A stretch of DNA of 64,000 bases from Trypanosoma brucei (Eukaryota), in contig CP000071.1 of assembly GCA_000002445.1 (NCBI GenBank), positions 1,120,001 through 1,184,000 on the forward strand. Reading direction: 5' to 3'. The notes beneath the pieces were generated by a model. That model had not been told where the DNA came from and did not search any database. It saw only the letters and a program-made list of their open reading frames with translations. Within the stretch, counting starts at the first letter, position 1; each line of letters begins with the position of its first letter. Below are positions 1 through 64,000 of this stretch, piece after piece. The position numbers were made by a program, and so were the translations under genes.

Positions 1-812
1 TGCCGGCGTTATTCTTACTTAACGTGTGCCTGATAGTTTTTTTTTTTACTTCGCTGGAGCCGTTCTTTGCTTCCTTCCCTCCCTTCTCTCGCTGTCTCAT
101 CTCCTTTCATTTCTCGCATGTCATAACAAAATCCGTAGAGTCACATGCTCAAAAAGAAAACAAAAAAAAAAGAAGCAAAGAACCGAAGAAAACACAACAA
201 CCGAAAACTAATGGAGTGGAATGATGCTTCAATTGTAAAACTCAAATCAGCAGAAGTACACATGAACCCTCCCGTAAAGTCACCGCTTCCCCACCATCCG
301 CTACTCATTCCATTCCCTTTTTTTCCCACTACTCTTGTCGTTCACAAACATAAGCCAGGCAAACACAGACATAAAATGGGAAATATATATATATATATGT
401 AGAAACAAAATCCACATATCAACTTACCTTCATCAGGTATTGCGTCCTTCTTTCCCCCTTTCCAAAAGCATGCTGCGTTAACCATATTTCGACTTATTTC
501 CCACCGCAACCTCAAACGAACACACCTCAATAATCCAACCAGTGACGTTACGTCCCCCGTCACCCCGCATGGCACCGCAGGAACGCTGGGCTCAGTGCTA
601 AACTCAACTTCACGAGCGATTTGCAAAAGCGGGGTTGCCGTGCTAAACAAAAAAAATTCCGAAGGGAAAATGACAAGAACGTAAGAAAGAAAAGGGTGCA
701 CGGCAACATACGAAATGCATGAACAGATAGTCCTACGTATATGTGTACGTGCGACCGCGTGTGAATGTGAATGTACTCAAACTTGGATGGTGTGTGTGTT
801 CGTGTGGAAATC

Positions 813-2264
813 CTATGCCGATTCTTGTGGCACTTCTCGGCGTGATCGCTTCTGCTTCGGTGTCTCACTCACTTCCTCACGCTCACCTTCGGCTTCAGCG
901 CTTTGAGCGGTCCGTTGTTTCTTTGCACGGCGGCGAATAATTTTTTTGTATTGTTCGAGCGCCTCCTCCATAGCTACACGGTTTGAGGGCGGTTTATTAC
1001 CCGTGTCAAAGAAATTGAGCCGCGCTTCCACCTGTTCTCGCAATTTCTCGCCAAAGACCTGCGGCGGGGCGTCCATGAAACAATCAATGCGGCACGCAAG
1101 GGCAGCTTTGTTGGCAAGGTAACGAGAAATCTTACCCCTATGCTCCTTAGCGGCGCGCTGAATGAAGGTGGAATGGAAAATAAGGCCGTATTTGGGGGTG
1201 TTGCCCTTCCGCTTTTTCAAGGCACGGAATAAAGCCTTCTCTGCACCGAGAATTTGGATGGTACTCGCAGGCGATTTGGCGAGGTTTGTAAGGGAACCGG
1301 CTTTCGAGATGAGCTTCGCACCGATGTTCTGCCCCATCAACTCCGTTAAATTGGGTGCCACAAGCATCATCTTATCCACAAGGTACTGTTGTAACGACTC
1401 TCGGTAGTCTCCAAGAGACACGACACGTTTCATGAAGCGGCGAATGTTTGACCAGTCAACCTCTGCCATATCGCCACCCATCGACGTGACGGCTTTCTCA
1501 TACACACGAGCCGCGAGAGCTTCATCACCCTCGAGAATCTCAGCGATTTGTTGCGTTACCTCCTCAGTATCGCGCTCTTCCAGCGTGCTGCGGCTACCAA
1601 TTAACAGAGCGACTTTGGAATACTTGAGTGGCTCCGGCACCTCCTTAGCCAATTCAGGAAAGTGCCAGCCGTACCATTCCTTTACGCGCATTCCAAGAAG
1701 GTTGACGCCCTTGTCCATGTGCTCTGTCAAAGCAGAAGATTGAATAATCATGTTGTCACTGCGATGAACGTTGAATTTCACTTTGTTGCGGGAGAAGGCG
1801 TGGCCGAGACCGCACTGCGCACGAAGTATATCCTTTTCTTGATGCTCGGGCAACAATTTCTCGGCGTGCAAACGCAAACAGCGGCACATCTCCACCACGT
1901 TTTCATTGCACAACACAGCGAATTTCAGCTCATCGTGAATGGCACTCCCCAACTTGGGGTCTGACACACCAAGCTCCCAGTTGGCTTCACCCTTTGTTGC
2001 CTTCTTTGACAGAACCGAAGTCAAAAAGTTATTCAGGAAAGGACTTACAATAGATTCATTAATGCAAACGGCGTCCTCCAACGCATTCTCCGGTGACTGA
2101 TAAGGTGCGAAGGATAGAAGTTTCACCCACGGGGAAAACGTGGCAAACGTTTGAAGGTCCTTCTGTAGTGCAACATCACCAGCACCAATTTCCTCCGTGG
2201 TGAGTACCTTAAACAGGGCATAACCCGTGGGACCCTCATATAAGAGATAAAGTGTTTTTGACAT
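813..2264 (-). CDS. NOP56: Nucleolar protein NOP56 (box C/D snoRNP core protein; Nop5 N-terminal, NOSIC and Nop domains)
   Basis: 483-aa ORF. The N-terminus MSKTLYLLYEGPTGYALFKV matches the Nop56/58 start. NOSIC/Nop-domain blocks are conserved: GLGHAFSRNKVKFNVHRSDNMIIQ, AGSLTNLAKSPASTIQILGAEKALFRALK, PKYGLIFHSTFIQRAAKEHRGKISRYLANKAALACRIDCF and FGEKLREQVEARLNFFDTG. The C-terminal K/R/E-rich tail ending ..REVPQESA resembles the human NOP56 tail (..QEVPQENG), not NOP58. Confidence 0.88.
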   Translation of the reverse strand: MSKTLYLLYEGPTGYALFKVLTTEEIGAGDVALQKDLQTFATFSPWVKLLSFAPYQSPENALEDAVCINESIVSPFLNNFLTSVLSKKATKGEANWELGVSDPKLGSAIHDELKFAVLCNENVVEMCRCLRLHAEKLLPEHQEKDILRAQCGLGHAFSRNKVKFNVHRSDNMIIQSSALTEHMDKGVNLLGMRVKEWYGWHFPELAKEVPEPLKYSKVALLIGSRSTLEERDTEEVTQQIAEILEGDEALAARVYEKAVTSMGGDMAEVDWSNIRRFMKRVVSLGDYRESLQQYLVDKMMLVAPNLTELMGQNIGAKLISKAGSLTNLAKSPASTIQILGAEKALFRALKKRKGNTPKYGLIFHSTFIQRAAKEHRGKISRYLANKAALACRIDCFMDAPPQVFGEKLREQVEARLNFFDTGNKPPSNRVAMEEALEQYKKIIRRRAKKQRTAQSAEAEGEREEVSETPKQKRSRREVPQESA

Positions 2265-4407
2265 TGCCTATAGTGGTTCTCCTCTTATCCCCTCCCCTCC
2301 TTCCTTCCTTTTTTCTTTTCGTGTTTTTTTTTTGCTCTCGACCTGTCCTTTTTTATTTATTTATTTCTTCCGCTTCCTGGACTGTGTATCACCTTTTATT
2401 GCTTCGTGTCGTATGGTTCAACCAACCAAAGTTGCAGTACCAACGGAAACGTGCAATGTAATAGCGGTAATGACGCGCAACCAACCAATCGAATACAAGG
2501 CCAAAAAAAAAAAACACAAAACGGGAGAATGTGAGAATGAGAATTCAAATAAATAAAAAAATAAGCAAATGAATAAGTACAGGTACTAAATATATCGTAA
2601 GACATAATCCACTCCTTCTCTTCCTCCTTTATTCTTTTTTTTTCTTTTTCAATCATGAAAGGTACCCCACACACACCCATTCCTTGCCACTGCAGTGACT
2701 TCCTTATTTTGACTGCGCAATCGCAAAACACTAAGCAGATATTAAAGAATTTTGAGGGTAGTAGTAGTAGTAGTGGTGGCGGTGGCGGTGGCGAAGGAAT
2801 AAATAATCCGCTCATAATAATATTAGTCAAAAAACAAAACAAAACAACAAAACATCGAACGCACGGACCGCGAAAAATATGATAACGCATCCAATATGGT
2901 TCTGGTAGTTGATCTGAAATAATATCGTTTTTGTTTTTTGTTTCTTGTTTTTTGCAATTCTCTCGTTTTCTTTCACAAATATATAGCAGTGAGTAAAGTA
3001 ACCCAAAACACGGGAGAGGATTAAAAAAAAAAAAAACACAACAGAAAATAGAAGCAGTAAAGAGAACTGAATATATTCGCTGTGGAGAAGGAGAGCATAA
3101 AAATTAAACGAACAATATGACGTCCATCAAATGTCCTCACCTTCTTTTTGCTTTTTTTTTCTCTTTTGCCTTCCTTGTAGGTTCGTTCAACTCTCCTTTG
3201 ATTACTTCGCCGCGTGGAAAAAAAAAATGAACTATGAACAACAAGATAATAGGAAAAGTAAAAAACCTCGTGAGGGAGGTTTGTAGCAAATAGCAACTAA
3301 CCAAATCACAATAATAATAGTAATTATAAAGATAGCGAACGGAGCCAGAACACGCAAGAGAAAAAAAGGTTAAGAAAAGTGGACAACGAAGTGAAGAAAA
3401 ACCTTCGACATGACCAACAACAACAACAGCAACACACATGAGTAAGGCGAATACAAGGGAGATGTAGTGAGAGAGAGAGAGAGATCGAGAGGGAGTTAAA
3501 GGGTGTGCGCAGAAAAACAACAGCTACAACATCACCAATAAATGTTCCCAATGCAAAAAAAGAAAAAAAAGAAAAAAAAGAGAGAAAACAAAAACAAAAA
3601 CGTGTAAAAAAAAAACACTACAATACATACGCACACCTAGCGAGAAGGAAACCACACTTTTACGAACCGTCTCATACCCAGGCGTGAATGAACAAAACAT
3701 ATTAATCCTCTTTATTTTTTTTTCAAATGAAACAAATCAAGAAATGTACGAAAAAACAAAAAGTAATAGGGAGTGTAAAAACGACGACAATAACAACACC
3801 AAAAAAAAAACGACTCGTTTTTTTTTCTTTAGTTTTAATTAGTTTTCTTATTTGCTCCCTTCCTCTCTCCGACCAAGCGAACGCACATACTCATACATTT
3901 TATGAACTTTTTCTTTTTCGTTTATTTCCCTCTCCCTAACAAACAAATATAAATCAATAAGCAGATACAAACCTCCAGCTATATATATATATATATATAT
4001 CGTTTAAACTTTCCCACCCCAACCCCTTTACGTTTTGATTTTTTTTTAAATATTATTTGACGCCGACTGCTCCGCTCAATTTGCACGTCGCAGGGTAAAT
4101 AGTATCACAAAAGGACGAATGGCTTGTAAACGTATTTTAAACACACACGCACACAAACAAAAAAAGGAACAGGAAAACAGACGTATATAAATACAAGTGC
4201 GTACGAACCTTTTACAGGAAGCTAAGAGTCAACTTATTTTTGCTCGTATCCTCCAGCTTTTCTTTTTCTTTTTTTTGTTTTTCCCCCTCTTCACTTCCCT
4301 TACTTCTGCTCTCCTTGACTTTTTTCTTTTTTTCTTTTTCTGTTGAATACCATTGCACTTTTTCTTGCATTATCTGCTGCCACCGTAGGTCGTATGCAAT
4401 AGAAATG

Positions 4408-5637
4408 TTAGGGCATAGAGGTGGGAAGATCTGACACTTCCATAAGACTATGAGTCCGCAGCATATGGTCACAGCCGAGTACTTCCTTCGCATTTGTGGT
4501 GCCATTTGAAAGTGCGAGTCGTTGTTGTATGATATTCTCTCGCTTTAACCGCCGTGCCTCAAAGCCACGAACCTCCGCCAAGAACATTTGATGCATGGAG
4601 AAGATGTCGCTCACCTCTGGGAAATGGAAAGGACCACTGCATGCCTCCGTAAGATCCAGTGGGTCATATAGAGATGCAAAATAGGGATGCTGCAAAGCCT
4701 GCTCAGCACTGATACGCCGCGCTGGATTGAATTCAAGCATACGACTGAGCAAATCTATTGCTTCAGCATCGGCAGTGGGCACCACATCACACCATGGCCG
4801 GGGCTTGCAGTGCGAGAGGGCGTTACGAAGGTAATTCCGCGCCTGCGAAGATGAGAACATATCAAGGTGGTCTTCCTCCGTGGGCGCTCCTACAACTTCC
4901 ACAATTTTGTCTAACTGGTTGTAGAATGTAGAACCACGAAAAAGGGCACGACGGTTGAAAAGCTCACCCATTACGCACCCAGCAGACCACATATCGACAA
5001 GTTTCGTGAATCCTTTGAACTGCATCACGAGTTCCGGTGCGCGGTACCAGCGGTGCGTCACGTAGTGTGTTTTATTTGGATCCTGCGTATCCTCTCGTGC
5101 CAGATTGAAGTCACATATGGTGATGTCATTGTTCTCAGAGACAAGTACATTTCCTGGGTGCAGATCACGATGTACAACACCCGCTTCGTGCAGAACATGC
5201 AATCCAAGTATGATGTGGTACATGAAGAAGCGGATGTGCTGGGGAGAAATATCAATGCGCTTATCGTGTATAACTTGTGCCAGGTCGGTACGCATGAGGT
5301 CGGTGACGAGGTACAGTTTGTGCTGGCCCGGGGGCTGCAGATGTATGAACATGTTCTTCAGTCCGAGTATGTTTGGGTGGTGGAAGTGGTTCAGCAGCAT
5401 AATCTCGCGCAACACCCGTTTGCAGAGAAAAGGATCGGAGAGGATATTTATGGTCCGACCCTCAGAGATGGTGTTGAACACCCGTTTAATCGCCACGGGA
5501 AGATCGCTTTCATCCACGCCTGCAAAAACAGCCCCATAGCTCCCACTGCTGAGAAAACGGTGCACCGTATAACGAGAATTCATCTCCCGTAATTCCACAA
5601 TGAGCTCTTGCATCAGCTCCTCGCCTTTAGAACCCAT
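4408..5637 (-). CDS. MAP-kinase-like CMGC protein kinase with atypical catalytic motifs
   Basis: 409-aa ORF with the kinase subdomains in order: Gly-loop SSGSYGAV, VAIK, alphaC E (REIMLL), HRDLHPGNVLV, DFN (ICDFNLAR), an activation loop with T-H-Y, and the MAPK hallmark VTHRWYRAPE. A C-terminal extension is typical of MAPKs. The deviations are DFG to DFN, HRDLK to HRDLH and GxGxxG to SxGxxG. Confidence 0.8.
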   Translation of the reverse strand: MGSKGEELMQELIVELREMNSRYTVHRFLSSGSYGAVFAGVDESDLPVAIKRVFNTISEGRTINILSDPFLCKRVLREIMLLNHFHHPNILGLKNMFIHLQPPGQHKLYLVTDLMRTDLAQVIHDKRIDISPQHIRFFMYHIILGLHVLHEAGVVHRDLHPGNVLVSENNDITICDFNLAREDTQDPNKTHYVTHRWYRAPELVMQFKGFTKLVDMWSAGCVMGELFNRRALFRGSTFYNQLDKIVEVVGAPTEEDHLDMFSSSQARNYLRNALSHCKPRPWCDVVPTADAEAIDLLSRMLEFNPARRISAEQALQHPYFASLYDPLDLTEACSGPFHFPEVSDIFSMHQMFLAEVRGFEARRLKRENIIQQRLALSNGTTNAKEVLGCDHMLRTHSLMEVSDLPTSMP

Positions 5638-6726
5638 GTTGTCAAACCTTGTCAGTCTACACCCAAAAGCAGAAGACCGAGGTTAATGACAAAATTTCCA
5701 GAAAAAAATATGGGGAAAAGAAACCGCAAATAGTCTTCTTTGATTCGAAAATATGAAGTAGACCTCAACCGAATACATCAGGAGAGGTACGAAGATGTGC
5801 AAGTAGAAGAGTGCAAAATATTAATGTATAGATATTTATACAATCGCACGTATGGTTTTAATTTTCCTTCGTTTCGATATTAGAGCCCTTCCCTCCTCTA
5901 ATTGCCTGCCAGCTGTGCCGCTCTTTTGCCTTGTTTTCTTTTTTTGAATACACCTTTTGCTACTTGTCAGCGAGTCCATGCCTGGATGTGCACGACGCCG
6001 CTGACCTTCGGCATCGCAATTCGTCACTCACATGCTTAAAAAAATAATTGTTTTTCCCAGCATGGCTTTCAACGCATCCGAAAGTCCCTCCTTGCAGATT
6101 GTTCATTTATATGCCATATACATACAACATTTACATATATGTATATGCTTATTTATACGCATAAGCACTCATACTTTTTGTGTTGCTACTTTCCTTCGCA
6201 GGCACATGCGTAGTGAAATGTGGGAGACAGAATTCACACACATATGGGTGTGAAGGGAACAAGCGGATATGAAGAAAACAAACAAAAGGCACGCAAGTTC
6301 CTCCGCATACGCATATTTACATGCAAGAGAGCGTCACCATCGACCGCACAAACGTGGAGGCACAGTGAGAGCAACAGTAGCGAGGAAAAGAGGAAAGTGG
6401 AAAAGACCAAATTACAAATCAGCAAAAGCTAATTCCACCGTACGCCGTCTCACCCTGACATGATGCGAGTGGGCAGACGAAAGAAAAAAAAAATAATTAT
6501 ACAGCCACAAATCTGCCCCACACTAACATAAGCCGACAAACAAAAAAAAGCAGAAAGAAGGGCAAGAAAGATACGAGAGAGGCACCTCACTCCTTTTCTC
6601 AGCTCCTTTTTTTTCTTTTTCTTTTTTCCATGCTCATGGCATCCGGCAGCGGCGTGTGTACGTATATTTTTGTATGTGTATGTGTATGTGTAAAGGATGC
6701 ATATGATCCTTCTCTACCAATCGTAT

Positions 6727-7227
6727 CTAACCCTCTTTTTCATCCTTCAGTACATCTCTCTTGTCAGCAGCGGCAACACCACCACCTGTTGTTACGCATG
6801 GGGTGAGCCCCGGGCCGCTGCCGTTATAAAATTTCCCACTCCATACTTTCCCTCCAACATCAGTATATGTCCCAAGTCCATGCATACGGTTACCACGCCA
6901 ACCACCATCGTACATTGCACCGGAGGCCCATATGTATGTCCCGCAGCCTTCCATCACGCCGTGCACAAACTGCCCCGTGTAGGAGTCACCACTGACAAGA
7001 AATCGGAGTGTACCATTGCCATGCATTTCATCTTCAGACCAGTTACCTTCGTAGTGAATAAGAGGACTACTGTACGTTCCTTGTCCGTGGCGGCAACAGA
7101 AATTACTGTCGGTAAGTCGTCGCACACCACCCGTGTAGCGTGCCATTTCCCGCTGATGTACGTAACTCCCATTTTCTTCAACGAAAACCTGCTCCTCCTT
7201 CCTCTCCACCTTCTTTTTGGGTGGCAT
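6727..7227 (-). CDS. MORN-repeat protein (small)
   Basis: 166-aa ORF with at least three MORN units (YEGNWSEDEMHGNGTL, YTGQFVHGVMEGCGTY, YDGGWRGNRMHGLGTY, GKVWSGKFYNGSG). It has a basic N-terminus and the same orientation as its neighbours. Confidence 0.65.
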   Translation of the reverse strand: MPPKKKVERKEEQVFVEENGSYVHQREMARYTGGVRRLTDSNFCCRHGQGTYSSPLIHYEGNWSEDEMHGNGTLRFLVSGDSYTGQFVHGVMEGCGTYIWASGAMYDGGWRGNRMHGLGTYTDVGGKVWSGKFYNGSGPGLTPCVTTGGGVAAADKRDVLKDEKEG

Positions 7228-7762
7228 TGAAGTAAATCACCTTTCTATACTAATAATGGCACAGACTGTCGTTTAGAAAAAAAAAATAGGTACGCACTTA
7301 TAGGGAAAAGGTGAAAAAGAAAAGAAAAGAAATGGGAACTGGCGGTGATGAGAGAAAAATAAAAGGAAATGTCTTCAGACACATCCGACAACAACTGAAA
7401 TACGAAAACTGCGCAGTGCGGTAGTACCAGGACAGAAGAAAGCAGGGAAAGCTGTTGAAACAAAAAAGCAAAGTTAACACTTCTTCATATTCACCCTCTT
7501 CCTCCCGCTACCCAAACCTTGAAATAACTGCTTTGCACACTATTTCCCAGACAGCCTCCTTCCCCGCATGCGCTACAGGCGAGTATGTTCAGTTGAGGAC
7601 ATAAAAGTACACATAATTGTTGAAAATGCTACGAGCACTTTCTCACATATCTACATTGAAAATCTGGTGTTGCCCTTTGCCCCCACAATTATCTCTGCAT
7701 TTCCGCACCTCCATGAGGTCTCGCGGAGGGCTGGTTAAATCTTCAGGGGACAGGGAGTGAAC

Positions 7763-7764
7763 GT

Positions 7765-7795
<31 letters not shown>

Positions 7796-7796
7796 C
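7763..7796. repeat. (TG)n / (GTGTGC)n microsatellite (others: 22083-22100, 25925-25944, 55198-55214; (CT)n(CA)n at about 25577-25602)
   Basis: Direct reading of the sequence. Confidence 0.9.
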
Positions 7797-7841
7797 TATC
7801 CGGTCTGCTGCTAACATTCCTCTCTATTTTTCCTTTTAAAT

Positions 7842-8522
7842 CTACGCACTGTTCGCAGCGTCGTATCCCTGAAGCCGTGTCTGAAGGTGCTGTTTACACG
7901 CGTCAGAGCACACGCAGTGCACGAACGGTATATCACGATGACCCGATTTGTTGTTGACTGTAACAAGCACTTCATGATCCCGCATTCTTACGCAACAGTT
8001 GGAGCAATCCACCGAGTATAACCGTGGGGCAATAGTTATGGGAGCTGCTCCATTGACCTCCTCAGGAAGTAGCAGTGGATTGTTTTCCAGCAGCAGCACC
8101 TCCAGACGTGGTAGAAAGAGAAGACCCCCGGGGAGAACACGTAATTGATTGTTTTCCACACGTAGTTCTTGTAGACTCTTCAGCTGCCACATCTCCATCG
8201 GCAGTTCCTGAAGTAAGTTGTTACCCAAATGCAGGCGTTCTAAGTGGGAAAGACGACCCATCTCTCGTGGAACAGTCGTCAGCCTGCAATAACTTGCATT
8301 AAGCCAACGCAGTCGGCCTAACTCCCCAATTGCTGATGGGAGGCTTCCAAGGGAATAGTTATTGTCAATGTGCAGTATCTCCAGTGTGCCACGCAGGGCC
8401 CTAATTTCAGGAGGAACTGCCGTGGTACCCTCTTGATAACTGAAGTGTAATGTAGTGGCATTCTCATCGAACGCCTGCTGTATTGCATTCAGGAAATTCT
8501 CTTCTGCATCCATGATCGACAC
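7842..8522 (-). CDS. Leucine-rich-repeat protein
   Basis: 226-aa ORF with tandem LxxLxLxxNxL units (LEILHIDNNYSLGSLPSAIGELGRLRWLNASYCRLTTVPREMGRLSHLERLHLGNNLLQELPMEMWQLKSLQELRVENNQLRVLPGG...) and a Cys-rich C-terminal tail. Confidence 0.6.
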   Translation of the reverse strand: MSIMDAEENFLNAIQQAFDENATTLHFSYQEGTTAVPPEIRALRGTLEILHIDNNYSLGSLPSAIGELGRLRWLNASYCRLTTVPREMGRLSHLERLHLGNNLLQELPMEMWQLKSLQELRVENNQLRVLPGGLLFLPRLEVLLLENNPLLLPEEVNGAAPITIAPRLYSVDCSNCCVRMRDHEVLVTVNNKSGHRDIPFVHCVCSDACKQHLQTRLQGYDAANSA

Positions 8523-9044
8523 CGATCTGTCCGTTTGGCCCCCTCGTCTATTTGGTTGCCCTTGCCGGCGGTGTGTTATTCCTTTGGTTTTGACTTCGTG
8601 TCTTGACCTCTATATCCTTGGTGTCTATTTCTCAATCGGTCTTCTTCTAGTTTTGCTGATCACACCTACAAAAGAATACTGGCCCGCCAGTCACAAGTAA
8701 ATCATTGGGAGGGGAGGGGACGGAGTAAGAGAAGCAATAGCAGTCAAACGTCAGTATTGTAAATGTGACGTGCAATTACCCCATGGTCGTGGTTGCGAAG
8801 CACATCCACGAGTTGACTAAACAAAGGGGAAATCACGCAAGTCTTCCCTCTTTGGAAGGTACGACTTACGAACGTGCTCATACAATATGGCACACCCAAA
8901 CGGTGCAGCAATACCGTTTAGAATAAGACAGAAAGCTCGCTAACACCGAAACACCCAACGCGACTACCATCAGACAAGAAAAAGTTTGGCGCGCACCAAC
9001 AACCAATCCAACCATTAGTAAGGAACATAGACAAATTGGCTACA

Positions 9045-10856
9045 TCACACACAGTGCTCCTCTAAGCTGACAAGTGAGGCGCCGAGCGTCCACGCCGTCT
9101 CGTAACCGTCAATTTTCTTGGCGATGTGAAGCTCCTGATCAAGAGGGTAATGAAACCCATCGCGCAGCAACGCAACTACGTAGGACAGATGTAGACACTC
9201 CAATTCAGGCCTCAGCGAGGGGTGAACACTTACCTTCCCCTTATTTTCACGACGGAGTTGCTCCACCGATTTCATCGACTTGCAAACCTGGCTCGCGATA
9301 CCGATGATATCCTGCAGACGGATGACTGTTGTTCCTGCTGTCATGTGGGGCCTCAAGAGGTCGTGGTAGAATGAGAATGCATACACGGGTCCAGATACTG
9401 CAGTTCGCACATCGGGCTGAAAAACACCATTAAAGCCACAGCTTTTGCTACTACACTCGCCACCGGAGCGAACCACATGTTTCCGGAAGAGAGCTACACA
9501 CTCCTCCATGGATGGTGTTACACCTCCTCCTCCCACACCGTTGGAAACTCCACTCTTCTCATGAGCATATCCTTGTGGAAAGCATGGAAAAGCACGTAGT
9601 GGACCGGACTTTGCGGCAGTAGTTGTCCCCCCGGTTGCCACCGAAGTCGCCACAGAAGCTAGGAGTTGCTCTCTCGCGGCGTTCAATCCATTACCCTCGT
9701 AGCTGTGCTGATACAGCTTTATCGACTTGCCATTGATGGCAAACGTGTCTGTGAACTCCTCGTGGCCCTCAAGCACCTCTGGGTCATTCGGCCGCATTAC
9801 AACCTGCGTGGAGCCTCCGCCAAGGTCAAGTATAGTAGCCGTTTCCTTGGTACCACTTAGGCTCCCGATGAGGAAGTTAACCGTGAGCCACGCTAGCGGT
9901 CCCTCCTCACGTCCCTCAAGGATTCTCACAGACCCAAGCTCCGAGTGGACCCAAAACGGCCCCTTCTGGAACTCACGACGAACGGCGTCCAGCACTCTCC
10001 CGGCCTGTTCTGCACCAATGCGTCGCAGCCCTGCGGTCGCTTTCAGTTCAATACCTACACACGCGTGCATATCTGTTGGTACACGGGCTTTTGCTGCGTC
10101 GAGTAACGGCACCAAAGAGGCAGCAGCTCCTCTGGGATCGCTAAACCCCGACAGCGGCTCGTGGTTCTCAATGAAGAGTTCATCTTCCAGCTTCAAGTAG
10201 GGTAGCAACGAGGCATGCGCACCATTTGGTGCAGAATCTATGTTATCGTATGGGTTTGAGGTCAAGTTATACCTGTAAACGTGCACACGACTGCCAGTGC
10301 TACCAGCGTCAAACACAACACTGTATCGCCTTGGGGATTTGTTACACGCTGCCAATGACGGTGTCGTATCAGCTGCCTTTTTCAACCAACTTTCCGTTTG
10401 GTGTGTAAGACTGTCAATTAGATTGGCCGCCCGTTGGAGACTCACGGCGGCGCTACCAGTCATATTTCCTCCTCCGTCATTAACCGACGGACCTTCACCA
10501 TTGTTGGAGGTCGCATCTTTTCCTCCACATGACGCCGCCGGCTCCCCAGTGCGGCCCTTTCCTTCCTCAAGGAGTTTAAGTTTCTTCTTTAGCTCATCAC
10601 GATCCTCTTTCAGGCGCTTAAGTGTCCCCGCAGCCACCTTATGAGTGTTCCTCAACATCTCTTGTTGCGAAACACACCGTGAGTCACGCCCATCCGCATC
10701 TAAAGCGTGCTCATCCCTCGTAAGTGAATGGTACCGTGACAAACCAATGAAGTAGCCTGCGGCGTACAACAGTACCAACGTCAGTAACGTAAACAATGGA
10801 AAAATAACAAAAGGCGTCAAAAAGCGCGACTGCTTGGGGTGGTCTGAGTGCAACAT
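9045..10856 (-). CDS. GDA1/CD39-family nucleoside di/triphosphatase (apyrase/NTPDase), type II membrane topology
   Basis: 603-aa ORF. An N-terminal hydrophobic anchor (FVIFPLFTLLTLVLLYAAGYFIGL) is followed by a coiled/charged stalk. The apyrase conserved regions are present: ACR1 VVFDAGSTGSRVHVY, ACR2/3-like ..LKATAGLRR.., and ACR4 ILDLGGGSTQVV. Confidence 0.85.
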   Translation of the reverse strand: MLHSDHPKQSRFLTPFVIFPLFTLLTLVLLYAAGYFIGLSRYHSLTRDEHALDADGRDSRCVSQQEMLRNTHKVAAGTLKRLKEDRDELKKKLKLLEEGKGRTGEPAASCGGKDATSNNGEGPSVNDGGGNMTGSAAVSLQRAANLIDSLTHQTESWLKKAADTTPSLAACNKSPRRYSVVFDAGSTGSRVHVYRYNLTSNPYDNIDSAPNGAHASLLPYLKLEDELFIENHEPLSGFSDPRGAAASLVPLLDAAKARVPTDMHACVGIELKATAGLRRIGAEQAGRVLDAVRREFQKGPFWVHSELGSVRILEGREEGPLAWLTVNFLIGSLSGTKETATILDLGGGSTQVVMRPNDPEVLEGHEEFTDTFAINGKSIKLYQHSYEGNGLNAAREQLLASVATSVATGGTTTAAKSGPLRAFPCFPQGYAHEKSGVSNGVGGGGVTPSMEECVALFRKHVVRSGGECSSKSCGFNGVFQPDVRTAVSGPVYAFSFYHDLLRPHMTAGTTVIRLQDIIGIASQVCKSMKSVEQLRRENKGKVSVHPSLRPELECLHLSYVVALLRDGFHYPLDQELHIAKKIDGYETAWTLGASLVSLEEHCV

Positions 10857-12714
10857 GTGTTCAGTTTGCCCCTTTTACTCTTATTCTTACAAGCAACGAA
10901 ACCGAGAAAAAAAGTTACGCGTGCGGCACCGCAATACCGGATGTGCCGGAAACCCCTTCAGAAACAGAGCGGCTAGAGCAAATCACTTGAGCGCCGTCAA
11001 CCTGTGGTTAAGGGATGGGAACTAATAGGTGCAACCAAAGGCTCAATGGTGCGGTCGGATACGTGTCACACACCTTTTTGCTGTTCCCGTTTGAGTATAT
11101 CTATATATCTATATATCTATATAGATATATGGAAGTAAGAAAGGCAGTTCCAGGTTACAATAGGTTGCTACCTGATGGACCTCACTAATCTTTGCCGCGC
11201 GGTCAAATAGCAGTGGCGTGACGAGGCACCTATCGGAATGATGAAGTGTACGCACACAGCTGCAGATATGTTTTGTGCTATGGGGACGCGAAGGGGAAAA
11301 ACAAGCAGGGGTGGAGCAAAGAGGGAAAAATTTTAAAACACGAGACCACACGGAAAGGTTCACATGTAAAGGAAAATGAAGGTCACAGTGATATGTGGGC
11401 CACCACCAAAGCGAACAAAAAGCCGGGGACAAAAAGAAAGGATTGATGGAAAGCCAAACGTATACAATTAAGCAGTAAACATTGTAGGTTGAACCGTCGA
11501 GCCTTACAGAGGCGTAGAAGCGCACCGCTGCAGATGTGCATTCATCCTCAGATATGGTTTCGGCTGGGGACATGGGCAGTTTGGACACACGTATGGTGTG
11601 CCGTAGGTGAAAAAAGAGGTTGTCTCATCGTAAACTCGTTTGCCTGCAGCTCACCTTCACCTCCCCACACCCTTTCCCCCCCATCACGTGGAGGAGGACC
11701 GTTAGTTGCACCGATAAGCAACACTACGGCAGAATCGCTACGCAAAATGGCACCGGTACGGTACCCCACGCAACGCAGATATGCGCAGTTGGTGACGAAA
11801 TAGCTCCAGGTCCTAAGGAGAGTGAGGTGAAGCGGATAAATAGGCGCAACTGAACTCTACAACGGTACACAAAATAGGCACATGTCGTGCTACTACAAGC
11901 AAAGAAACAATAACATGCCCTTCCCTAAACGTGTGTTTCCGTCGCTGCATTTTTTGCGTGTCATCCTTCCCCCCTCTCAGCCTCGTAAAAATATTCGTTT
12001 GTAAACCCTCGTGGTACTATCTGAAAGACCATTATCTTCCAAATTGGTGCCCCTCTCCCTCCTCATCCCACGACACGACTTGATCACTTTTTCTTTTTCT
12101 TTTTCAGCCTTCGCCCCTTCTACGCCTTCGCTTACCCCACGTTTAGTGGTGCCTTTACGCAAACACACACAAACCTGCCGGTGCCACCTGCTACCTTCAG
12201 CGCAGTCGCCGCCATCCGCCTTCGAATGCCCCCCAACGCACTTTCTTATGTTACCCATCAACACATTGCCACTATGGCCGTCGTCTCAAATGGTGGGCTC
12301 GGCGCACCCACGTCTCGCAGCGAGAAGAGATCACGAGCGTAAGCGGCAACGAAATAAAACAGCAACCGCTTACAAGTACTAGTTGGAGACGAGATTGCAA
12401 GCAGATCCGTAACCACAAGACGCGCACGCTCAAAATTGCAACAAATGGAGGTATTGTCCATTGTTACACCCGCATACTGTCCGCAGGGAGAAAACAGAAA
12501 GTAAAACATCATTATGCTACAGACGAGGACAGACGCAGGAGTCATCCCTCCTTCCCATCAAGATTTCAGCTCGTGTATATGACTACCGCAGCGCATGCGA
12601 ATTTCCCCTCTAAGATTACGATACCCAAACGTGCAAACCACGATCGTTACAACAGTGGTCGTAAGTCACCTTCACATCGCTCATTCCTTCATTAATTTAG
12701 AAAATAAAAACGTT

Positions 12715-13887
12715 CTACGGGTCTCCGAATGTGCGGCGACCGCTCTCCCGTTCAGCCTCCGCTCGCATGATGCGCCGCTCAAGTTCATTACGCTTCTCAA
12801 TGTACCGCTCGCCCTGTTCATAGGCTTCGCGTTGTATAGCCTCCACTACTGAAACCTCATGCCTCAAATATTGTAGAATCTCCTGGTGGTCTCCACTGTC
12901 CACGCGACGATGCAATTGTGAATGAGTGCCAACACTTGAAACCGCAGACGATCCGGTGATGTCGGGAGTGGTAACAAGAGATGAATCGACGCAGGGGCCC
13001 GTACCGGCATCTGCGGAAGAGTGCACAAGAGAGTGTCGGAAACTGCCGCCACAACTTGTGGACTGTGTTTGAAGACGGTCGACAAACTCCTGCATTTGCT
13101 GAAGTGAAGAGTGCTCCGAAAGAAGGCTGTCCAAATGCTGCCGCTGACTTTGAAGCCTCACCAGCTGCTCGTTCATCGATGCCAGCGTTACTTCCTCCTC
13201 GCGTTGCAGCCGGCGCTCCAGGCTTAAGCTGCTGGCCTTTAGATCCATAAGTTTCTGCGCTTGCTCCGACTTCAACGCCTCCTCCCTATGCAATCTAACC
13301 TCCAGTTGGGCCTTCTGGCGGCGAACCTTATCCACCCGGCGCATCAGCTGATTTGTTATGCTCTCCCCTTCCCTTTCCGCAGCCTTGTATGTTTCCCTCA
13401 TACCCTCGTGCAACTTTGCCACATCCTCACGCTCACGGATAATGGTGCTTCGCAGCTTACGAATCCTAGTTCGAAGGTCGAGAACAGCGTCGCAGAGCTC
13501 TGCCCGGGACATTGTAAGAGCCGCCGCCTCCGCCTCTGCAGTCATATGCTCGAAGTCCACGAGTGACGACGTTTCTTCATCGCTTCTTGTTCCACCAGTT
13601 TGCCTACCGCTTCCACAATTGTTCCTCCTCTCGCCACGTCGCCCCGATAGCGGCAAGGTGTGAATGTCCAGAAGCGAAAGCAATATCGGTGCACCCGTCT
13701 CGACACTTGTCCCAGTCATGGAAGAATGAGCAGAACGACGCGTTGGGGTGTGAAGGAGACTACTATGAAGATGCCTGGAGGGTCGAGCGGATGTGGGGAC
13801 CGCCGATGCGCTGTTACTGATGGTCCCAAGGAGAGAGGGGTTCCGCACAGGAGAAATGGAACCGGAGCAATTCATACTTGCTCTCAT
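12715..13887 (-). CDS. Hypothetical coiled-coil protein
   Basis: 390-aa ORF on the transcribed strand. Its central region has heptad-like charged stretches (KLHEGMRETYKAAEREGESITNQLMRRVDKVRRQKAQLEVRLHREEALKSEQAQKLMDLKASSLSLERRLQREEEV...), with Ser/Thr-rich ends. No recognisable catalytic domain. Confidence 0.5.
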   Translation of the reverse strand: MRASMNCSGSISPVRNPSLLGTISNSASAVPTSARPSRHLHSSLLHTPTRRSAHSSMTGTSVETGAPILLSLLDIHTLPLSGRRGERRNNCGSGRQTGGTRSDEETSSLVDFEHMTAEAEAAALTMSRAELCDAVLDLRTRIRKLRSTIIREREDVAKLHEGMRETYKAAEREGESITNQLMRRVDKVRRQKAQLEVRLHREEALKSEQAQKLMDLKASSLSLERRLQREEEVTLASMNEQLVRLQSQRQHLDSLLSEHSSLQQMQEFVDRLQTQSTSCGGSFRHSLVHSSADAGTGPCVDSSLVTTPDITGSSAVSSVGTHSQLHRRVDSGDHQEILQYLRHEVSVVEAIQREAYEQGERYIEKRNELERRIMRAEAERESGRRTFGDP

Positions 13888-16800
13888 TATGCTTCCCCTG
13901 GGGGTAGTAGCAGTTGCTGCAGTTCAGCCTGAGTTTAGAGTGACTAATGCCACCAGTGGAAGGTAATTCGAACGCAACTGCCACAGTGAACACACAACGT
14001 CCTCGAGTACTCCCGATTCGGCACACTTATGGGTTGTTCAAGCACCGTCAACAGAATCTATACGAGTACTTGCACCTCTCGAAGCTATTCAAGACTGCCA
14101 ATTATGCGTGTGCTAAGGACTTGCCGATTCAATAGAACTACAAATACCTGAAGTAAGCTTTCCCTCCGGTTACTCTTGCAGGTCCTTTTAGTACGCAGCG
14201 TTCCTTATTGTAATTTACCTCCGCACCAACACCAAATATGCGGTACTCCGTCTCCACACACCTTTTCTGCTAAACGTACCTTTTCACGGTGTTTCCCCCT
14301 ACACCCCTTTTCTTTACTTCTCACGTACTTAGCTAACTAAACGTTGTCCTCTTCACCTTTCTCCTCTAACCGTACCAAATCAGACACACTGTTTGTAAAA
14401 GAAAACTGGGAGACCATAAAATGGGCATAGGACAGAACAATAACAACAACAGCAATACATCCGCGCACACAAGTGACATAGGCTTCAATTCTGTTCACTT
14501 ATCGGTCTGCACAAAAAAATAATTATATATAAATAAATATATATATGTTGGTGTGACGCGAACAGACGATGTGATGAATGGTGAGTGACTCGTCGGTCAG
14601 TCTGTATGGGTGGATATAGGAGATCACTTAACAGCATTACACACATGCATATAAACACTCACATTCACCCTTTTACGTGATGTATTCCCTTCCCCATTTT
14701 ATGCTTCTCTTTTGCCTTTTTCCTCTTTAATTTTTTTAATTAATGCTTACTCACTTCACTTCACTTTCTTTTTTGTTTCCCTTAGCCCTTTAACGTTCCC
14801 CTACGAATTAAAATCTGTGCGCGCGTAGGATCACTTTCATTCATTTTTGTTTTCCACATGCTCCAGTAATCCGTCACTCGTTCTTCGTTTTGTTTCCCCC
14901 CACTTTCTTACTTCTCATTTCCCCATGCTTATAATCTTCCACATTATTTTAGGGGTTCCCAGTTCCTTAGCCGTTTCCCGTTTCGTTTGTAAGTCAAACC
15001 GGTTTGTTCTTTACACAAACAGATAAATAAAATTAAAACAAATAGTAAAATAACTGTTGCGAAGCAGTGGACAAGAAACCAATGGTAAAATAAACAAAAC
15101 ATGGAAAGACAAAAATTAAAAACAAACACAGATATATATATATATATATATTAAAAGAAAAAGTAGCTGGCTTCAACGCACGGCACGAACAAAATCATCA
15201 CACACGCGAACACTTTACAATATTTCTCTCCCCCCACCCACAAACAAACAAACGAACAAACAAACACACACAAACAAACGCACACAAACAAATGCACCTT
15301 CTCACCACCTCCCGTCTCATCCCACTTATTTCCCAGAAATTGCACTCGTTTGTACTCCCGCCCTGCTCATACCGTCCCAACAAATGTTTCACCTCACCTC
15401 ACCTCACCTCATTTTATTTTATTTTATTTCATTTCGTTTTACACTTCTCCCGCTTCCCTTTTTTTAAAAAAAAATTTATAACATCATAGGGAAATCTCTC
15501 CAACGGAGTGAAGTTTACGGAATAGAAGAACTGTAAGCGGCCGAGTAAACGAAAGAAAAATGGAGGTTATGTTAAGTGGTCGGCATCATGAAAGAGGAGG
15601 GGGGAGATTATGTGAAGGAATAGAAAGGAAAACAACAACAATCTCCTCACATAAAAGAACGGTAGTAAGCAGCAGACGGGGAAGCGGATATATCAGGGGG
15701 GAACAAGTAAAAAAGTAAATAAATATAAATTTATTTACATATAAATATGTATGGATGATGTCCAAGTACAACAACGGCGCGAGCCATAAAAGAAAGAATT
15801 GGTAGAAACGCCCCGTATTTGCGTGCGTATGCTCGCGCGTAAATGGCGGTAGATGAACAAACAAACAAAAAAAGAAGGCAAAAGGCATCGGGCCGGCGCA
15901 CCCATACGGTAACCGTTATGGATAAGGGAAACAAGCACCTCTACACGCTGCAACGTTTTGTTGAACCTTCCCGTTGACCGGACCCAATTTTACTTTTTTC
16001 TCTCTTTTTGAATATACCTTTGGTGCAGTGTAGCACTTTTACCGGCGTGCTCCGGTTTGGTCTCCTTTCACACCCACTTCCTTTCAGTAACATACCTTTC
16101 ATTTTCCCATCTTCTTTCGTTCTGTATTATATCCCTCGTCTTCTCCTCTCCCCCTTTCTTTCCTCTTTCCTCTCACTTCATTCCTTCAAATGTGAAAGTA
16201 AAGCTAGAGGGGGAAAACAAAAGGAAGAAAAAAGGACAATCCGAGGCCCATATAAAATAAAATAAAAAATAAGAACGAAAGTAGGAAAGATATATATATA
16301 TATATATATTTCGTTTAATTCTTGTTCAAAAAACGAAAACGAAAAGGCGAAAGATGATGAACAAACGGAAGGGGTTGAACATGAGATACGCACGTATACA
16401 TTAATATAAATATATATATGTACATATATTCATAATGATAGTGATATATGGTAGAGGTGAGGAGAGCGCGTGCCCCGCCTCCCCCCTCTCGAACTCATAC
16501 ACCCACTTCCTCCAAATGGATGAAAAAAATGGCACAATTGGCGTTGAACGCGCTTCAAGTATCTGATGATCCCTTTAATTGGCTGTTTCTCTTTCCCCCT
16601 CCCTTTTCTTTTAAGAAACAAAACACGACTGATTCGTTCTTTTTCACTGACGGTATCGTTGCTACAATGAATCTTAAAGTACCCTCTTCTGTTGCCTCTT
16701 CGTCTTGATCCTTATACCGTTATTTACCCGTATGAATTCAATATACATTCCCCTTCCACATAGGCACACACGCGCATACACAGACGAATGAGAACTGCAT

Positions 16801-17476
16801 AGGTTTTATCACTCCAACGCAACTAAAAGAACAAATGAAACACTTTTCTTTCTTTTCCCATTGAGCACACTGTTCGTGTTTAAAACAAAACAAAAATGAA
16901 CAAAAGAAGGCTCAGGTGATGTCGTCTGAGGGTCACCCCACTCTTTTTTTTTCTTGTTGCCAACACGCAGCCTACCACCCACTTTCCGTCTTGTATATTC
17001 TCATCCCCCTTTTTTGTCATTACTAATACTGGCGTGGTTAACTTCCATGCTGGCATGACCCGGAGACCAATTTCAAGAAGGAAAAAGGGAAAACAGAACA
17101 GGGAAGTGTGTTGCCTTCAATAATAGAACCCCGCTTTCCATTTCCCCTCTTCCCCCCTTTCCCCGTTCTCTCATTTTTAATTGTTTACAACAAAATAAAA
17201 ATAAATAGAGGCGCAAGTTGTCCCACAAACTCTGTAGCAATGGTTTATATAAACAATGGCTAGCAAGACACAAGATTGAAAACAAACCATATAGGCGCAT
17301 ATATATAAATATATATATATATAAATATATGTGATCATACGCAATCAAAATGAGCAATATAACGAGAGTGGTGCATATATATATATATATATATATACAG
17401 ACACGCACACATACATATTAAACCTACTTTACAACCGGTTCCCCTCCTTCGGCTTTGGCCATACGGTGGAGCCCCT

Positions 17477-18496
17477 TTACTTTCCCCTGTTCCTTTGATA
17501 ATTAGACTCAACAGCATCCTCGTAAGGGTAAGGTGGGGGCGGCTGGACGTGGACTGGAGCCGCCGGTGACTTCATGCACGCACTCATGAAGGTGTACGTA
17601 CCGCCTCCGCGCACACCTTCTGTACCAGCGACTCCAGCTACGCCACAGCTCAGAATGTGGCTCCCACCGACACCAGCACCACTTGCTAATGGGGTGTTGT
17701 ACGCACCAGGCACCTTCGTTGCAGCGCCCAAATCTTCGCCTGCCTGCTGAACAGCTGTGCAGAGGGGCGGCAGCGTAGCCGGTGGTAAAGCACAACCCGT
17801 CATGGGTGTCATGGGTGTGGTAACAGCCACGGGCGGAGTGTACGGCGGGGTCGGTTTGGTAACAGGCTGTAGCATAAACACACCGTATTGGTTGCGGACG
17901 AGAATGGGATCGTGTTGAGCTGCCGGCATCTGGGGAGCAAAACGCGAGCCGAGCGGTGACATGTCAACAGGCATGCCAGAGAGCGGTGGCGTTGTGGCAA
18001 TGGCCACAGCAAACGATGGCGGCGGATGGCCATTGTGTGGTGTAGTGGTGTAGCTGTAAGGACTATTCGCGGGCTGGGGAGAAGAGCCATAAACCGGTGG
18101 CGGCACGTAACCGCGGGATGACAGTCCATGAGACTCTTCGACGGTGAATCCACCAACAATTCCGGAGGCACCAGCACCTTTTCCGTCGCTGTTATCAGCG
18201 TTGGCGCCCGAAATGGCACTAGGGGGGAGCAGATTATTCGCCGAACAGGCTTCCTCATCGTCGTCAGAGCCGCACTCCTGTTCCATGTCGTTTATGATAC
18301 GCATATAGACGGCTTTTTCATCTGCTGTCTCCGGGGGTTGTCCGCTTCCCACGAAAGGTGATGTGCCGAAGCCCGGGAGCGTGCTTGGTGATACATCGTC
18401 CTCTACCAATCGGGCCGCGGAGATCTCGGTCTCTGGACTCAAATCTGGTGAATTGAATGATGCCGGGTTCCACTCAGCATCAGAAGATCGATTCAT
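17477..18496 (-). CDS. Hypothetical proline-rich protein with PPxY-type motifs
   Basis: 339-aa ORF, protein-like but low complexity (P/S/T/G/A rich). It contains several P-P-x-Y-like motifs (PPPVYG, PPYTPP, PPPPYPY) and an acidic patch (ECGSDDDEEACS). The start codon is uncertain. Confidence 0.45.
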   Translation of the reverse strand: MNRSSDAEWNPASFNSPDLSPETEISAARLVEDDVSPSTLPGFGTSPFVGSGQPPETADEKAVYMRIINDMEQECGSDDDEEACSANNLLPPSAISGANADNSDGKGAGASGIVGGFTVEESHGLSSRGYVPPPVYGSSPQPANSPYSYTTTPHNGHPPPSFAVAIATTPPLSGMPVDMSPLGSRFAPQMPAAQHDPILVRNQYGVFMLQPVTKPTPPYTPPVAVTTPMTPMTGCALPPATLPPLCTAVQQAGEDLGAATKVPGAYNTPLASGAGVGGSHILSCGVAGVAGTEGVRGGGTYTFMSACMKSPAAPVHVQPPPPYPYEDAVESNYQRNRGK

Positions 18497-19791
18497 TCTC
18501 TGATTTGTGCGCCTTGTTACACCTACTAACCTCCACCCAGAAACTCACCTTTCGACTCTCACAAGTGCGATACGAGGCAATCTCTTTCCTCGGAGACAGG
18601 TGTGCAGTCGTTCAACGGTTAAGGGGCTCTACTTGCCGTCAGGCGAAGTGTTGTTCTTTCCTGAACAAAGCAAAATAAGTTCCCCTGACCCTGGTACCTG
18701 TTTGCAGCGACTCGGTTAACTGGTACTCTGTTGATCTTAAGTTGTTACCGATTTGCCCTTTTCCTGCACCCTTCTTCTTGCAACGTTTCTCAGTCCGAAG
18801 ACGGTGGTGCTTTTATTCCTTGATTTCCCCTTTCTTATTTCTATTGTTGGGTACTCTAGTCTGCGACAACCGTTTTCTTATTCACTAGCTTTTCTATCAA
18901 AGGGAGGAGCCGAACAATATCCTTCACAATCCGATTCCTCTTCTTTTCGCTGATCTTTTATTTTTATTCTCTCAGTCAATTTCCAACTTGTGTATCTGGA
19001 GGTGAACGAATCGTCGGCAATAATTGAAATCGGTCACGCGCGGCACGTGCCCTCTGATTGACACTTATAAATCCCAACCCAATGATTTTTTTTTACGGTG
19101 GTTACTTGGTCAAAGATGAGGTGGGGCGAGGGCGTGTTAGTGACATATGTATATGTATACAGACACACGAAAAAAAAAAAAGAAAAGCAGTGACATGACG
19201 CACACAAGGGGAAAATGGGGGAGGGAGAAACAACTGTACACGGCGCTGAAGACAGCGGATTCGAGGGGATTTGCCAATGGGAGGAAGAGAAATAAATCCA
19301 GCGGAACACGGCGTGAACAATGAATTGCGGAGCCCCTCCTCCTTTCCTTCATTCTGTCAATGATGGTGAAGACACCGGTGGTAGCAGCCACCGTTAAAAA
19401 AAATAAAATGACATACCACCGCGCCAGTCCCGATGCGCCAATTAGGGTCAGCAACACTATTCTTGGTATGATGACAGCCACAAGACAGTTCGTCCGCCAA
19501 AAGAAGTGGACCAGTAAGCAGGCTTTAACTCTTACTGAGTTCTTTTATCTCTCCCCATGTGTTTATTTCCTTCACCAGCTCCACACACAAACAGTGCGAC
19601 AGCCTTCGCAAACGCTTTGAGGGTGGTGACGCCGCACGACCAAATGGATCTGTTGGTGCGGATAAAAGCGCTAAAATGTTAAAGCAGTCATTCTGGGGCG
19701 CACACTCAAGCCGTCACAAAACAACAAGATGCGTTGCGAGAGACACTAAACGGTGCAACCATAACAACCGCAACGTTCCCCCTCATCGGGA

Positions 19792-22041
19792 TTATTTACG
19801 GGTCGCTGGTCGCTTGAGCGTTGTAACGAGACCAACTCCTCGAACGTAGCGACTACCCTGTGTCTGCGTTTGCTTTTCATTGGCTGGTACCCGCCAATCC
19901 TTTCCTGCCACAGTCGAGTGAAATTTATATCGCTGGCGGGAAGGCGCTGTCCCACATCGTTCCACATCTTGCACTATTGAAAGTACGTCATCAGGTAGTG
20001 CCGCCCCCTGTTGCTGCTGCACAATGAAACGTGCGATAATCGGTGCGTTTGGGTCACCTGCGGTAACAAACGTGTGCGCTGTCCCGGTTCGGCCGGCTCT
20101 TCCCGTCCGCCCAATGCGATGTACGTACGCATCGACATGAGCTGGGAGGTCATAGTTGATCACGTGTGAAAGACCAGGAACGTCAATGCCGCGGGCAGCA
20201 ACATCAGTGGCGCAAAGTACACGGACTTCGTTGCAGCTGAAGCCTCGTATCATCGCCTCACGGCGCTTCTGCCGCATACCACCATGCAGAAACTGAAGCA
20301 TATTTGGTGGTGCTCGCAACGCACGTGAGAGTTCACTCGCCAACCACTCCACCTCCTCTTTCCGGTTGGCAAAAATAAGAACCTGTTGCCTTCGGTTAAT
20401 CACGCCATCATCGTAAAGCTTAACAATTGCCTGTAACCGTTGAGAAGGGTCGGACAAAGCGTACATTCTTTGCGTAACATTCGAGTTAACCTTATGCTCA
20501 CGGTCTACTTCTAGCAAAAGCCGCTCAGGTTGCATAAACCGCGTGGCCAGTCCCCCAACGGTGGCATTCCATGTGGCCGTCCACATCGTTGTCTGCCGGC
20601 TTCGTCGATACCTCTTAATATCTGACATCAGAAACTCCAACTGCGGTGCAAAACCAAGCTCCAACATTCGGTCTGCTTCGTCCATAATAAGAAAGCTCAC
20701 CGCCTTCAGGCTGACTTCTCGGGCCTCAACAAAGTCACAAAGCCGGCCCGGGGTCGCCACCAGTACGTCGCATCCCCCCATGTGCCGCACATATTCCAGT
20801 TGTTGCTCCCGATCCTGTCCTCCGTACATACCAGCTATGCGCACTGCATTTTCCGACAACAGGGAAAAAACCCGACGCGTTTGTTGCACTAATTCTCTAG
20901 TGGGGCACAGAACCAGCACATGCGGCACCGCCCGCACCCTCCCAGACTCCTCCGATGGATCTCCGCTGGCCTCAGTACTTGCGCTATTTTCAACATGGTC
21001 ACTCTCCAGCCGCCTGGCGAGGGCTGCAAGCGCAGGAAGCGCGAACGCTACAGTTTTTCCACTCCCGGTTGGCGCAACCCCAACAACGTCGTGTTTTGCC
21101 ATAAACAAAGGAATCGCCACAGACTGCACAAGACTTGGTGCAATATACCCGGATCGCATAAGTCCGTGCCGTAACCACGGAGGCAACTTGTTGGCGAGAT
21201 CCTCGAAAGAGAGAAGGCGCTGTACAGGGACAGTATTTCGCATGTGATCGCGCACAACGAAATTTTCTTTTTCACTGCCCACATCACTCAAGGAGCCGTG
21301 GTCAGTTGTTTTTTCCTCTGTGCTGAATGTTGAGGCTTCGCCGCGATCGGCATCAGTTGGTGAGCCTTGTCCACTCACAGACCGCATTGGAAGACCAGTT
21401 GTGCGTGTGTCACTGTGTTGGCAATTGCCCTGACATAGTGAGGGAATCTTCGAAGGAGATGGCCCCATTGCACGCTTTACCTCCAGAGAAGTTTCTGAGT
21501 CATTACTACCCGAAGCCAATAATGGATGTGGATTGGTGTCACGCACGCCAAGTTGCGTTCCACCCTCAACGCTGATGCCATTCTCGCCGCATGTCGCTAC
21601 CTTTGCCACAGCGGCGGGGACGTCACTCTTCATAGTTGAAGTATCAAACACTCGGTCCTCACTGTTGGTGGGCTGGTGAGGGTCCTCACAACGCAGCTCA
21701 GTGTGAAAATCATTGTTTGCATGCAAACCTCTGCATGACACACTCACAATACCATCGGTTACGAAAGAATGTGTGTCACTCGACGCGTTACTTTCATGGC
21801 TTTCAACGGGAGGAGCGTGAGGCATCCCCACAACTCCGTACTTTCGGGGTGCACCACTTTCAACCTCCTGTACCGTCGCCATACCTGAAGTGGCATGAGC
21901 GTTACCTGCATCGTGGGGAGGTAATTTAGCGTGACGGAATTGGACGCTGCGTGGACCCCAGTAAGCACTACCAACTTTCACTGAGCACTGACGAACAGTC
22001 CGCAAGCAGTGAAATGTCCAGTGTCGCATTTGCACAGGCAC
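19792..22041 (-). CDS. DEAD-box ATP-dependent RNA helicase
   Basis: 749-aa ORF with the helicase core motifs: I APTGSGKT, II MDEADRM (DEAD), III-like TAT(W), and VI HRIGRTGRAGRTG. The N-terminal ~300 aa is low-complexity Ser/Thr-rich. The true start may be a downstream Met (e.g. MATVQEVE..., about 54 codons in). Confidence 0.85.
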   Translation of the reverse strand: MPVQMRHWTFHCLRTVRQCSVKVGSAYWGPRSVQFRHAKLPPHDAGNAHATSGMATVQEVESGAPRKYGVVGMPHAPPVESHESNASSDTHSFVTDGIVSVSCRGLHANNDFHTELRCEDPHQPTNSEDRVFDTSTMKSDVPAAVAKVATCGENGISVEGGTQLGVRDTNPHPLLASGSNDSETSLEVKRAMGPSPSKIPSLCQGNCQHSDTRTTGLPMRSVSGQGSPTDADRGEASTFSTEEKTTDHGSLSDVGSEKENFVVRDHMRNTVPVQRLLSFEDLANKLPPWLRHGLMRSGYIAPSLVQSVAIPLFMAKHDVVGVAPTGSGKTVAFALPALAALARRLESDHVENSASTEASGDPSEESGRVRAVPHVLVLCPTRELVQQTRRVFSLLSENAVRIAGMYGGQDREQQLEYVRHMGGCDVLVATPGRLCDFVEAREVSLKAVSFLIMDEADRMLELGFAPQLEFLMSDIKRYRRSRQTTMWTATWNATVGGLATRFMQPERLLLEVDREHKVNSNVTQRMYALSDPSQRLQAIVKLYDDGVINRRQQVLIFANRKEEVEWLASELSRALRAPPNMLQFLHGGMRQKRREAMIRGFSCNEVRVLCATDVAARGIDVPGLSHVINYDLPAHVDAYVHRIGRTGRAGRTGTAHTFVTAGDPNAPIIARFIVQQQQGAALPDDVLSIVQDVERCGTAPSRQRYKFHSTVAGKDWRVPANEKQTQTQGSRYVRGVGLVTTLKRPATRK

Positions 22042-23110
22042 AATGTGGAGTCGGGATCCTCTGCGTCGGTTTCTCCACCGTTCCTTGTGTGTGTGTGTGT
22101 GCGCTTAGCTGACTTTCCCCAACTCAGTGCTAAACGATGCCTTTCACCTCAGGTGCACAGAAAAAAGGTGCGAGAGCAGGAGGAGTTTACTTACCCTGAA
22201 TGGGGAACGTTCAAGAGACGCACAATCCCCACGCCACCTCCCTCGCATGACACAAAAAGGACCGTAAGAAAAAGAAAAGAGATATAATGCAGTGGGTACA
22301 AGCGGCGTAAGGTGATAGAGGCCGCACCAAACGGCAAGGATTTGATGGTAGAGAGAAGTTGAGCCAACAAATAAGCATACCACCGCAAACGGATACCATC
22401 AATAATGGGGAGGGGAAATGTGAAGCAAGATGCATACGACACTGCGGTCAGTAAGTTGAGATCGAATTGTGAAGGAAAACGCCATTTCCTCCCATTTTTC
22501 TTGTTTTCCCCACCCCTCACCGACCTCTTTTCTTGTTCATACATGTGTTAGCAGAGAGAGGAAGAACGTAATTGAACCTGTTTGCCCGATGTTCCTCCTT
22601 ACCCTATTCCTTTTTCTTTTTTGTGTTGTTATCTCTCATCCTTCCCTACGTCTTTTTCTTATTTCTCTGTTCCTTTCCACTAATACAACTTTGCACGTGT
22701 TCTCAGTCCCAGAAATGATAGAGAACGAAAAGGGGGCTTCTCCCCTCGGCAGCCGTTCGGGGGGTAGACGTGGTCCCTAACATTACTTTTCCGGTTTCCT
22801 CCCTCTTATTTATATTTTTCAAAAAAAAAAAATCAACTCACTTTGCACACACTCCTTTGTTTTTTTTTGTTTCCCCCAGGTTCTTTGCTTACTTTTTTTT
22901 AAAAAAATACCACTTTTCCCCCTTGTGGTTGTTGATTTTTCTTCTTTCACTGGTGCTTGTCATCACCTGCTCGTCTATAGCAACCCTCCATTCACCTTTC
23001 CCTTTATTATTTTTCTTTTTATTTTCCCACCTGATAAGCACATTGTTGCAGGCGTTAGAACCACTTTTTATCTCTTTCCCTTGTGTGTTTTCACTATTCT
23101 TGAAGATACC

Positions 23111-25336
23111 CTAACTACCAAAGTTGAAAGTAAGCGTGTGATTCCCACTCTCCCTCTTATCTTTGCTGACACTGAGGTGATCGGACCCAAAGTTGTATAC
23201 AGGCAATCCCCCCTCATTTCCCCCCGTGCTAAACGTGTTTTCCCCACCACTCTCGAATGAGTAGGTGGGAAGTCCACTCGGAGTAATACTAAAGGCAGGC
23301 TCATTGGTACTCGACCCTTCCATTTGAAAGGTATTGTACGTTATAGAATCATCTGCAACAAAGTTATTACCTTCCGTCTCACCCACATCGTATGTGAAGG
23401 CATCATCGTCAACGGAGACAATTTGAATAGCTGGAATTGATCCCGTTGGACCGTCTGCAAAACTTGATGAAAAGAAACCACCATGACCGCTCGTTGTGGT
23501 GTCCTCGAGAGGGGCGTCAAAGTTTAGTTGTGGTAAATCGGACCCAACAACTAGTGAAGAATTCTTTCGTTCCTGCTCTTGTTTCTGTGGAGCCGCCCTT
23601 TCTTGTCTTCTCGTAGAGAACATGCTACTTCCCAAATCCGGGGCAAGGGGGTCCCCATAAGAACCCTTACTTACAACCTGCTGCTCTGATCCCGCCCCAC
23701 CCTCAAAGTCGTTCGCTGAAGGAAGTCCTGTAGCTCCATACATGTCACTCTTCCTGATCTTACCCCAGTCAGGGAAACGTTTCGTAATCCTGGACGCCCT
23801 TGTGGATGATTTACCTGACGATTTTCCATCACCTGCGACCTTTGCAGTATCTCCATCGCTATCTGTATCAGAATCGTTCTCACTAGACTGCTGTGTGCTT
23901 GAATTGTGGGCTGCTTTTTCCGGCTCTTCAGTTTTTTGTGGTGTCTGCGTTGGAACCGGGTTCTGTGGCAGGGGATGTGCAGATTGGTTTTCTTTCCGCA
24001 TGTGATAACCTTGGGCCACTCCACTGAGACCCGTGTCATCCTTGCGGACTTCTTCCATTGGTGGATCCTTGCTACGGGCCCATTTGAGCACATGCCCAAC
24101 AGTGACATTACTCATGCGTAGCACCTTCTCCCGCAGTTGTTCCTCTTCCTTTGAGAGGGCAAGGATACGGGCACGTATTCCAATTACTTCATGTACAACC
24201 GGTGTGTGATCGTAGCTTCCGCTAGGTTTCACACCTGCGCCTTCAATTGTGGCGCATGAGCGCTGAAGCAGCTGCCTTTGAGACGTCAGCGACTCGATTT
24301 TGGCTGTGATTGCCTTCAACTCTTCGGCACTACCCTGGCTCCTAGACAGGGATTGCTCTATGTCCAGACACGTTTTCTCCCCCTCCAGTTTTTTTATTTG
24401 CTGCGACAACATTTCAATACGGCTTTGCATCCGTTGCAAACGCTCTTGAGTTGCGTCTACAGTAGACGATGAACCACCACGCCCAATGGTTGCACCAGTG
24501 TAGCGAGATATATCCAATGTCACTGGCACACCTGTGGAGGCGGCTAGCTGCCGCAGGTACGCCGCTACATGACCCGTGAAGTTTGCACGATGTGTTTGTG
24601 ATAAAGCAAGATACTGTGCCGAAATTAAATCCACCGTCCGGCTTTGCACCACACCTTGCGCCATGCCTTCCACACCGCTGAATGCGCGCCGTTTTTCCTC
24701 CAATTCGGCAATACGTGCCTTCAGGGGCGAGTCCTTATCAATGCCCTGCGCGATATTGGCACGGCGACGCTCTGCGAGGCCCTCTAGAGCTAAAAGAAGG
24801 GTTACAACATCATCGGTAGCCATCCGCTTCACATGACCCCTTGAACCTGTCGCTGTCTGATCCACGCCGCGGCCATCTCTGTTGCCTCCAGACGGTTGAG
24901 GAATAATATTGTTAAATGAGAGTGGAGCGTGCTTTTCGGGGTAAACGAGAAGCGCCACGGTCATTTTGGCGGGGCTCCCATGAAGACTAAAACTCACACT
25001 GACCGTTGTTGCTGCTGTCTTGCTGCTAGCCCCAAGCACGCCAGCGCAGTCGACCCTGGTTTCACCTACGGCCTTACGCGCACGTCCACGTATGTATTCC
25101 TCTACACGAATGTTTATCCATTTGGGCAGGAAGCGCAGCCCGCCACTTTTGAAGTGCACAACGGCAGAACCCTCTGGCATGGGGCTGAAGTCAACGTAAT
25201 TATTGTCGGCCACATAACACGGTGTGGAACGGAATGTCTCCCCACGACGATAGGTTATGGTATACTGTTGTCCCTTGGTTAGCGCCGTGCAGTCGATTCT
25301 CAGTACTTTGAATCGGACAATATGCGCCTCGGGCAT
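23111..25336 (-). CDS. Hypothetical protein with N-terminal NT-C2-like domain and a central coiled coil
   Basis: 741-aa ORF. The first ~150 aa (FKVLRIDCTALTKGQQYTITYRRGETFRSTPCYVADNNYVDFSP...) resemble the N-terminal C2 (NT-C2/EEIG1-EHBP1) fold pattern. A long heptad-rich middle follows (LEEKRRAFSGVEG..IESLTSQRQLLQ..), then an acidic S/T/G-rich C-terminus. Confidence 0.5.
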   Translation of the reverse strand: MPEAHIVRFKVLRIDCTALTKGQQYTITYRRGETFRSTPCYVADNNYVDFSPMPEGSAVVHFKSGGLRFLPKWINIRVEEYIRGRARKAVGETRVDCAGVLGASSKTAATTVSVSFSLHGSPAKMTVALLVYPEKHAPLSFNNIIPQPSGGNRDGRGVDQTATGSRGHVKRMATDDVVTLLLALEGLAERRRANIAQGIDKDSPLKARIAELEEKRRAFSGVEGMAQGVVQSRTVDLISAQYLALSQTHRANFTGHVAAYLRQLAASTGVPVTLDISRYTGATIGRGGSSSTVDATQERLQRMQSRIEMLSQQIKKLEGEKTCLDIEQSLSRSQGSAEELKAITAKIESLTSQRQLLQRSCATIEGAGVKPSGSYDHTPVVHEVIGIRARILALSKEEEQLREKVLRMSNVTVGHVLKWARSKDPPMEEVRKDDTGLSGVAQGYHMRKENQSAHPLPQNPVPTQTPQKTEEPEKAAHNSSTQQSSENDSDTDSDGDTAKVAGDGKSSGKSSTRASRITKRFPDWGKIRKSDMYGATGLPSANDFEGGAGSEQQVVSKGSYGDPLAPDLGSSMFSTRRQERAAPQKQEQERKNSSLVVGSDLPQLNFDAPLEDTTTSGHGGFFSSSFADGPTGSIPAIQIVSVDDDAFTYDVGETEGNNFVADDSITYNTFQMEGSSTNEPAFSITPSGLPTYSFESGGENTFSTGGNEGGLPVYNFGSDHLSVSKDKRESGNHTLTFNFGS

Positions 25337-28300
25337 GGTTTAAGATCCCTCAGATGGGAATACGTGCAAGGTAATATGGTGTAGCAAATCAGATATACGC
25401 AAGTCGGACGAAATAAAAACAAAAAGGATAATACCGAGTGGTCTCAGTCAGTGCTCCCTCCAACGTAGAACTGCTTTGGTATATTTATATGTGTGTATGC
25501 GCGTCTATGATCGTGCTAAAATGTCAACTTCCTCAAGCTGGTACTTACTTTTGAAGGTATCTTTTTATTTTTGTTTTTCCCCTGCTCTCTCTCTCTCTCA
25601 CACACACACACTTCTTTTTGACACACAATTGGAGTTGGGGAGCTCCTTTCGGTGACTGCTGGCTGGAATAAGAGCTCTTTCTTTTTTTCTTATTTATAGA
25701 ATCCGTATCTTTCCTTCCCTTTCCCTTCTTGGCTAATATGTCGTTAGTGGTGGTAAGGGGAACCAGCGTTGAGAGAGAAAAGGGAGGATAAAAGAGAGTT
25801 CAACGCTCTACTGAAGAAGTTACTCAATTAACAGACTTTTCTTCCGTGTCGCGACGCCCGCCGCACATACACGCAGAAAGAGACAAAGAATGGGGCGGTC
25901 CACAGTAACTCAGAAGAGGACGCAGAAAAAAAAAAGGGTGTGTGTGTGTGTGTGTGGAAATTAATAATCATGGGGCTCACGCAAACACAGTTCTCAAACA
26001 GAAGGAAAAACATAAAAAGAGAAAAAAGAGCGAGTAGCCGCGTTTATGGGAAGCGGGAAAACGCAAATTAGGGAAAAGGAAAAATTATAGCATCGCCGAA
26101 TGGCACAAGTAAAATGAAGTAAGGGGAACGGCAGCTGGCACGAATTGGCACAACACCCCCTCCTCCTTCATATCGCTGCCTTTTCCTCCCTCTCATTATT
26201 TGCAGTTCATTCAGCTCATCTCTACATTCTTAATGATCAGTATTCCTTCACATGTGTCCAATATCCTATGTGCCAATCGCTTCTGGGTCTGTTTTCCAGC
26301 TGTTCGTACATTTGGAAGGCGGGGCTTGAAATAAACAACAGTTATATAAGTAAGATAAAAGGCAAAAGGTGGATGGGATGCGGCTAATATTACTTTAGAT
26401 GATATAAGACACATGCAACAACCTCCTGTGCGTCGCAAACCACTTCCCACAGTTTCTGCTTCCAACTCGCCCCCACCTTTACGCAGTGCTAATCAACTTC
26501 CCCCCCTTTCCCATTACTCCTCGTTTGTTTTACTCTCCTCAGCAGCATTCCTTCAAGTGCAACAGAGGGAGAAAAGCAAAACAAAAAACAAAAAACAAAA
26601 TGGATACAACGAGCAAGGGAGGGGATGGAGGGGAAGAAACAACTGACGAAATCAAGCAGGGATTAAGAGAAGTGAATTTTTTTTCCTTTTCCCGCCTTTG
26701 CAAACACAACGACACAAACGCCCTCGGCATGTGAGCCACGGCAGTGAGGGAACTCCTAAGCGAAGATATCGATGAGGAAAGCAAAACAACAACAACAGTA
26801 ACAACACACAAATTGAAACAAAAAATAAAAGATAAACAAGGAGAAAGGTTTAAATAAGAACAGGAGGGAGAGTTACGTCACGGACGTACACAATCACACA
26901 CACACACAAAATAAATTATCTTGGTAAAGACAAGAAAACACGTAAATTGCACAAGCACACATATGAATAAATGCGTGCATGTGTGTTTGTGAGCGTGCGA
27001 TGTTTAACTCCCATCCTGCCTTTCCCCACGTGCCAGTTGTTCACCACTTCTGTTTGGAGCTAATTTATGTTTCTTTTTTTTTTCATTTTTTTGTTTTCTG
27101 CCACACCCCGCTTCTTTACCCCGTCGTCCATTACTTAACAACCGACAGAAACAAACTCTGGATTTCAATGGGTGGGAGGGGAAAGGGAAACATCACCAAA
27201 ACAAAAGGAAAAGGAAAAAGGTAGTGAACGCAGGGGGTAGTGGTGGAAAAGAAAACAAACAAAAAAATCAAACAGTCCTTCTCCTTTCTATGGGTCTATG
27301 TACTACTGAACCTCCCCACTGTTATTGTCTGACGTGTTACTCACTTCAGATCCCACCCGCCGTTTGTTATTTTACGTGTGTTAAACTTGCACTTATTGTT
27401 TCTTATTGTTCTTTTTATTTTCGTTTCTTTCTGCGTCCTCAGTTCTTTCCTCCCTTTTTTTTGGTCTTCCGTTTTTAGGTGTAATTTTTTTTTAACTTCC
27501 TTTTAAGCATCAGTATAGCTTTGAGATGTTACATATAAACATGAATACTTCACTAAACTTCAACGACAATCGCTTTGTTCAATATCATATCAATTCGATT
27601 CCCATCACCCACCCCATAAAAACATTCCTCAACTTTTTTTAATTAGTCCATTCATCCACCCGCTGTTACGACCTCTTCACTTCTTTTTTTTAAAAAAAAT
27701 CTCGTGTTACCTCACATTTGTTCGATTTCACGCTTTCAGCTTTTGTTCTCATTCTTCCTTTTTTCCGCTTTTCACCCTCTTCTTGGTGTCATCCGGGAGG
27801 GGAAACACGAGATTATTTTACAACAACATGACGTTTTCAGGTCGGTGCAACAACAAGAAGAGGGAGAAATGTTAAGTGCGAACAAATTTCCTCATATATA
27901 TATATATATATATATATGTACATATATATATTCCTTTATTCCATTGCTTTAATGCAAATAAGCAAACAACAAAAAAAAACATCAACAAAACAAAGAAGAA
28001 GCTCCAGGCATAGTACCGGTCTCTTTCCCTCTATGGATATGTAGAGATGATTGTTCAGGACTCCACACGGTTGTAGTAACAAAGAAAAATAAACATGTGT
28101 GCGGGAGATACATGAATATAACCAAATAATAATAATAATAATCAAAAAGAGTTAGACGGAGCGTGTATGGAAACATTAAAGGCGGAAAGGGAGTTTTATG
28201 TTGTTTTTTTTTTTAATAGTGAAGCTGACCAAACGTATTACATCGACCACCGAGTCATACGAAACGGGGGAATACTCCTGTCAGCATCTATGGTTGGAAC

Positions 28301-28588
28301 GAAAGTGTGAAAAACAAAATGAAACAAAACAAAAAAAAAGGGAAACATCAGCACTTGCATACATAAAAGTACAAACACACATGTGTGTGTAAGTATAAAT
28401 GAACAAAGAGGGGAAAGAACTGACATACATATATATTGAAGGTAGGAGGAGACGAAAGAGGAAGAAAAAGCGAAGCAAAGCCAACTACTTTTCTTGTGAC
28501 CGAATGGCTGTGCTTCATTTCCCGCACCCTTCCCCCTTGACCGCAAGTTAGCTGCCCCCCTCTCCATACAACTGTGGGAGCCATGAAT

Positions 28589-28595
28589 TAAAATA

Positions 28596-28632
<37 letters not shown>
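28589..28632. repeat. (AT)n microsatellite, about 22 units (others: about 3981-4000, 15131-15152, 16292-16310, 17373-17398, 27894-27912)
   Basis: Direct reading of the sequence. Typical of trypanosome intergenic regions. Confidence 0.9.
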
Positions 28633-28635
<3 letters not shown>

Positions 28636-28942
28636 TATATATATGCATGTCTATGGGCATCGCCATTAGGTGCGCTTTCACAGGCAAGCACACCGAGAAA
28701 AAACGCAACAAGAAATGGTCATGTTACATATAATTGTACTAGAAGAAAATTTAAAAGGTAGGCCACTCCTTCAAATGGGAGGGGGGGGGGAAATTTAGAA
28801 AGATAAACCGAGCAGAATAAAAGAAGGGGAAATTGTGACTTCACTTATTTTCTTCTTACCTTCTTTACTGTGATCACCTTAACTTCCCCGCACCAACCGC
28901 AAAAAGTACGAAAACGTGGGGCACACTTAGCCTGCGGAGGCA

Positions 28943-30103
28943 TCAAGCGGCTACCGCGCCCGCCTCACAGCGCCGACCGCCTTCGTCCTTCAAACCTGAC
29001 CGTTTGCGGCCCTCGCCCTCACCACCTGCTGATTGCCTCTTATCCCTGCAGTTCATATCCCAGTTCAACTGGTGCATCCAAATGCGGCATTGGTATTGGC
29101 GATTGAGTGCGCGGAGAAGGGTCTTAAATTCCACGTAGGAGTCACTGGAGTACGTGAAGGTTAGCTTCTTGCGGTCGAACTGGAACACCGCCCTCTCCAC
29201 CTGCAGCGGAACGCGGAGGTTCAGCGACTGTACCGCTGCCCTGCAGAAGCGCAGTGCGCTCTCTTCCAACTCATCCAGGCGTTGAAAGGCTTCCAGTTCC
29301 TCAGCGGTCGCCTCACGTAGCACACGGGCTAGTCGGCGGCCAGCTTCAGACGCATCACCTGCCGACCGCGCCCCAGAGTGAGAAACGGAAGCAATGCAAC
29401 CGAGGTCCTCCCCACGGTCACCCTCAACAATAACGTAGCGACCCACAAGCTCTTCAGGGACCATCACAGCTCCGAGCACAGCAGGTACATCATCAACAAG
29501 GAACACTTCATTGCCCAGACGCAACTTCACGCTTACCTCCGCGCGAGTGACGCCTCGCACTACTTTGGGGCGGCCGTCTACGTACATTTTGTAAAGCGTG
29601 TTGCTTCCCTTGTTCGGTGTGGAAGTGGTTGGGGTTCCTGCGTTGCAACAGGATACGGTGCTGTTGCTGAGATTCACAGTTTTGTCGGCGCCTATACTCG
29701 TATTAATGCTTTCATCAACCTCCATGGGGGCCTCGTACGCCGCGGTTGCTGGGCATGCGTACGGTGCCGCTCCGTAACGAGCATAAGTCATTGACCTTGG
29801 ACACATGCCACCCTCATGGCATGGAACACTGGAAGAGGCGGGTTCACCATATGTGTGTGGCGGTTGCGCAACGTCCACGCCCCGATTCGGAGCGAAAACC
29901 GGGGCGCCAAAAGCGGCCTCATGTGATCGCGCCCAATCGCATGGTCCAGCAACCGAGACAGGTATGACGGTAATATGGCGGTAGGGGTTGTGAGTGTATG
30001 TCCTTTTCATTAATCGCTTCGCACACCCGGAAACCCCGTTAGCCACATTCTCCTCCTGGAAGGTTCCAACCGTGCAGTCCGCAAGAGGCGTTCTGACTAT
30101 CAT
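28943..30103 (-). CDS. PSP1 C-terminal domain protein
   Basis: 386-aa ORF. The C-terminal ~150 aa (YVIVEGDRGEDLGCIASV...ELEAFQRLDELEESALRFCRAAVQSLNLRVPLQVERAVFQFDRKKLTFTYSSDSYVEFKTLLRALNRQYQCRIWMHQ) fit the conserved PSP1 C-terminal region. The N-terminus is low complexity. Confidence 0.55.
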   Translation of the reverse strand: MIVRTPLADCTVGTFQEENVANGVSGCAKRLMKRTYTHNPYRHITVIPVSVAGPCDWARSHEAAFGAPVFAPNRGVDVAQPPHTYGEPASSSVPCHEGGMCPRSMTYARYGAAPYACPATAAYEAPMEVDESINTSIGADKTVNLSNSTVSCCNAGTPTTSTPNKGSNTLYKMYVDGRPKVVRGVTRAEVSVKLRLGNEVFLVDDVPAVLGAVMVPEELVGRYVIVEGDRGEDLGCIASVSHSGARSAGDASEAGRRLARVLREATAEELEAFQRLDELEESALRFCRAAVQSLNLRVPLQVERAVFQFDRKKLTFTYSSDSYVEFKTLLRALNRQYQCRIWMHQLNWDMNCRDKRQSAGGEGEGRKRSGLKDEGGRRCEAGAVAA

Positions 30104-30493
30104 TTGCTGCTAGTGCCCCTTTTCTTTTTCTCGTAGTGGTGTTGAGGCGCCTATTTCTTTTAATGTTTAGATCCGTGTTCTTTACTTTCCTCACCCGATT
30201 CTTGTATCGTTTCCAACTCCAGCAAAAAAGAAAACCGATGTGCGCTTGTAACTTTCACCACCTTCGTGCAGAGGTGATAACTTTCACAACTCTTTTGTTT
30301 TTCTTTATCTTCCCTTTCACTCCGCTATCCACGTAAAAGATTTTAGAAAAGGGAAAATTAAGCACTGAAGGGAAATCAAAAATATATAATGGGTAGAATC
30401 AGCAAAAGAACAGGTAGATATTAAAAGCTAAAGAAAATTGGGCGCCGATTTAACACCTGCGCACTGCCGATCCCAGACACACACCCTCTCTCT

Positions 30494-31768
30494 TCACAGC
30501 GCTGCAGTCACGCGCCAAATACGTACGATATTATCATCACCGCCCGACGCTAACAACAAACCTTCGCCACCTCGACTGTTGTCACCCCAAAGCTCGTTGG
30601 TGGAACGACTGAAAGCAACCGTGTTTACGTCCGCCTCGTGCGCGGAGGGAACCTCCGCGACAACACTCACATGAACCTCTTCGTACCCCCTTGACTGATA
30701 TACACCCAAGAGCGTTACCTTGTTATCACCACTTCCACATGCCACAATAGCTGGCGAGACATCACTACCACTTGGTGCCCAGCCCACAGAATAAATGGTA
30801 CGCTCTGCAAACCCAGAAGCAGTGCACACGGAACGAAAATTACCGTCGCCATCACGACTCCAGAAAGTAACAGTTTTGTCATCCGAGCTGCAACACACCA
30901 CTGGGCTGTACTCCAGTGCAGTGCCCTCCCTCTCTTCCTCCTCCATCTGTAATGAGTCAATGGGCTGCTCAATAGGTTGCACAGCTACTGACCAAACAGT
31001 ACCATCATGCCTTGTCAACGTCTGGTGACAGTACCAGTCGTCCCGCTTATGCGATTCCGTCCATACCTTAACGGTATTATCATACGAACAAGAAAACAGA
31101 AGAGGTTTCTCTACCCCGCCGGATGGAAAAAGCCATGCACACGCCTTAACGTCCTGCGCGTGGCCAGCCAGAACGCCAGCACATTCGAACTCTCCGACGT
31201 CGACACGGTCCCACACCCAAACAGTGCGATCACGTGAGCAAGTAGCCAGAGTGTTGTCTGTCCCCCATGCAGCACATTTGACTTCGTTTTCGTGTCCATC
31301 AAGAATAGCCTCTAACTCGAATTCAAAGCAGTTCGGATCGTCCGATACTCGTCTCCATACGCTTGCCGTACGGTCAAAGGAAGCACACGCGATAAACGTA
31401 CCGCTGGGGCTCCACGAAACGTGACGCACAGTCCGGCTATGCTCACCTTCTAAGGTATAGATACAGCTCCATGTTCCATTTTGGTCCCTTCCGTTTGGGA
31501 TCTCCTCACGACCAACATTCAACATGTAACCCCACAGTCGTACAGTTCCATCACCAGAGCAAGACGCCACAACATTAGCCGTGGGGCACCACGCCACACA
31601 CCAAATGCGGTCGGTATGGTCTCTGAGAGTGCAAACGGGCTCTACACGAAGGAGAGGTGGAGCCTCGTACGGCAGATATAAGGGCCGCATGTGGTTATCA
31701 GAGGTGCCACCGGCCCGGAGGACCCGAGCATCCACATGCTCCATCCACGAGAAATAACTAGACAACAT
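30494..31768 (-). CDS. CIA1: Cytosolic iron-sulfur assembly protein CIA1/CIAO1 (WD40)
   Basis: 424-aa ORF with seven WD40-like units. Several blocks match CIAO1 almost residue for residue: HSRTVRHVSWSPSGTFIACASFDRTASVW, FEFELEAILDGHENEVKCAAWGTDNTLATCSRDRTVWVWDRVDVGEFECAGVLAGHAQDVK, SCSYDNTVKVW, DDWYC and HDGTVWSV. Confidence 0.85.
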   Translation of the reverse strand: MLSSYFSWMEHVDARVLRAGGTSDNHMRPLYLPYEAPPLLRVEPVCTLRDHTDRIWCVAWCPTANVVASCSGDGTVRLWGYMLNVGREEIPNGRDQNGTWSCIYTLEGEHSRTVRHVSWSPSGTFIACASFDRTASVWRRVSDDPNCFEFELEAILDGHENEVKCAAWGTDNTLATCSRDRTVWVWDRVDVGEFECAGVLAGHAQDVKACAWLFPSGGVEKPLLFSCSYDNTVKVWTESHKRDDWYCHQTLTRHDGTVWSVAVQPIEQPIDSLQMEEEEREGTALEYSPVVCCSSDDKTVTFWSRDGDGNFRSVCTASGFAERTIYSVGWAPSGSDVSPAIVACGSGDNKVTLLGVYQSRGYEEVHVSVVAEVPSAHEADVNTVAFSRSTNELWGDNSRGGEGLLLASGGDDNIVRIWRVTAAL

Positions 31769-32104
31769 AATGCAAATGAGAAAGTTAAAGCGATGTGCAG
31801 AAGTAAAAGCGGGGTAAACAGTAGTTGTACGAAAATAGGGAAGAGCAGAAAATATTTAGGGAGAGAGGAGAAGGAATCCGCAAAAATTTCGCACAACATT
31901 ACCATTACCAGCACTATCACAGAATATTATTTAGTTACTTAACAAGCTGTATGATTTGTATCATTCATTCTTTGACAAAAAAAAAACGATACAAGAATTT
32001 ACCGGTTACCTTCCTCTTTAATACAGATTACAGTAGTGACGAAATAAAATGGATCAAACAATGGCTGGCACCGTGAGAGGCTCGACCACCGCGATCAACC
32101 AGCA

Positions 32105-35100
32105 CTATTCACTGTCCTCAAACTGAAACGACCTTACGGAAACATCAACACCGGAGGCATAAAGTTTTGCCTTGTTTTTCTGTTTCAATTTATTAAAGCT
32201 CTTCCCTTTCACACGCATCATTTCCTGGTTTTGACGCAACGCCATATGCTCAGCTTTGGGCCCATTATCCCTCAGATCATTACTAGCGAACGCCACCTTC
32301 GTGGGATCAATACGTTGAAATGGCCGACGGACACTCCCAGATCCACGAACAGAAAAATCATCGCACTTCCCAACCACTGGTTGCTTCCTGTCTCTTCGAT
32401 ACGAATCGACAGCTTCAACACGTGGCACCTTCCTCAAAATTTCCTCACTCTCACCTTCATAATGTGATAGAGACCTCTTTCTACCGGTCACCCCAAAATC
32501 TTCCACAACATCAGAAGAGCTCTCAGGTGCCACCGGTTTCTTCACCGCAGCGTTGCTCTTGGGTGAACTATTGGCTTTCACCAATGGTTTCCGAACGGGT
32601 TCATCATCATCAGAAGAGCTGTCAGGTGCCACCGGTTTCTTCACTGCAGCGTTGCTCTTGGGTGAACTATTGGCCTTTACCAGTGGTTTCCGAACGGGTT
32701 CATCATCATCATCAGAAGAGCTGTCAGGTGCCACCGGTTTCTTCACTGCAGCGTTGCTCTTGGGTGAACTATTGGCTTTCACCAGTGGTTTCCGAACGGG
32801 TTCATCATCATCATCAGAAGAGCTCTCAGGTGCCACCGGTTTCTTCACTGCAGCGTTGCTCTTGGGTGAACTATTGGCTTTCACCAATGGTTTCCGAACG
32901 GGTTCATCATCATCATCAGAAGAGCTCTCAGGTGCCACCGGTTTCTTCACTGCAGCGTTGCTCTTGGGTGAACTATTGGCTTTCACCAATGGTTTCCGAA
33001 CGGGTTCATCATCATCATCAGAAGAGCTCTCAGATGCCACCGGTTTCTTCACTGCAGCGTTGCTCTTGGGTGAACTATTGGCTTTCACCAATGGTTTCCG
33101 AACGGGTTCATCATCATCATCAGAAGAGCTGTCAGGTGCCACCGGTTTCTTCACTGCAGCGTTGCTCTTGGGTGAACTATTGGCTTTCACCAATGGTTTC
33201 CGAACGGGTTCATCATCATCATCAGAAGAGCTGTCAGGTGCCACCGGTTTCTTCACTGCAGCGTTGCTCTTGGGTGAACTATTGGCTTTCAGCAGTGGTT
33301 TCCGAACGGGTTCATCATCATCATCAGAAGAGCTGTCAGGTGCCACCGGTTTCTTCACTGCAGCGTTGCTCTTGGGTGAACTATTGGCCTTTACCAGTGG
33401 TTTCCGAACGGGTTCATCATCATCATCAGAAGAGCTGTCAGGTGCCACCGGTTTCTTCACTGCAGCGTTGCTCTTGGGTGAACTATTGGCTTTCACCAGT
33501 GGTTTCCGAACGGGTTCATCATCATCATCAGAAGAGCTCTCAGGTGCCACCGGTTTCTTCACTGCAGCGTTGCTCTTGGGTGAACTATTGGCCTTTACCA
33601 GTGGTTTCCGAACGGGTTCATCATCATCATCAGAAGAGCTGTCAGGTGCCACCGGTTTCTTCACTGCAGCGTTGCTCTTGGGTGAACTATTGGCTTTCAC
33701 CAGTGGTTTCCGAACGGGTTCATCATCATCATCAGAAGAGCTCTCAGATGCCACCGGTTTCTTCACTGCAGCGTTGCTCTTGGGTGAACTATTGGCTTTC
33801 AGCAGTGGTTTCCGAACGGGTTCATCATCATCATCAGAAGAGCTCTCAGGTGCCACCGGTTTCTTCACTGCAGCGTTGCTCTTGGGTGAACTATTGGCTT
33901 TCACCAATGGTTTCCGAACGGGTTCATCATCATCAGAAGAGCTCTCAGGTGCCACCGGTTTCTTCACTGCAGCGTTGCTCTTGGGTGAACTATTGGCTTT
34001 CACCAATGGTTTCCGAACGGGTTCATCATCATCATCAGAAGAGCTCTCAGGTGCCACCGGTTTCTTCACTGCAGCGTTGCTCTTGGGTGAACTATTGGCT
34101 TTCACCAATGGTTTCCGAACGGGTTCATCATCATCATCAGAAGAGCTGTCAGGTGCCACCGGTTTCTTCACTGCAGCGTTGCTCTTGGGTGAACTATTGG
34201 CTTTCACCAATGGTTTCCGAACGGGTTCATCATCATCATCAGAAGAGCTGTCAGGTGCCACCGGTTTCTTCACTGCAGCGTTGCTCTTGGGTGAACTATT
34301 GGCTTTCACCAATGGTTTCCGAACGGGTTCATCATCATCATCAGAAGAGCTGTCAGGTGCCACCGGTTTCTTCACTGCAGCGTTGCTCTTGGGTGAACTA
34401 TTGGCTTTCAGCAGTGGTTTCCGAACGGGTTCATCATCATCATCAGAAGAGCTGTCAGGTGCCACCGGTTTCTTCACTGCAGCGTTGCTCTTGGGTGAAC
34501 TATTGGCCTTTACCAGTGGTTTCCGAACGGGTTCATCATCATCATCAGAAGAGCTGTCAGGTGCCACCGGTTTCTTCACTGCAGCGTTGCTCTTGGGTGA
34601 ACTATTGGCTTTCACCAATGGTTTCCGAACGGGTTCATCATCATCAGAAGAGCTGTCAGGTGCCACCGGTTTCTTCACTGCAGCGTTGCTCTTGGGTGAA
34701 CTATTGGCTTTCAGCAGTGGTTTCCGAACGGGTTCATCATCATCAGAAGAGCTGTCAGGTGCCACCGGTTTCTTCACTGCAGCGTTGCTCTTGGGTGAAC
34801 TATTGGCCTTTACCAGTGGTTTCCGAACGGGTTCATCATCATCATCAGAAGAGCTGTCAGGTGCCACCGGTTTCTTCACTGCAGCGTTGCTCTTGGGTGA
34901 ACTATTGGCTTTCACCAATGGTTTCCGAACGGGTTCATCATCATCAGAAGAGCTGTCAGGTGCCACCGGTTTCTTCACTGCAGCGTTGCTCTTGGGTGAA
35001 CTATTGGCTTTCAGCAGTGGTTTCCGAACGGGTTCATCATCATCAGAAGAGCTGTCAGGTGCCACCGGTTTCTTCACTGCAGCGTTGCTCTTGGGTGAAC

Positions 35101-35722
35101 TATTGGCCTTTACCAATGGTTTCCGAACGGGTTCATCATCATCAGAAGAGCTGTCAGGTGCCACCGGTTTCTTCACTGCAGCGTTGCTCTTGGGTGAACT
35201 ATTGGCTTTCACCAATGGTTTCCGAACGGGTTCATCATCATCATCAGAAGAGCTGTCAGGTGCCACCGGTTTCTTCACTGCAGCGTTGCTCTTGGGTGAA
35301 CTATTGGCTTTCACCAATGGTTTCCGAACGGGTTCATCATCATCATCAGAAGAGCTCTCAGGTGCCACCGGTTTCTTCGGTGTTACTTTACCTTTATTCT
35401 CGATGTCTTTTGCTTTTCTTTTGTTTTCTGATGTCTCAGTGCGCGCTTTCTTTCGAGCCTGTTCACTTTTTTTCACGTCACAGTCTTCAGCTATTCTTTT
35501 TCCTAGGAGTTTGTAAAGAGGTTCATTTTCTTCGTCGGTATGAACGGAGGTTTCCTGATTGTTGTATAATCGCACGGCATCTTCAATGATTGCTCCACTC
35601 GCGTTATTCTGGTTTTTTTCTTGATGATTCTGCAGCGGAACTCTGTTTTTGAATGCCTCGGCAGCGCTAGGACATGTGGCTTCAAGGTACCTCAAAACGA
35701 CTTCCTCGACAGTAACTGGCAT
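32105..35722 (-). CDS. NOPP140: Nopp140-family nucleolar phosphoprotein (LisH-like N-terminus, alternating acidic-Ser and basic repeats, SRP40 C-terminal domain)
   Basis: 1205-aa ORF. The N-terminus MPVTVEEVVLRYLEATCPSAAEAFK is LisH-like, as in Nopp140. About 28 tandem 34-35-aa units KPVAP[D/E]SSSDDD(D)EPVRKPL[V/L]KANSSPKSNAAVK alternate an acidic CK2-site-rich block with a basic block. The C-terminus FQRIDPTKVAFASNDLRDN...MRVKGKSFNKLKQKNKAKLYASGVDVSVRSFQFED fits the SRP40_C signature. Confidence 0.8.
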   Translation of the reverse strand: MPVTVEEVVLRYLEATCPSAAEAFKNRVPLQNHQEKNQNNASGAIIEDAVRLYNNQETSVHTDEENEPLYKLLGKRIAEDCDVKKSEQARKKARTETSENKRKAKDIENKGKVTPKKPVAPESSSDDDDEPVRKPLVKANSSPKSNAAVKKPVAPDSSSDDDDEPVRKPLVKANSSPKSNAAVKKPVAPDSSSDDDEPVRKPLVKANSSPKSNAAVKKPVAPDSSSDDDEPVRKPLLKANSSPKSNAAVKKPVAPDSSSDDDEPVRKPLVKANSSPKSNAAVKKPVAPDSSSDDDDEPVRKPLVKANSSPKSNAAVKKPVAPDSSSDDDEPVRKPLLKANSSPKSNAAVKKPVAPDSSSDDDEPVRKPLVKANSSPKSNAAVKKPVAPDSSSDDDDEPVRKPLVKANSSPKSNAAVKKPVAPDSSSDDDDEPVRKPLLKANSSPKSNAAVKKPVAPDSSSDDDDEPVRKPLVKANSSPKSNAAVKKPVAPDSSSDDDDEPVRKPLVKANSSPKSNAAVKKPVAPDSSSDDDDEPVRKPLVKANSSPKSNAAVKKPVAPESSSDDDDEPVRKPLVKANSSPKSNAAVKKPVAPESSSDDDEPVRKPLVKANSSPKSNAAVKKPVAPESSSDDDDEPVRKPLLKANSSPKSNAAVKKPVASESSSDDDDEPVRKPLVKANSSPKSNAAVKKPVAPDSSSDDDDEPVRKPLVKANSSPKSNAAVKKPVAPESSSDDDDEPVRKPLVKANSSPKSNAAVKKPVAPDSSSDDDDEPVRKPLVKANSSPKSNAAVKKPVAPDSSSDDDDEPVRKPLLKANSSPKSNAAVKKPVAPDSSSDDDDEPVRKPLVKANSSPKSNAAVKKPVAPDSSSDDDDEPVRKPLVKANSSPKSNAAVKKPVASESSSDDDDEPVRKPLVKANSSPKSNAAVKKPVAPESSSDDDDEPVRKPLVKANSSPKSNAAVKKPVAPESSSDDDDEPVRKPLVKANSSPKSNAAVKKPVAPDSSSDDDDEPVRKPLVKANSSPKSNAAVKKPVAPDSSSDDDEPVRKPLVKANSSPKSNAAVKKPVAPESSSDVVEDFGVTGRKRSLSHYEGESEEILRKVPRVEAVDSYRRDRKQPVVGKCDDFSVRGSGSVRRPFQRIDPTKVAFASNDLRDNGPKAEHMALRQNQEMMRVKGKSFNKLKQKNKAKLYASGVDVSVRSFQFEDSE
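32497..35400 (-). repeat. Tandem array of about 28 near-identical 102/105-bp coding repeats inside the Nopp140-like CDS
   Basis: The plus-strand unit ...ctcaggtgccaccggtttcttcactgcagcgttgctcttgggtgaactattggctttcaccaatggtttccgaacgggttcatcatcatca(tca)gaagag... recurs head-to-tail with only a few SNP or 3-bp indel differences (D/E, V/L, DDD/DDDD, T/S). The opposite-strand ORFs of 1089 and 987 aa are a by-product of this periodicity. Confidence 0.9.
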
Positions 35723-37695
35723 TGCTTACGATTTTTTAGACCCTCAAAGGCTCCTATTTAGAGGAAAGGAAGTTACCGAAGGAGTTGATGCACAGAGGGT
35801 GGTAATGTACGTTATGCTGTCGAGCAGCACGGGCAACTGGTCACACAAAGGGAATAGGTCTTTGGGAGAAAGCGGCGAAAATCAAAGAAAGTTTAATAAA
35901 TTGCAATTAAACAATAAAATGGGCTTTTAAAACGGGCACGTGTTGAAATCAATTCAAACGTTGACGTGTTTTGCCCCTTACATTTTCAACGGTTCCTACA
36001 CAATAATCCCAACGTTTGGAAACATTGCGAGTAGCGGTATAAAGTAAAGTCATAACCGACGAGCGATACTGCAACTTTGTCGCATAGCTTTTGCGATACC
36101 TTGTCGAAAAGGGTGGAAAAGTGGCTTTTAATAAATGAAAGTGACTGTAGGAAGGGTTCAACGCAAGAACGTACCGTTAGGCATACCTCATTGCCTTCAT
36201 GACGGGGGCGCTAAAGGTTAGATGAAATGTGCACACGGTGCTTACTCTGAAAAAGCAATTACTCCATGGGCGTTCCCAGCTTCGAGGAATCATGACTCCT
36301 TTCAAATGATTCAGCAAAAGCAAGCACGAGGTGGACCCCAACCCATTGACAACATTACCATCACCCACCGCCATCTTGTCGGAGAACAAATCAATCCACT
36401 GATCCAATAAATTCAAAAAAAACTTCCGACCGACATATTCCCCATAAATCAAAGACTAATACCAGATAGACTATCATCTTCTTAGAAGTGCCGACCGCAC
36501 ATCACCATGGGAAACGATGACACAATCCCGCACATCCTTTACCTGGGGATAGACCAGAACCGGAAGAGCATCGGTGTGCATCACCAACCTCCTTCAGAAT
36601 CAGAAACCCTATGACACGGAATAACCTTCCCCCACCCACACACACATACGACTCCAATTGTAACAGCAGAGTAGAATGATCCTTAGATGTCTTTAGCCTC
36701 CGACGCAAAACATTCCGAGAGAAAAGTAACGCGCCACTTAAACTCGAAGCATCGGTACCTCGGTAGTCACACATACCCACATACCTCATTACAACAAAAT
36801 ACATGCAAGCCACAACGAATTGTCTGCAAGAACTGCGATACAAGTCTCACTTCAAGTAATTACTAGAGACTGCTCAGGAAACTAAAGGGATACGGTAACG
36901 CATTACCATATTCATTCGAAATAGTCCATAGTCATACACACCTCAGGGGGAAATAAAAAAGCACAACTCTCGTGAAACTTGAAACAGTAACCAATACGAA
37001 GCAGGGGAATACCCCAATTTTCTAAGTATTGTACTCCTTCCCTGTTGTCCTAGTTGCTAAATAATAAATTTGGAAGAAAAAGAGCCAAGTACCATATCAT
37101 ATCTCACTTAGCTATGGTCATAAAGTGAAAAATTGTGGCTCATTAAAGCGTAGAAAAACTTATTCCCAAGTATCCAGGAACAATATTGTTAGTTAGTGTC
37201 TTTTCGTTGAAGAATACAACATCTACACGTGCCACTGTTTAATTCCCTCTGAGAGCAAACATAACGAAGCAAAAGAAAACCTTTATAAAACACTAATTTG
37301 CCGCATGCAAGTCAAACCCTGCGCGATACCGCAAAGGCACTCATCACCTTATGCGTGTGTCGTACTGTATTATTATGATAGTTTACCCTCCACACACAAC
37401 AATAGCCTGTACCATTTAGTTCATTTGTTTTTATCAGCAAAGTCACTGAAAACACGCCCACACACACGCACCACTGCCACAGGAGCAATTATAGAGCAAC
37501 GATTATGACAGCATGCAGCACGACTACAGTAGTGGAGCATAGGTCAGTGCAAGCAAAACATTCAGGTGAGGGCGCACTAACAAAGAAAACGAAAAACAGG
37601 AGGCACGAAACACCCGAATGACCATGTAAATACCGACGAAAGAAATGATGGTAATATCATGTTTTACAGAGAAATCAACCCCCGTTGAACATCAA

Positions 37696-38421
37696 CTATT
37701 TCATAATTCTGCACCACGGATATCCTTGTTTCTTCATTTGATGTTGATGCTGGCTTAACATGCAACCAATAACAATGTAGAAGAAAACATCTGCAATGGT
37801 TTTAAGGGATTCATCGTTCAGTAGACAAGCCAGACAACTGCACAAATAGGCACACCAAATGATGACCGAATCACAACAATCATTTTGCAAATTGTAGTGC
37901 TTACGAATAATGAAACGATTACCGTAAACTGCACACGCAAGGCAAAAGCAAGACTCCAGGCACAAACAGCACGGCTCACAGCCTTCGCAGACACAGCACC
38001 TACTTCCACAAAACATTCCAGCACAGCACAAATAACGAGACCAATCATTTTCCAACAGCTTCTTCCGTTGCAAGAACGCACAGCACCATGGGCAACAACA
38101 GGCACCAAGGCAGAACAGTGGCTCACTGCAAGGTGCCCCCAACATACTCGTTTCCCATTCGTTCTCCCCTTCCCACTTTTGTGCCCCACCGTAGGGGACC
38201 GATAATAACCCTTCAGCTGACTCGTCTAGGTTCCCCCTATTATGCAACTTACCGTAAGCAGCTGGTGGCACGTAAACACCATATAGAAATTGATCGTCCA
38301 TGGCGGTAGGCGGTGTTTTCCAGCCAGCATCGGGCGGCAGAGAAGCGGGCTGTTTTCCATTATCTGTGGGAGGCCCAGCCAGCACATTTAAGGCTGGGGA
38401 ACAATCCCGCCCAGCGCACAT
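37696..38421 (-). CDS. PLAC8 (Cys-rich, CCxxxCPxC) domain protein, array copy 1 (divergent, no PPPPAGYGQ repeats)
   Basis: The listed ORF 37696..38646 starts inside a polypyrimidine tract (FSCFPVLLFYRW...FLFPFIIF). The first Met after the tract and AG is MCAGRDCSPALNVLAGPP.. (start 38421), giving 241 aa. The PLAC8 signature is FCLGACCCPWCCAFLQ...CCVCEGCEPCCLCLESCFCL...NLQNDCCDSVIIWCAYLCSCLACLLNDESL. Differences from copies 2 and 3 are a distinct linker (..KQPASLPPDAGWKTPP..), MFCGSRCC vs LCGDRNCC, AVYGNRFIIRK vs AAHGNRFMVLQ, and the C-terminus ..YPWCRIMK vs ..YPREQTME. Confidence 0.75.
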   Translation of the reverse strand: MCAGRDCSPALNVLAGPPTDNGKQPASLPPDAGWKTPPTAMDDQFLYGVYVPPAAYGKLHNRGNLDESAEGLLSVPYGGAQKWEGENEWETSMLGAPCSEPLFCLGACCCPWCCAFLQRKKLLENDWSRYLCCAGMFCGSRCCVCEGCEPCCLCLESCFCLACAVYGNRFIIRKHYNLQNDCCDSVIIWCAYLCSCLACLLNDESLKTIADVFFYIVIGCMLSQHQHQMKKQGYPWCRIMK

Positions 38422-38440
38422 ACTTTCTTTCGGAGCACCA

Positions 38441-38492
38441 CTGTTGAGAAATATAATAAAAGGAAACAAGAACAGCAGCAAACAAACAACAC
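38441..38492 (-). promoter_or_regulatory. Polypyrimidine tract plus AG: candidate spliced-leader trans-splice acceptor for PLAC8 copy 1 (identical elements at about 41067-41118 and 43828-43879 for copies 2 and 3)
   Basis: The minus strand reads ..ttgtttgtttgctgctgttcttgtttccttttattatatttctcaacag, then about 19 nt, then ATG. This is the classic kinetoplastid polyY-AG arrangement, repeated identically before each array copy. Confidence 0.45.
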
Positions 38493-40255
38493 TATGGAAA
38501 TATTTTGCGCTGTACACGGGACACGGATACCTGACAATTGGAGGCCATCTGTAAAAAAGTAAGACAGGAAAGCAACTAAATGCTACATGTATCACATAAA
38601 CACTCATTTTCTCAACTGTTGCGTCCAAGCTCGCCCGTCCATGCACTACCAGTACTACCCGTCTCTCAAACTAAACACTTTCACACTCATATTTCACCCG
38701 CTCGCGAAGTATTGTCGCTTCAAACATCTACTACGACTGCCCGCATACAATCCACCGGTTGAGGATCTATTACAATAAATGACGCGGCCACACTCATTTG
38801 TAGAGGAGAGCCACATTGGGTTAAAATCTAAACAGAAAGACCAAAAATTAGCGTTACAGAAAAAGAGATAGCGAGTAGAACAGCACAACAGCCTCTCACT
38901 TAGCGAGAAACACACGCACTTGGATAAAAGATAGTGCACACAAATATAACACAATCCTTCCCGACTAGCAACCAGCCATGAACAAGATCTCGCATCCATT
39001 AGCCAACACTTTGCACTTTAAAAGCGATATATCCAACCATGACGCAGGGATAACCGTCAAAATGTCGAACTTTATCTGCTGAGTGACCTTTACATCCACC
39101 CGCGCACTTCAAGTAACCGTCATCATTTGCTCTTTTTGTTTTACCAACCTCCTTCAGAATCAGAAACCCTATGACACGGAATAACCTTCCCCCACCCACA
39201 CACACATACGACTCCAATTGTAACAGCAGAGTAGAATGATCCTCAGATGTCTTTAGCCTCCGACGCAAAACATTCCGAGAGAAAAGTAACGCGCCACTTA
39301 AACTCGAAGCATCGGTACCTCGGTAGTCACACATACCCACATACCTCATTACAACAAAATACATGCAAGCCACAACGAATTGTCTGCAAGAACTGCGATA
39401 CAAGTCTCACTTCAAGTAATTACTAGAGACTGCTCAGGAAACTAAAGGGATACGGTAACGCATTACCATATTCATTCGAAATAGTCCATAGTCATACACA
39501 CCTCAGGGGGAAATAAAAAAGCACAACTCTCGTGAAACTTGAAACAGTAACCAATACGAAGCAGGGGAATACCCCAATTTTCTAAGTATTGTACTCCTTC
39601 CCTGTTGTCCTAGTTGCTAAATAATAAATTTGGAAGAAAAAGAGCCAAGTACCATATCATATCTCACTTAGCTATGGTCATAAAGTGAAAAATTGTGGCT
39701 CATTAAAGCGTAGAAAAACTTATTCCCAAGTATCCAGGAACAATATTGTTAGTTAGTGTCTTTTCGTTGAAGAATACAACATCTACACGTGCCACTGTTT
39801 AATTCCCTCTGAGAGCAAACATAACGAAGCAAAAGAAAACCTTTATAAAACACTAATTTGCCGCATGCAAGTCAAACCCTGCGCGATACCGCAAAGGCAC
39901 TCATCACCTTATGCGTGTGTCGTACTGTATTATTATGATAGTTTACCCTCCACACACAACAATAGCCTGTACCATTTAGTTCATTTGTTTTTATCAGCAA
40001 AGTCACTGAAAACACGCCCACACACACGCACCACTGCCACAGGAGCAATTATAGAGCAACGATTATGACAGCATGCAGCACGACTACAGTAGTGGAGCAT
40101 AGGTCAGTGCAAGCAAAACATTCAGGTGAGGGCGCACTAACAAAGAAAACGAAAAACAGGAGGCACGAAACACCCGAATGACCATGTAAATACCGACGAA
40201 AGAAATGATGGTAATATCATGTTTTACAGAGAAATCAACCCCCGTTGAACATCAA

Positions 40256-41047
40256 CTATTCCATTGTTTGCTCTCTTGGATATCCTTGTTTCTTCATTTG
40301 ATGTTGATGCTGGCTTAACATGCAACCAATAACAATGTAGAAGAAAACATCTGCAATGGTTTTAAGGGATTCATCGTTCAGTAGACAAGCCAGACAACTG
40401 CACAAATAGGCACACCAAATGATGACCGAATCACAACAATCATTTTGCAAATTGTAGTGCTGAAGAACCATGAAACGATTACCGTGAGCGGCACAGGGGA
40501 GGCAAAAGCAAGACTCCAGGCACAAACAGCACGGCTCACAGCCTTCGCAGACACAGCAATTCCTGTCGCCACAAAGTCCAGCACAACACAAATAACGAGA
40601 CCAATCATTTTCCAACAGCTTCTTCCGTTGCAAGAACGCACAGCACCATGGGCAACAACAGGCACCAAGGCAGAACAGTGGCTCACTGCAAGGTGCCCCC
40701 AACATACTCGTTTCCCATTCGTTCTCCCCTTCCCACTTTTGCACTTCAGCATAGTCATCCGGTGGTTTGTAAACGCCACACGGCGGTTGACCATATCCGG
40801 CAGGTGGTGGGGGTTGACCATATCCGGCAGGTGGTGGGGGTTGACCATATCCGGCAGGTGGTGGGGGCTGACCATATCCGGCAGGTGGTGGGGGTTGACC
40901 ATATCCGGCAGGTGGTGGGGGTTGACCATATCCGGCAGGTGGTGGGGGTTGACCATATCCGGCAGGTGGTGGGGGCTGTTTTCCATTATCTGTGGGAGGC
41001 CCAGCCAGCACATTTAAGGCTGGGGAACAATCCCGCCCAGCGCACAT
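40256..41047 (-). CDS. PLAC8 domain protein, array copy 2, with 7 x PPPPAGYGQ N-terminal repeats
   Basis: Same architecture as copy 1. Start at MCAGRDCSPALNVLAGPPTDNGKQ, then (PPPPAGYGQ)x7, PPCGVYKPPDDYAEVQKWEGENEWE, then the PLAC8 Cys-rich core. About 263 aa. The upstream polypyrimidine tract plus AG is identical to copy 1. Confidence 0.75.
   Translation of the reverse strand: MCAGRDCSPALNVLAGPPTDNGKQPPPPAGYGQPPPPAGYGQPPPPAGYGQPPPPAGYGQPPPPAGYGQPPPPAGYGQPPPPAGYGQPPCGVYKPPDDYAEVQKWEGENEWETSMLGAPCSEPLFCLGACCCPWCCAFLQRKKLLENDWSRYLCCAGLCGDRNCCVCEGCEPCCLCLESCFCLPCAAHGNRFMVLQHYNLQNDCCDSVIIWCAYLCSCLACLLNDESLKTIADVFFYIVIGCMLSQHQHQMKKQGYPREQTME
40784..40976 (-). repeat. 27-bp coding minisatellite (ggttgaccatatccggcaggtggtggg)n, about 7 copies, encoding (PPPPAGYGQ)n on the minus strand
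   Basis: Perfect 27-mers with only a g/c wobble (gggggttgacc vs gggggctgacc). They lie in-frame within PLAC8 copy 2. Confidence 0.9.
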
Positions 41048-42881
41048 ACTTTCTTTCGGAGCACCACTGTTGAGAAATATAATAAAAGGAAACAAGAACA
41101 GCAGCAAACAAACAACACTATGGAAATATTTTGCGCTGTACACGGGACACGGATACCTGACAATTGGAGGCCATCTGTAAAAAAGTAAGACAGGAAAGCA
41201 ACTAAATGCTACATGTATCACATAAACACTCATTTTCTCAACTGTTGCGTCCAAGCTCGCCCGTCCATGCACTACCAGTACTACCCGTCTCTCAAACTAA
41301 ACACTTTCACACTCATATTTCACCCGCTCGCGAAGTATTGTCGCTTCAAACATCTACTACGACTGCCCGCATACAATCCACCGGTTGAGGATCTATTACA
41401 ATAAATGACGCGGCCACACTCATTTGTAGAGGAGAGCCACATTGGGTTAAAATCTAAACAGAAAGACCAAAAATTAGCGTTACAGAAAAAGAGATAGCGA
41501 GTAGAACAGCACAACAGCCTCTCACTTAGCGAGAAACACACGCACTTGGATAAAAGATAGTGCACACAAATATAACACAATCCTTCCCGACTAGCAACCA
41601 GCCATGAACAAGATCTCGCATCCATTAGCCAACACTTTGCACTTTAAAAGCGATATATCCAACCATGACGCAGGGATAACCGTCAAAATGTCGAACTTTA
41701 TCTGCTGAGTGACCTTTACATCCACCCGCGCACTTCAAGTAACCGTCATCATTTGCTCTTTTTGTTTTACCAACCTCCTTCAGAATCAGAAACCCTATGA
41801 CACGGAATAACCTTCCCCCACCCACACACACATACGACTCCAATTGTAACAGCAGAGTAGAATGATCCTTAGATGTCTTTAGCCTCCGACGCAAAACATT
41901 CCGAGAGAAAAGTAACGCGCCACTTAAACTCGAAGCATCGGTACCTCGGTAGTCACACATACCCACATACCTCATTACAACAAAATACATGCAAGCCACA
42001 ACGAATTGTCTGCAAGAACTGCGATACAAGTCTCACTTCAAGTAATTACTAGAGACTGCTCAGGAAACTAAAGGGATACGGTAACGCATTACCATATTCA
42101 TTCGAAATAGTCCATAGTCATACACACCTCAGGGGGAAATAAAAAAGCACAACTCTCGTGAAACTTGAAACAGTAACCAATACGAAGCAGGGGAATACCC
42201 CAATTTTCTAAGTATTGTACTCCTTCCCTGTTGTCCTAGTTGCTAAATAATAAATTTGGAAGAAAAAGAGCCAAGTACCATATCATATCTCACTTAGCTA
42301 TGGTCATAAAGTGAAAAATTGTGGCTCATTAAAGCGTAGAAAAACTTATTCCCAAGTATCCAGGAACAATATTGTTAGTTAGTGTCTTTTCGTTGAAGAA
42401 TACAACATCTACACGTGCCACTGTTTAATTCCCTCTGAGAGCAAACATAACGAAGCAAAAGAAAACCTTTATAAAACACTAATTTGCCGCATGCAAGTCA
42501 AACCCTGCGCGATACCGCAAAGGCACTCATCACCTTATGCGTGTGTCGTACTGTATTATTATGATAGTTTACCCTCCACACACAACAATAGCCTGTACCA
42601 TTTAGTTCATTTGTTTTTATCAGCAAAGTCACTGAAAACACGCCCACACACACGCACCACTGCCACAGGAGCAATTATAGAGCAACGATTATGACAGCAT
42701 GCAGCACGACTACAGTAGTGGAGCATAGGTCAGTGCAAGCAAAACATTCAGGTGAGGGCGCACTAACAAAGAAAACGAAAAACAGGAGGCACGAAACACC
42801 CGAATGACCATGTAAATACCGACGAAAGAAATGATGGTAATATCATGTTTTACAGAGAAATCAACCCCCGTTGAACATCAA

Positions 42882-43808
42882 CTATTCCATTGTTTGCTCT
42901 CTTGGATATCCTTGTTTCTTCATTTGATGTTGATGCTGGCTTAACATGCAACCAATAACAATGTAGAAGAAAACATCTGCAATGGTTTTAAGGGATTCAT
43001 CGTTCAGTAGACAAGCCAGACAACTGCACAAATAGGCACACCAAATGATGACCGAATCACAACAATCATTTTGCAAATTGTAGTGCTGAAGAACCATGAA
43101 ACGATTACCGTGAGCGGCACAGGGGAGGCAAAAGCAAGACTCCAGGCACAAACAGCACGGCTCACAGCCTTCGCAGACACAGCAATTCCTGTCGCCACAA
43201 AGTCCAGCACAACACAAATAACGAGACCAATCATTTTCCAACAGCTTCTTCCGTTGCAAGAACGCACAGCACCATGGGCAACAACAGGCACCAAGGCAGA
43301 ACAGTGGCTCACTGCAAGGTGCCCCCAACATACTCGTTTCCCATTCGTTCTCCCCTTCCCACTTTTGCACTTCAGCATAGTCATCCGGTGGTTTGTAAAC
43401 GCCACACGGCGGTTGACCATATCCGGCAGGTGGTGGGGGTTGACCATATCCGGCAGGTGGTGGGGGCTGACCATATCCGGCAGGTGGTGGGGGTTGACCA
43501 TATCCGGCAGGTGGTGGGGGCTGACCATATCCGGCAGGTGGTGGGGGTTGACCATATCCGGCAGGTGGTGGGGGTTGACCATATCCGGCAGGTGGTGGGG
43601 GTTGACCATATCCGGCAGGTGGTGGGGGCTGACCATATCCGGCAGGTGGTGGGGGTTGACCATATCCGGCAGGTGGTGGGGGTTGACCATATCCGGCAGG
43701 TGGTGGGGGTTGACCATATCCGGCAGGTGGTGGGGGCTGTTTTCCATTATCTGTGGGAGGCCCAGCCAGCACATTTAAGGCTGGGGAACAATCCCGCCCA
43801 GCGCACAT
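42882..43808 (-). CDS. PLAC8 domain protein, array copy 3, with 12 x PPPPAGYGQ N-terminal repeats
   Basis: Identical to copy 2 except for 12 rather than 7 nonapeptide repeats; about 308 aa. Confidence 0.75.
   Translation of the reverse strand: MCAGRDCSPALNVLAGPPTDNGKQPPPPAGYGQPPPPAGYGQPPPPAGYGQPPPPAGYGQPPPPAGYGQPPPPAGYGQPPPPAGYGQPPPPAGYGQPPPPAGYGQPPPPAGYGQPPPPAGYGQPPPPAGYGQPPCGVYKPPDDYAEVQKWEGENEWETSMLGAPCSEPLFCLGACCCPWCCAFLQRKKLLENDWSRYLCCAGLCGDRNCCVCEGCEPCCLCLESCFCLPCAAHGNRFMVLQHYNLQNDCCDSVIIWCAYLCSCLACLLNDESLKTIADVFFYIVIGCMLSQHQHQMKKQGYPREQTME
43410..43737 (-). repeat. 27-bp coding minisatellite, about 12 copies, in PLAC8 copy 3
   Basis: Same 27-mer as in copy 2, with 12 copies in copy 3. 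Confidence 0.9.
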
Positions 43809-44484
43809 ACTTTCTTTCGGAGCACCACTGTTGAGAAATATAATAAAAGGAAACAAGAACAGCAGCAAACAAACAACACTATGGAAATATTTTGCGCTGT
43901 ACACGGGACACGGATACCTGACAATTGGAGGCCATCTGTAAAAAAGTAAGACAGGAAAGCAACTAAATGCTACATGTATCACATAAACACTCATTTTCTC
44001 AACTGTTGCGTCCAAGCTCGCCCGTCCATGCACTACCAGTACTACCCGTCTCTCAAACTAAACACTTTCACACTCATATTTCACCCGCTCGCGAAGTATT
44101 GTCGCTTCAAACATCTACTACGACTGCCCGCATACAATCCACCGGTTGAGGATCTATTACAATAAATGACGCGGCCACACTCATTTGTAGAGGAGAGCCA
44201 CATTGGGTTAAAATCTAAACAGAAAGACCAAAAATTAGCGTTACAGAAAAAGAGATAGCGAGTAGAACAGCACAACAGCTTCTCACTTAGCGAGAAACAC
44301 ACGCACTTAGGAAAACAAATGTTAGGCATGAAACTGAAAAAAAAAGAAACTCGAGGAGATGGAAGAAGGAAAAGACAACAGTCAATTTTCATCCACTGGA
44401 TACTAATAAACCAAAAAAGATGGTAATAATCTATAATGGAGTCACATTCACTTGCAGTGAAAGCGAGTGCACGTGCCAACTCAT

Positions 44485-45522
44485 TTAAATATGTTTTGCG
44501 ACGGCATTGTATATCATCTCGTGTACTTTCTCACGACTATAGCGTTCGCCCTCGTCGTTACAACATTCTATTTGAACCCAATTCCTTTGGTTCTGACAGC
44601 ACCAAACGTAAGTTTGCCTGACATTTTCCTTGTAGGAGAGGCCAGCCGTCTCATGAATGTCCAGCGACTCACGCTTCTCATCCCTTTGCATCGCCACTAG
44701 CGCGGCTGCGGGTGGCAAATCAAGATAAAGAGCGACATCCGGGGGAGGAAGCTTAAGCCATTCCAATTCCAATTGCTCAAGGTGTCTGATGAAGTCACTC
44801 CTTTCACTTTCCTCAAGCTTAGAGGCCTGGTGACCAAAGTTGGACGTGTAGTAACGGTCGAGGAGAATCTTCTTCCCGTGTGTCAACCAGTACCTGAGTT
44901 CCGGGAGAGTGTCAAAGCGATTCAAGGAAAAAAGCAAACTGAACAGTTTAGGATCCAAATCGTGTAAAGCGCCTCTTTCACCTGATAGGACTTTGCGAAT
45001 GAGCTTCCCATATCGATGTTTGTCCGATGGGAAGTCAAGACTAGCGTGAGCCTTTCCTTCCTTATCCAGCCGTTTCCGCATGTACTCTGTTTGGGTGGCC
45101 TTCCCGGCACCGTCTCCACCCTCAAAAACAATTACGGCACTTTCTGAGTTATTGTTGGGCAAGAATGCTCTTACAGCATCGGCCCATGTCTCTGAAGTAT
45201 TTTGTTTGCACTCGATACCGAGGGAGGAAATCGTCTCAAGTAAGTTAGTGGTTTCGCCACCAGTGGTAAGCGAAAGTACGGGAACACGCTTTGAATAAAC
45301 AGCAAATACGACATCTGCATCCTCCACTGTCTTTTCAGTAATAAAACACATGGGGGTACCAACCCTGTAAGGCGTGTGTTTCCCTCGCCACATAAATTCG
45401 TAAGCGAAAGACTTTTCGAGCTGTATAGTTTCCGCATCACCCGCTACCTCTCTGATCACCTCAAGGACTTGTTTGTCCTCAACATCCGTGAAAACTACAA
45501 TTTTTCGGTTCACGGCCACCAT
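44485..45522 (-). CDS. TMPK: Thymidylate kinase (dTMP kinase) with ~140-aa N-terminal extension
   Basis: The C-terminal half carries TMPK motifs: P-loop IVFEGGDGAGKATQ, the DRY motif ILLDRYYTSN, and a lid/LID-like region. The N-terminal ~140 aa (MVAVNRKIVVFTDVEDK...) has no kinase motifs. The ORF call extends to 45567 (MLGFPFFFLLTKY...), but those first 15 codons look like translated polyY tract, so the Met at 45522 is preferred. Confidence 0.78.
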   Translation of the reverse strand: MVAVNRKIVVFTDVEDKQVLEVIREVAGDAETIQLEKSFAYEFMWRGKHTPYRVGTPMCFITEKTVEDADVVFAVYSKRVPVLSLTTGGETTNLLETISSLGIECKQNTSETWADAVRAFLPNNNSESAVIVFEGGDGAGKATQTEYMRKRLDKEGKAHASLDFPSDKHRYGKLIRKVLSGERGALHDLDPKLFSLLFSLNRFDTLPELRYWLTHGKKILLDRYYTSNFGHQASKLEESERSDFIRHLEQLELEWLKLPPPDVALYLDLPPAAALVAMQRDEKRESLDIHETAGLSYKENVRQTYVWCCQNQRNWVQIECCNDEGERYSREKVHEMIYNAVAKHI

Positions 45523-45682
45523 TGATGTATACTTCGTGAGAAGAAAAAAAAAGGGAAAACCTAGCAACTATTATGCTCAGTCGCAAAAAAAAAAAGCCAG
45601 CTCAGGCGGCGCCTCCTCCTCTTCATGTGCGGGAAACAAAACTGAGAAAACAAAACTTACACGGTTTATATGGCTTACGCAA

Positions 45683-48634
45683 CTACTTTAATTTATACCA
45701 CTGATGCCGGCACTGAGCGGCACTACGTCGCACCATCCGCTTGTGATCACTCAATGCCACCTGAGACACATGAAGAACTTCGTCTCTTACCTGCAACGCG
45801 CTGCTCATGTAGGAGTTGCCGCTGTCACCATTCTCTGATGAAAACTGCATGACAAACAAGGCTGCCTCACTCAATAGACGCAGCGAGGTACACCGCACCT
45901 TAAGTAATGGTGATCTAACACCACTCAGCACCAGTGGCAGAAGGTCGTCGGTTCCTAAAAGTGCCTCTACCAACACATTCTTCGGGTCCATCTGAGACAA
46001 AGCAAGGTCGAGCAGCTCCACAAGCTCGTTGACAAACTCTTCATTCAGTGGCTTCGACACTCTTCGGGAAAATTCGACGATGTCACCCCACTCCAACCCA
46101 CAAGTGGGTGACACATCCTGGAGGAGTTTTGCAACAACTCTCAGCAACTCGAGTGAAACGGGTTTGCTGCCCCTCGTGGCAGCATGCACCAGAGGCAAAA
46201 TGAGGGTCGTGGTTTTTCTGCACCCTTGATAACAGAACACGAACACTCCCGTCAGTATATCAACGTAACAATCCTGTACGTATCCACTGCGAAGGGAGTT
46301 GGTAATTTCTTCGATGATTAGTTCAATAATCCCGCCTTCTGCCACACCACAAGCAAGCAGACCACGAGCAACAGCTGCCCGCGCCGCGAGCTGCGTGGTT
46401 GGGTTCAACCGCTTCGCTGCTTCGAGAAAGCGACCTGCGACACCGGGCACCCGCGCACACAGTGATGACACACTCTGCATTGTTAATACATCTGTCGGTG
46501 TGCTGCGCACTGCATCCAAAACTTCGCACATCCAATGTTCTATGTGATCCGAAACACCCAGGACATCCATGTCAAAACATGAAACTAGAGAAGCTGTCAA
46601 TACACCCCATTGCTCTCCCCCCACCTCCTGAAGCACAGATGGAACGAAAGCAATGGGAAGCAGCAGGAGCAAATCGCACAGATAGTCAAAGCTTGCCACA
46701 GAATTCCTCTTTTTGGTCAAAAGCAGAAGGCAACGAATATCTTCGGTAGAGTAGTCCGCGTGCGCAGAGAGACTGGAGCGACACAAGGAAAAAACATCCC
46801 TTTCGGTAAGGGTAAATCCGAACAAACCTTCTGGACATTCTAACAGTGATTTTGTGGCAGCTAGTGATAAAGAGGCCTGCGACCCTAACAAGCCTTTGTA
46901 GAGTGTAAGAATACCGGCTGCTGTGGGATTTATGTCAGCAGGCATGTCCAACAGCGCAACATTCAGTAAATTTCCTTCGACAGAGCCAATGCGTGAGATA
47001 TGCTTCACAACCCTGTTGCCGACTTCCTCATCTCCACAGAGACAAAGTGCTATAAGTCTCTTGTAGATGAGTAGAACTGTGTCATCGGGCATCCAGTGTG
47101 GAAGCCATGCTGCAAGGGTAACCAGCGATGCAAGCAACTCGCACCTTACATGCACAGAAGATGCGTCAGCCTTTTGCAGTGACAAGGTCAACTTCTCCAC
47201 AAGTTGAAACAATTTCTCACTCACGGTTTCGAGACCTTCTTTAACATCACGCTGTGGGGGCGGCCTCTTTCCACATTCGCCACCATTACCCGCATCGAAA
47301 ATCCCACTAAGTATGGCGGAAATGATGAGGACCGCATCGTCGACTTCAAAACTATCCTCCCGCGTATTCGACAGTAGCTGCAGCAAAAAGCACTGCACAG
47401 TGGCCGCACCGCAACATGTGCTACTGCTGACAAGGTGATAGAACATAGTTGCATAGGCGGAACACACAGCTGGTCCCGACCTCAAACTAGCCAGTGCGCC
47501 ACTCGTCATTGGCTCTAGCCACGAGCGGACGATTGATAACGAAACATCCTGCGCTCTTTTGGAGATGAACTTCAATACGTGTACGCAGTCCTTAACGTAC
47601 GGCTCACATTCCCCAGACCCGAGTGATACTGCTCGGACGACTTCGTTCCTTATGTGATTTGTCACAGAAACCACATGCGGGCACAAACTCTCGGTGGTGT
47701 GACTCGAATCCAACGAGAAAATGTTTAAAAGCGCATTCGTGGATTCCTGCTTAACAACAGAGGATGGGGACGCCATTCTTGACAACAGAAATGGGACACA
47801 AATGTTCAAATACAAGGGATGCGTCATGCATGCCGACAGGACACGCCGCAAATCCTCTTTCGACACCTTACATCCGGGTGGTTGTGAAAATACCACCGGG
47901 AAATAACTAGAAATACTGTCAAAATACTCCTCCAGCAAGGGTTGCATGGCATCTTCTCTCGCATAAGAGGCAATTATGTGATGTAACTCAAGCGCACGCA
48001 TTAGTAACTCCGGTTCATTTTCCTCATCCATAGATTTTAGGACAACTTGAAGAAAGGGGGTGGTGAACCACGTTGCGGTCTCTTTTGTAACAGTAAAGCG
48101 AAGAACGTCGTACCCCCAACTCCGGACGTTGGTCGGGAGGGCTTGCAAACTGAAGCTCTGCAAAAACTCAGTGTGTAAAACGTTGAAAACGTCACTGGTA
48201 CATGGCCCCTCTGATGACAGCTCTCTGACAAGAAGGGCCGTAGATTCCACAGCAACCGCGATCGTTTGCATTGAAGAGAGCTTTCTGGAGAAAAACCTCA
48301 GCATAACATCGACCTCTTCAATTGTGCGGTCGCGCCGATTCACTGTAGCAAGCCCCAGAACACGGACTGCATTTACAACGTGCTCTTCTCCTGTGAGGTA
48401 TTTACCCATCATGCGCGATAATTGCAGAAGAGGGATTTCGCGAAGCTTTTCAAGCGCCACTTCATCAGCGTTAGTCCCGCACGTAACAACACCTTGAAGT
48501 AATGTATCAACTTCCTCAACAGACATACTACTTTTTCGATATATATTCTTTACTCGTCCTATTCTTGGTTTCTTCAAGTTTTCTTCTACTGACAACCAGT
48601 TTTCAGGCGATAGGCAACCGTAAAGTGACTGCAA
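45683..48634 (-). CDS. MMS19: MMS19-like HEAT/ARM-repeat protein (CIA targeting complex component), tentative
   Basis: 983-aa all-helical Leu/Ala-rich ORF. The N-terminal region EEYFDSISSYFPVVFSQPPGCKVSKEDLRRVLSACMTHPLYLNICVPFLLSRMASPSSVVKQESTNALLNIF aligns by eye with the human MMS19 N-domain block FEVTSCYFPIDFTPPPNDPHGIQREDLILSLRAVLASTP.FAEFLLPLLIEKVDS..LSAKLDSLQTLNAC. Size matches MMS19 (~1000 aa). The start codon is uncertain (a possible later Met is MSVEEVDTLLQGVV). Confidence 0.6.
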   Translation of the reverse strand: MQSLYGCLSPENWLSVEENLKKPRIGRVKNIYRKSSMSVEEVDTLLQGVVTCGTNADEVALEKLREIPLLQLSRMMGKYLTGEEHVVNAVRVLGLATVNRRDRTIEEVDVMLRFFSRKLSSMQTIAVAVESTALLVRELSSEGPCTSDVFNVLHTEFLQSFSLQALPTNVRSWGYDVLRFTVTKETATWFTTPFLQVVLKSMDEENEPELLMRALELHHIIASYAREDAMQPLLEEYFDSISSYFPVVFSQPPGCKVSKEDLRRVLSACMTHPLYLNICVPFLLSRMASPSSVVKQESTNALLNIFSLDSSHTTESLCPHVVSVTNHIRNEVVRAVSLGSGECEPYVKDCVHVLKFISKRAQDVSLSIVRSWLEPMTSGALASLRSGPAVCSAYATMFYHLVSSSTCCGAATVQCFLLQLLSNTREDSFEVDDAVLIISAILSGIFDAGNGGECGKRPPPQRDVKEGLETVSEKLFQLVEKLTLSLQKADASSVHVRCELLASLVTLAAWLPHWMPDDTVLLIYKRLIALCLCGDEEVGNRVVKHISRIGSVEGNLLNVALLDMPADINPTAAGILTLYKGLLGSQASLSLAATKSLLECPEGLFGFTLTERDVFSLCRSSLSAHADYSTEDIRCLLLLTKKRNSVASFDYLCDLLLLLPIAFVPSVLQEVGGEQWGVLTASLVSCFDMDVLGVSDHIEHWMCEVLDAVRSTPTDVLTMQSVSSLCARVPGVAGRFLEAAKRLNPTTQLAARAAVARGLLACGVAEGGIIELIIEEITNSLRSGYVQDCYVDILTGVFVFCYQGCRKTTTLILPLVHAATRGSKPVSLELLRVVAKLLQDVSPTCGLEWGDIVEFSRRVSKPLNEEFVNELVELLDLALSQMDPKNVLVEALLGTDDLLPLVLSGVRSPLLKVRCTSLRLLSEAALFVMQFSSENGDSGNSYMSSALQVRDEVLHVSQVALSDHKRMVRRSAAQCRHQWYKLK

Positions 48635-50055
48635 CTCCCTCCCTCCCGGTGGCGTTTACAACCCACCTTTCAACAGAATGGAGGAAAGGTAGGAAGAATG
48701 TCGACGTTGTATAAGCGTAAAAAGCAAGGTATGTGCAGAAACAAACAACGACCTTCCGAACACAAAGATTAATTTAATACGACACAAAGTTGCCTTGGTT
48801 CCCCTGCACACAGAGACGCATAGCAATTGGCGGCACACAGTCAACAGTTGAGAAACTACGGCGTCAAAACGCAGATTTTCTGAGAGTCAAACTGGAAGGA
48901 AGATACGGTTCCAAATGACACTCCTGATGAATGTCTAAGGTGGAGTGAAGGGAGCTGGAGCACGCCGACAGCAAGGGGTTTCAGAACTATGCGTGTCGAG
49001 TAAACCGCAAGGGGTCCAATGGGGAAGCTCCATTGCTCTATCCCGCCCACTAGGAAAAACTCCCCATTTCTCTTCAGTGTCAACTGACAACTTTGAGGAA
49101 TCGCGGTTTTGTTGACAACATTACAAACCAAAGTAACATAGGAACTCCGTCGGATAAATCATCGTAAATACATCTAATATGTTAAATCTTCCCTCTAAAA
49201 AAAATGTCAGACAACCCTTCTAAGTTATTCTCAAACGACAATAATATCCACTTCTAGTTTGAGTGAAAAAGAAAAATCAAATCTTAGTGCAGTATATAGG
49301 GGGAACCCCGGCGATGATAATAAGATGGAAAAGAGACATATATGTATAAACACGTGGGAAAACAGTGAATTAGGTACCCATAAAGGAGTAGGCTCGTACT
49401 GAGAGTGCATGCTCCTCGACAAACAGAAATAGGTAAAATATTTCCTTAATGTGGACCAAAAAAAAAAACAATATAAACAAGAAAATGTGAAACAATGGAA
49501 GTGGAAACAGTAATAACAGTGGTACTAAAAAAAAACATGATTAAAACTAACGCGTCCCCCTAGAATTGAACACTCACAAGGGCTTAGGTTATTTGATAAA
49601 AAACAAAAGAGATGTTACGAATACCTATAGAAAAACGCTTATAAAATGCAGCACAGGGTACAAACTATGTCAACGAGCCTCTACGGGTAGTGAGGGGGAA
49701 AAATCCGTGTCATTGACGACGAAAGTATAAGCATCCACTCACGAAGGCAAACTACGATAATTCTACGCGGCTTCAGCCCTATCAATATATATATATATGT
49801 ATATTAGTAATAATAACTAATTAACGAACTCACAAATTCGTTCAGCAGTTTTTACCCCAAAATATACCATTGAGAGCAAGCGCACTGGTGCGTCCTTTAT
49901 TGAAGTCCCCGAAACCCAATACTGTACTTCGAGCAAGAGGAAATAATTATTTCTCTCAAAGAAAAGGGGTATCATATGAGGAATTTTCAAACAAGCAGAG
50001 TTTAAAAAAAATACAACAGCTTATTGGAATAATGCAAAAAAAAAAAATGAACTAA

Positions 50056-51984
50056 CTAATAGACGGCGGTGCCGACGTTATTATTTTCAACAGAGGTATC
50101 ATCAAAATTCCACTCTACATTCAAGCAGATATCGCCACATTTCACACGGCCCTGAACGCGTGAACAATAATAAACCCCTGGTTCTCTCAAGTCGAAAAGA
50201 GCAGAAACGCTACTGGAGTTACATGAGCACAGCTCAACAGACCTATCAACAGAAGTCTGCGTGGCCCAACTATCCAATTTGTTATCACGCATTCGAGAAA
50301 GATTGACGCAAAGGGAGTCCACATTTACATTGTCAATGGAATGTGTGCGGAACACCATTACCAACTCATGCATTGAATCATCCCCATGTACCTCACTGAA
50401 ACCGCAGAAGATGTTAAAGGGAGCGTAATACCCTTTGTGCGGATATGAAAGAAAACTGTCAAGTGAAAAGCTAGACATCATCTTCGCAAATGAATCACGA
50501 AATCGCCTTTGACTTTCCTCCGCACCAGGTCCAAAGGACAAGGAGGCGTAAGAAAGAGTGACCTCCCTGGAACACTTTTCTACTAATTCGTCGGGTACTG
50601 ACTTCGACAATTCTATTAGCAACCCGTGAATAACCTTAGCACCTTCGTACGACTTAACACCGTGTTCCCACAACATCTCCAGTGAATACAGTGCTTCATC
50701 AGTCCTTCGAAGCATGACATTCAGCCGCGCCGAAGTGTAAAGCAGTTCTACCGTCGGCACGGTCAAGGACGCACATTCGCTCAACAATTCACCCACTCGT
50801 TTCGTGAGAGCATCCGAGGTTCCACTGAGTGAGCAAATATTAACGTGCGCCTCTGAGCAGCACTCCACACCAATCAGAACAGGCGCCACAGTTTGCTGTG
50901 CAGAAGTCTCAAGTGACCGATTTACCTTAAGAGCATCTTCATAAGCAAACATACATGCGCAAAGATGGCCCATCGAAGCAACAGGCACCGCATGGCAGGT
51001 ATTCTTCGCTAACCAGTAATGGCACTCAGCAATAAGCAACGGTTTCAGAAACTGCACCATGGTAAAGTTCTCACCAGTAGAAGGAGTGATCTGTCCCAAC
51101 CATACGATATGATCCTCACACATACCATAATATAAATCCTCAAAGCTAACATCGGACAGAGCTTTGGCAGCATTCAGTAAGTGCATAATAATGACCGTGC
51201 CGCACATGCGCAATTCCATCGGTGACTGAGGAGGGGCAACATCTCTTAGGCAGTTATAAGCGTTGGTAAAATGCTTTACAGCCGCACCCAAATCACGCAC
51301 AACAAGAGAGTGCCACCCGGTCTTGAACCCCAATCGCACTGCAAGGTAATTTGGTTCCGGTGGCTTGTTCCTAATGCGAGCCAACTCCTCCATGTGATAT
51401 GCCGTTGATGTTTTCTTCAACATATGGTAGAGGCGTTCCGCGCTCTCCCTTTCCATCCCTAGTTTGAATAAAATTATCAGCTCATTAAAATCATCCCCTA
51501 GCCTCTGTTTGAGTACTCGTTGCAGTGTTTCTAGTTTTTCTTTCACATCCTCTCCTTCATTGGAACATTTCTCAGTTGCGAGTGCGACAATAATTTTGCT
51601 TCGCAGTGTGCGTGTCCACGCCAGCAGTTGGTCCCACATGCTGGAATTCCCAATCTCATCCATTGCGACATCGCTCACCGTTTCCCAATCCAGGCTAAAA
51701 ATAACGCAGCTAAACCTGGAATGTAAACGCCTCGTGCACCAGTCGCTTTTCAGAACACCGAGTGCATTCGGAAGAGGTGCACCTGCAGCCTTTTGCTTCG
51801 TGGGGAGCGATCTCAGGTCTGGAAAATATTTGATGTGAAAGAGTGACGACTGATTTGACATGCGAGACAATCCCTCAGATATGCATAGCCGCTTTCCACT
51901 GACGACGGCAACCAAGAAGGGAGGCTCATTATCAAGGTAGCTCTTGTAACAACTGTCGGTGTAAATCTGGGATAAGAAGTTCAT
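50056..51984 (-). CDS. Hypothetical conserved protein (no recognisable domain)
   Basis: 642-aa ORF on the transcribed strand with protein-like, non-repetitive composition. Several Cys pairs and TPR-like helical stretches are present, but I cannot assign a family. Confidence 0.5.
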   Translation of the reverse strand: MNFLSQIYTDSCYKSYLDNEPPFLVAVVSGKRLCISEGLSRMSNQSSLFHIKYFPDLRSLPTKQKAAGAPLPNALGVLKSDWCTRRLHSRFSCVIFSLDWETVSDVAMDEIGNSSMWDQLLAWTRTLRSKIIVALATEKCSNEGEDVKEKLETLQRVLKQRLGDDFNELIILFKLGMERESAERLYHMLKKTSTAYHMEELARIRNKPPEPNYLAVRLGFKTGWHSLVVRDLGAAVKHFTNAYNCLRDVAPPQSPMELRMCGTVIIMHLLNAAKALSDVSFEDLYYGMCEDHIVWLGQITPSTGENFTMVQFLKPLLIAECHYWLAKNTCHAVPVASMGHLCACMFAYEDALKVNRSLETSAQQTVAPVLIGVECCSEAHVNICSLSGTSDALTKRVGELLSECASLTVPTVELLYTSARLNVMLRRTDEALYSLEMLWEHGVKSYEGAKVIHGLLIELSKSVPDELVEKCSREVTLSYASLSFGPGAEESQRRFRDSFAKMMSSFSLDSFLSYPHKGYYAPFNIFCGFSEVHGDDSMHELVMVFRTHSIDNVNVDSLCVNLSRMRDNKLDSWATQTSVDRSVELCSCNSSSVSALFDLREPGVYYCSRVQGRVKCGDICLNVEWNFDDTSVENNNVGTAVY

Positions 51985-53998
51985 TTCGCTAGTACAACAC
52001 CTTTAAAGGGGGAAAAAACTGTGGAAACTTAGGGGGAGTAGATGGGCACGCACAGGGTAACAGAACTTACGAGCGTGCACGGAGTGAAAGCTGACTTCAG
52101 TGCAAAACATGTCGCTCCACGCCTCAGTAAAATATAATAGTTCCAACATTGACAAACAAAAGGGAAGGGAACACCGCCACGAAGAAAGAGGGAAAGTACT
52201 ACTTTACGAAGGGGGATTGGTCAAACTGCCAGCACAAAACAATCAATAGTGACCGGTGTAGCCAAACCAACCCACGAAACGAAAAATGGCAGATGGATGT
52301 TAGTGGACTCCAACCTTTGAAAACTAAGGATGATGTAGCTCCCGCTCATACCCATCCTGTTGGGCACGTGCCGCAACCCTTGTGGGAAAACGGAACGCGA
52401 AGGTTCCTCTCAGAACAAATTACCGCCAACGGCAAAGTTTTCTAATTGCGACATACATAAGCATAGGAAAGGATGCCCTCGTAGAGAGAGTAACTGCGGA
52501 CACAAACTCCATTCCAGCTCACGGCAGCAGTCCCCCACAAGCCGTTCATGCATTCCCAATGCTGCAGCAAAAAAAAGCAAAAAAAAGGATTGTAAACCTG
52601 CGTCCGGCGCTAAAATGCAGCTCGAGACCTGGGGAAACCAACTTGAAATGTTTACCCCCCTTCCAACGGGTAAGTGTTCCCTCGATGCTTCCTCAGTGCT
52701 CACAGAGGCAAGGCCAGATTGCGACTCCCAGAACCCCCGAAACACATATACATACACCTCGAAGGTCAATGGCGAAGACTCGAAGCGGGTCCCGTCGCAG
52801 GTCGGTCGCTTCGATACATTCCAGTAACCCCCTTTTACACGGCACTCCGAACACGAGAACCTGGGGCGACACCTTTCACATCGTAACCTACTGAGGGGGG
52901 GGGGAGCGCGCGGGCGCGGAATCTCACGCTAGAATGAATAAAAGGGTGAGAAAAGTGCATCTACCACCTTTGCAGCCAAAGGAAGCGCCTTTGATGGGCG
53001 AAACGGCGCCGCGCCGCAGCCACCCACACGGCAGCCTTTCCTCTGAGAGTGACCAACAGCCAGTGGCGGGCACCCCAGTTATAGGCCAACTTGCATCGGA
53101 AGCCTATGCGCACACAGAATGGTTCGAAACGTGGTGCACCCCTTCCAAAGTGCTACGATTTTGGTGGCGAGAGACGGCCAGTGGGAACGTGCAATTTTGC
53201 TTCCACGAGCGTGCGTCTTGCTAACCAATTTTCGGAAACACAACAACCACGAAGCTACAACACACACGCACGGGCCCCCGCATACGTCGTCGTCCTGAAG
53301 CCCAATTTTTGTGTCCGGGTGGACGCATCGGTTTCCCATCGTGGCCTCCGTCTCACAGGTTTTGCAGGGAGAAAGTAAAAAAAACGGGTTAGAGTGGTAA
53401 AACAAAGCTCGGGCACACCTTGCCGCGGGTCCGTTAACCAGAAACTGCGGTGCAAAACAGCACATCCAGAGGCAAATTGCGAAGAAAAAATCCGTCGCAG
53501 ACGGCGCTGGCAACCTCGGCGCGGCAGAGGGCTCTGACGCTGCGTCTTTCGGGACGGCCAAGGCCAAGACACGACATCATGAGGAACCCACTAGCTTCCC
53601 ACAGGTCCGTTATCGCGCAACTCAAAGCAAACCGCACCATTTCAGGCGTGACATAGCGAATGTACTAAGAGAGCACCCTCCCTGAAGGTAGCGGCCTACA
53701 GCTCAGGAGCGCCACATTAATACGTAGGCCCAAGCTAATGTTGAGATGGGAAGTGAAAGTTTCGGTGAAGCGCAGTACCGAGGAAGAGTGTTTCCGAATC
53801 TTCATGTCCAAGACCACGAGGAGACACATTACACTATATCACCAATCCCTTTGTGTCAAGTGGTGTAAGCCCCCAGTTACTTTCCTCACACTTCGATACC
53901 GCAACAGGGTTCTCTTTCGCAATTAAATAAGGCTCATACGCGCGGAAGACCACAAAGATATGAAAATGAAAGCGAGGGTGGGCAGATTGCACAACGCT

Positions 53999-54502
53999 TC
54001 AGTGGAAACGGTGTACAATTACCGCCTGGTAGATGCCACGGGCCATGGACTGAGGGATCTGCATTATTGGGGAAAAAAAGAATGGGACAGCTACGACAAC
54101 ATTGGGGGGAAACAAACTGATATTCGTGGAGCGGGCAAATGCAGCCCCATCGCCACGCAGTAACCTAACCGAATCCCTGACAATAGAAAAGGGTGCGGGA
54201 ATGTCACTGGATGTTTTCCAAGCGTATACAACGTCATCGAGAAAACTCCGGATATCGTCGATGGCGTGCTCGCACGTGTCCGGGACTGAGAAGTCAAAAA
54301 CGGTGTCCCAGAAAAACGCGACCGGCCCCGACGCTATGAGAAGCCGGAGCTGGAGCAAAGCAGAGTTCCCCATGAAAGGAACGCTGCTGACTATTGGCTT
54401 CCTCTGAAAATACGGGGTACTGGACCCTGGCACCACGTTGAGGTGGCCGGCGTCGCCCCTGAGCAGACTCTTGACAATCACAAACTCGCTGTTGCCGCTC
54501 AT
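53999..54502 (-). CDS. Small hypothetical protein (167 aa), the only credible ORF in the 52-58 kb region
   Basis: Minus-strand ORF with balanced, non-repetitive composition (MSGNSEFVIVKSLLRGDAGHLNVVPGSS...IYQAVIVHRFH). No family recognised. The partly overlapping 137-aa ORF (54294..54707) looks like noise. Confidence 0.3.
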   Translation of the reverse strand: MSGNSEFVIVKSLLRGDAGHLNVVPGSSTPYFQRKPIVSSVPFMGNSALLQLRLLIASGPVAFFWDTVFDFSVPDTCEHAIDDIRSFLDDVVYAWKTSSDIPAPFSIVRDSVRLLRGDGAAFARSTNISLFPPNVVVAVPFFFSPIMQIPQSMARGIYQAVIVHRFH

Positions 54503-57500
54503 GGTATTGGAAGCAGACCCATCTCACCGTGGCAGACCAACGCCCAAATAAGCTACGGGTGCTTCTCCTACAAATACGGGAGGGAAAGCGTATACCACAT
54601 TGAAGTTTGTATTTAGTTACTGATGTGGAATGGAATGGGATGTTTGATGGTATGGTGGAAAGGGTGACTGACATGCCGCAGTTGCCTGACCCGAAGCTCC
54701 AGGACATTGTAACCTACATGGGACCGATATTGCTGTCAGGGGAAAAGCGGGTGAAGAGGAGGTGGCAGTGGCTCGGTCCCGCCCCGTTGCCCCTCGGCAT
54801 TGTGGATGGATGCTGCGAAATATTAACCCGCGAGCACCACTGCAGTGCCTGAAATGAAAAGTACAAAGCTCGGCTTACAAAGCGTCGAACTCCGACAATC
54901 CGTGCGACCACTGCGACAGCGAAAAACAGTATGACACACACTGGTGATGAAATGAGACGGCGTGAGCACAAAGCCCATGGCTAGTGCCGGTCGAATGCTG
55001 TAACGCATATGGTAAACAAACACGAATATGCCCGCGCGGATGCGCCGTGAATATCGAGATGCGGCGACACACCGTGCCTTTCATGTATTTTCCGGGATCC
55101 TCTTCCAACTGAGAATTCACAGCTAGGAGTGCGGTGTGCGCCGGAATGTGTTTAAGCAAGGAGACTGCTCGGGGAGACGCCGCAGAGCGCATCACAGTGT
55201 GTGTGTGTGTGTTTGGGGGAGAAGGAAGAGCTTGAGCTCAAGCGGAAGGGGCAGACGCACAAATGAACCACAGACACCAAGCAGATGCACATTAACACCA
55301 ATGCTTCCAACATGTGTGTCACAGCGCCGCAATCAAACCTGACCTTGTACTTTATAGAAAGACACGCATGGCTTCCATGCGACACCTGAAATCACAGTCC
55401 AAAGCAACGATTTCGATTGAAAGTTACCATTATTATTGAGCTACCAATGGGTGAAAGATTTTCATGGACAGTGTATTGTGGAAGAGTGATCATACGGGTA
55501 TAAAGGACTTTGGAGATAATTTGCATAGTTTCTCCTCGCGGTGGAACGGTACCACCAGGTGCCGCACCCATTTTCCACTTGTATCTTCTCTTCTTGACAC
55601 CATAGAAGGATCTGACAACACAAACAGCGCACGCAGCGATCATAAGCAAAGAGCTACCCCCACATACGGGAAGGAGAAGGAGAAGGAGGGATAAAGGGAA
55701 TCGATAACATCAAAAAGAAAAATTTATGGCAGAAAGTTCAGCGACTTGGCATCTCTAGAATGAGCACACTGTGGGAAAGTGTGCTATTCCGTCTCCTGTA
55801 TACTGTGCTGTGACGACTCTGAAGGAGTAAAAGAAAACATCGGAACGGAGGGAGGCATACATTATACATAACGAAGAGACTCAACCACATTCATCAACAA
55901 CAAAAGGCATTCCAAGATATTCCACAGTAGTGGCCAGCCATCTTAGCCGTGGGAAACCTCCACAAAGGGGTGAAAAAGTTGCCAAAACGGGAGCGGCACT
56001 TAGCAGGACGCGAAAGGTGACTAAATTTGTGAGGTCAGAGGCGGTCCGACTCGCTGGCATTTAGCTGACTGTACTGTTGGAAAGAGGAGGCGCATAAGTC
56101 CCCCGAAAGGGACAAAGCGCATATTTAGGTCGGCTGTGCTCGTGAGCTTTGTACCCTTTCCCCGCTTACCAATGGCAACGGCAACGCGAGTGAACGGTGG
56201 CACCCTGTTCCGTGTGTTTGGGAAAGCGTCAAGGCTCATCGGCAGAGGCGCATTCATATCGACGCGGCTTGTCCCCTATTGTCGTGGAACTAACCGTAAT
56301 GGAATGGACAAAAGGAAGACATTTTCACCGCAGATGTTCTCTGCATGAGCCTCCAAAATCGTCGGTGGGGGGATGCTTCTGCGGAAAACGTACAGGAAAT
56401 CCCACTGCTTTGTTATGGGGTGCGGGACCACAAAGCATAGGAATCATGCCATCAGGAAATCCTTTTGCTGCGTAAAGGGGAAGCCGCGACACGGGTGGAA
56501 GACACCTCCTTTAGCCACTTCCTCACGGCCTTGTCGAAACACTTTGGGTGGCATTGACGAATGTCTGGGAGAAGCGGCCGCAGCATGGGATACAGACGGC
56601 TCGGAGTGAAGGAGACTGATGGAGAGCCGCGTCGCCATGCTCACTGAGAAAACGGGTTGCACCAGCACGGACCACTTCGACATTGGGAAAGGGTGTCCTT
56701 CAATGTGAACGGTGCGCCGCCGGATGCGGTGCTCTGAGCCGGAAGGGCGAACCGAACGGTGAGGAGGTGCGGCCGGGGGCGAACCGGAGAAATAATTAAA
56801 TTTCAAAACTGTCTCAGACTTATGCCGATGTATATGGGGATGAGCCCGGGAGAGAAAAGACGCAAGCAACGGCCTCCTCGACTCTGCAGTTGTCGTTAAG
56901 GAGGGAGGTGGAGGAAATAGCTGGAGTGACCCGAACCGGCGATCCAATGTGGGAACACCAGGAGGGACCGGATCGAAATGAGAAAATGGCTCAGCATATC
57001 TAGGTGAAGAAGATGTCATGGAATAGGCTACTTGTGGGGAAGCTCGTGCAAAATTTGAAATGTAGCAACAACCCCGCTGAGGTGCGCGCCCCGCGGGAAC
57101 GCGTGCGATATCGGATTATGGTTAAGGCACAACCACATCCAACAACCGGCGGAAAGGCAGAGTGATGAGGCGCGAAACGAAATGGAGGAGTTTATGATGA
57201 AAGGTCAGCGATTGAGCGGAAAGCCTAACCACCGCAGATCCAAACAAGACGTCGTACCGTGGGCTTCGACAATTCTCACAGGCGCCAGGGATATGGCAGA
57301 TCCTGTGGCGCCGCTAGGGAGATTTTTCACGATGACAGGAATGTTGTTGCCCATATTTGGCCGGTGGAACGAGCAACGGGTGTGCGGTCGGGGCTGAAAA
57401 GGAAGGATAGGATGAAGACGGTAAGGTACTATTATAATCGTGTGTTCAAAACAAGTTTGTGGAGTGGGAAAGGTATTTGGCGTTGTGTTTGTGTGTGCGG

Positions 57501-58281
57501 AGAGACGGAATACGCTCATTCCAGTAATCTACATGAGAAAGGTTTATCCCTAGGCTCACGCCGAACTGGAACGTGGGTGGCGCGCGCATGGAAATCGGAG
57601 CTGCGCCGACACCGCAACCAGTCACGTCCCTGTAGCCTTTGGACAGTCAAAATACGGTTCTCAGGGTTTCTGGATACCATGATGCCGTGAAACCGAGGCC
57701 CTGGCGACCCCTTTTGAGAGCTTATGAGAATGTTATTGAAACATCTGCGGCGTAAAATTTTTGTTGGGCAGGAAGCAGAGAAGCTTTGTTGGAGCAGCGT
57801 CGGTGGCACACTGAAAAAGGGCAAGCACCTGCTTGAAAGGGAGCCTGTTTGCCTCCGCCGGCTTGCAGCGTTCGGTCGAGGTTGTATCGCACCCTGGCCG
57901 TGCCTCATCGATGAATGTATGACGGCTTCTTCGCGCTGGTTGTCGTCAACCAGTATTGTTCAAAAAGACATGCATGAGATGCAGGCCACCTCCTTACACG
58001 ATTCAATAATACTTCCCTTTCTAGTTCTTTAAGTTGACAATTCAAAAAAAAAAAAGAAGGGTGTCGGATTAACCGTTGACACCTTGAAAGTGAGCGTTGT
58101 TGCATTTTAGGAATGCTTCCCACCTCTTACCTAATTTACCTTCGCTCTTGCTTGGGTGCCCACCGATGAAGTTGGCGGCGCGGCCACCCGAGTTTTGCTA
58201 ATGCCCAAGAAACACACGGGAAGAACTGATGCTTTAGTTCTCGAAATTGTTATTTCTATGCAGTGCCGTGGGAACCCCCGA

Positions 58282-60093
58282 CTACTTCTGCACAAATCGG
58301 AGTATCCTGCGTTCGAAGGCAGTTAAGTGAAAACTACCTCCGCAGTCCTCCTTCTTACCGTGAAGATCCCTGGACTCCGCCATCAGGAGCCCCAGCGCAC
58401 ACGCCCGCTTTTCCGCTATTTTGCCTCTGCCGTTTGCCCCATCGGCTGTCGAAATCAGGAAAAAGAGGCATCGAACCACGATCGAGGGCCCGCGGGTCGC
58501 ATCCCTCAGCAGTGGAGATGAATTTGCGATGTCCACGATCCTCGACTCCAACTTAGTTGTTGTGCTGAGTTTATGCGTGACCAGAAGTGTGGCTAACGAA
58601 GCAACCGCTAAACTGTGAGCAAAGAATTCGGGACTGTCGGGTGACACCCACTGGGCGTCCTCAAGGGCCAACTGAAGGGCACCCAGGGTACGATCCACAA
58701 CAGGGGAGATGCTCAATGGTGCCCTTTCGAATAGGGTGCAAGCTGCAATGAGAAGTCCCCACCCGTTTCCGCCAGTCAGCACATAGTTGTAACGGCCAAT
58801 GATATCGATGGACTGGGCCAATAGCGCGGACGCTCCTTCCGCCACCAAGCTGGCTTCGCCGATGCGAATGACATTCCCCATTGTCCCCAAATCAGCGGCC
58901 ACGACCACCTTCAGCATACGGTGAAGAGGCGCGGCGACCTTTCCAACCGCATCGGCGCCACAAGTGGTTGAAATAGATGCAAACAGCTCGCTTGCCTGTT
59001 GAAGGGTCATTGCCCGGACAGCCCTTTCCAGGGTGCCATGCGTGAGAATTTGCATCGTCAATACGCGACGAACTTTCTTCCACACATAGGTTGGTTCGTT
59101 CACCGTTCCGTGGCGTTTCCAAAAACTCATTTGTTTAGCCGAACTATGGGAAATGTGTGCGTTGAGATTTTCAAATTTTCTCAACTGTTCAACCACCGCG
59201 CACACACCCTGCAGCTGCCCCGGGTTCCACCTTGATGACTCATCGGACTCCAGAGCCTCAGCTAAAGCCTGCGTGGCACTATCGGCAAGTTTTAAGCACC
59301 TTTCCTTTAGTAATTGTGAATCTGTCTTCAGCAACCCTGAAGACGCTGCCCTCCCTTGGAGTTGCGCGCCAACCACTGTAGATAAAAACTGCAGCAGCAG
59401 GGCACACACTGAAGCCGTAGCGGCTAAAGCTAACCATCTTTGTTCAATGAGCGCCACGATGGTCGCCAGGCAGTCCCATGTCATTGGAGTCCACTCCGTT
59501 AGCTCCGCATCGCAACAGGCTTCCATAATACGCGAAAGGGCCTCTATTCTTCGGGGCTCTTGATTTGCAGCCCCGGTGGCACTTAAGGCATCGGCGAAGT
59601 ATTGCAGTGTTATGGCGGCAAGTTCCGGGGACAGTCGGTGACGTATGGCATTTGCTAGAACGAGACTGAGGTCGTCAAGGTCGAGTTGGTTGCTCGCTTG
59701 ATACCGCCGGATGTCAAGAAGGAGTCGCTGGCTCAAGAGTGACCGAAGCTCAGTTGCGGTAGCACCCGCCGTACGTGCTGCCGACGAAGTGGTGGCCGAT
59801 ACTGCTCTAGTTGCTACCACTTCGCATCTATCCGGGGGGCTGTGGGAGCCTAAGAAATGCGCTTCGAGAGAGCGGGACGGATTTGCCAGGGCACTCGAAT
59901 GAATGCGCCGAATAAGGACGTCAAAGGGCAAAGCCGATATGTGCCGCTGTAAAAGCTGCACTGGGGGTTCGACCTTCACCATGGACGAATAACACTGGGT
60001 GTTTCTCCGTGGGCAAGCATGTGCGAAATCGACTAGCGGGAAGTTGGCTGTCCACACTTTCCCTGTGACTGCACCACCTAAGGGTGTCCCCAA
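58282..60093 (-). CDS. Hypothetical Ala/Leu-rich helical protein
   Basis: 603-aa ORF with a long predicted alpha-helical repeat-like body (..LAAITLQYFADALSATGAANQEPRRIEALSRIMEACCDAELTEW..). The N-terminus is basic and S/T-rich, possibly an organellar targeting signal. No catalytic motifs. Confidence 0.5.
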   Translation of the reverse strand: MGTPLGGAVTGKVWTANFPLVDFAHACPRRNTQCYSSMVKVEPPVQLLQRHISALPFDVLIRRIHSSALANPSRSLEAHFLGSHSPPDRCEVVATRAVSATTSSAARTAGATATELRSLLSQRLLLDIRRYQASNQLDLDDLSLVLANAIRHRLSPELAAITLQYFADALSATGAANQEPRRIEALSRIMEACCDAELTEWTPMTWDCLATIVALIEQRWLALAATASVCALLLQFLSTVVGAQLQGRAASSGLLKTDSQLLKERCLKLADSATQALAEALESDESSRWNPGQLQGVCAVVEQLRKFENLNAHISHSSAKQMSFWKRHGTVNEPTYVWKKVRRVLTMQILTHGTLERAVRAMTLQQASELFASISTTCGADAVGKVAAPLHRMLKVVVAADLGTMGNVIRIGEASLVAEGASALLAQSIDIIGRYNYVLTGGNGWGLLIAACTLFERAPLSISPVVDRTLGALQLALEDAQWVSPDSPEFFAHSLAVASLATLLVTHKLSTTTKLESRIVDIANSSPLLRDATRGPSIVVRCLFFLISTADGANGRGKIAEKRACALGLLMAESRDLHGKKEDCGGSFHLTAFERRILRFVQK

Positions 60094-60245
60094 TATTTAC
60101 GGAAGGACCTCAAACTACAACAAGAAGGCGGGGAATAAAATTTTTAAGGATGGGGCCGTCTAGATGCCATCGGTCGCGAATGGTAGCATGCCAAGCATAA
60201 GCAAGAAGTTTAACACTGTAAAAGGTACAACCACTCGGTATCCGT

Positions 60246-62993
60246 TTATACCTTCGTAATACCCGACACAGTTTCTAACACATCGCGTTCCCCCCTTTCT
60301 CCCCCTTGGCCTTCCTCTTCCACCAGTTCTGCCTCACACTCTCCGCTACCTCCGCGCTTGCATTGGCCAGCGGGAAGAAGAAGCGGATTAGGAACATCCT
60401 CCTCTGTGGTGGCTGGTTGGGATACCGCAGCGAGGAGGCGGTTTATTACGTCCACTACCTCGTTTCTTTCTTGATCCGGTAATTCAGGTGCGTCAGTGCC
60501 GGGATTAATGACAGCGTGGGCCACCGTTGCCTCTGCCGCTGTGAGGGTTGGCTGCGTCATTGCTCCAGGTATCATCAAGCATTCCATTCTGGAGAGGAGA
60601 TCCTTTTCCGCCTTGAGTTGGCCTTGCAGACGGTGGCGTTCCTCCTGCAACATCCCCAACCGCTTCTTCCACAGTCCCTCAGCCTGTTGTTGCGCTTCTG
60701 CAACCCGGGTTGCTAAGCTCTCGCCAAGTTTTTGGCAAACTTCTGTAAAATTTTTTTGCATCTCCTTCAGTCTCCCTTCCTGTTGTTTCACAGCATCTGT
60801 TAGCCTCCGGAGATGCGTAACGCTGTTGAGTGCTTGCTCCCGCTGGTTTTGTTCCGTTGATTGTCTCACATATTCGCACATTCGGTCAATAGATTCCACC
60901 ACACGCTGTACGTCATCCCTGCGCATCTCCCAACCATCCGCCGCTTGCTGGGTCAGCTCACAAATCTCCGACCGGTGCTGAAGCAGCAACCGCCCCACCG
61001 AGGCTGCGAGATTAGTCTCGCCTTGCACAAATAGTAACATTACTTCGAGAGCTGAGGCCAAGTTCTCCGTAAAGGCCGCCAAATCATAGTAACTTTGGCG
61101 GAGTTGCTTTTGTTCCGATCGCAGTCTCTCAACCGACTGCAGCAGTACGGTGTTGGTGTGGTGCATCTCCGTCATGGCAGTCTCTCGCGCGCTTAGTGTG
61201 GCTTGCAGTTCGGCGCGCGCTGCCGAATAACGCGCTTCGGCTTCCTCACGGGCCGTATCGGACGCCTCCAGCTGCTGCTTGCACACCGCTACCTCTCGCT
61301 CTGCAGCATCAAGTCGGGTTTGCATCGCAACGAGAACCCCTTGCCGCTGCAACCCACTTTCCGTAGCGACGCCCTCCTCCAAACTACTAAGAACATCAAC
61401 GGCATGCGCCTCCGCCCACGAAACTGTATGCATAACAGAGCCATTTTCTACAGCTGGTCTCGCTTCCTGCGCCGCCGCGGCTGGACACTGGACGGCCTCG
61501 CGTGCCACGAGAGCCGCAAGGCGTTTTTCACGTAGACTAATGCACCTGTGCAGTTTTTCCTTTTGTTTCCCCAGCTGTGCCACCTCGCTTTGCAGCTCGC
61601 GCGCCTGTCTCATCGTCTGCTGTATCACTTGGGGATCGACAACCGCGCTCACACTAGAGGCCGCCGACCTCGCGGCGGCCTCACGCACAGCCGCGCAACA
61701 ACTACTCAGTTCCTCTTCCTGCATATGCTGAGAAATGACTGCTGCCAAACTTCCGCGAAGGTAGTCACGCTCTACTTCCAGACCTGAATATTGCACACGT
61801 AACTTTTGGTTTTCCTCTCTTACCCGACTCACCTCATCTGCCAGATCCACAATTCTGGTTGCCACTGCGGAGCGGTTTCGCTCCAGCTGGCCTAGTTTTT
61901 CTTTAAGCGGCTTCAGTTGCTGCACCTTAGAACGTAGTTTCTGAACCTCTTCTCGGAGTTGCTCAAGTTCCTCCCGCCCCTCGCACCAAAAAGTAACAAG
62001 ATCACGGCGAACGGAGTCCGGGTTGTCAAATATCTCACTTTCAAGACGTCGCCGCTTTGAGGCCAGGGTTTCGACGGCGACACCCTGGCATGCTTGAAGA
62101 TTCTGAATAATTCCTTGCTGTCGCTCAATTGTCTGCATGCACGCTGCTACCTCGTCACGTGCTTGGGCTTCACGGGTTTCCAATACGGAGATGCGGCTGA
62201 GGAGATGTTGTACGCTTGACTGGCTTAAAGCCACCTGCTCCCGTAGCTGCGCCTCGCAGAGGGTGTGCTGCACGCTCTGCCGCTCCTTAAGTTCTTGCAA
62301 TTGGAGCCGAAGCACATCCCGCTCAGATTCGACGAGCTTGAGTGCTCCCCGAACTTCCTCCACACTTTCCAACAAGCGTGGAAGGAGCATGGTAGCCCGG
62401 ATCCCGTCTTTTGCGAGTTTTTCTGACTCTGCCACTGCGGCTTCACCTCGCTCGTGAACATTTTGTAGTTGTTGGCGTAGAAGCTCCTCAGAGGTGCGGA
62501 GAGACCGGAGCTCGGCCATCAACGGGGGTGTTAGCTCCTCATCAGCTGTGTTAGTCGTGCCTTTTGCTGCTACTTCTCGTTCCAACTCCTCCACACGGCG
62601 TTTCAAACTGCCGCGTTCGCTCTCCAGTGCCTCCACCTTCTCGTTGAGAGCAGCCACAGTCTTCGTTTGCATGTCACTCATGTGACGTTGGAGTTCTTCA
62701 TTTTGCGTGCCCAAGATGCACAGAGTTTCCACCAAGGCAGAAAACCGCTGTACCCCACTTTCCTCCCCCGCTGCTCCCTCTCGCCGCTCACTTCTTTCAC
62801 TGCATGGTGTAGATGTTTTGTCGACTGTGTCCTCCACACTTTGCCGCGCGTCAGAAAAAAAACGCTGCAATTGCGTTAGCAGCACATCCTGCAAGATACG
62901 CTCGTGCTCAGGTTGCGCCGCTAGCGCCTTGAGGCGTGCGTTCTCGGAGAGAAGGTGCTTAAGCATACCCGGATGATCAACGCTCCCCATCAA
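60246..62993 (-). CDS. Large coiled-coil protein (hypothetical)
   Basis: 915-aa ORF dominated by heptad-type E/Q/R/L/A-rich sequence (LQATLSARETAMTEMHHTN..LRSEQKQLRQSYYDL.., many LxxLxxE repeats). It resembles cytoskeletal or flagellar coiled-coil proteins in general, with no specific family signature. Confidence 0.6.
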   Translation of the reverse strand: MMGSVDHPGMLKHLLSENARLKALAAQPEHERILQDVLLTQLQRFFSDARQSVEDTVDKTSTPCSERSERREGAAGEESGVQRFSALVETLCILGTQNEELQRHMSDMQTKTVAALNEKVEALESERGSLKRRVEELEREVAAKGTTNTADEELTPPLMAELRSLRTSEELLRQQLQNVHERGEAAVAESEKLAKDGIRATMLLPRLLESVEEVRGALKLVESERDVLRLQLQELKERQSVQHTLCEAQLREQVALSQSSVQHLLSRISVLETREAQARDEVAACMQTIERQQGIIQNLQACQGVAVETLASKRRRLESEIFDNPDSVRRDLVTFWCEGREELEQLREEVQKLRSKVQQLKPLKEKLGQLERNRSAVATRIVDLADEVSRVREENQKLRVQYSGLEVERDYLRGSLAAVISQHMQEEELSSCCAAVREAAARSAASSVSAVVDPQVIQQTMRQARELQSEVAQLGKQKEKLHRCISLREKRLAALVAREAVQCPAAAAQEARPAVENGSVMHTVSWAEAHAVDVLSSLEEGVATESGLQRQGVLVAMQTRLDAAEREVAVCKQQLEASDTAREEAEARYSAARAELQATLSARETAMTEMHHTNTVLLQSVERLRSEQKQLRQSYYDLAAFTENLASALEVMLLFVQGETNLAASVGRLLLQHRSEICELTQQAADGWEMRRDDVQRVVESIDRMCEYVRQSTEQNQREQALNSVTHLRRLTDAVKQQEGRLKEMQKNFTEVCQKLGESLATRVAEAQQQAEGLWKKRLGMLQEERHRLQGQLKAEKDLLSRMECLMIPGAMTQPTLTAAEATVAHAVINPGTDAPELPDQERNEVVDVINRLLAAVSQPATTEEDVPNPLLLPAGQCKRGGSGECEAELVEEEGQGGERGERDVLETVSGITKV

Positions 62994-64000
62994 ACACTAA
63001 TCCTCACTAACTATGAAACCTATTTCTAGACGAGTAGAAGTCTAATAATGTTCTTTTTCTTCGGCACGTGCGTGCCCACGGGTATGAAGTTCAGCGGCTT
63101 GGGCGGTCCGCAAAACAACGGATACCACACCTAAACATGTAGTGGTGTCACAAAACTATCAGAATGAAGGGCCCCGACAGATTCGGCGTCCCCGTTCACA
63201 GTTGATGGAGAGGACGCCTGTTAACCGTGCGTTGTCACCGGACACCATGTTATAAAGTCAGGTGTCGACATGCATCGACGGCATTGTAGTCAGCATCCCA
63301 AAGCTGTGGTGTCACTTGTCGAGTCACGCCAATACCAGGACATCTCTTCCCCCCTTCGAATAGGCACAAGAAAGTTGTGTGGCTGCCACCCGGGATCGTC
63401 CTCCAGTTGTTTGTCAATATTTCTTTAAATCCAATGTACTTACACCAGACCCCCCCCCGCACAAACACACCTCCGTATTAAACACGAAGTGCCCCAAAAC
63501 CTACACAATGCCCCTCAGGCACTCCATCCATCACCGCTCCTTCCCTCCTTTTGCGCAGGCATCAAACAGCATGGCAAAGCGCGGTTCTCGAATGTGTGTA
63601 TCCAGCAAAACGCCAGCCGAGCCGTCATTTGGGAGTGACTACCCCTGATGAAGCCCCCCCTCGCTTCGCAGGAGCGCAACGTACGATATACAAGCAAAGC
63701 GGAACCGTTTTAACAGCCGCATTAAAAACGATAATCAGCACATGTGAATGACATATCGCAATGCCCAACTTCTTTTTTGCCTTCCGCTGCGTGAACAAGA
63801 CGCAAAACTTTCCTGCAGCCGGAAGAAAAATCATTTTTCCACCCCCTCCTCGCCCACCAACGAAAAGCACTTCCTCATGCCATACCATTCACCATCGAAG
63901 AAGGTCGGTTAACGAGAACTTACCATACGTGAAAGGCAATACCTCGGTAACCAGCCCAACCTCCTGCCGTTGAAAGTAAACAAGCTAAACATTATTACCA

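What the first reader, a model, noticed from the sequence alone, without database searches (positions are those of the whole stretch)
4408..5637. MAPK-like kinase with substitutions in three normally invariant catalytic motifs (DFG to DFN, HRDLK to HRDLH, GxGxxG to SxGxxG) and a T-H-Y activation loop
The protein is unmistakably MAPK-family (VTHRWYRAPE, CD-domain-like tail). However, the Mg-binding DFG Gly is Asn, the catalytic-loop Lys that contacts the gamma-phosphate is His, and the first glycine of the P-loop is Ser. VAIK Lys, alphaC Glu and HRD Asp are retained. This combination suggests either a pseudokinase/scaffold that is still activation-loop phosphorylated (T-H-Y) or an enzyme with unusual catalytic chemistry.
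Basis: seen in the sequence. Interest (0 to 1): 0.5.

Follow-up and report, generated by a model that had tools for sequence, protein, structure and literature searches.

The report
Trypanosoma brucei MAP kinase MPK10
This is the Trypanosoma brucei copy of MPK10, an unusual but catalytically active MAP kinase; the Leishmania version has a solved structure and published biochemistry, so the odd motifs are real, conserved and already known.

Summary
Window 4408..5637 (minus strand) encodes a 409-aa MAPK with SSGSYG, HRDLHPGN, DFN and a T-H-Y activation loop. K51, E78, D158, N163 and D176 are retained.

It is not a new oddity. The protein is 100% identical to the annotated Trypanosoma brucei-group "mitogen-activated protein kinase 10" (Tb927.8.3770). 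It is about 80% identical to Leishmania major MPK10, whose crystal structures (3PG1, 3UIB) carry the same motifs. His160 and Asn178 are invariant in 43 kinetoplastid orthologues (about 50-80% identity), and Ser30 is present in all but one where the site is readable. HRDLH plus DFN also occur in deeper relatives. Between T. brucei-group assemblies the gene differs only at synonymous sites, so sequencing error is excluded.

Published work on Leishmania MPK10 shows an active kinase. Enzyme purified from parasites phosphorylates MBP. K51A, T190A and Y192F abolish this. DFN holds the enzyme in a DFG-in, spine-aligned state, and a C-terminal tail auto-inhibits it. That tail's DHMxRTxSxME motif is present here. 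The THY threonine is seen phosphorylated in T. brucei itself. The pseudokinase reading is therefore not supported. Verdict: already known, low interest.

The parts
4408..5637 (-). Complete CDS of T. brucei-group MPK10 (Tb927.8.3770 orthologue), 409 aa plus stop codon
   Evidence: ORF listing. 100% identical to the protein named 'Mitogen-activated protein kinase 10, putative [T. equiperdum]'. The gene id is taken from PMC4621835.
4678..5571 (-). Protein kinase domain (residues 23-320)
   Evidence: Pfam PF00069, E 3.1e-56, covering profile positions 1-263 of 263.
5527..5550 (-). Glycine-rich loop S30-S-G-S-Y-G-A-V37; the first Gly is replaced by Ser
   Evidence: In the 43-member MPK10 clade Ser is present in 41 of the 42 sequences where the site is readable, with one Ala. 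G32 and G35 are present in all 119 homologues that cover them.
5485..5496 (-). VAIK motif with the ATP-anchoring Lys51
   Evidence: K51A abolishes activity of L. donovani MPK10 (PMC4169501).
5404..5406 (-). AlphaC glutamate E78 (LREI)
   Evidence: Present in all 118 homologues that cover it.
5149..5172 (-). Catalytic loop H156-R-D-L-H160-P-G-N163; the Lys is replaced by His
   Evidence: His is invariant in the MPK10 clade and always co-occurs with DFN. The same octet is present in PDB 3PG1. Haspin provides a precedent with HRDLHWGN.
5104..5112 (-). D176-F-N178 in place of DFG
   Evidence: The DFN motif is described for Leishmania MPK10 as stabilising aligned R and C spines without TxY phosphorylation (PMC4169501, citing Horjales 2012).
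5062..5070 (-). Activation-loop T190-H-Y192 dual phosphorylation motif
   Evidence: pT190 is observed in T. brucei and pT/pY in T. cruzi. T190A and Y192F inactivate Leishmania MPK10.
5032..5061 (-). P+1 loop and APE, V193-T-H-R-W-Y-R-A-P-E202, with the Thr shifted by one position relative to the canonical V-A-T-R
   Evidence: The deviation is noted for MPK10 and MPK11 in PMC3100106.
4645..4665 (-). CD-like acidic docking stretch D325-P-L-D-L-T-E331
   Evidence: Read from the sequence and from the alignment to 3PG1. Docking function is inferred, not tested.
4411..4560 (-). C-terminal extension (about residues 360-409), the presumed auto-inhibitory tail
   Evidence: It lies beyond the region matched by the crystallised construct. 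Deleting the last 46 aa raises activity of Leishmania MPK10 (PMC4169501).
4438..4470 (-). Trypanosomatid MPK10-specific motif D390-H-M-L-R-T-H-S397-L-M-E400 (DHMxRTxSxME); S397 corresponds to the regulatory phospho-Ser395 of Leishmania
   Evidence: The motif and S395 are described in PMC4169501.

Best explanation
The gene is the Trypanosoma brucei-group orthologue of trypanosomatid MAP kinase MPK10 (Tb927.8.3770). It most likely encodes a catalytically competent, atypically regulated MAPK, not a pseudokinase.

Mechanism, shown for the Leishmania orthologue and inferred here from about 80% identity and identical motifs:
- Asn in place of the DFG glycine removes the flexibility needed for the DFG-in/out flip. 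The regulatory and catalytic spines are therefore pre-aligned in an active-like conformation even without TxY phosphorylation.
- Activity is gated by other means. One is phosphorylation of T190 and Y192 in the T-H-Y loop, both of which are needed for substrate phosphorylation. The other is an auto-inhibitory C-terminal tail carrying the conserved DHMxRTxSxME motif with a regulated serine (S397 here).
- His160 most probably takes over, at least in part, the gamma-phosphate contact of the usual catalytic-loop Lys. This is inferred, with active haspin as the precedent.
- Ser30 is a tolerated change at the least critical glycine of the P-loop. That ranking of the glycines is from general knowledge of kinases.

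The biological role is probably stage or differentiation signalling.
For: - **Identity.** The best solved relatives are 3PG1 and 3UIB, L. major MPK10, with E 1.5e-185 over residues 2-359. The next-best MAPK scores E 2e-83. The protein is 100% identical to one annotated as MAPK 10 in T. equiperdum and is encoded on T. b. gambiense chromosome 8. Tb927.8.3770 is called MPK10 in PMC4621835.
- **Positional orthology.** The gene order MORN, MPK10, Nop is conserved in the T. brucei group and in Porcisia. T. cruzi keeps MORN-MPK10 with GDA1 and LRR genes upstream and a Pterin_4a gene downstream.
- **Conservation.** H160 and N178 are invariant in 43 kinetoplastid orthologues at about 50-80% identity, and S30 is present in 41 of the 42 where it can be read. 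K51, E78, D158, N163, D176, T190 and Y192 are present in every one of the 120 homologues that covers them.
- **Selection.** dN is 0.14-0.25 with saturated dS against T. cruzi and Porcisia. Only synonymous differences separate T. brucei-group assemblies.
- **Function of the orthologue (PMC4169501).** DFN aligns the spines. Parasite-purified MPK10 robustly phosphorylates MBP. K51A, T190A and Y192F are inactive. Deleting the C-terminal tail raises activity. S395 phosphorylation is stage-regulated.
- **Activity-based profiling.** MPK10 was among the kinases identified in ATP-site activity-based profiling of Leishmania (PMC12816314).
- **Phosphorylation.** The THY threonine is phosphorylated in T. 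brucei, and both T and Y are phosphorylated in T. cruzi.
- **Precedents.** Haspin has HRDLH. TbDYRK has DFS, where mutating back to DFG destroys activity (PMC7136023).
Against: - No enzymology exists in the held literature for the T. brucei protein itself. Its activity is inferred from the Leishmania orthologue.
- Bacterially expressed Leishmania MPK10 shows only weak autophosphorylation and almost no MBP phosphorylation, so intrinsic activity without activation is low.
- The roles of His160 and Ser30 have not been tested by mutation in anything I could read. Horjales 2012 is not in the library.
- The C-terminal tail is only 38-53% identical between Leishmania and Trypanosoma outside the conserved motif. 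Auto-inhibition may therefore differ in detail.
Confidence: 0.88

Rival explanations
1. It is a pseudokinase or scaffold. The three substitutions would abolish phosphotransfer, and the protein would act only as a phosphorylatable docking platform.
For: Three motif positions deviate from the Ser/Thr-kinase consensus. Recombinant Leishmania MPK10 made in bacteria has very weak substrate activity.
Against: K51, E78, D158, N163 and D176 are intact and invariant. Parasite-derived Leishmania MPK10 with identical motifs phosphorylates MBP robustly, and K51A abolishes this. It binds nucleotide and an ATP-site inhibitor according to the published structures (3UIB; reviews) and was identified with ATP-site probes. 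Haspin is active with HRDLH (plus established knowledge).
Confidence: 0.04
2. The substitutions are an artefact (sequencing or assembly error) or mark a decaying pseudogene.
For: None beyond how rare the motifs are.
Against: The same protein is encoded in four independent assemblies or read sets, with 5 synonymous and 0 non-synonymous differences. H160 and N178 each need two base changes from the canonical residue. The substitutions are conserved in 43 orthologues and in crystal structure 3PG1. The ORF is intact, and dN is far below the saturated dS. Peptides from the protein are detected by mass spectrometry.
Confidence: 0.01
3. It is an active kinase with altered chemistry. His160, paired with Asn178, would make phosphotransfer depend on the protonation state of an imidazole. 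Activity would then be tuned by pH, linking the enzyme to acid-triggered differentiation. This is compatible with the best explanation and would refine it.
For: His160 and Asn178 co-occur in 52 of 52 sequences, and neither ever occurs with the canonical partner. Recombinant Leishmania MPK10 shows different pH optima for autophosphorylation (6.5) and substrate phosphorylation (7.5). Leishmania MPK10 activity rises during the pH- and temperature-induced differentiation to amastigotes. T. brucei MPK10 was detected only in the stumpy-enriched fraction.
Against: The co-occurrence may reflect shared ancestry only, since it amounts to a single clade. No mutational or pH-rate data address His160. Cytosolic pH is buffered. 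The sister MPK11 clade manages with Thr at this position, so no ionisable residue is strictly needed there.
Confidence: 0.07

Closest known systems
Leishmania major / L. donovani MPK10 (LmaMPK10; PDB 3PG1, 3UIB)
   Same: About 80% identity over residues 2-359. The SSGSYG, VAIK, HRDLHPGN, DFNLAR, THY and VTHRWYRAPE motifs are identical, and K51, T190 and Y192 have the same numbering. The C-terminal DHMxRTxSxME motif and the gene neighbourhood are conserved.
   Different: The C-terminal tail is divergent outside the motif (38-53% identity between genera). The host biology differs, since T. brucei has no intracellular amastigote stage. No direct biochemistry has been done on the T. brucei protein.
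Trypanosomatid MPK11 clade (PDB 4QNY, L. donovani MAPK)
   Same: It is the nearest paralogue (about 43% identity, E 2e-83). It is also a MAPK lacking the catalytic-loop Lys, and it has the shifted Thr in the P+1 loop (VTMRWYRAPE).
   Different: It has HRDITPAN (Thr, not His), a canonical DFG and a canonical GxGxxG. Its activation loop is TDY. It lacks the 8-residue N-lobe insertion and the DHMxRTxSxME tail.
Mammalian ERK2 / p38 MAPKs
   Same: The CMGC MAPK fold, the TxY dual-phosphorylation loop, RWYRAPE and a CD-like acidic stretch. E is about 1e-72 to ERK2.
   Different: These have canonical GxGxxG, HRDLKPSN and DFG, with a regulatory DFG flip. In ERK2 and p38 activation does not depend on a C-terminal tail.
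Haspin (PDB 2VUW, 3DLZ)
   Same: An active Ser/Thr kinase with His in place of the catalytic-loop Lys (HRDLHWGN) and a non-canonical DFG (DYT). This accounts for the Pfam Haspin_kinase hit on residues 105-184.
   Different: A different kinase family, with no TxY loop and no MAPK insert. The similarity is local and probably convergent.
T. brucei DYRK (Tb927.10.15020), DFS motif
   Same: A trypanosome CMGC kinase in which the DFG Gly is replaced. The replacement is predicted to rigidify a pre-active 'in' state, and restoring Gly destroys activity. Unconventional DFG motifs occur in 18.5% of T. brucei ePKs (PMC7136023).
   Different: It has Ser rather than Asn, belongs to the DYRK family rather than the MAPKs, and has an HxY loop.

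Membership tests
MAP kinase (CMGC group) | Complete eukaryotic protein kinase domain | tested here: met
   Pfam PF00069, E 3.1e-56, full-length profile match at residues 23-320.
MAP kinase (CMGC group) | TxY dual-phosphorylation motif in the activation loop, followed by the RWYRAPE P+1 loop | tested here: met
   T190-H-Y192 and VTHRWYRAPE. The Thr of the P+1 loop is shifted by one position relative to the canonical sequence.
MAP kinase (CMGC group) | The closest solved relatives are MAPKs across the whole domain, including the MAPK insert and the C-terminal L16/CD region | tested here: met
   All 60 top PDB hits are MAPKs, aligned over roughly residues 17-345.
Trypanosomatid MPK10 orthologue group | Much closer to LmaMPK10 than to any other MAPK | tested here: met
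   620 bits to 3PG1 against 283 bits to the next hit, 4QNY. The orthologue series P0001-P0043 is clearly separated from the MPK11 clade.
Trypanosomatid MPK10 orthologue group | DFN in place of DFG | tested here: met
   D176-F-N178. This is described as the MPK10 hallmark in PMC4169501.
Trypanosomatid MPK10 orthologue group | C-terminal DHMxRTxSxME motif with the regulatory Ser | tested here: met
   DHMLRTHSLME at residues 390-400. The motif is defined in PMC4169501.
Trypanosomatid MPK10 orthologue group | Conserved genomic position | tested here: met
   The order MORN, MPK10, Nop/NOP5NT is found in the T. brucei group and in Porcisia. T. cruzi keeps MORN-MPK10 with GDA1 and LRR genes upstream and a Pterin_4a gene downstream.
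Trypanosomatid MPK10 orthologue group | K51-, T190- and Y192-dependent kinase activity, with auto-inhibition by the C-terminal tail | not testable with these tools
   Shown only for L. donovani MPK10. It needs biochemistry on the T. brucei protein.
Pseudokinase | Loss of at least one of the VAIK Lys, HRD Asp or DFG Asp (the standard sequence criterion), or a demonstrated lack of phosphotransfer | tested here: not met
   K51, D158 and D176 are present and invariant. The orthologue is active.

The most novel reading that the evidence does not exclude
The MPK10 and MPK11 lineages of Euglenozoa form an ancient MAPK branch that lost the catalytic-loop lysine altogether. MPK10 has His plus DFN, and MPK11 has Thr plus DFG. 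In MPK10 the strictly coupled His160/Asn178 pair would make catalysis depend on imidazole protonation. The T. brucei enzyme would then act as a pH-tuned switch in acid-triggered (stumpy-to-procyclic) differentiation. Nothing in the literature I could read addresses the role of His160 or Ser30, or the function of the T. brucei orthologue.
Probability: 0.07. Interest if true: 0.5.

Novelty: already known. Interest (0 to 1): 0.15.

Why it matters
MPK10 matters as a parasite-specific signalling kinase. [quoted passage not shown] That case has already been made in the literature.

For this window, the finding only re-identifies the annotated T. brucei orthologue. The small open residue is that the His160 and Ser30 substitutions, and the T. 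brucei protein itself, seem not to have been tested by mutagenesis or enzymology.

Tried and rejected
- **Sequencing error or pseudogene.** Rejected. The protein is identical in four assemblies, the differences are synonymous only, and two-base codon changes would be needed. dN is far below the saturated dS.
- **Pseudokinase.** Rejected on the retained catalytic residues and the published activity of the orthologue.
- **Horjales et al. 2012 (Structure).** I tried to read it to see whether His160 and Ser30 are discussed. It is not held in the library.
- **Full-text searches.** Searches for DFNLAR, HRDLHPGN and HRDLH found nothing relevant beyond the DFN mention in PMC4169501.
- **Searches not run.** I did not run the large representative-protein search or a structure prediction. 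A crystal structure at about 80% identity already exists, and that library has no taxonomy, so neither would change the verdict.
- **ORFs on the plus strand inside the gene** (5053..5592 and 5105..5539), and the K/E-rich ORF 4212..4505 on the minus strand. I treated these as mechanical by-products.

Full report
**Observation.** The interval 4408..5637 holds a single long ORF on the minus strand, with an ATG start and 409 codons.
- SSGSYGAV at residues 30-37, where the first Gly of GxGxxG is Ser (codon AGC)
- VAIK with K51, and LREI with E78
- HRDLHPGN at 156-163, where the catalytic-loop Lys is His160 (codon CAC)
- DFN at 176-178, where the Gly is Asn (codon AAT)
- T190-H-Y192 followed by VTHRWYRAPE
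- an acidic DPLDLTE stretch at 325-331

Otherwise the description is accurate. The Pfam Pkinase hit covers the whole profile (E 3e-56).

**Identity.** Against all PDB sequences, the best hits by a wide margin are 3PG1 and 3UIB, the Leishmania major MAP kinase MPK10 (E 1.5e-185, residues 2-359). The printed alignment shows the same SSGSYG, HRDLHPGN, DFNLAR and THYVTHRWYRAPE strings in the crystallised protein. The next hit, 4QNY, scores E 2e-83, and ERK2 scores about 1e-72.

In the large protein collection, the query is 100% identical to a protein annotated [quoted passage not shown]. It is followed by a graded series of orthologues: T. cruzi at 80%, T. grayi, T. theileri and T. conorhini at 78%, and Novymonas, Phytomonas, Porcisia and Angomonas at about 70%. 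The series continues down to about 50% in unnamed kinetoplastid-like metagenome and transcriptome sequences.

The identical protein is encoded on T. brucei gambiense chromosome 8 (FN554971), in a T. equiperdum assembly (GCA_001457755.2), in a further assembly (GCA_003543875.1) and in one read-set assembly. The organism names for these accessions are from my own knowledge and from the source names. The window is about 99% identical to these at the DNA level, so it comes from the T. brucei group. The T. brucei gene Tb927.8.3770 is called MPK10 in PMC4621835.

The gene order is conserved. GDA1/CD39, LRR, MORN, MPK10 and Nop lie in that order in the T. brucei group. Porcisia keeps MORN, MPK10 and Nop. 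T. cruzi keeps MORN-MPK10 with GDA1 and LRR genes upstream and a Pterin_4a gene downstream. This supports positional orthology.

**Are the substitutions real and conserved?** Among T. brucei-group assemblies the CDS differs at five sites, all synonymous. His160 and Asn178 each need two base changes from any Lys or Gly codon. I aligned the 120 best homologues.
- In the 43-member MPK10 clade (51-80% identity), His160 and Asn178 are invariant.
- Ser30 is present in 41 of the 42 sequences where it can be read. The exception has Ala.
- Nine deeper relatives with a T-D/A-Y loop also carry HRDLH plus DFN. I believe some are diplonemid transcriptomes, judging from their EukProt prefixes (my recollection, untested).
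- The 68 sequences of the paralogous MPK11 clade have HRDI/VTPAN plus a canonical DFG.

His160 and Asn178 therefore co-occur 52 times out of 52, and none of the 120 nearest homologues has the canonical Lys. K51, E78, H156, R157, D158, N163, D176, F177, T190, Y192 and APE are present in every sequence that covers them. Against T. cruzi and Porcisia, dN is 0.14-0.25 while dS is saturated. Sequencing error and pseudogenisation are excluded, and the substitutions are under long-term purifying selection.

**What is known about how it works.** The DFN motif is already described. PMC4169501 (Cayla et al. 2014), summarising the crystal structure paper (Horjales et al. 2012, which is not in the library), makes two points. 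In MPK10 the DFG motif is replaced by DFN. This aligns the regulatory and catalytic spines and stabilises an apparently active conformation without TxY phosphorylation. A later review describes this as a constitutive 'DFG-in' state with an auto-inhibitory C-terminal domain (PMC7618733).

The same 2014 paper provides the biochemistry:
- Bacterial recombinant MPK10 has only weak, K51-dependent autophosphorylation.
- GFP-MPK10 purified from parasites phosphorylates MBP robustly.
- K51A, T190A, Y192F and the double mutant are inactive.
- T-H-pY and pT-H-pY peptides are detected.
- Activity rises during axenic amastigote differentiation.
- Deleting the last 46 residues increases activity.
- A serine (S395) inside a trypanosomatid-specific DHMxRTxSxME motif is phosphorylated in a stage-specific way.

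The window's protein has that motif exactly (DHMLRTHSLME, residues 390-400, with S397). MPK10 was also identified in ATP-site activity-based profiling of Leishmania (PMC12816314).

For the trypanosome proteins themselves, two phosphoproteomic reports are relevant. The phosphopeptide EDTQDPNKtHYVTHR is listed for T. brucei Tb427.08.3770 and matches residues 182-196 here exactly (PMC9633767). The doubly phosphorylated eDTQDQNKtHyVTHR is listed for the T. cruzi orthologue (PMC6380580).

Unconventional DFG motifs have been catalogued in T. brucei. They occur in 18.5% of ePKs, and eight kinases have the Gly changed to Asp, Asn or Ser. For TbDYRK, reverting DFS to DFG nearly abolishes activity (PMC7136023).

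**The other two substitutions.** I found no text that discusses His160 or Ser30. Both are present in the solved structure. His at the catalytic-loop Lys position has a precedent in an active kinase. Human haspin (2VUW, 3DLZ and others) reads HRDLHWGN, and its DFG position reads DYT. This also explains the above-threshold Pfam Haspin_kinase hit on residues 105-184. From general knowledge, tyrosine kinases also lack this Lys (HRDLAARN and HRDLRAAN). The first glycine of GxGxxG is the least constrained of the three, whereas G32 and G35 are invariant here. By the usual sequence criterion for pseudokinases (loss of the VAIK Lys, HRD Asp or DFG Asp), this protein is not one.

**Conclusion on mechanism.** This is most likely an active MAPK. 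Its DFN-locked, pre-aligned catalytic core is held in check by a C-terminal auto-inhibitory tail and switched on by THY phosphorylation. His160 probably substitutes for the Lys contact to the gamma-phosphate. The DFN, THY and tail steps are shown for Leishmania and inferred for T. brucei. The His160 role is inference only. The pseudokinase alternative is not supported.

A speculative refinement is pH tuning through His160. It rests only on the different pH optima reported for the auto- and substrate phosphorylation of the recombinant enzyme and on the association with differentiation. I give it a low probability.

**Novelty and score.** The gene is annotated. Its orthologue has crystal structures and a detailed functional study, and its unusual DFN and THY features are published. 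This counts as already known, and interest is low. The only gap is the lack of direct enzymology or mutagenesis for the T. brucei protein and for His160 and Ser30.

Noticed in passing
Proteins P0052-P0120; PDB 4QNY: The nearest paralogue clade (MPK11-like, including the solved L. donovani structure 4QNY) also lacks the catalytic-loop Lys. It reads HRDI/VTPAN (Thr) while keeping DFG and GxGxxG. None of the 120 closest homologues of MPK10 has the canonical HRDLK Lys, so the loss seems to predate the MPK10/MPK11 split.
   Followed up: partly
window 5104-5160 (residues 160 and 178); alignment: His160 and Asn178 co-occur in 52 of 52 sequences, and neither is ever found with the canonical partner residue. 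This could be structural coupling or simply shared ancestry.
   Followed up: partly
window 2265-4407; L005 8225-10632; L006 8222-11309: A long stretch with no called gene lies downstream of the MPK10 stop codon. It is about 2.1 kb in T. brucei, 2.4 kb in Porcisia and 3.1 kb in T. cruzi. It probably reflects a long 3'UTR, which would fit post-transcriptional, stage-specific control. The window ORF 2396..2890 (minus strand, 164 aa) lies inside it and is not called as a gene in the related assemblies.
   Followed up: no
window 813-2264, 6727-7227, 7842-8522, 9045-10856 (all minus strand): The neighbouring genes are all on the same strand as MPK10, as expected for a trypanosomatid polycistronic unit. 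They are a Nop/NOP5NT snoRNP protein (483 aa), a MORN-repeat protein (166 aa), an LRR protein (about 223 aa) and a GDA1/CD39 nucleoside phosphatase (603 aa). The assignments come from matching ORF lengths and order to the loci.
   Followed up: partly
window 4212-4505 (minus strand): A 97-aa ORF rich in K and E overlaps the 3' end of the MPK10 CDS in another frame. It looks like a low-complexity by-product of a purine-rich 3' region, not a gene.
   Followed up: no
window about 5452-5475 (residues about 55-62): There is an 8-residue insertion between the VAIK Lys and alphaC relative to the MPK11-like structure 4QNY (the gap is visible in the alignment). [quoted passage not shown]
   Followed up: no

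What the first reader, a model, noticed from the sequence alone, without database searches (positions are those of the whole stretch)
32105..35722. Nopp140-type gene with about 28 almost sequence-identical 102/105-bp repeats, unusually homogeneous and long
Nopp140/SRP40 proteins normally carry about 10 degenerate alternating acidic/basic stretches. Here about 28 units are nearly identical at the nucleotide level (only D/E, V/L, T/S and DDD/DDDD variants), implying very recent amplification or ongoing gene conversion. The LisH-like N-terminus and SRP40_C tail are intact, so this is a bona fide Nopp140-type gene rather than the truncated Nopp140-like paralogue. About 2.9 kb of perfect periodicity is an obvious assembly-collapse hazard, so the true repeat number may differ. 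Each unit carries an SSSDDDDE casein-kinase-2 consensus, predicting extreme phosphorylation.
Basis: partly seen in the sequence, partly recalled or inferred. Interest (0 to 1): 0.6.

Follow-up and report, generated by a model that had tools for sequence, protein, structure and literature searches.

The report
Trypanosome Nopp140 gene with homogenised repeats
This is the already annotated Trypanosoma brucei nucleolar phosphoprotein gene Tb927.8.3870 (NOP127, the Nopp140/SRP40 orthologue); its 28 near-identical 33/34-residue repeats are real, but they are an ordinary case of concerted evolution seen across the genus.

Summary
ORF 32105-35722 (minus strand, 1205 aa, 127.7 kDa) carries 28 full units plus a partial 29th. 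Units are 99 or 102 bp, not 102/105. They differ at 7 SNP columns and one GAT indel. The amino-acid variants are D/E, V/L, P/S (not T/S) and DDD/DDDD.

Pfam SRP40_C matches the tail (E 4.8e-15). A LisH motif is not detected by Pfam and is only weakly supported by profile and structure comparison.

Exact neighbour matches place the window on T. brucei TREU927 chromosome 8. The gene is Tb927.8.3870, "Nucleolar protein 127", already shown to be nucleolar. A canonical TbNopp140 was described in 2006 and is most probably this gene.

Homogeneity is not peculiar to this gene copy. T. cruzi (8 to about 11 units), T. melophagium, T. theileri and T. grayi have arrays 97-99% identical within a species but 64-90% identical between species. 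Unit number is 22, 28 and 29 in three T. brucei-group assemblies, with lineage-private variants spread over many units.

The assembly hazard is real: five other assemblies break or gap at or within this array, and three more carry frameshifts in it.

Verdict: a correct reading of a known gene. Low interest.

The parts
32105..35722 (-). Complete coding sequence of the Nopp140/SRP40 orthologue (Tb927.8.3870, NOP127): 1205 aa, 127.7 kDa, stop codon at 32105-32107
   Evidence: ORF list. Molecular weight matches the published naming 'Nucleolar Protein of XXX kDa'. The start codon is confirmed by alignment of the N-terminus with orthologues.
35378..35722 (-). Unique N-terminal region, aa 1-115. It contains the conserved motif aa 4-28 (35639-35713, TVEEVVLRYLEATCPSAAEAFKNRV; LisH-like, unproven) and a third predicted helix at aa 43-56.
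   Evidence: Y12, L13, P18 and A21 are invariant among 8 trypanosomatid N-termini. AF2 predicts helices at 5-16, 18-27 and 43-56, with pLDDT 73-79 over the first 20 residues. hhalign to the LIS1 LisH is in register at P 0.0008. There is no Pfam LisH hit.
32543..35377 (-). 28 complete tandem units of 99 bp (7 units) or 102 bp (21 units). Consensus: KKPVAPDSSSDDDDEPVRKPLVKANSSPKSNAAV. Each unit has one acidic CK2-type serine cluster and Lys/Pro-rich basic flanks.
   Evidence: TRF. Unit parsing and variant table. Block duplications: 464 bp exact at an offset of 11 units and 382 bp exact at an offset of 3 units.
32510..32542 (-). Partial 29th unit (KKPVAPESSSD), at the junction with the unique C-terminal region
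   Evidence: The T. equiperdum OVI contig L001 begins 2 nt into this partial unit.
32108..32509 (-). Unique C-terminal region, aa 1072-1205
   Evidence: Relatives are found with this region.
32120..32323 (-). SRP40_C domain (PF05022), aa 1134-1201
   Evidence: Pfam E 4.8e-15, 56.6 bits against a cut-off of 28.6, covering profile positions 1-76 of 76.

Best explanation
This is the single-copy Trypanosoma brucei orthologue of the nucleolar phosphoprotein Nopp140/SRP40 (NOLC1 family), annotated as Tb927.8.3870 or NOP127.

Architecture (shown):
- a short conserved helical N-terminus;
- an intrinsically disordered central domain of 28-29 copies of a 33/34-residue unit, each pairing one acidic SSSDDD(D)E cluster with Lys/Pro-rich basic stretches;
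- an SRP40_C tail.

Function (inferred from the family and from published trypanosome work):
- About 87 serines lie in CK2 consensus, close to the roughly 80 CK2 phosphoserines of human Nopp140.
- When phosphorylated they would turn the array into a multivalent polyanion/polycation scaffold.
- That scaffold would concentrate snoRNPs and RNA polymerase I machinery in the nucleolus.

Evolution of the array (shown by comparison):
- The array evolves by concerted evolution. Unequal sister-chromatid or homologue exchange and gene conversion duplicate and delete single units and multi-unit blocks.
- Units therefore stay 97-99% identical within a genome, while the unit sequence drifts between species and the unit number drifts between strains.
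- The unit length of 33-34 aa and the acidic-cluster/basic-spacer layout are kept by selection; the exact sequence is not.
For: Identity of the gene:
- Neighbours are exact matches to TREU927 proteins AAZ13149-51. CIA1 = Tb927.8.3860 and MMS19 = Tb927.8.3920 bracket the gene.
- Tb927.8.3870 is listed as 'Nucleolar protein 127'. The NOP names are defined by kDa and the computed mass is 127.7 kDa.

Family:
- SRP40_C at E 4.8e-15.
- The same tripartite layout appears in short relatives.
- There is one SRP40_C gene per genome, in conserved synteny.

Function, from the literature:
- The review PMC8311968 states that TbNopp140 is strictly nucleolar, phosphorylated, and co-immunoprecipitates with Pol I (citing Kelly et al. 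2006).
- About 80 CK2 serines are reported for human Nopp140 (PMC8336889 abstract).
- Nopp140 drives multivalent condensation of snoRNPs (PMC12951762 abstract).

Concerted evolution:
- Unit nucleotide identity is 97-99.3% within species and 64-90% between species.
- 62 of 62 units have their nearest neighbour in their own species.
- No unit sequence is shared between TREU927 and DAL972 or IVM-t1.
- The extra GAT codon is in 21/28 TREU927 units and 0/51 others. The V-to-A change is in 11/22 DAL972 units and 11/29 IVM-t1 units but 0/28 TREU927 units.
- Exact multi-unit block duplications are present.
- Unit counts: 28, 22 and 29 in three T. brucei-group assemblies; 8 versus about 11 in T. cruzi strains.
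Against: - Phosphorylation, snoRNP binding and condensate behaviour of this protein were not and cannot be tested here.
- The paper that defined TbNopp140 (Kelly et al. 2006) could not be read. Equating it with Tb927.8.3870 rests on SRP40_C being single-copy and syntenic, not on a stated gene ID.
- Zhou et al. 2018 treated NOP127 as a new nucleolar protein and did not equate it with Nopp140.
- Unit counts come from assemblies of differing quality. IVM-t1 has frameshifts, DAL972 is a Sanger assembly, and none could be checked against reads.
- The T. vivax orthologue has no recognisable units, so the array is not indispensable in every lineage.
Confidence: 0.88

Rival explanations
1. The array length and near-identity are largely an assembly artefact. 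Reads from a shorter or more heterogeneous repeat would have been mis-joined or over-expanded, so the 28 units are not real.
For: The locus is demonstrably hard to assemble:
- The T. equiperdum OVI contig ends 2 nt into the last partial unit, and the T. rangeli contig ends inside the array.
- T. theileri and T. grayi have N-gaps of 625 and 159 bases inside it, and one T. cruzi assembly has 4324 Ns across the region.
- IVM-t1, T. cruzi Brazil A4 and T. melophagium carry frameshifts.
- A proteomics table groups Tb927.8.3870 with Tb11.v5.0681.1. From my own knowledge of TriTrypDB IDs, that suggests a second, unplaced copy in TREU927.
Against: - Three independent T. brucei-group assemblies made with different technologies all give long arrays of 22, 28 and 29 units.
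- The TREU927 units form a non-periodic 'barcode' of 14 distinct unit types. The longest exact internal repeat is 464 bp, which Sanger reads and clone ends can bridge.
- The reading frame is intact across all 2.9 kb.
- The published name NOP127 is derived from this predicted model, so it gives no independent check on size.
Confidence: 0.07
2. The homogeneity reflects one very recent burst of amplification in T. brucei from a short ancestral array, not long-term homogenisation. There would be no continuing turnover.
For: - T. brucei-group arrays (22-29 units) are several times longer than those of T. cruzi (8-11), T. melophagium (about 8) and Leishmaniinae (2-5). Net expansion on the T. brucei branch therefore did occur.
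- Multi-unit exact block duplications are visible.
Against: - Equally homogeneous arrays (97-99% within species) exist in four other Trypanosoma species whose unit sequences differ by 10-36% from each other. That requires repeated homogenisation in each lineage.
- Within the T. brucei group, different variants have spread over many units in different lineages, and the unit number differs. This shows turnover since these very close lineages split.
Confidence: 0.05

Closest known systems
TbNopp140, the canonical Nopp140 of Trypanosoma brucei (Kelly et al. 2006, Eukaryot Cell 5:876; cited in PMC8311968), and NOP127 / Tb927.8.3870 (Zhou et al. 2018, PMC6144804)
   Same: Same organism and same protein class. 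NOP127 is this gene, by gene order, by annotation and by the 127.7 kDa mass. It is nucleolar. TbNopp140 is described as the canonical, SRP40_C-type homologue: nucleolar, phosphorylated and bound to Pol I.
   Different: I could not read Kelly et al. to confirm the gene ID. In the text held here, Zhou et al. do not link NOP127 to Nopp140.
Mammalian Nopp140 (NOLC1) and yeast Srp40
   Same: Both share the SRP40_C tail, a disordered central domain of alternating acidic serine clusters and basic stretches, and a similar number of CK2-type serines (about 87 here, about 80 reported for human). There is a short helical N-terminus at the position of the metazoan LisH motif.
   Different: The mammalian protein has about 10 long, degenerate acidic/basic pairs encoded by several exons. 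Here there are 28-29 short units, 97% or more identical, in one exon. The LisH motif is not detectable by Pfam. T. brucei reportedly lacks coilin and Cajal bodies, and the protein is strictly nucleolar.
Drosophila melanogaster Nopp140 repeat-length polymorphism (Baral and DiMario, bioRxiv 10.1101/513978)
   Same: The unit is of about the same size (96 bp there, 99/102 bp here). It lies in the single exon that encodes the central domain, it varies in copy number between alleles, and its patterns are poorly conserved between species.
   Different: Drosophila varies between 2 and 3 copies of one pattern inside a degenerate domain. In T. brucei the whole central domain is one homogeneous array of 22-29 copies.
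Near-perfect tandem-repeat proteins of trypanosomatids in general (for example PMC13309793)
   Same: These are long arrays of near-identical coding units, attributed to unequal crossing-over and concerted evolution, and predicted to be disordered.
   Different: That literature concentrates on surface, antigen and cytoskeletal proteins. Here the array is the functional core of a conserved nucleolar chaperone.
TbNoLP, the Nopp140-like protein of T. brucei (Kelly et al. 2006)
   Same: It is reported to be a second Nopp140 homologue that is phosphorylated and associated with Pol I.
   Different: From my own recollection of Kelly et al., NoLP lacks the SRP40_C tail, whereas this gene has it. No second acidic-serine ORF lies in this window.

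Membership tests
Nopp140 / SRP40 (NOLC1) family | C-terminal SRP40_C domain (Pfam PF05022) | tested here: met
   E 4.8e-15, 56.6 bits against a gathering cut-off of 28.6, aa 1134-1201, full profile coverage 1-76/76.
Nopp140 / SRP40 (NOLC1) family | Large central low-complexity domain of alternating acidic serine clusters (CK2 consensus) and basic Lys/Pro/Ala stretches | tested here: met
   28 full units plus one partial unit, each with SSSDDD(D)E flanked by KKPVAP and PVRKPLVK...SPKS. There are 90 S/T-x-x-D/E matches. Composition: S 15.9%, K 13.9%, P 12.4%, D 11.6%.
Nopp140 / SRP40 (NOLC1) family | N-terminal LisH dimerisation motif (a metazoan Nopp140 feature) | tested here: inconclusive
   - No Pfam LisH hit at E up to 10 for this protein, for 8 aligned N-termini, or for 14 relatives.
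- No LisH chain in PDB sequence searches.
- hhalign of the 16-sequence N-terminal profile against the LIS1 LisH is in register, with P 0.0008 and probability 25%. Against human NOLC1 it gives P 0.47.
- AF2 predicts a helix-turn-helix at 5-16 and 18-27.
- The top Foldseek hit is the TBL1 LisH domain, but at E = 5, which is not significant.
Nopp140 / SRP40 (NOLC1) family | Nucleolar localisation | not testable with these tools
   Literature only. NOP127 localises to the nucleolus in interphase (PMC6144804). TbNopp140 is described as strictly nucleolar (PMC8311968).
Nopp140 / SRP40 (NOLC1) family | Extensive CK2 phosphorylation, and association with snoRNPs and RNA polymerase I | not testable with these tools
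   Only the consensus sites are shown here. The review states that TbNopp140 is phosphorylated and co-immunoprecipitates with Pol I.
Trypanosomatid SRP40_C orthologue group | Single copy per genome, with conserved gene order (SRP40_C gene, then CIAO1, then PSP1) | tested here: met
   The same order is found in T. b. gambiense, T. b. equiperdum, T. cruzi (4 assemblies), T. theileri, T. grayi, T. vivax, T. melophagium and T. rangeli. There is one SRP40_C hit per species in the protein searches.
TbNoLP (Nopp140-like protein) | Lacks the SRP40_C tail (from my recollection of Kelly et al. 2006) | tested here: not met
   This gene has a full SRP40_C domain, so it is not the NoLP paralogue.
AAA_26 (PF13500) P-loop NTPase-like domain | A genuine single-domain match with a nucleotide-binding P-loop | tested here: not met
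   The whole protein scores 78.7 bits over 4 stretches, all within the repeats. Three units alone score 17.6 bits, below the cut-off of 27. There is no Walker A motif. The hit is an additive artefact of the repeat.

The most novel reading that the evidence does not exclude
The three- to ten-fold expansion of the unit array on the T. brucei branch (22-29 units, against 8-11 in T. cruzi and 2-5 in Leishmaniinae) would be adaptive rather than neutral drift. It would raise the valency of the protein to about 87 CK2-type serines, matching mammalian Nopp140. That valency would let one scaffold hold snoRNPs in the nucleolus of an organism without coilin or Cajal bodies. Strain-to-strain copy-number differences would then tune nucleolar condensate properties or ribosome output.
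Probability: 0.1. Interest if true: 0.5.

Novelty: already known. Interest (0 to 1): 0.2.

Why it matters
It matters little beyond housekeeping. The gene is annotated, its product has been localised, and near-perfect coding repeats kept alike by concerted evolution are a familiar feature of trypanosomatid genomes. Four practical by-products are useful:

1. Tb927.8.3870/NOP127 should be read as the Nopp140/SRP40 orthologue.
2. Many annotated 'Srp40' or hypothetical models in other Trypanosoma genomes are truncated at an internal methionine, because their assemblies break in this array.
3. The 99/102-bp coding minisatellite differs in unit number and unit 'barcode' between T. brucei lineages. 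It could serve as a typing marker, or as a test case for long-read assembly quality.
4. The natural series of 0, 2-5, 8-11 and 22-29 units in one orthologue offers a ready-made valency series for anyone studying how Nopp140 repeats drive nucleolar condensation.

Tried and rejected
- The whole-protein homology search was swamped by low-complexity hits (RRM and acidic proteins) and was uninformative. Searching with the repeat-free N- and C-termini worked.
- The exact 1205-aa sequence is not in the protein collection, so no TREU927 locus could be fetched for self-comparison.
- Kelly et al. 2006 is not held.
- My first guess that the gene ID was Tb927.8.7xx was wrong. Tb927.8.750 and .760 are NOPP44/46, located elsewhere.
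- LisH tests by Pfam and by PDB sequence search were negative. Foldseek on a low-confidence model was not significant.
- T. congolense could not be reached: its CIAO1 protein has no contig on record.
- Rfam found nothing in the window.
- The Pfam AAA_26 hit was considered and rejected as a repeat artefact.
- The plus-strand ORFs of 1089 and 987 aa were rejected as mirror frames of the repeat.
- Supplementary tables of PMC6144804 are not held.
Full report
**Observation**

The minus-strand ORF 32105..35722 encodes 1205 aa. Tandem Repeats Finder reports one array at 32509..35378, with period 102, 28.3 copies, 97% matches and score 5292.

I parsed the translation at the KKPVA motif. This gives 28 complete units and a truncated 29th, KKPVAPESSSD. 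Units are 102 bp (21 units) or 99 bp (7 units), not 102/105 bp.

At the nucleotide level the 28 units differ at only seven columns, plus the presence or absence of one GAT codon. The amino-acid variants are D/E, V/L, P/S and DDD/DDDD. Four SNP columns are synonymous.

The two long plus-strand ORFs (1089 and 987 aa) are stop-free mirror frames of the repeat, not genes.

**Where the window comes from**

Three neighbouring ORFs are exact matches to T. brucei brucei TREU927 proteins AAZ13149-AAZ13151. All sizeable ORFs lie on the minus strand, as expected for a trypanosomatid polycistron.

- The neighbour at 30494-31768 is the CIAO1 homologue, TbCIA1 = Tb927.8.3860 (PMC6211773).
- The ORF at 45683-48634 has an MMS19_N domain. 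TbMMS19 is Tb927.8.3920.
- The gene in question is therefore Tb927.8.3870.

A proteomics table lists Tb927.8.3870 as 'Nucleolar protein 127' (PMC9896412). Zhou et al. named their NOP proteins 'Nucleolar Protein of XXX kDa' (PMC6144804). The computed mass of this ORF is 127.7 kDa. NOP127 was localised to the nucleolus and divides into two equal clusters in anaphase.

**Family**

Pfam SRP40_C matches aa 1134-1201 over the full profile, at E 4.8e-15 and 56.6 bits against a cut-off of 28.6.

A search with the repeat-free N- and C-termini found SRP40_C proteins in many trypanosomatids. An exhaustive phmmer search with the tail found 30 representatives of 55-360 aa. The full-length ones share the same three-part layout:
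- a conserved N-terminal motif of the form x-L-V-x-x-Y-L-x-x-x-x-P-x-A-A;
- 2-6 units of about 30-35 aa containing D-S-S-D-D;
- the SRP40_C tail.

[quoted passage not shown] It also states that TbNopp140 is strictly nucleolar. SRP40_C is single-copy and syntenic, so this gene is most probably that TbNopp140. I could not read the original paper to confirm the ID.

**LisH motif**

Pfam does not report a LisH motif for this protein, its orthologues or its more distant relatives, even at E up to 10. HMM searches of PDB sequences find no LisH chain.

Some weaker evidence points the other way:
- A 16-sequence N-terminal profile aligns in register with the LisH motif of LIS1 (hhalign P 0.0008, probability 25%). 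It does not align convincingly with the human NOLC1 N-terminus (P 0.47).
- AlphaFold2 predicts helices at 5-16, 18-27 and 43-56, with moderate confidence over the first 20 residues.
- The top Foldseek hit is the LisH-containing TBL1 domain, but at E = 5, which is not significant.

'LisH-like' is therefore plausible but unproven.

**Pfam AAA_26**

The hit of 78.7 bits is an additive artefact of the repeats. Three units alone give 17.6 bits, and there is no Walker A motif.

**Comparison within the T. brucei group**

I fetched the same locus through the CIAO1 neighbour.

| Assembly | Units | Notes |
|---|---|---|
| T. b. brucei TREU927 (window) | 28 + partial | 99 and 102 bp units |
| T. b. gambiense DAL972 | 22 | all 99 bp; 986-aa protein |
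| T. b. equiperdum IVM-t1 | 29 | several frameshifts |
| T. equiperdum OVI | not assembled | contig stops 2 nt into the last partial unit |

No unit sequence is shared between TREU927 and the other two assemblies. Variant frequencies by lineage:

| Variant | TREU927 | DAL972 | IVM-t1 |
|---|---|---|---|
| Extra GAT codon | 21/28 | 0/22 | 0/29 |
| Column 69 = A (otherwise G) | 22/28 | 0/22 | 0/29 |
| V-to-A change (column 101 = C) | 0/28 | 11/22 | 11/29 |

The unique flanks differ by only 1-2% between these genomes. The TREU927 array also contains exact block duplications: 464 bp at an offset of 11 units and 382 bp at an offset of 3 units. These patterns are what unequal exchange and gene conversion produce.

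**Comparison across the genus**

Synteny (SRP40_C gene, CIAO1, PSP1) holds in T. cruzi, T. theileri, T. grayi, T. vivax, T. melophagium and T. rangeli.

| Species / assembly | Units seen | State of the array |
|---|---|---|
| T. cruzi CL Brener and TCC | 8 | intact 472-aa protein, near-identical 34-aa units |
| T. cruzi Brazil A4 | about 11 | split by a frameshift |
| Another T. cruzi assembly | not assembled | 4324 Ns across the region |
| T. melophagium | about 8 | frameshifts |
| T. theileri | partial | 625-base N-gap inside the array |
| T. grayi | partial | 159-base N-gap inside the array |
| T. rangeli | partial | contig ends inside the array |
| T. vivax | none recognisable | SRP40_C present |

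Mean unit nucleotide identity is 97-99.3% within a species and 64-90% between species. All 62 units tested have their nearest neighbour in their own species. Homogeneity is therefore a long-standing, genus-wide property maintained by concerted evolution. It is not a peculiarity of this copy. What distinguishes the T. brucei group is length.

**Mechanism**

Shown here:
- the three-part architecture;
- 29 SSSD clusters, giving about 87 serines in CK2 consensus;
- the turnover signatures described above.

Inferred from family knowledge and the literature:
- CK2 phosphorylation of these clusters. About 80 such serines target human Nopp140 to Cajal bodies (PMC8336889).
- This would make the array a multivalent scaffold that concentrates snoRNPs and the Pol I machinery in the nucleolus (PMC12951762; PMC8311968).

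A comparable repeat-length polymorphism of a 96-bp unit is known in Drosophila Nopp140. Concerted evolution of near-perfect repeats in trypanosomatid proteins has been discussed generally.

**Verdict**

However, the object is an annotated, experimentally localised T. brucei gene. Its repeat homogeneity is an ordinary outcome of concerted evolution seen in its orthologues. Interest is low. The assembly caveat is justified and well illustrated by other genomes.

Noticed in passing
window 37696-38646, 40256-41272 and 42882-44033 (minus strand): Three tandem paralogous genes, probably Tb927.8.3880-3900. They encode proteins with an identical N-terminus and a cysteine-rich C-terminus, and they carry 0, 7 and 12 copies of a 27-bp repeat encoding PPPPAGYGQ (TRF arrays at 40785-40975 and 43411-43736). 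There is no Pfam hit. The copy number of the short repeat also differs in T. b. equiperdum (L003 3330-3483, about 6 copies).
   Followed up: partly
window 32320-35589 and 32553-35516 (plus strand): ORFs of 1089 aa and 987 aa lie antisense to the repeat array. They are stop-free mirror frames of the repeated unit and have no unique flanks or homologues. A naive ORF caller would report them.
   Followed up: yes
window 32105-35722 (protein aa about 116-1060): Pfam AAA_26 (PF13500) scores 78.7 bits, well above its gathering cut-off of 27, purely by adding weak matches to successive repeat units. Three units alone give 17.6 bits, and there is no Walker A motif. This is a trap for automated annotation.
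   Followed up: yes
L007 2340-3101 (T. vivax contig NLFJ01001086.1): The syntenic T. vivax SRP40_C gene (253 aa; a second representative, P0034, is 228 aa) has no recognisable acidic/basic units and no conserved N-terminal motif. Either the array was lost or degenerated in T. vivax, or the draft model is incomplete.
   Followed up: partly
L004 6718-8495, L005 7009-8657, L006 7327-8465, L008 5054-6462, L009 1-571: Annotated 'Srp40' or hypothetical proteins of T. cruzi Brazil A4, T. theileri, T. grayi, T. melophagium and T. rangeli (138-218 aa) start at the methionine inside the repeat unit (SPAMKPAAKK). The cause is frameshifts, N-gaps or contig ends inside the array. The true genes are longer, as in the intact 472-aa T. 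cruzi CL Brener/TCC model (L011 3187-4605, L012 3188-4606).
   Followed up: yes
window 44485-45567 and 45683-48634 (minus strand): A thymidylate kinase-domain protein (360 aa, with the domain only in the C-terminal half) sits next to TbMMS19 (MMS19_N, E 1e-40). With CIA1 at 30494-31768, two components of the cytosolic Fe-S targeting complex lie within 18 kb on the same strand.
   Followed up: no
Literature: PMC9896412 table and PMC6144804 discussion: Tb927.8.3870 is grouped with Tb11.v5.0681.1 in a proteomics table, which hints at a second, unplaced copy or haplotype in the TREU927 assembly. Zhou et al. 2018 present NOP127 as a new nucleolar protein and compare other NOPs with 'Nopp140' without noting that NOP127 carries the SRP40_C domain.
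   Followed up: partly
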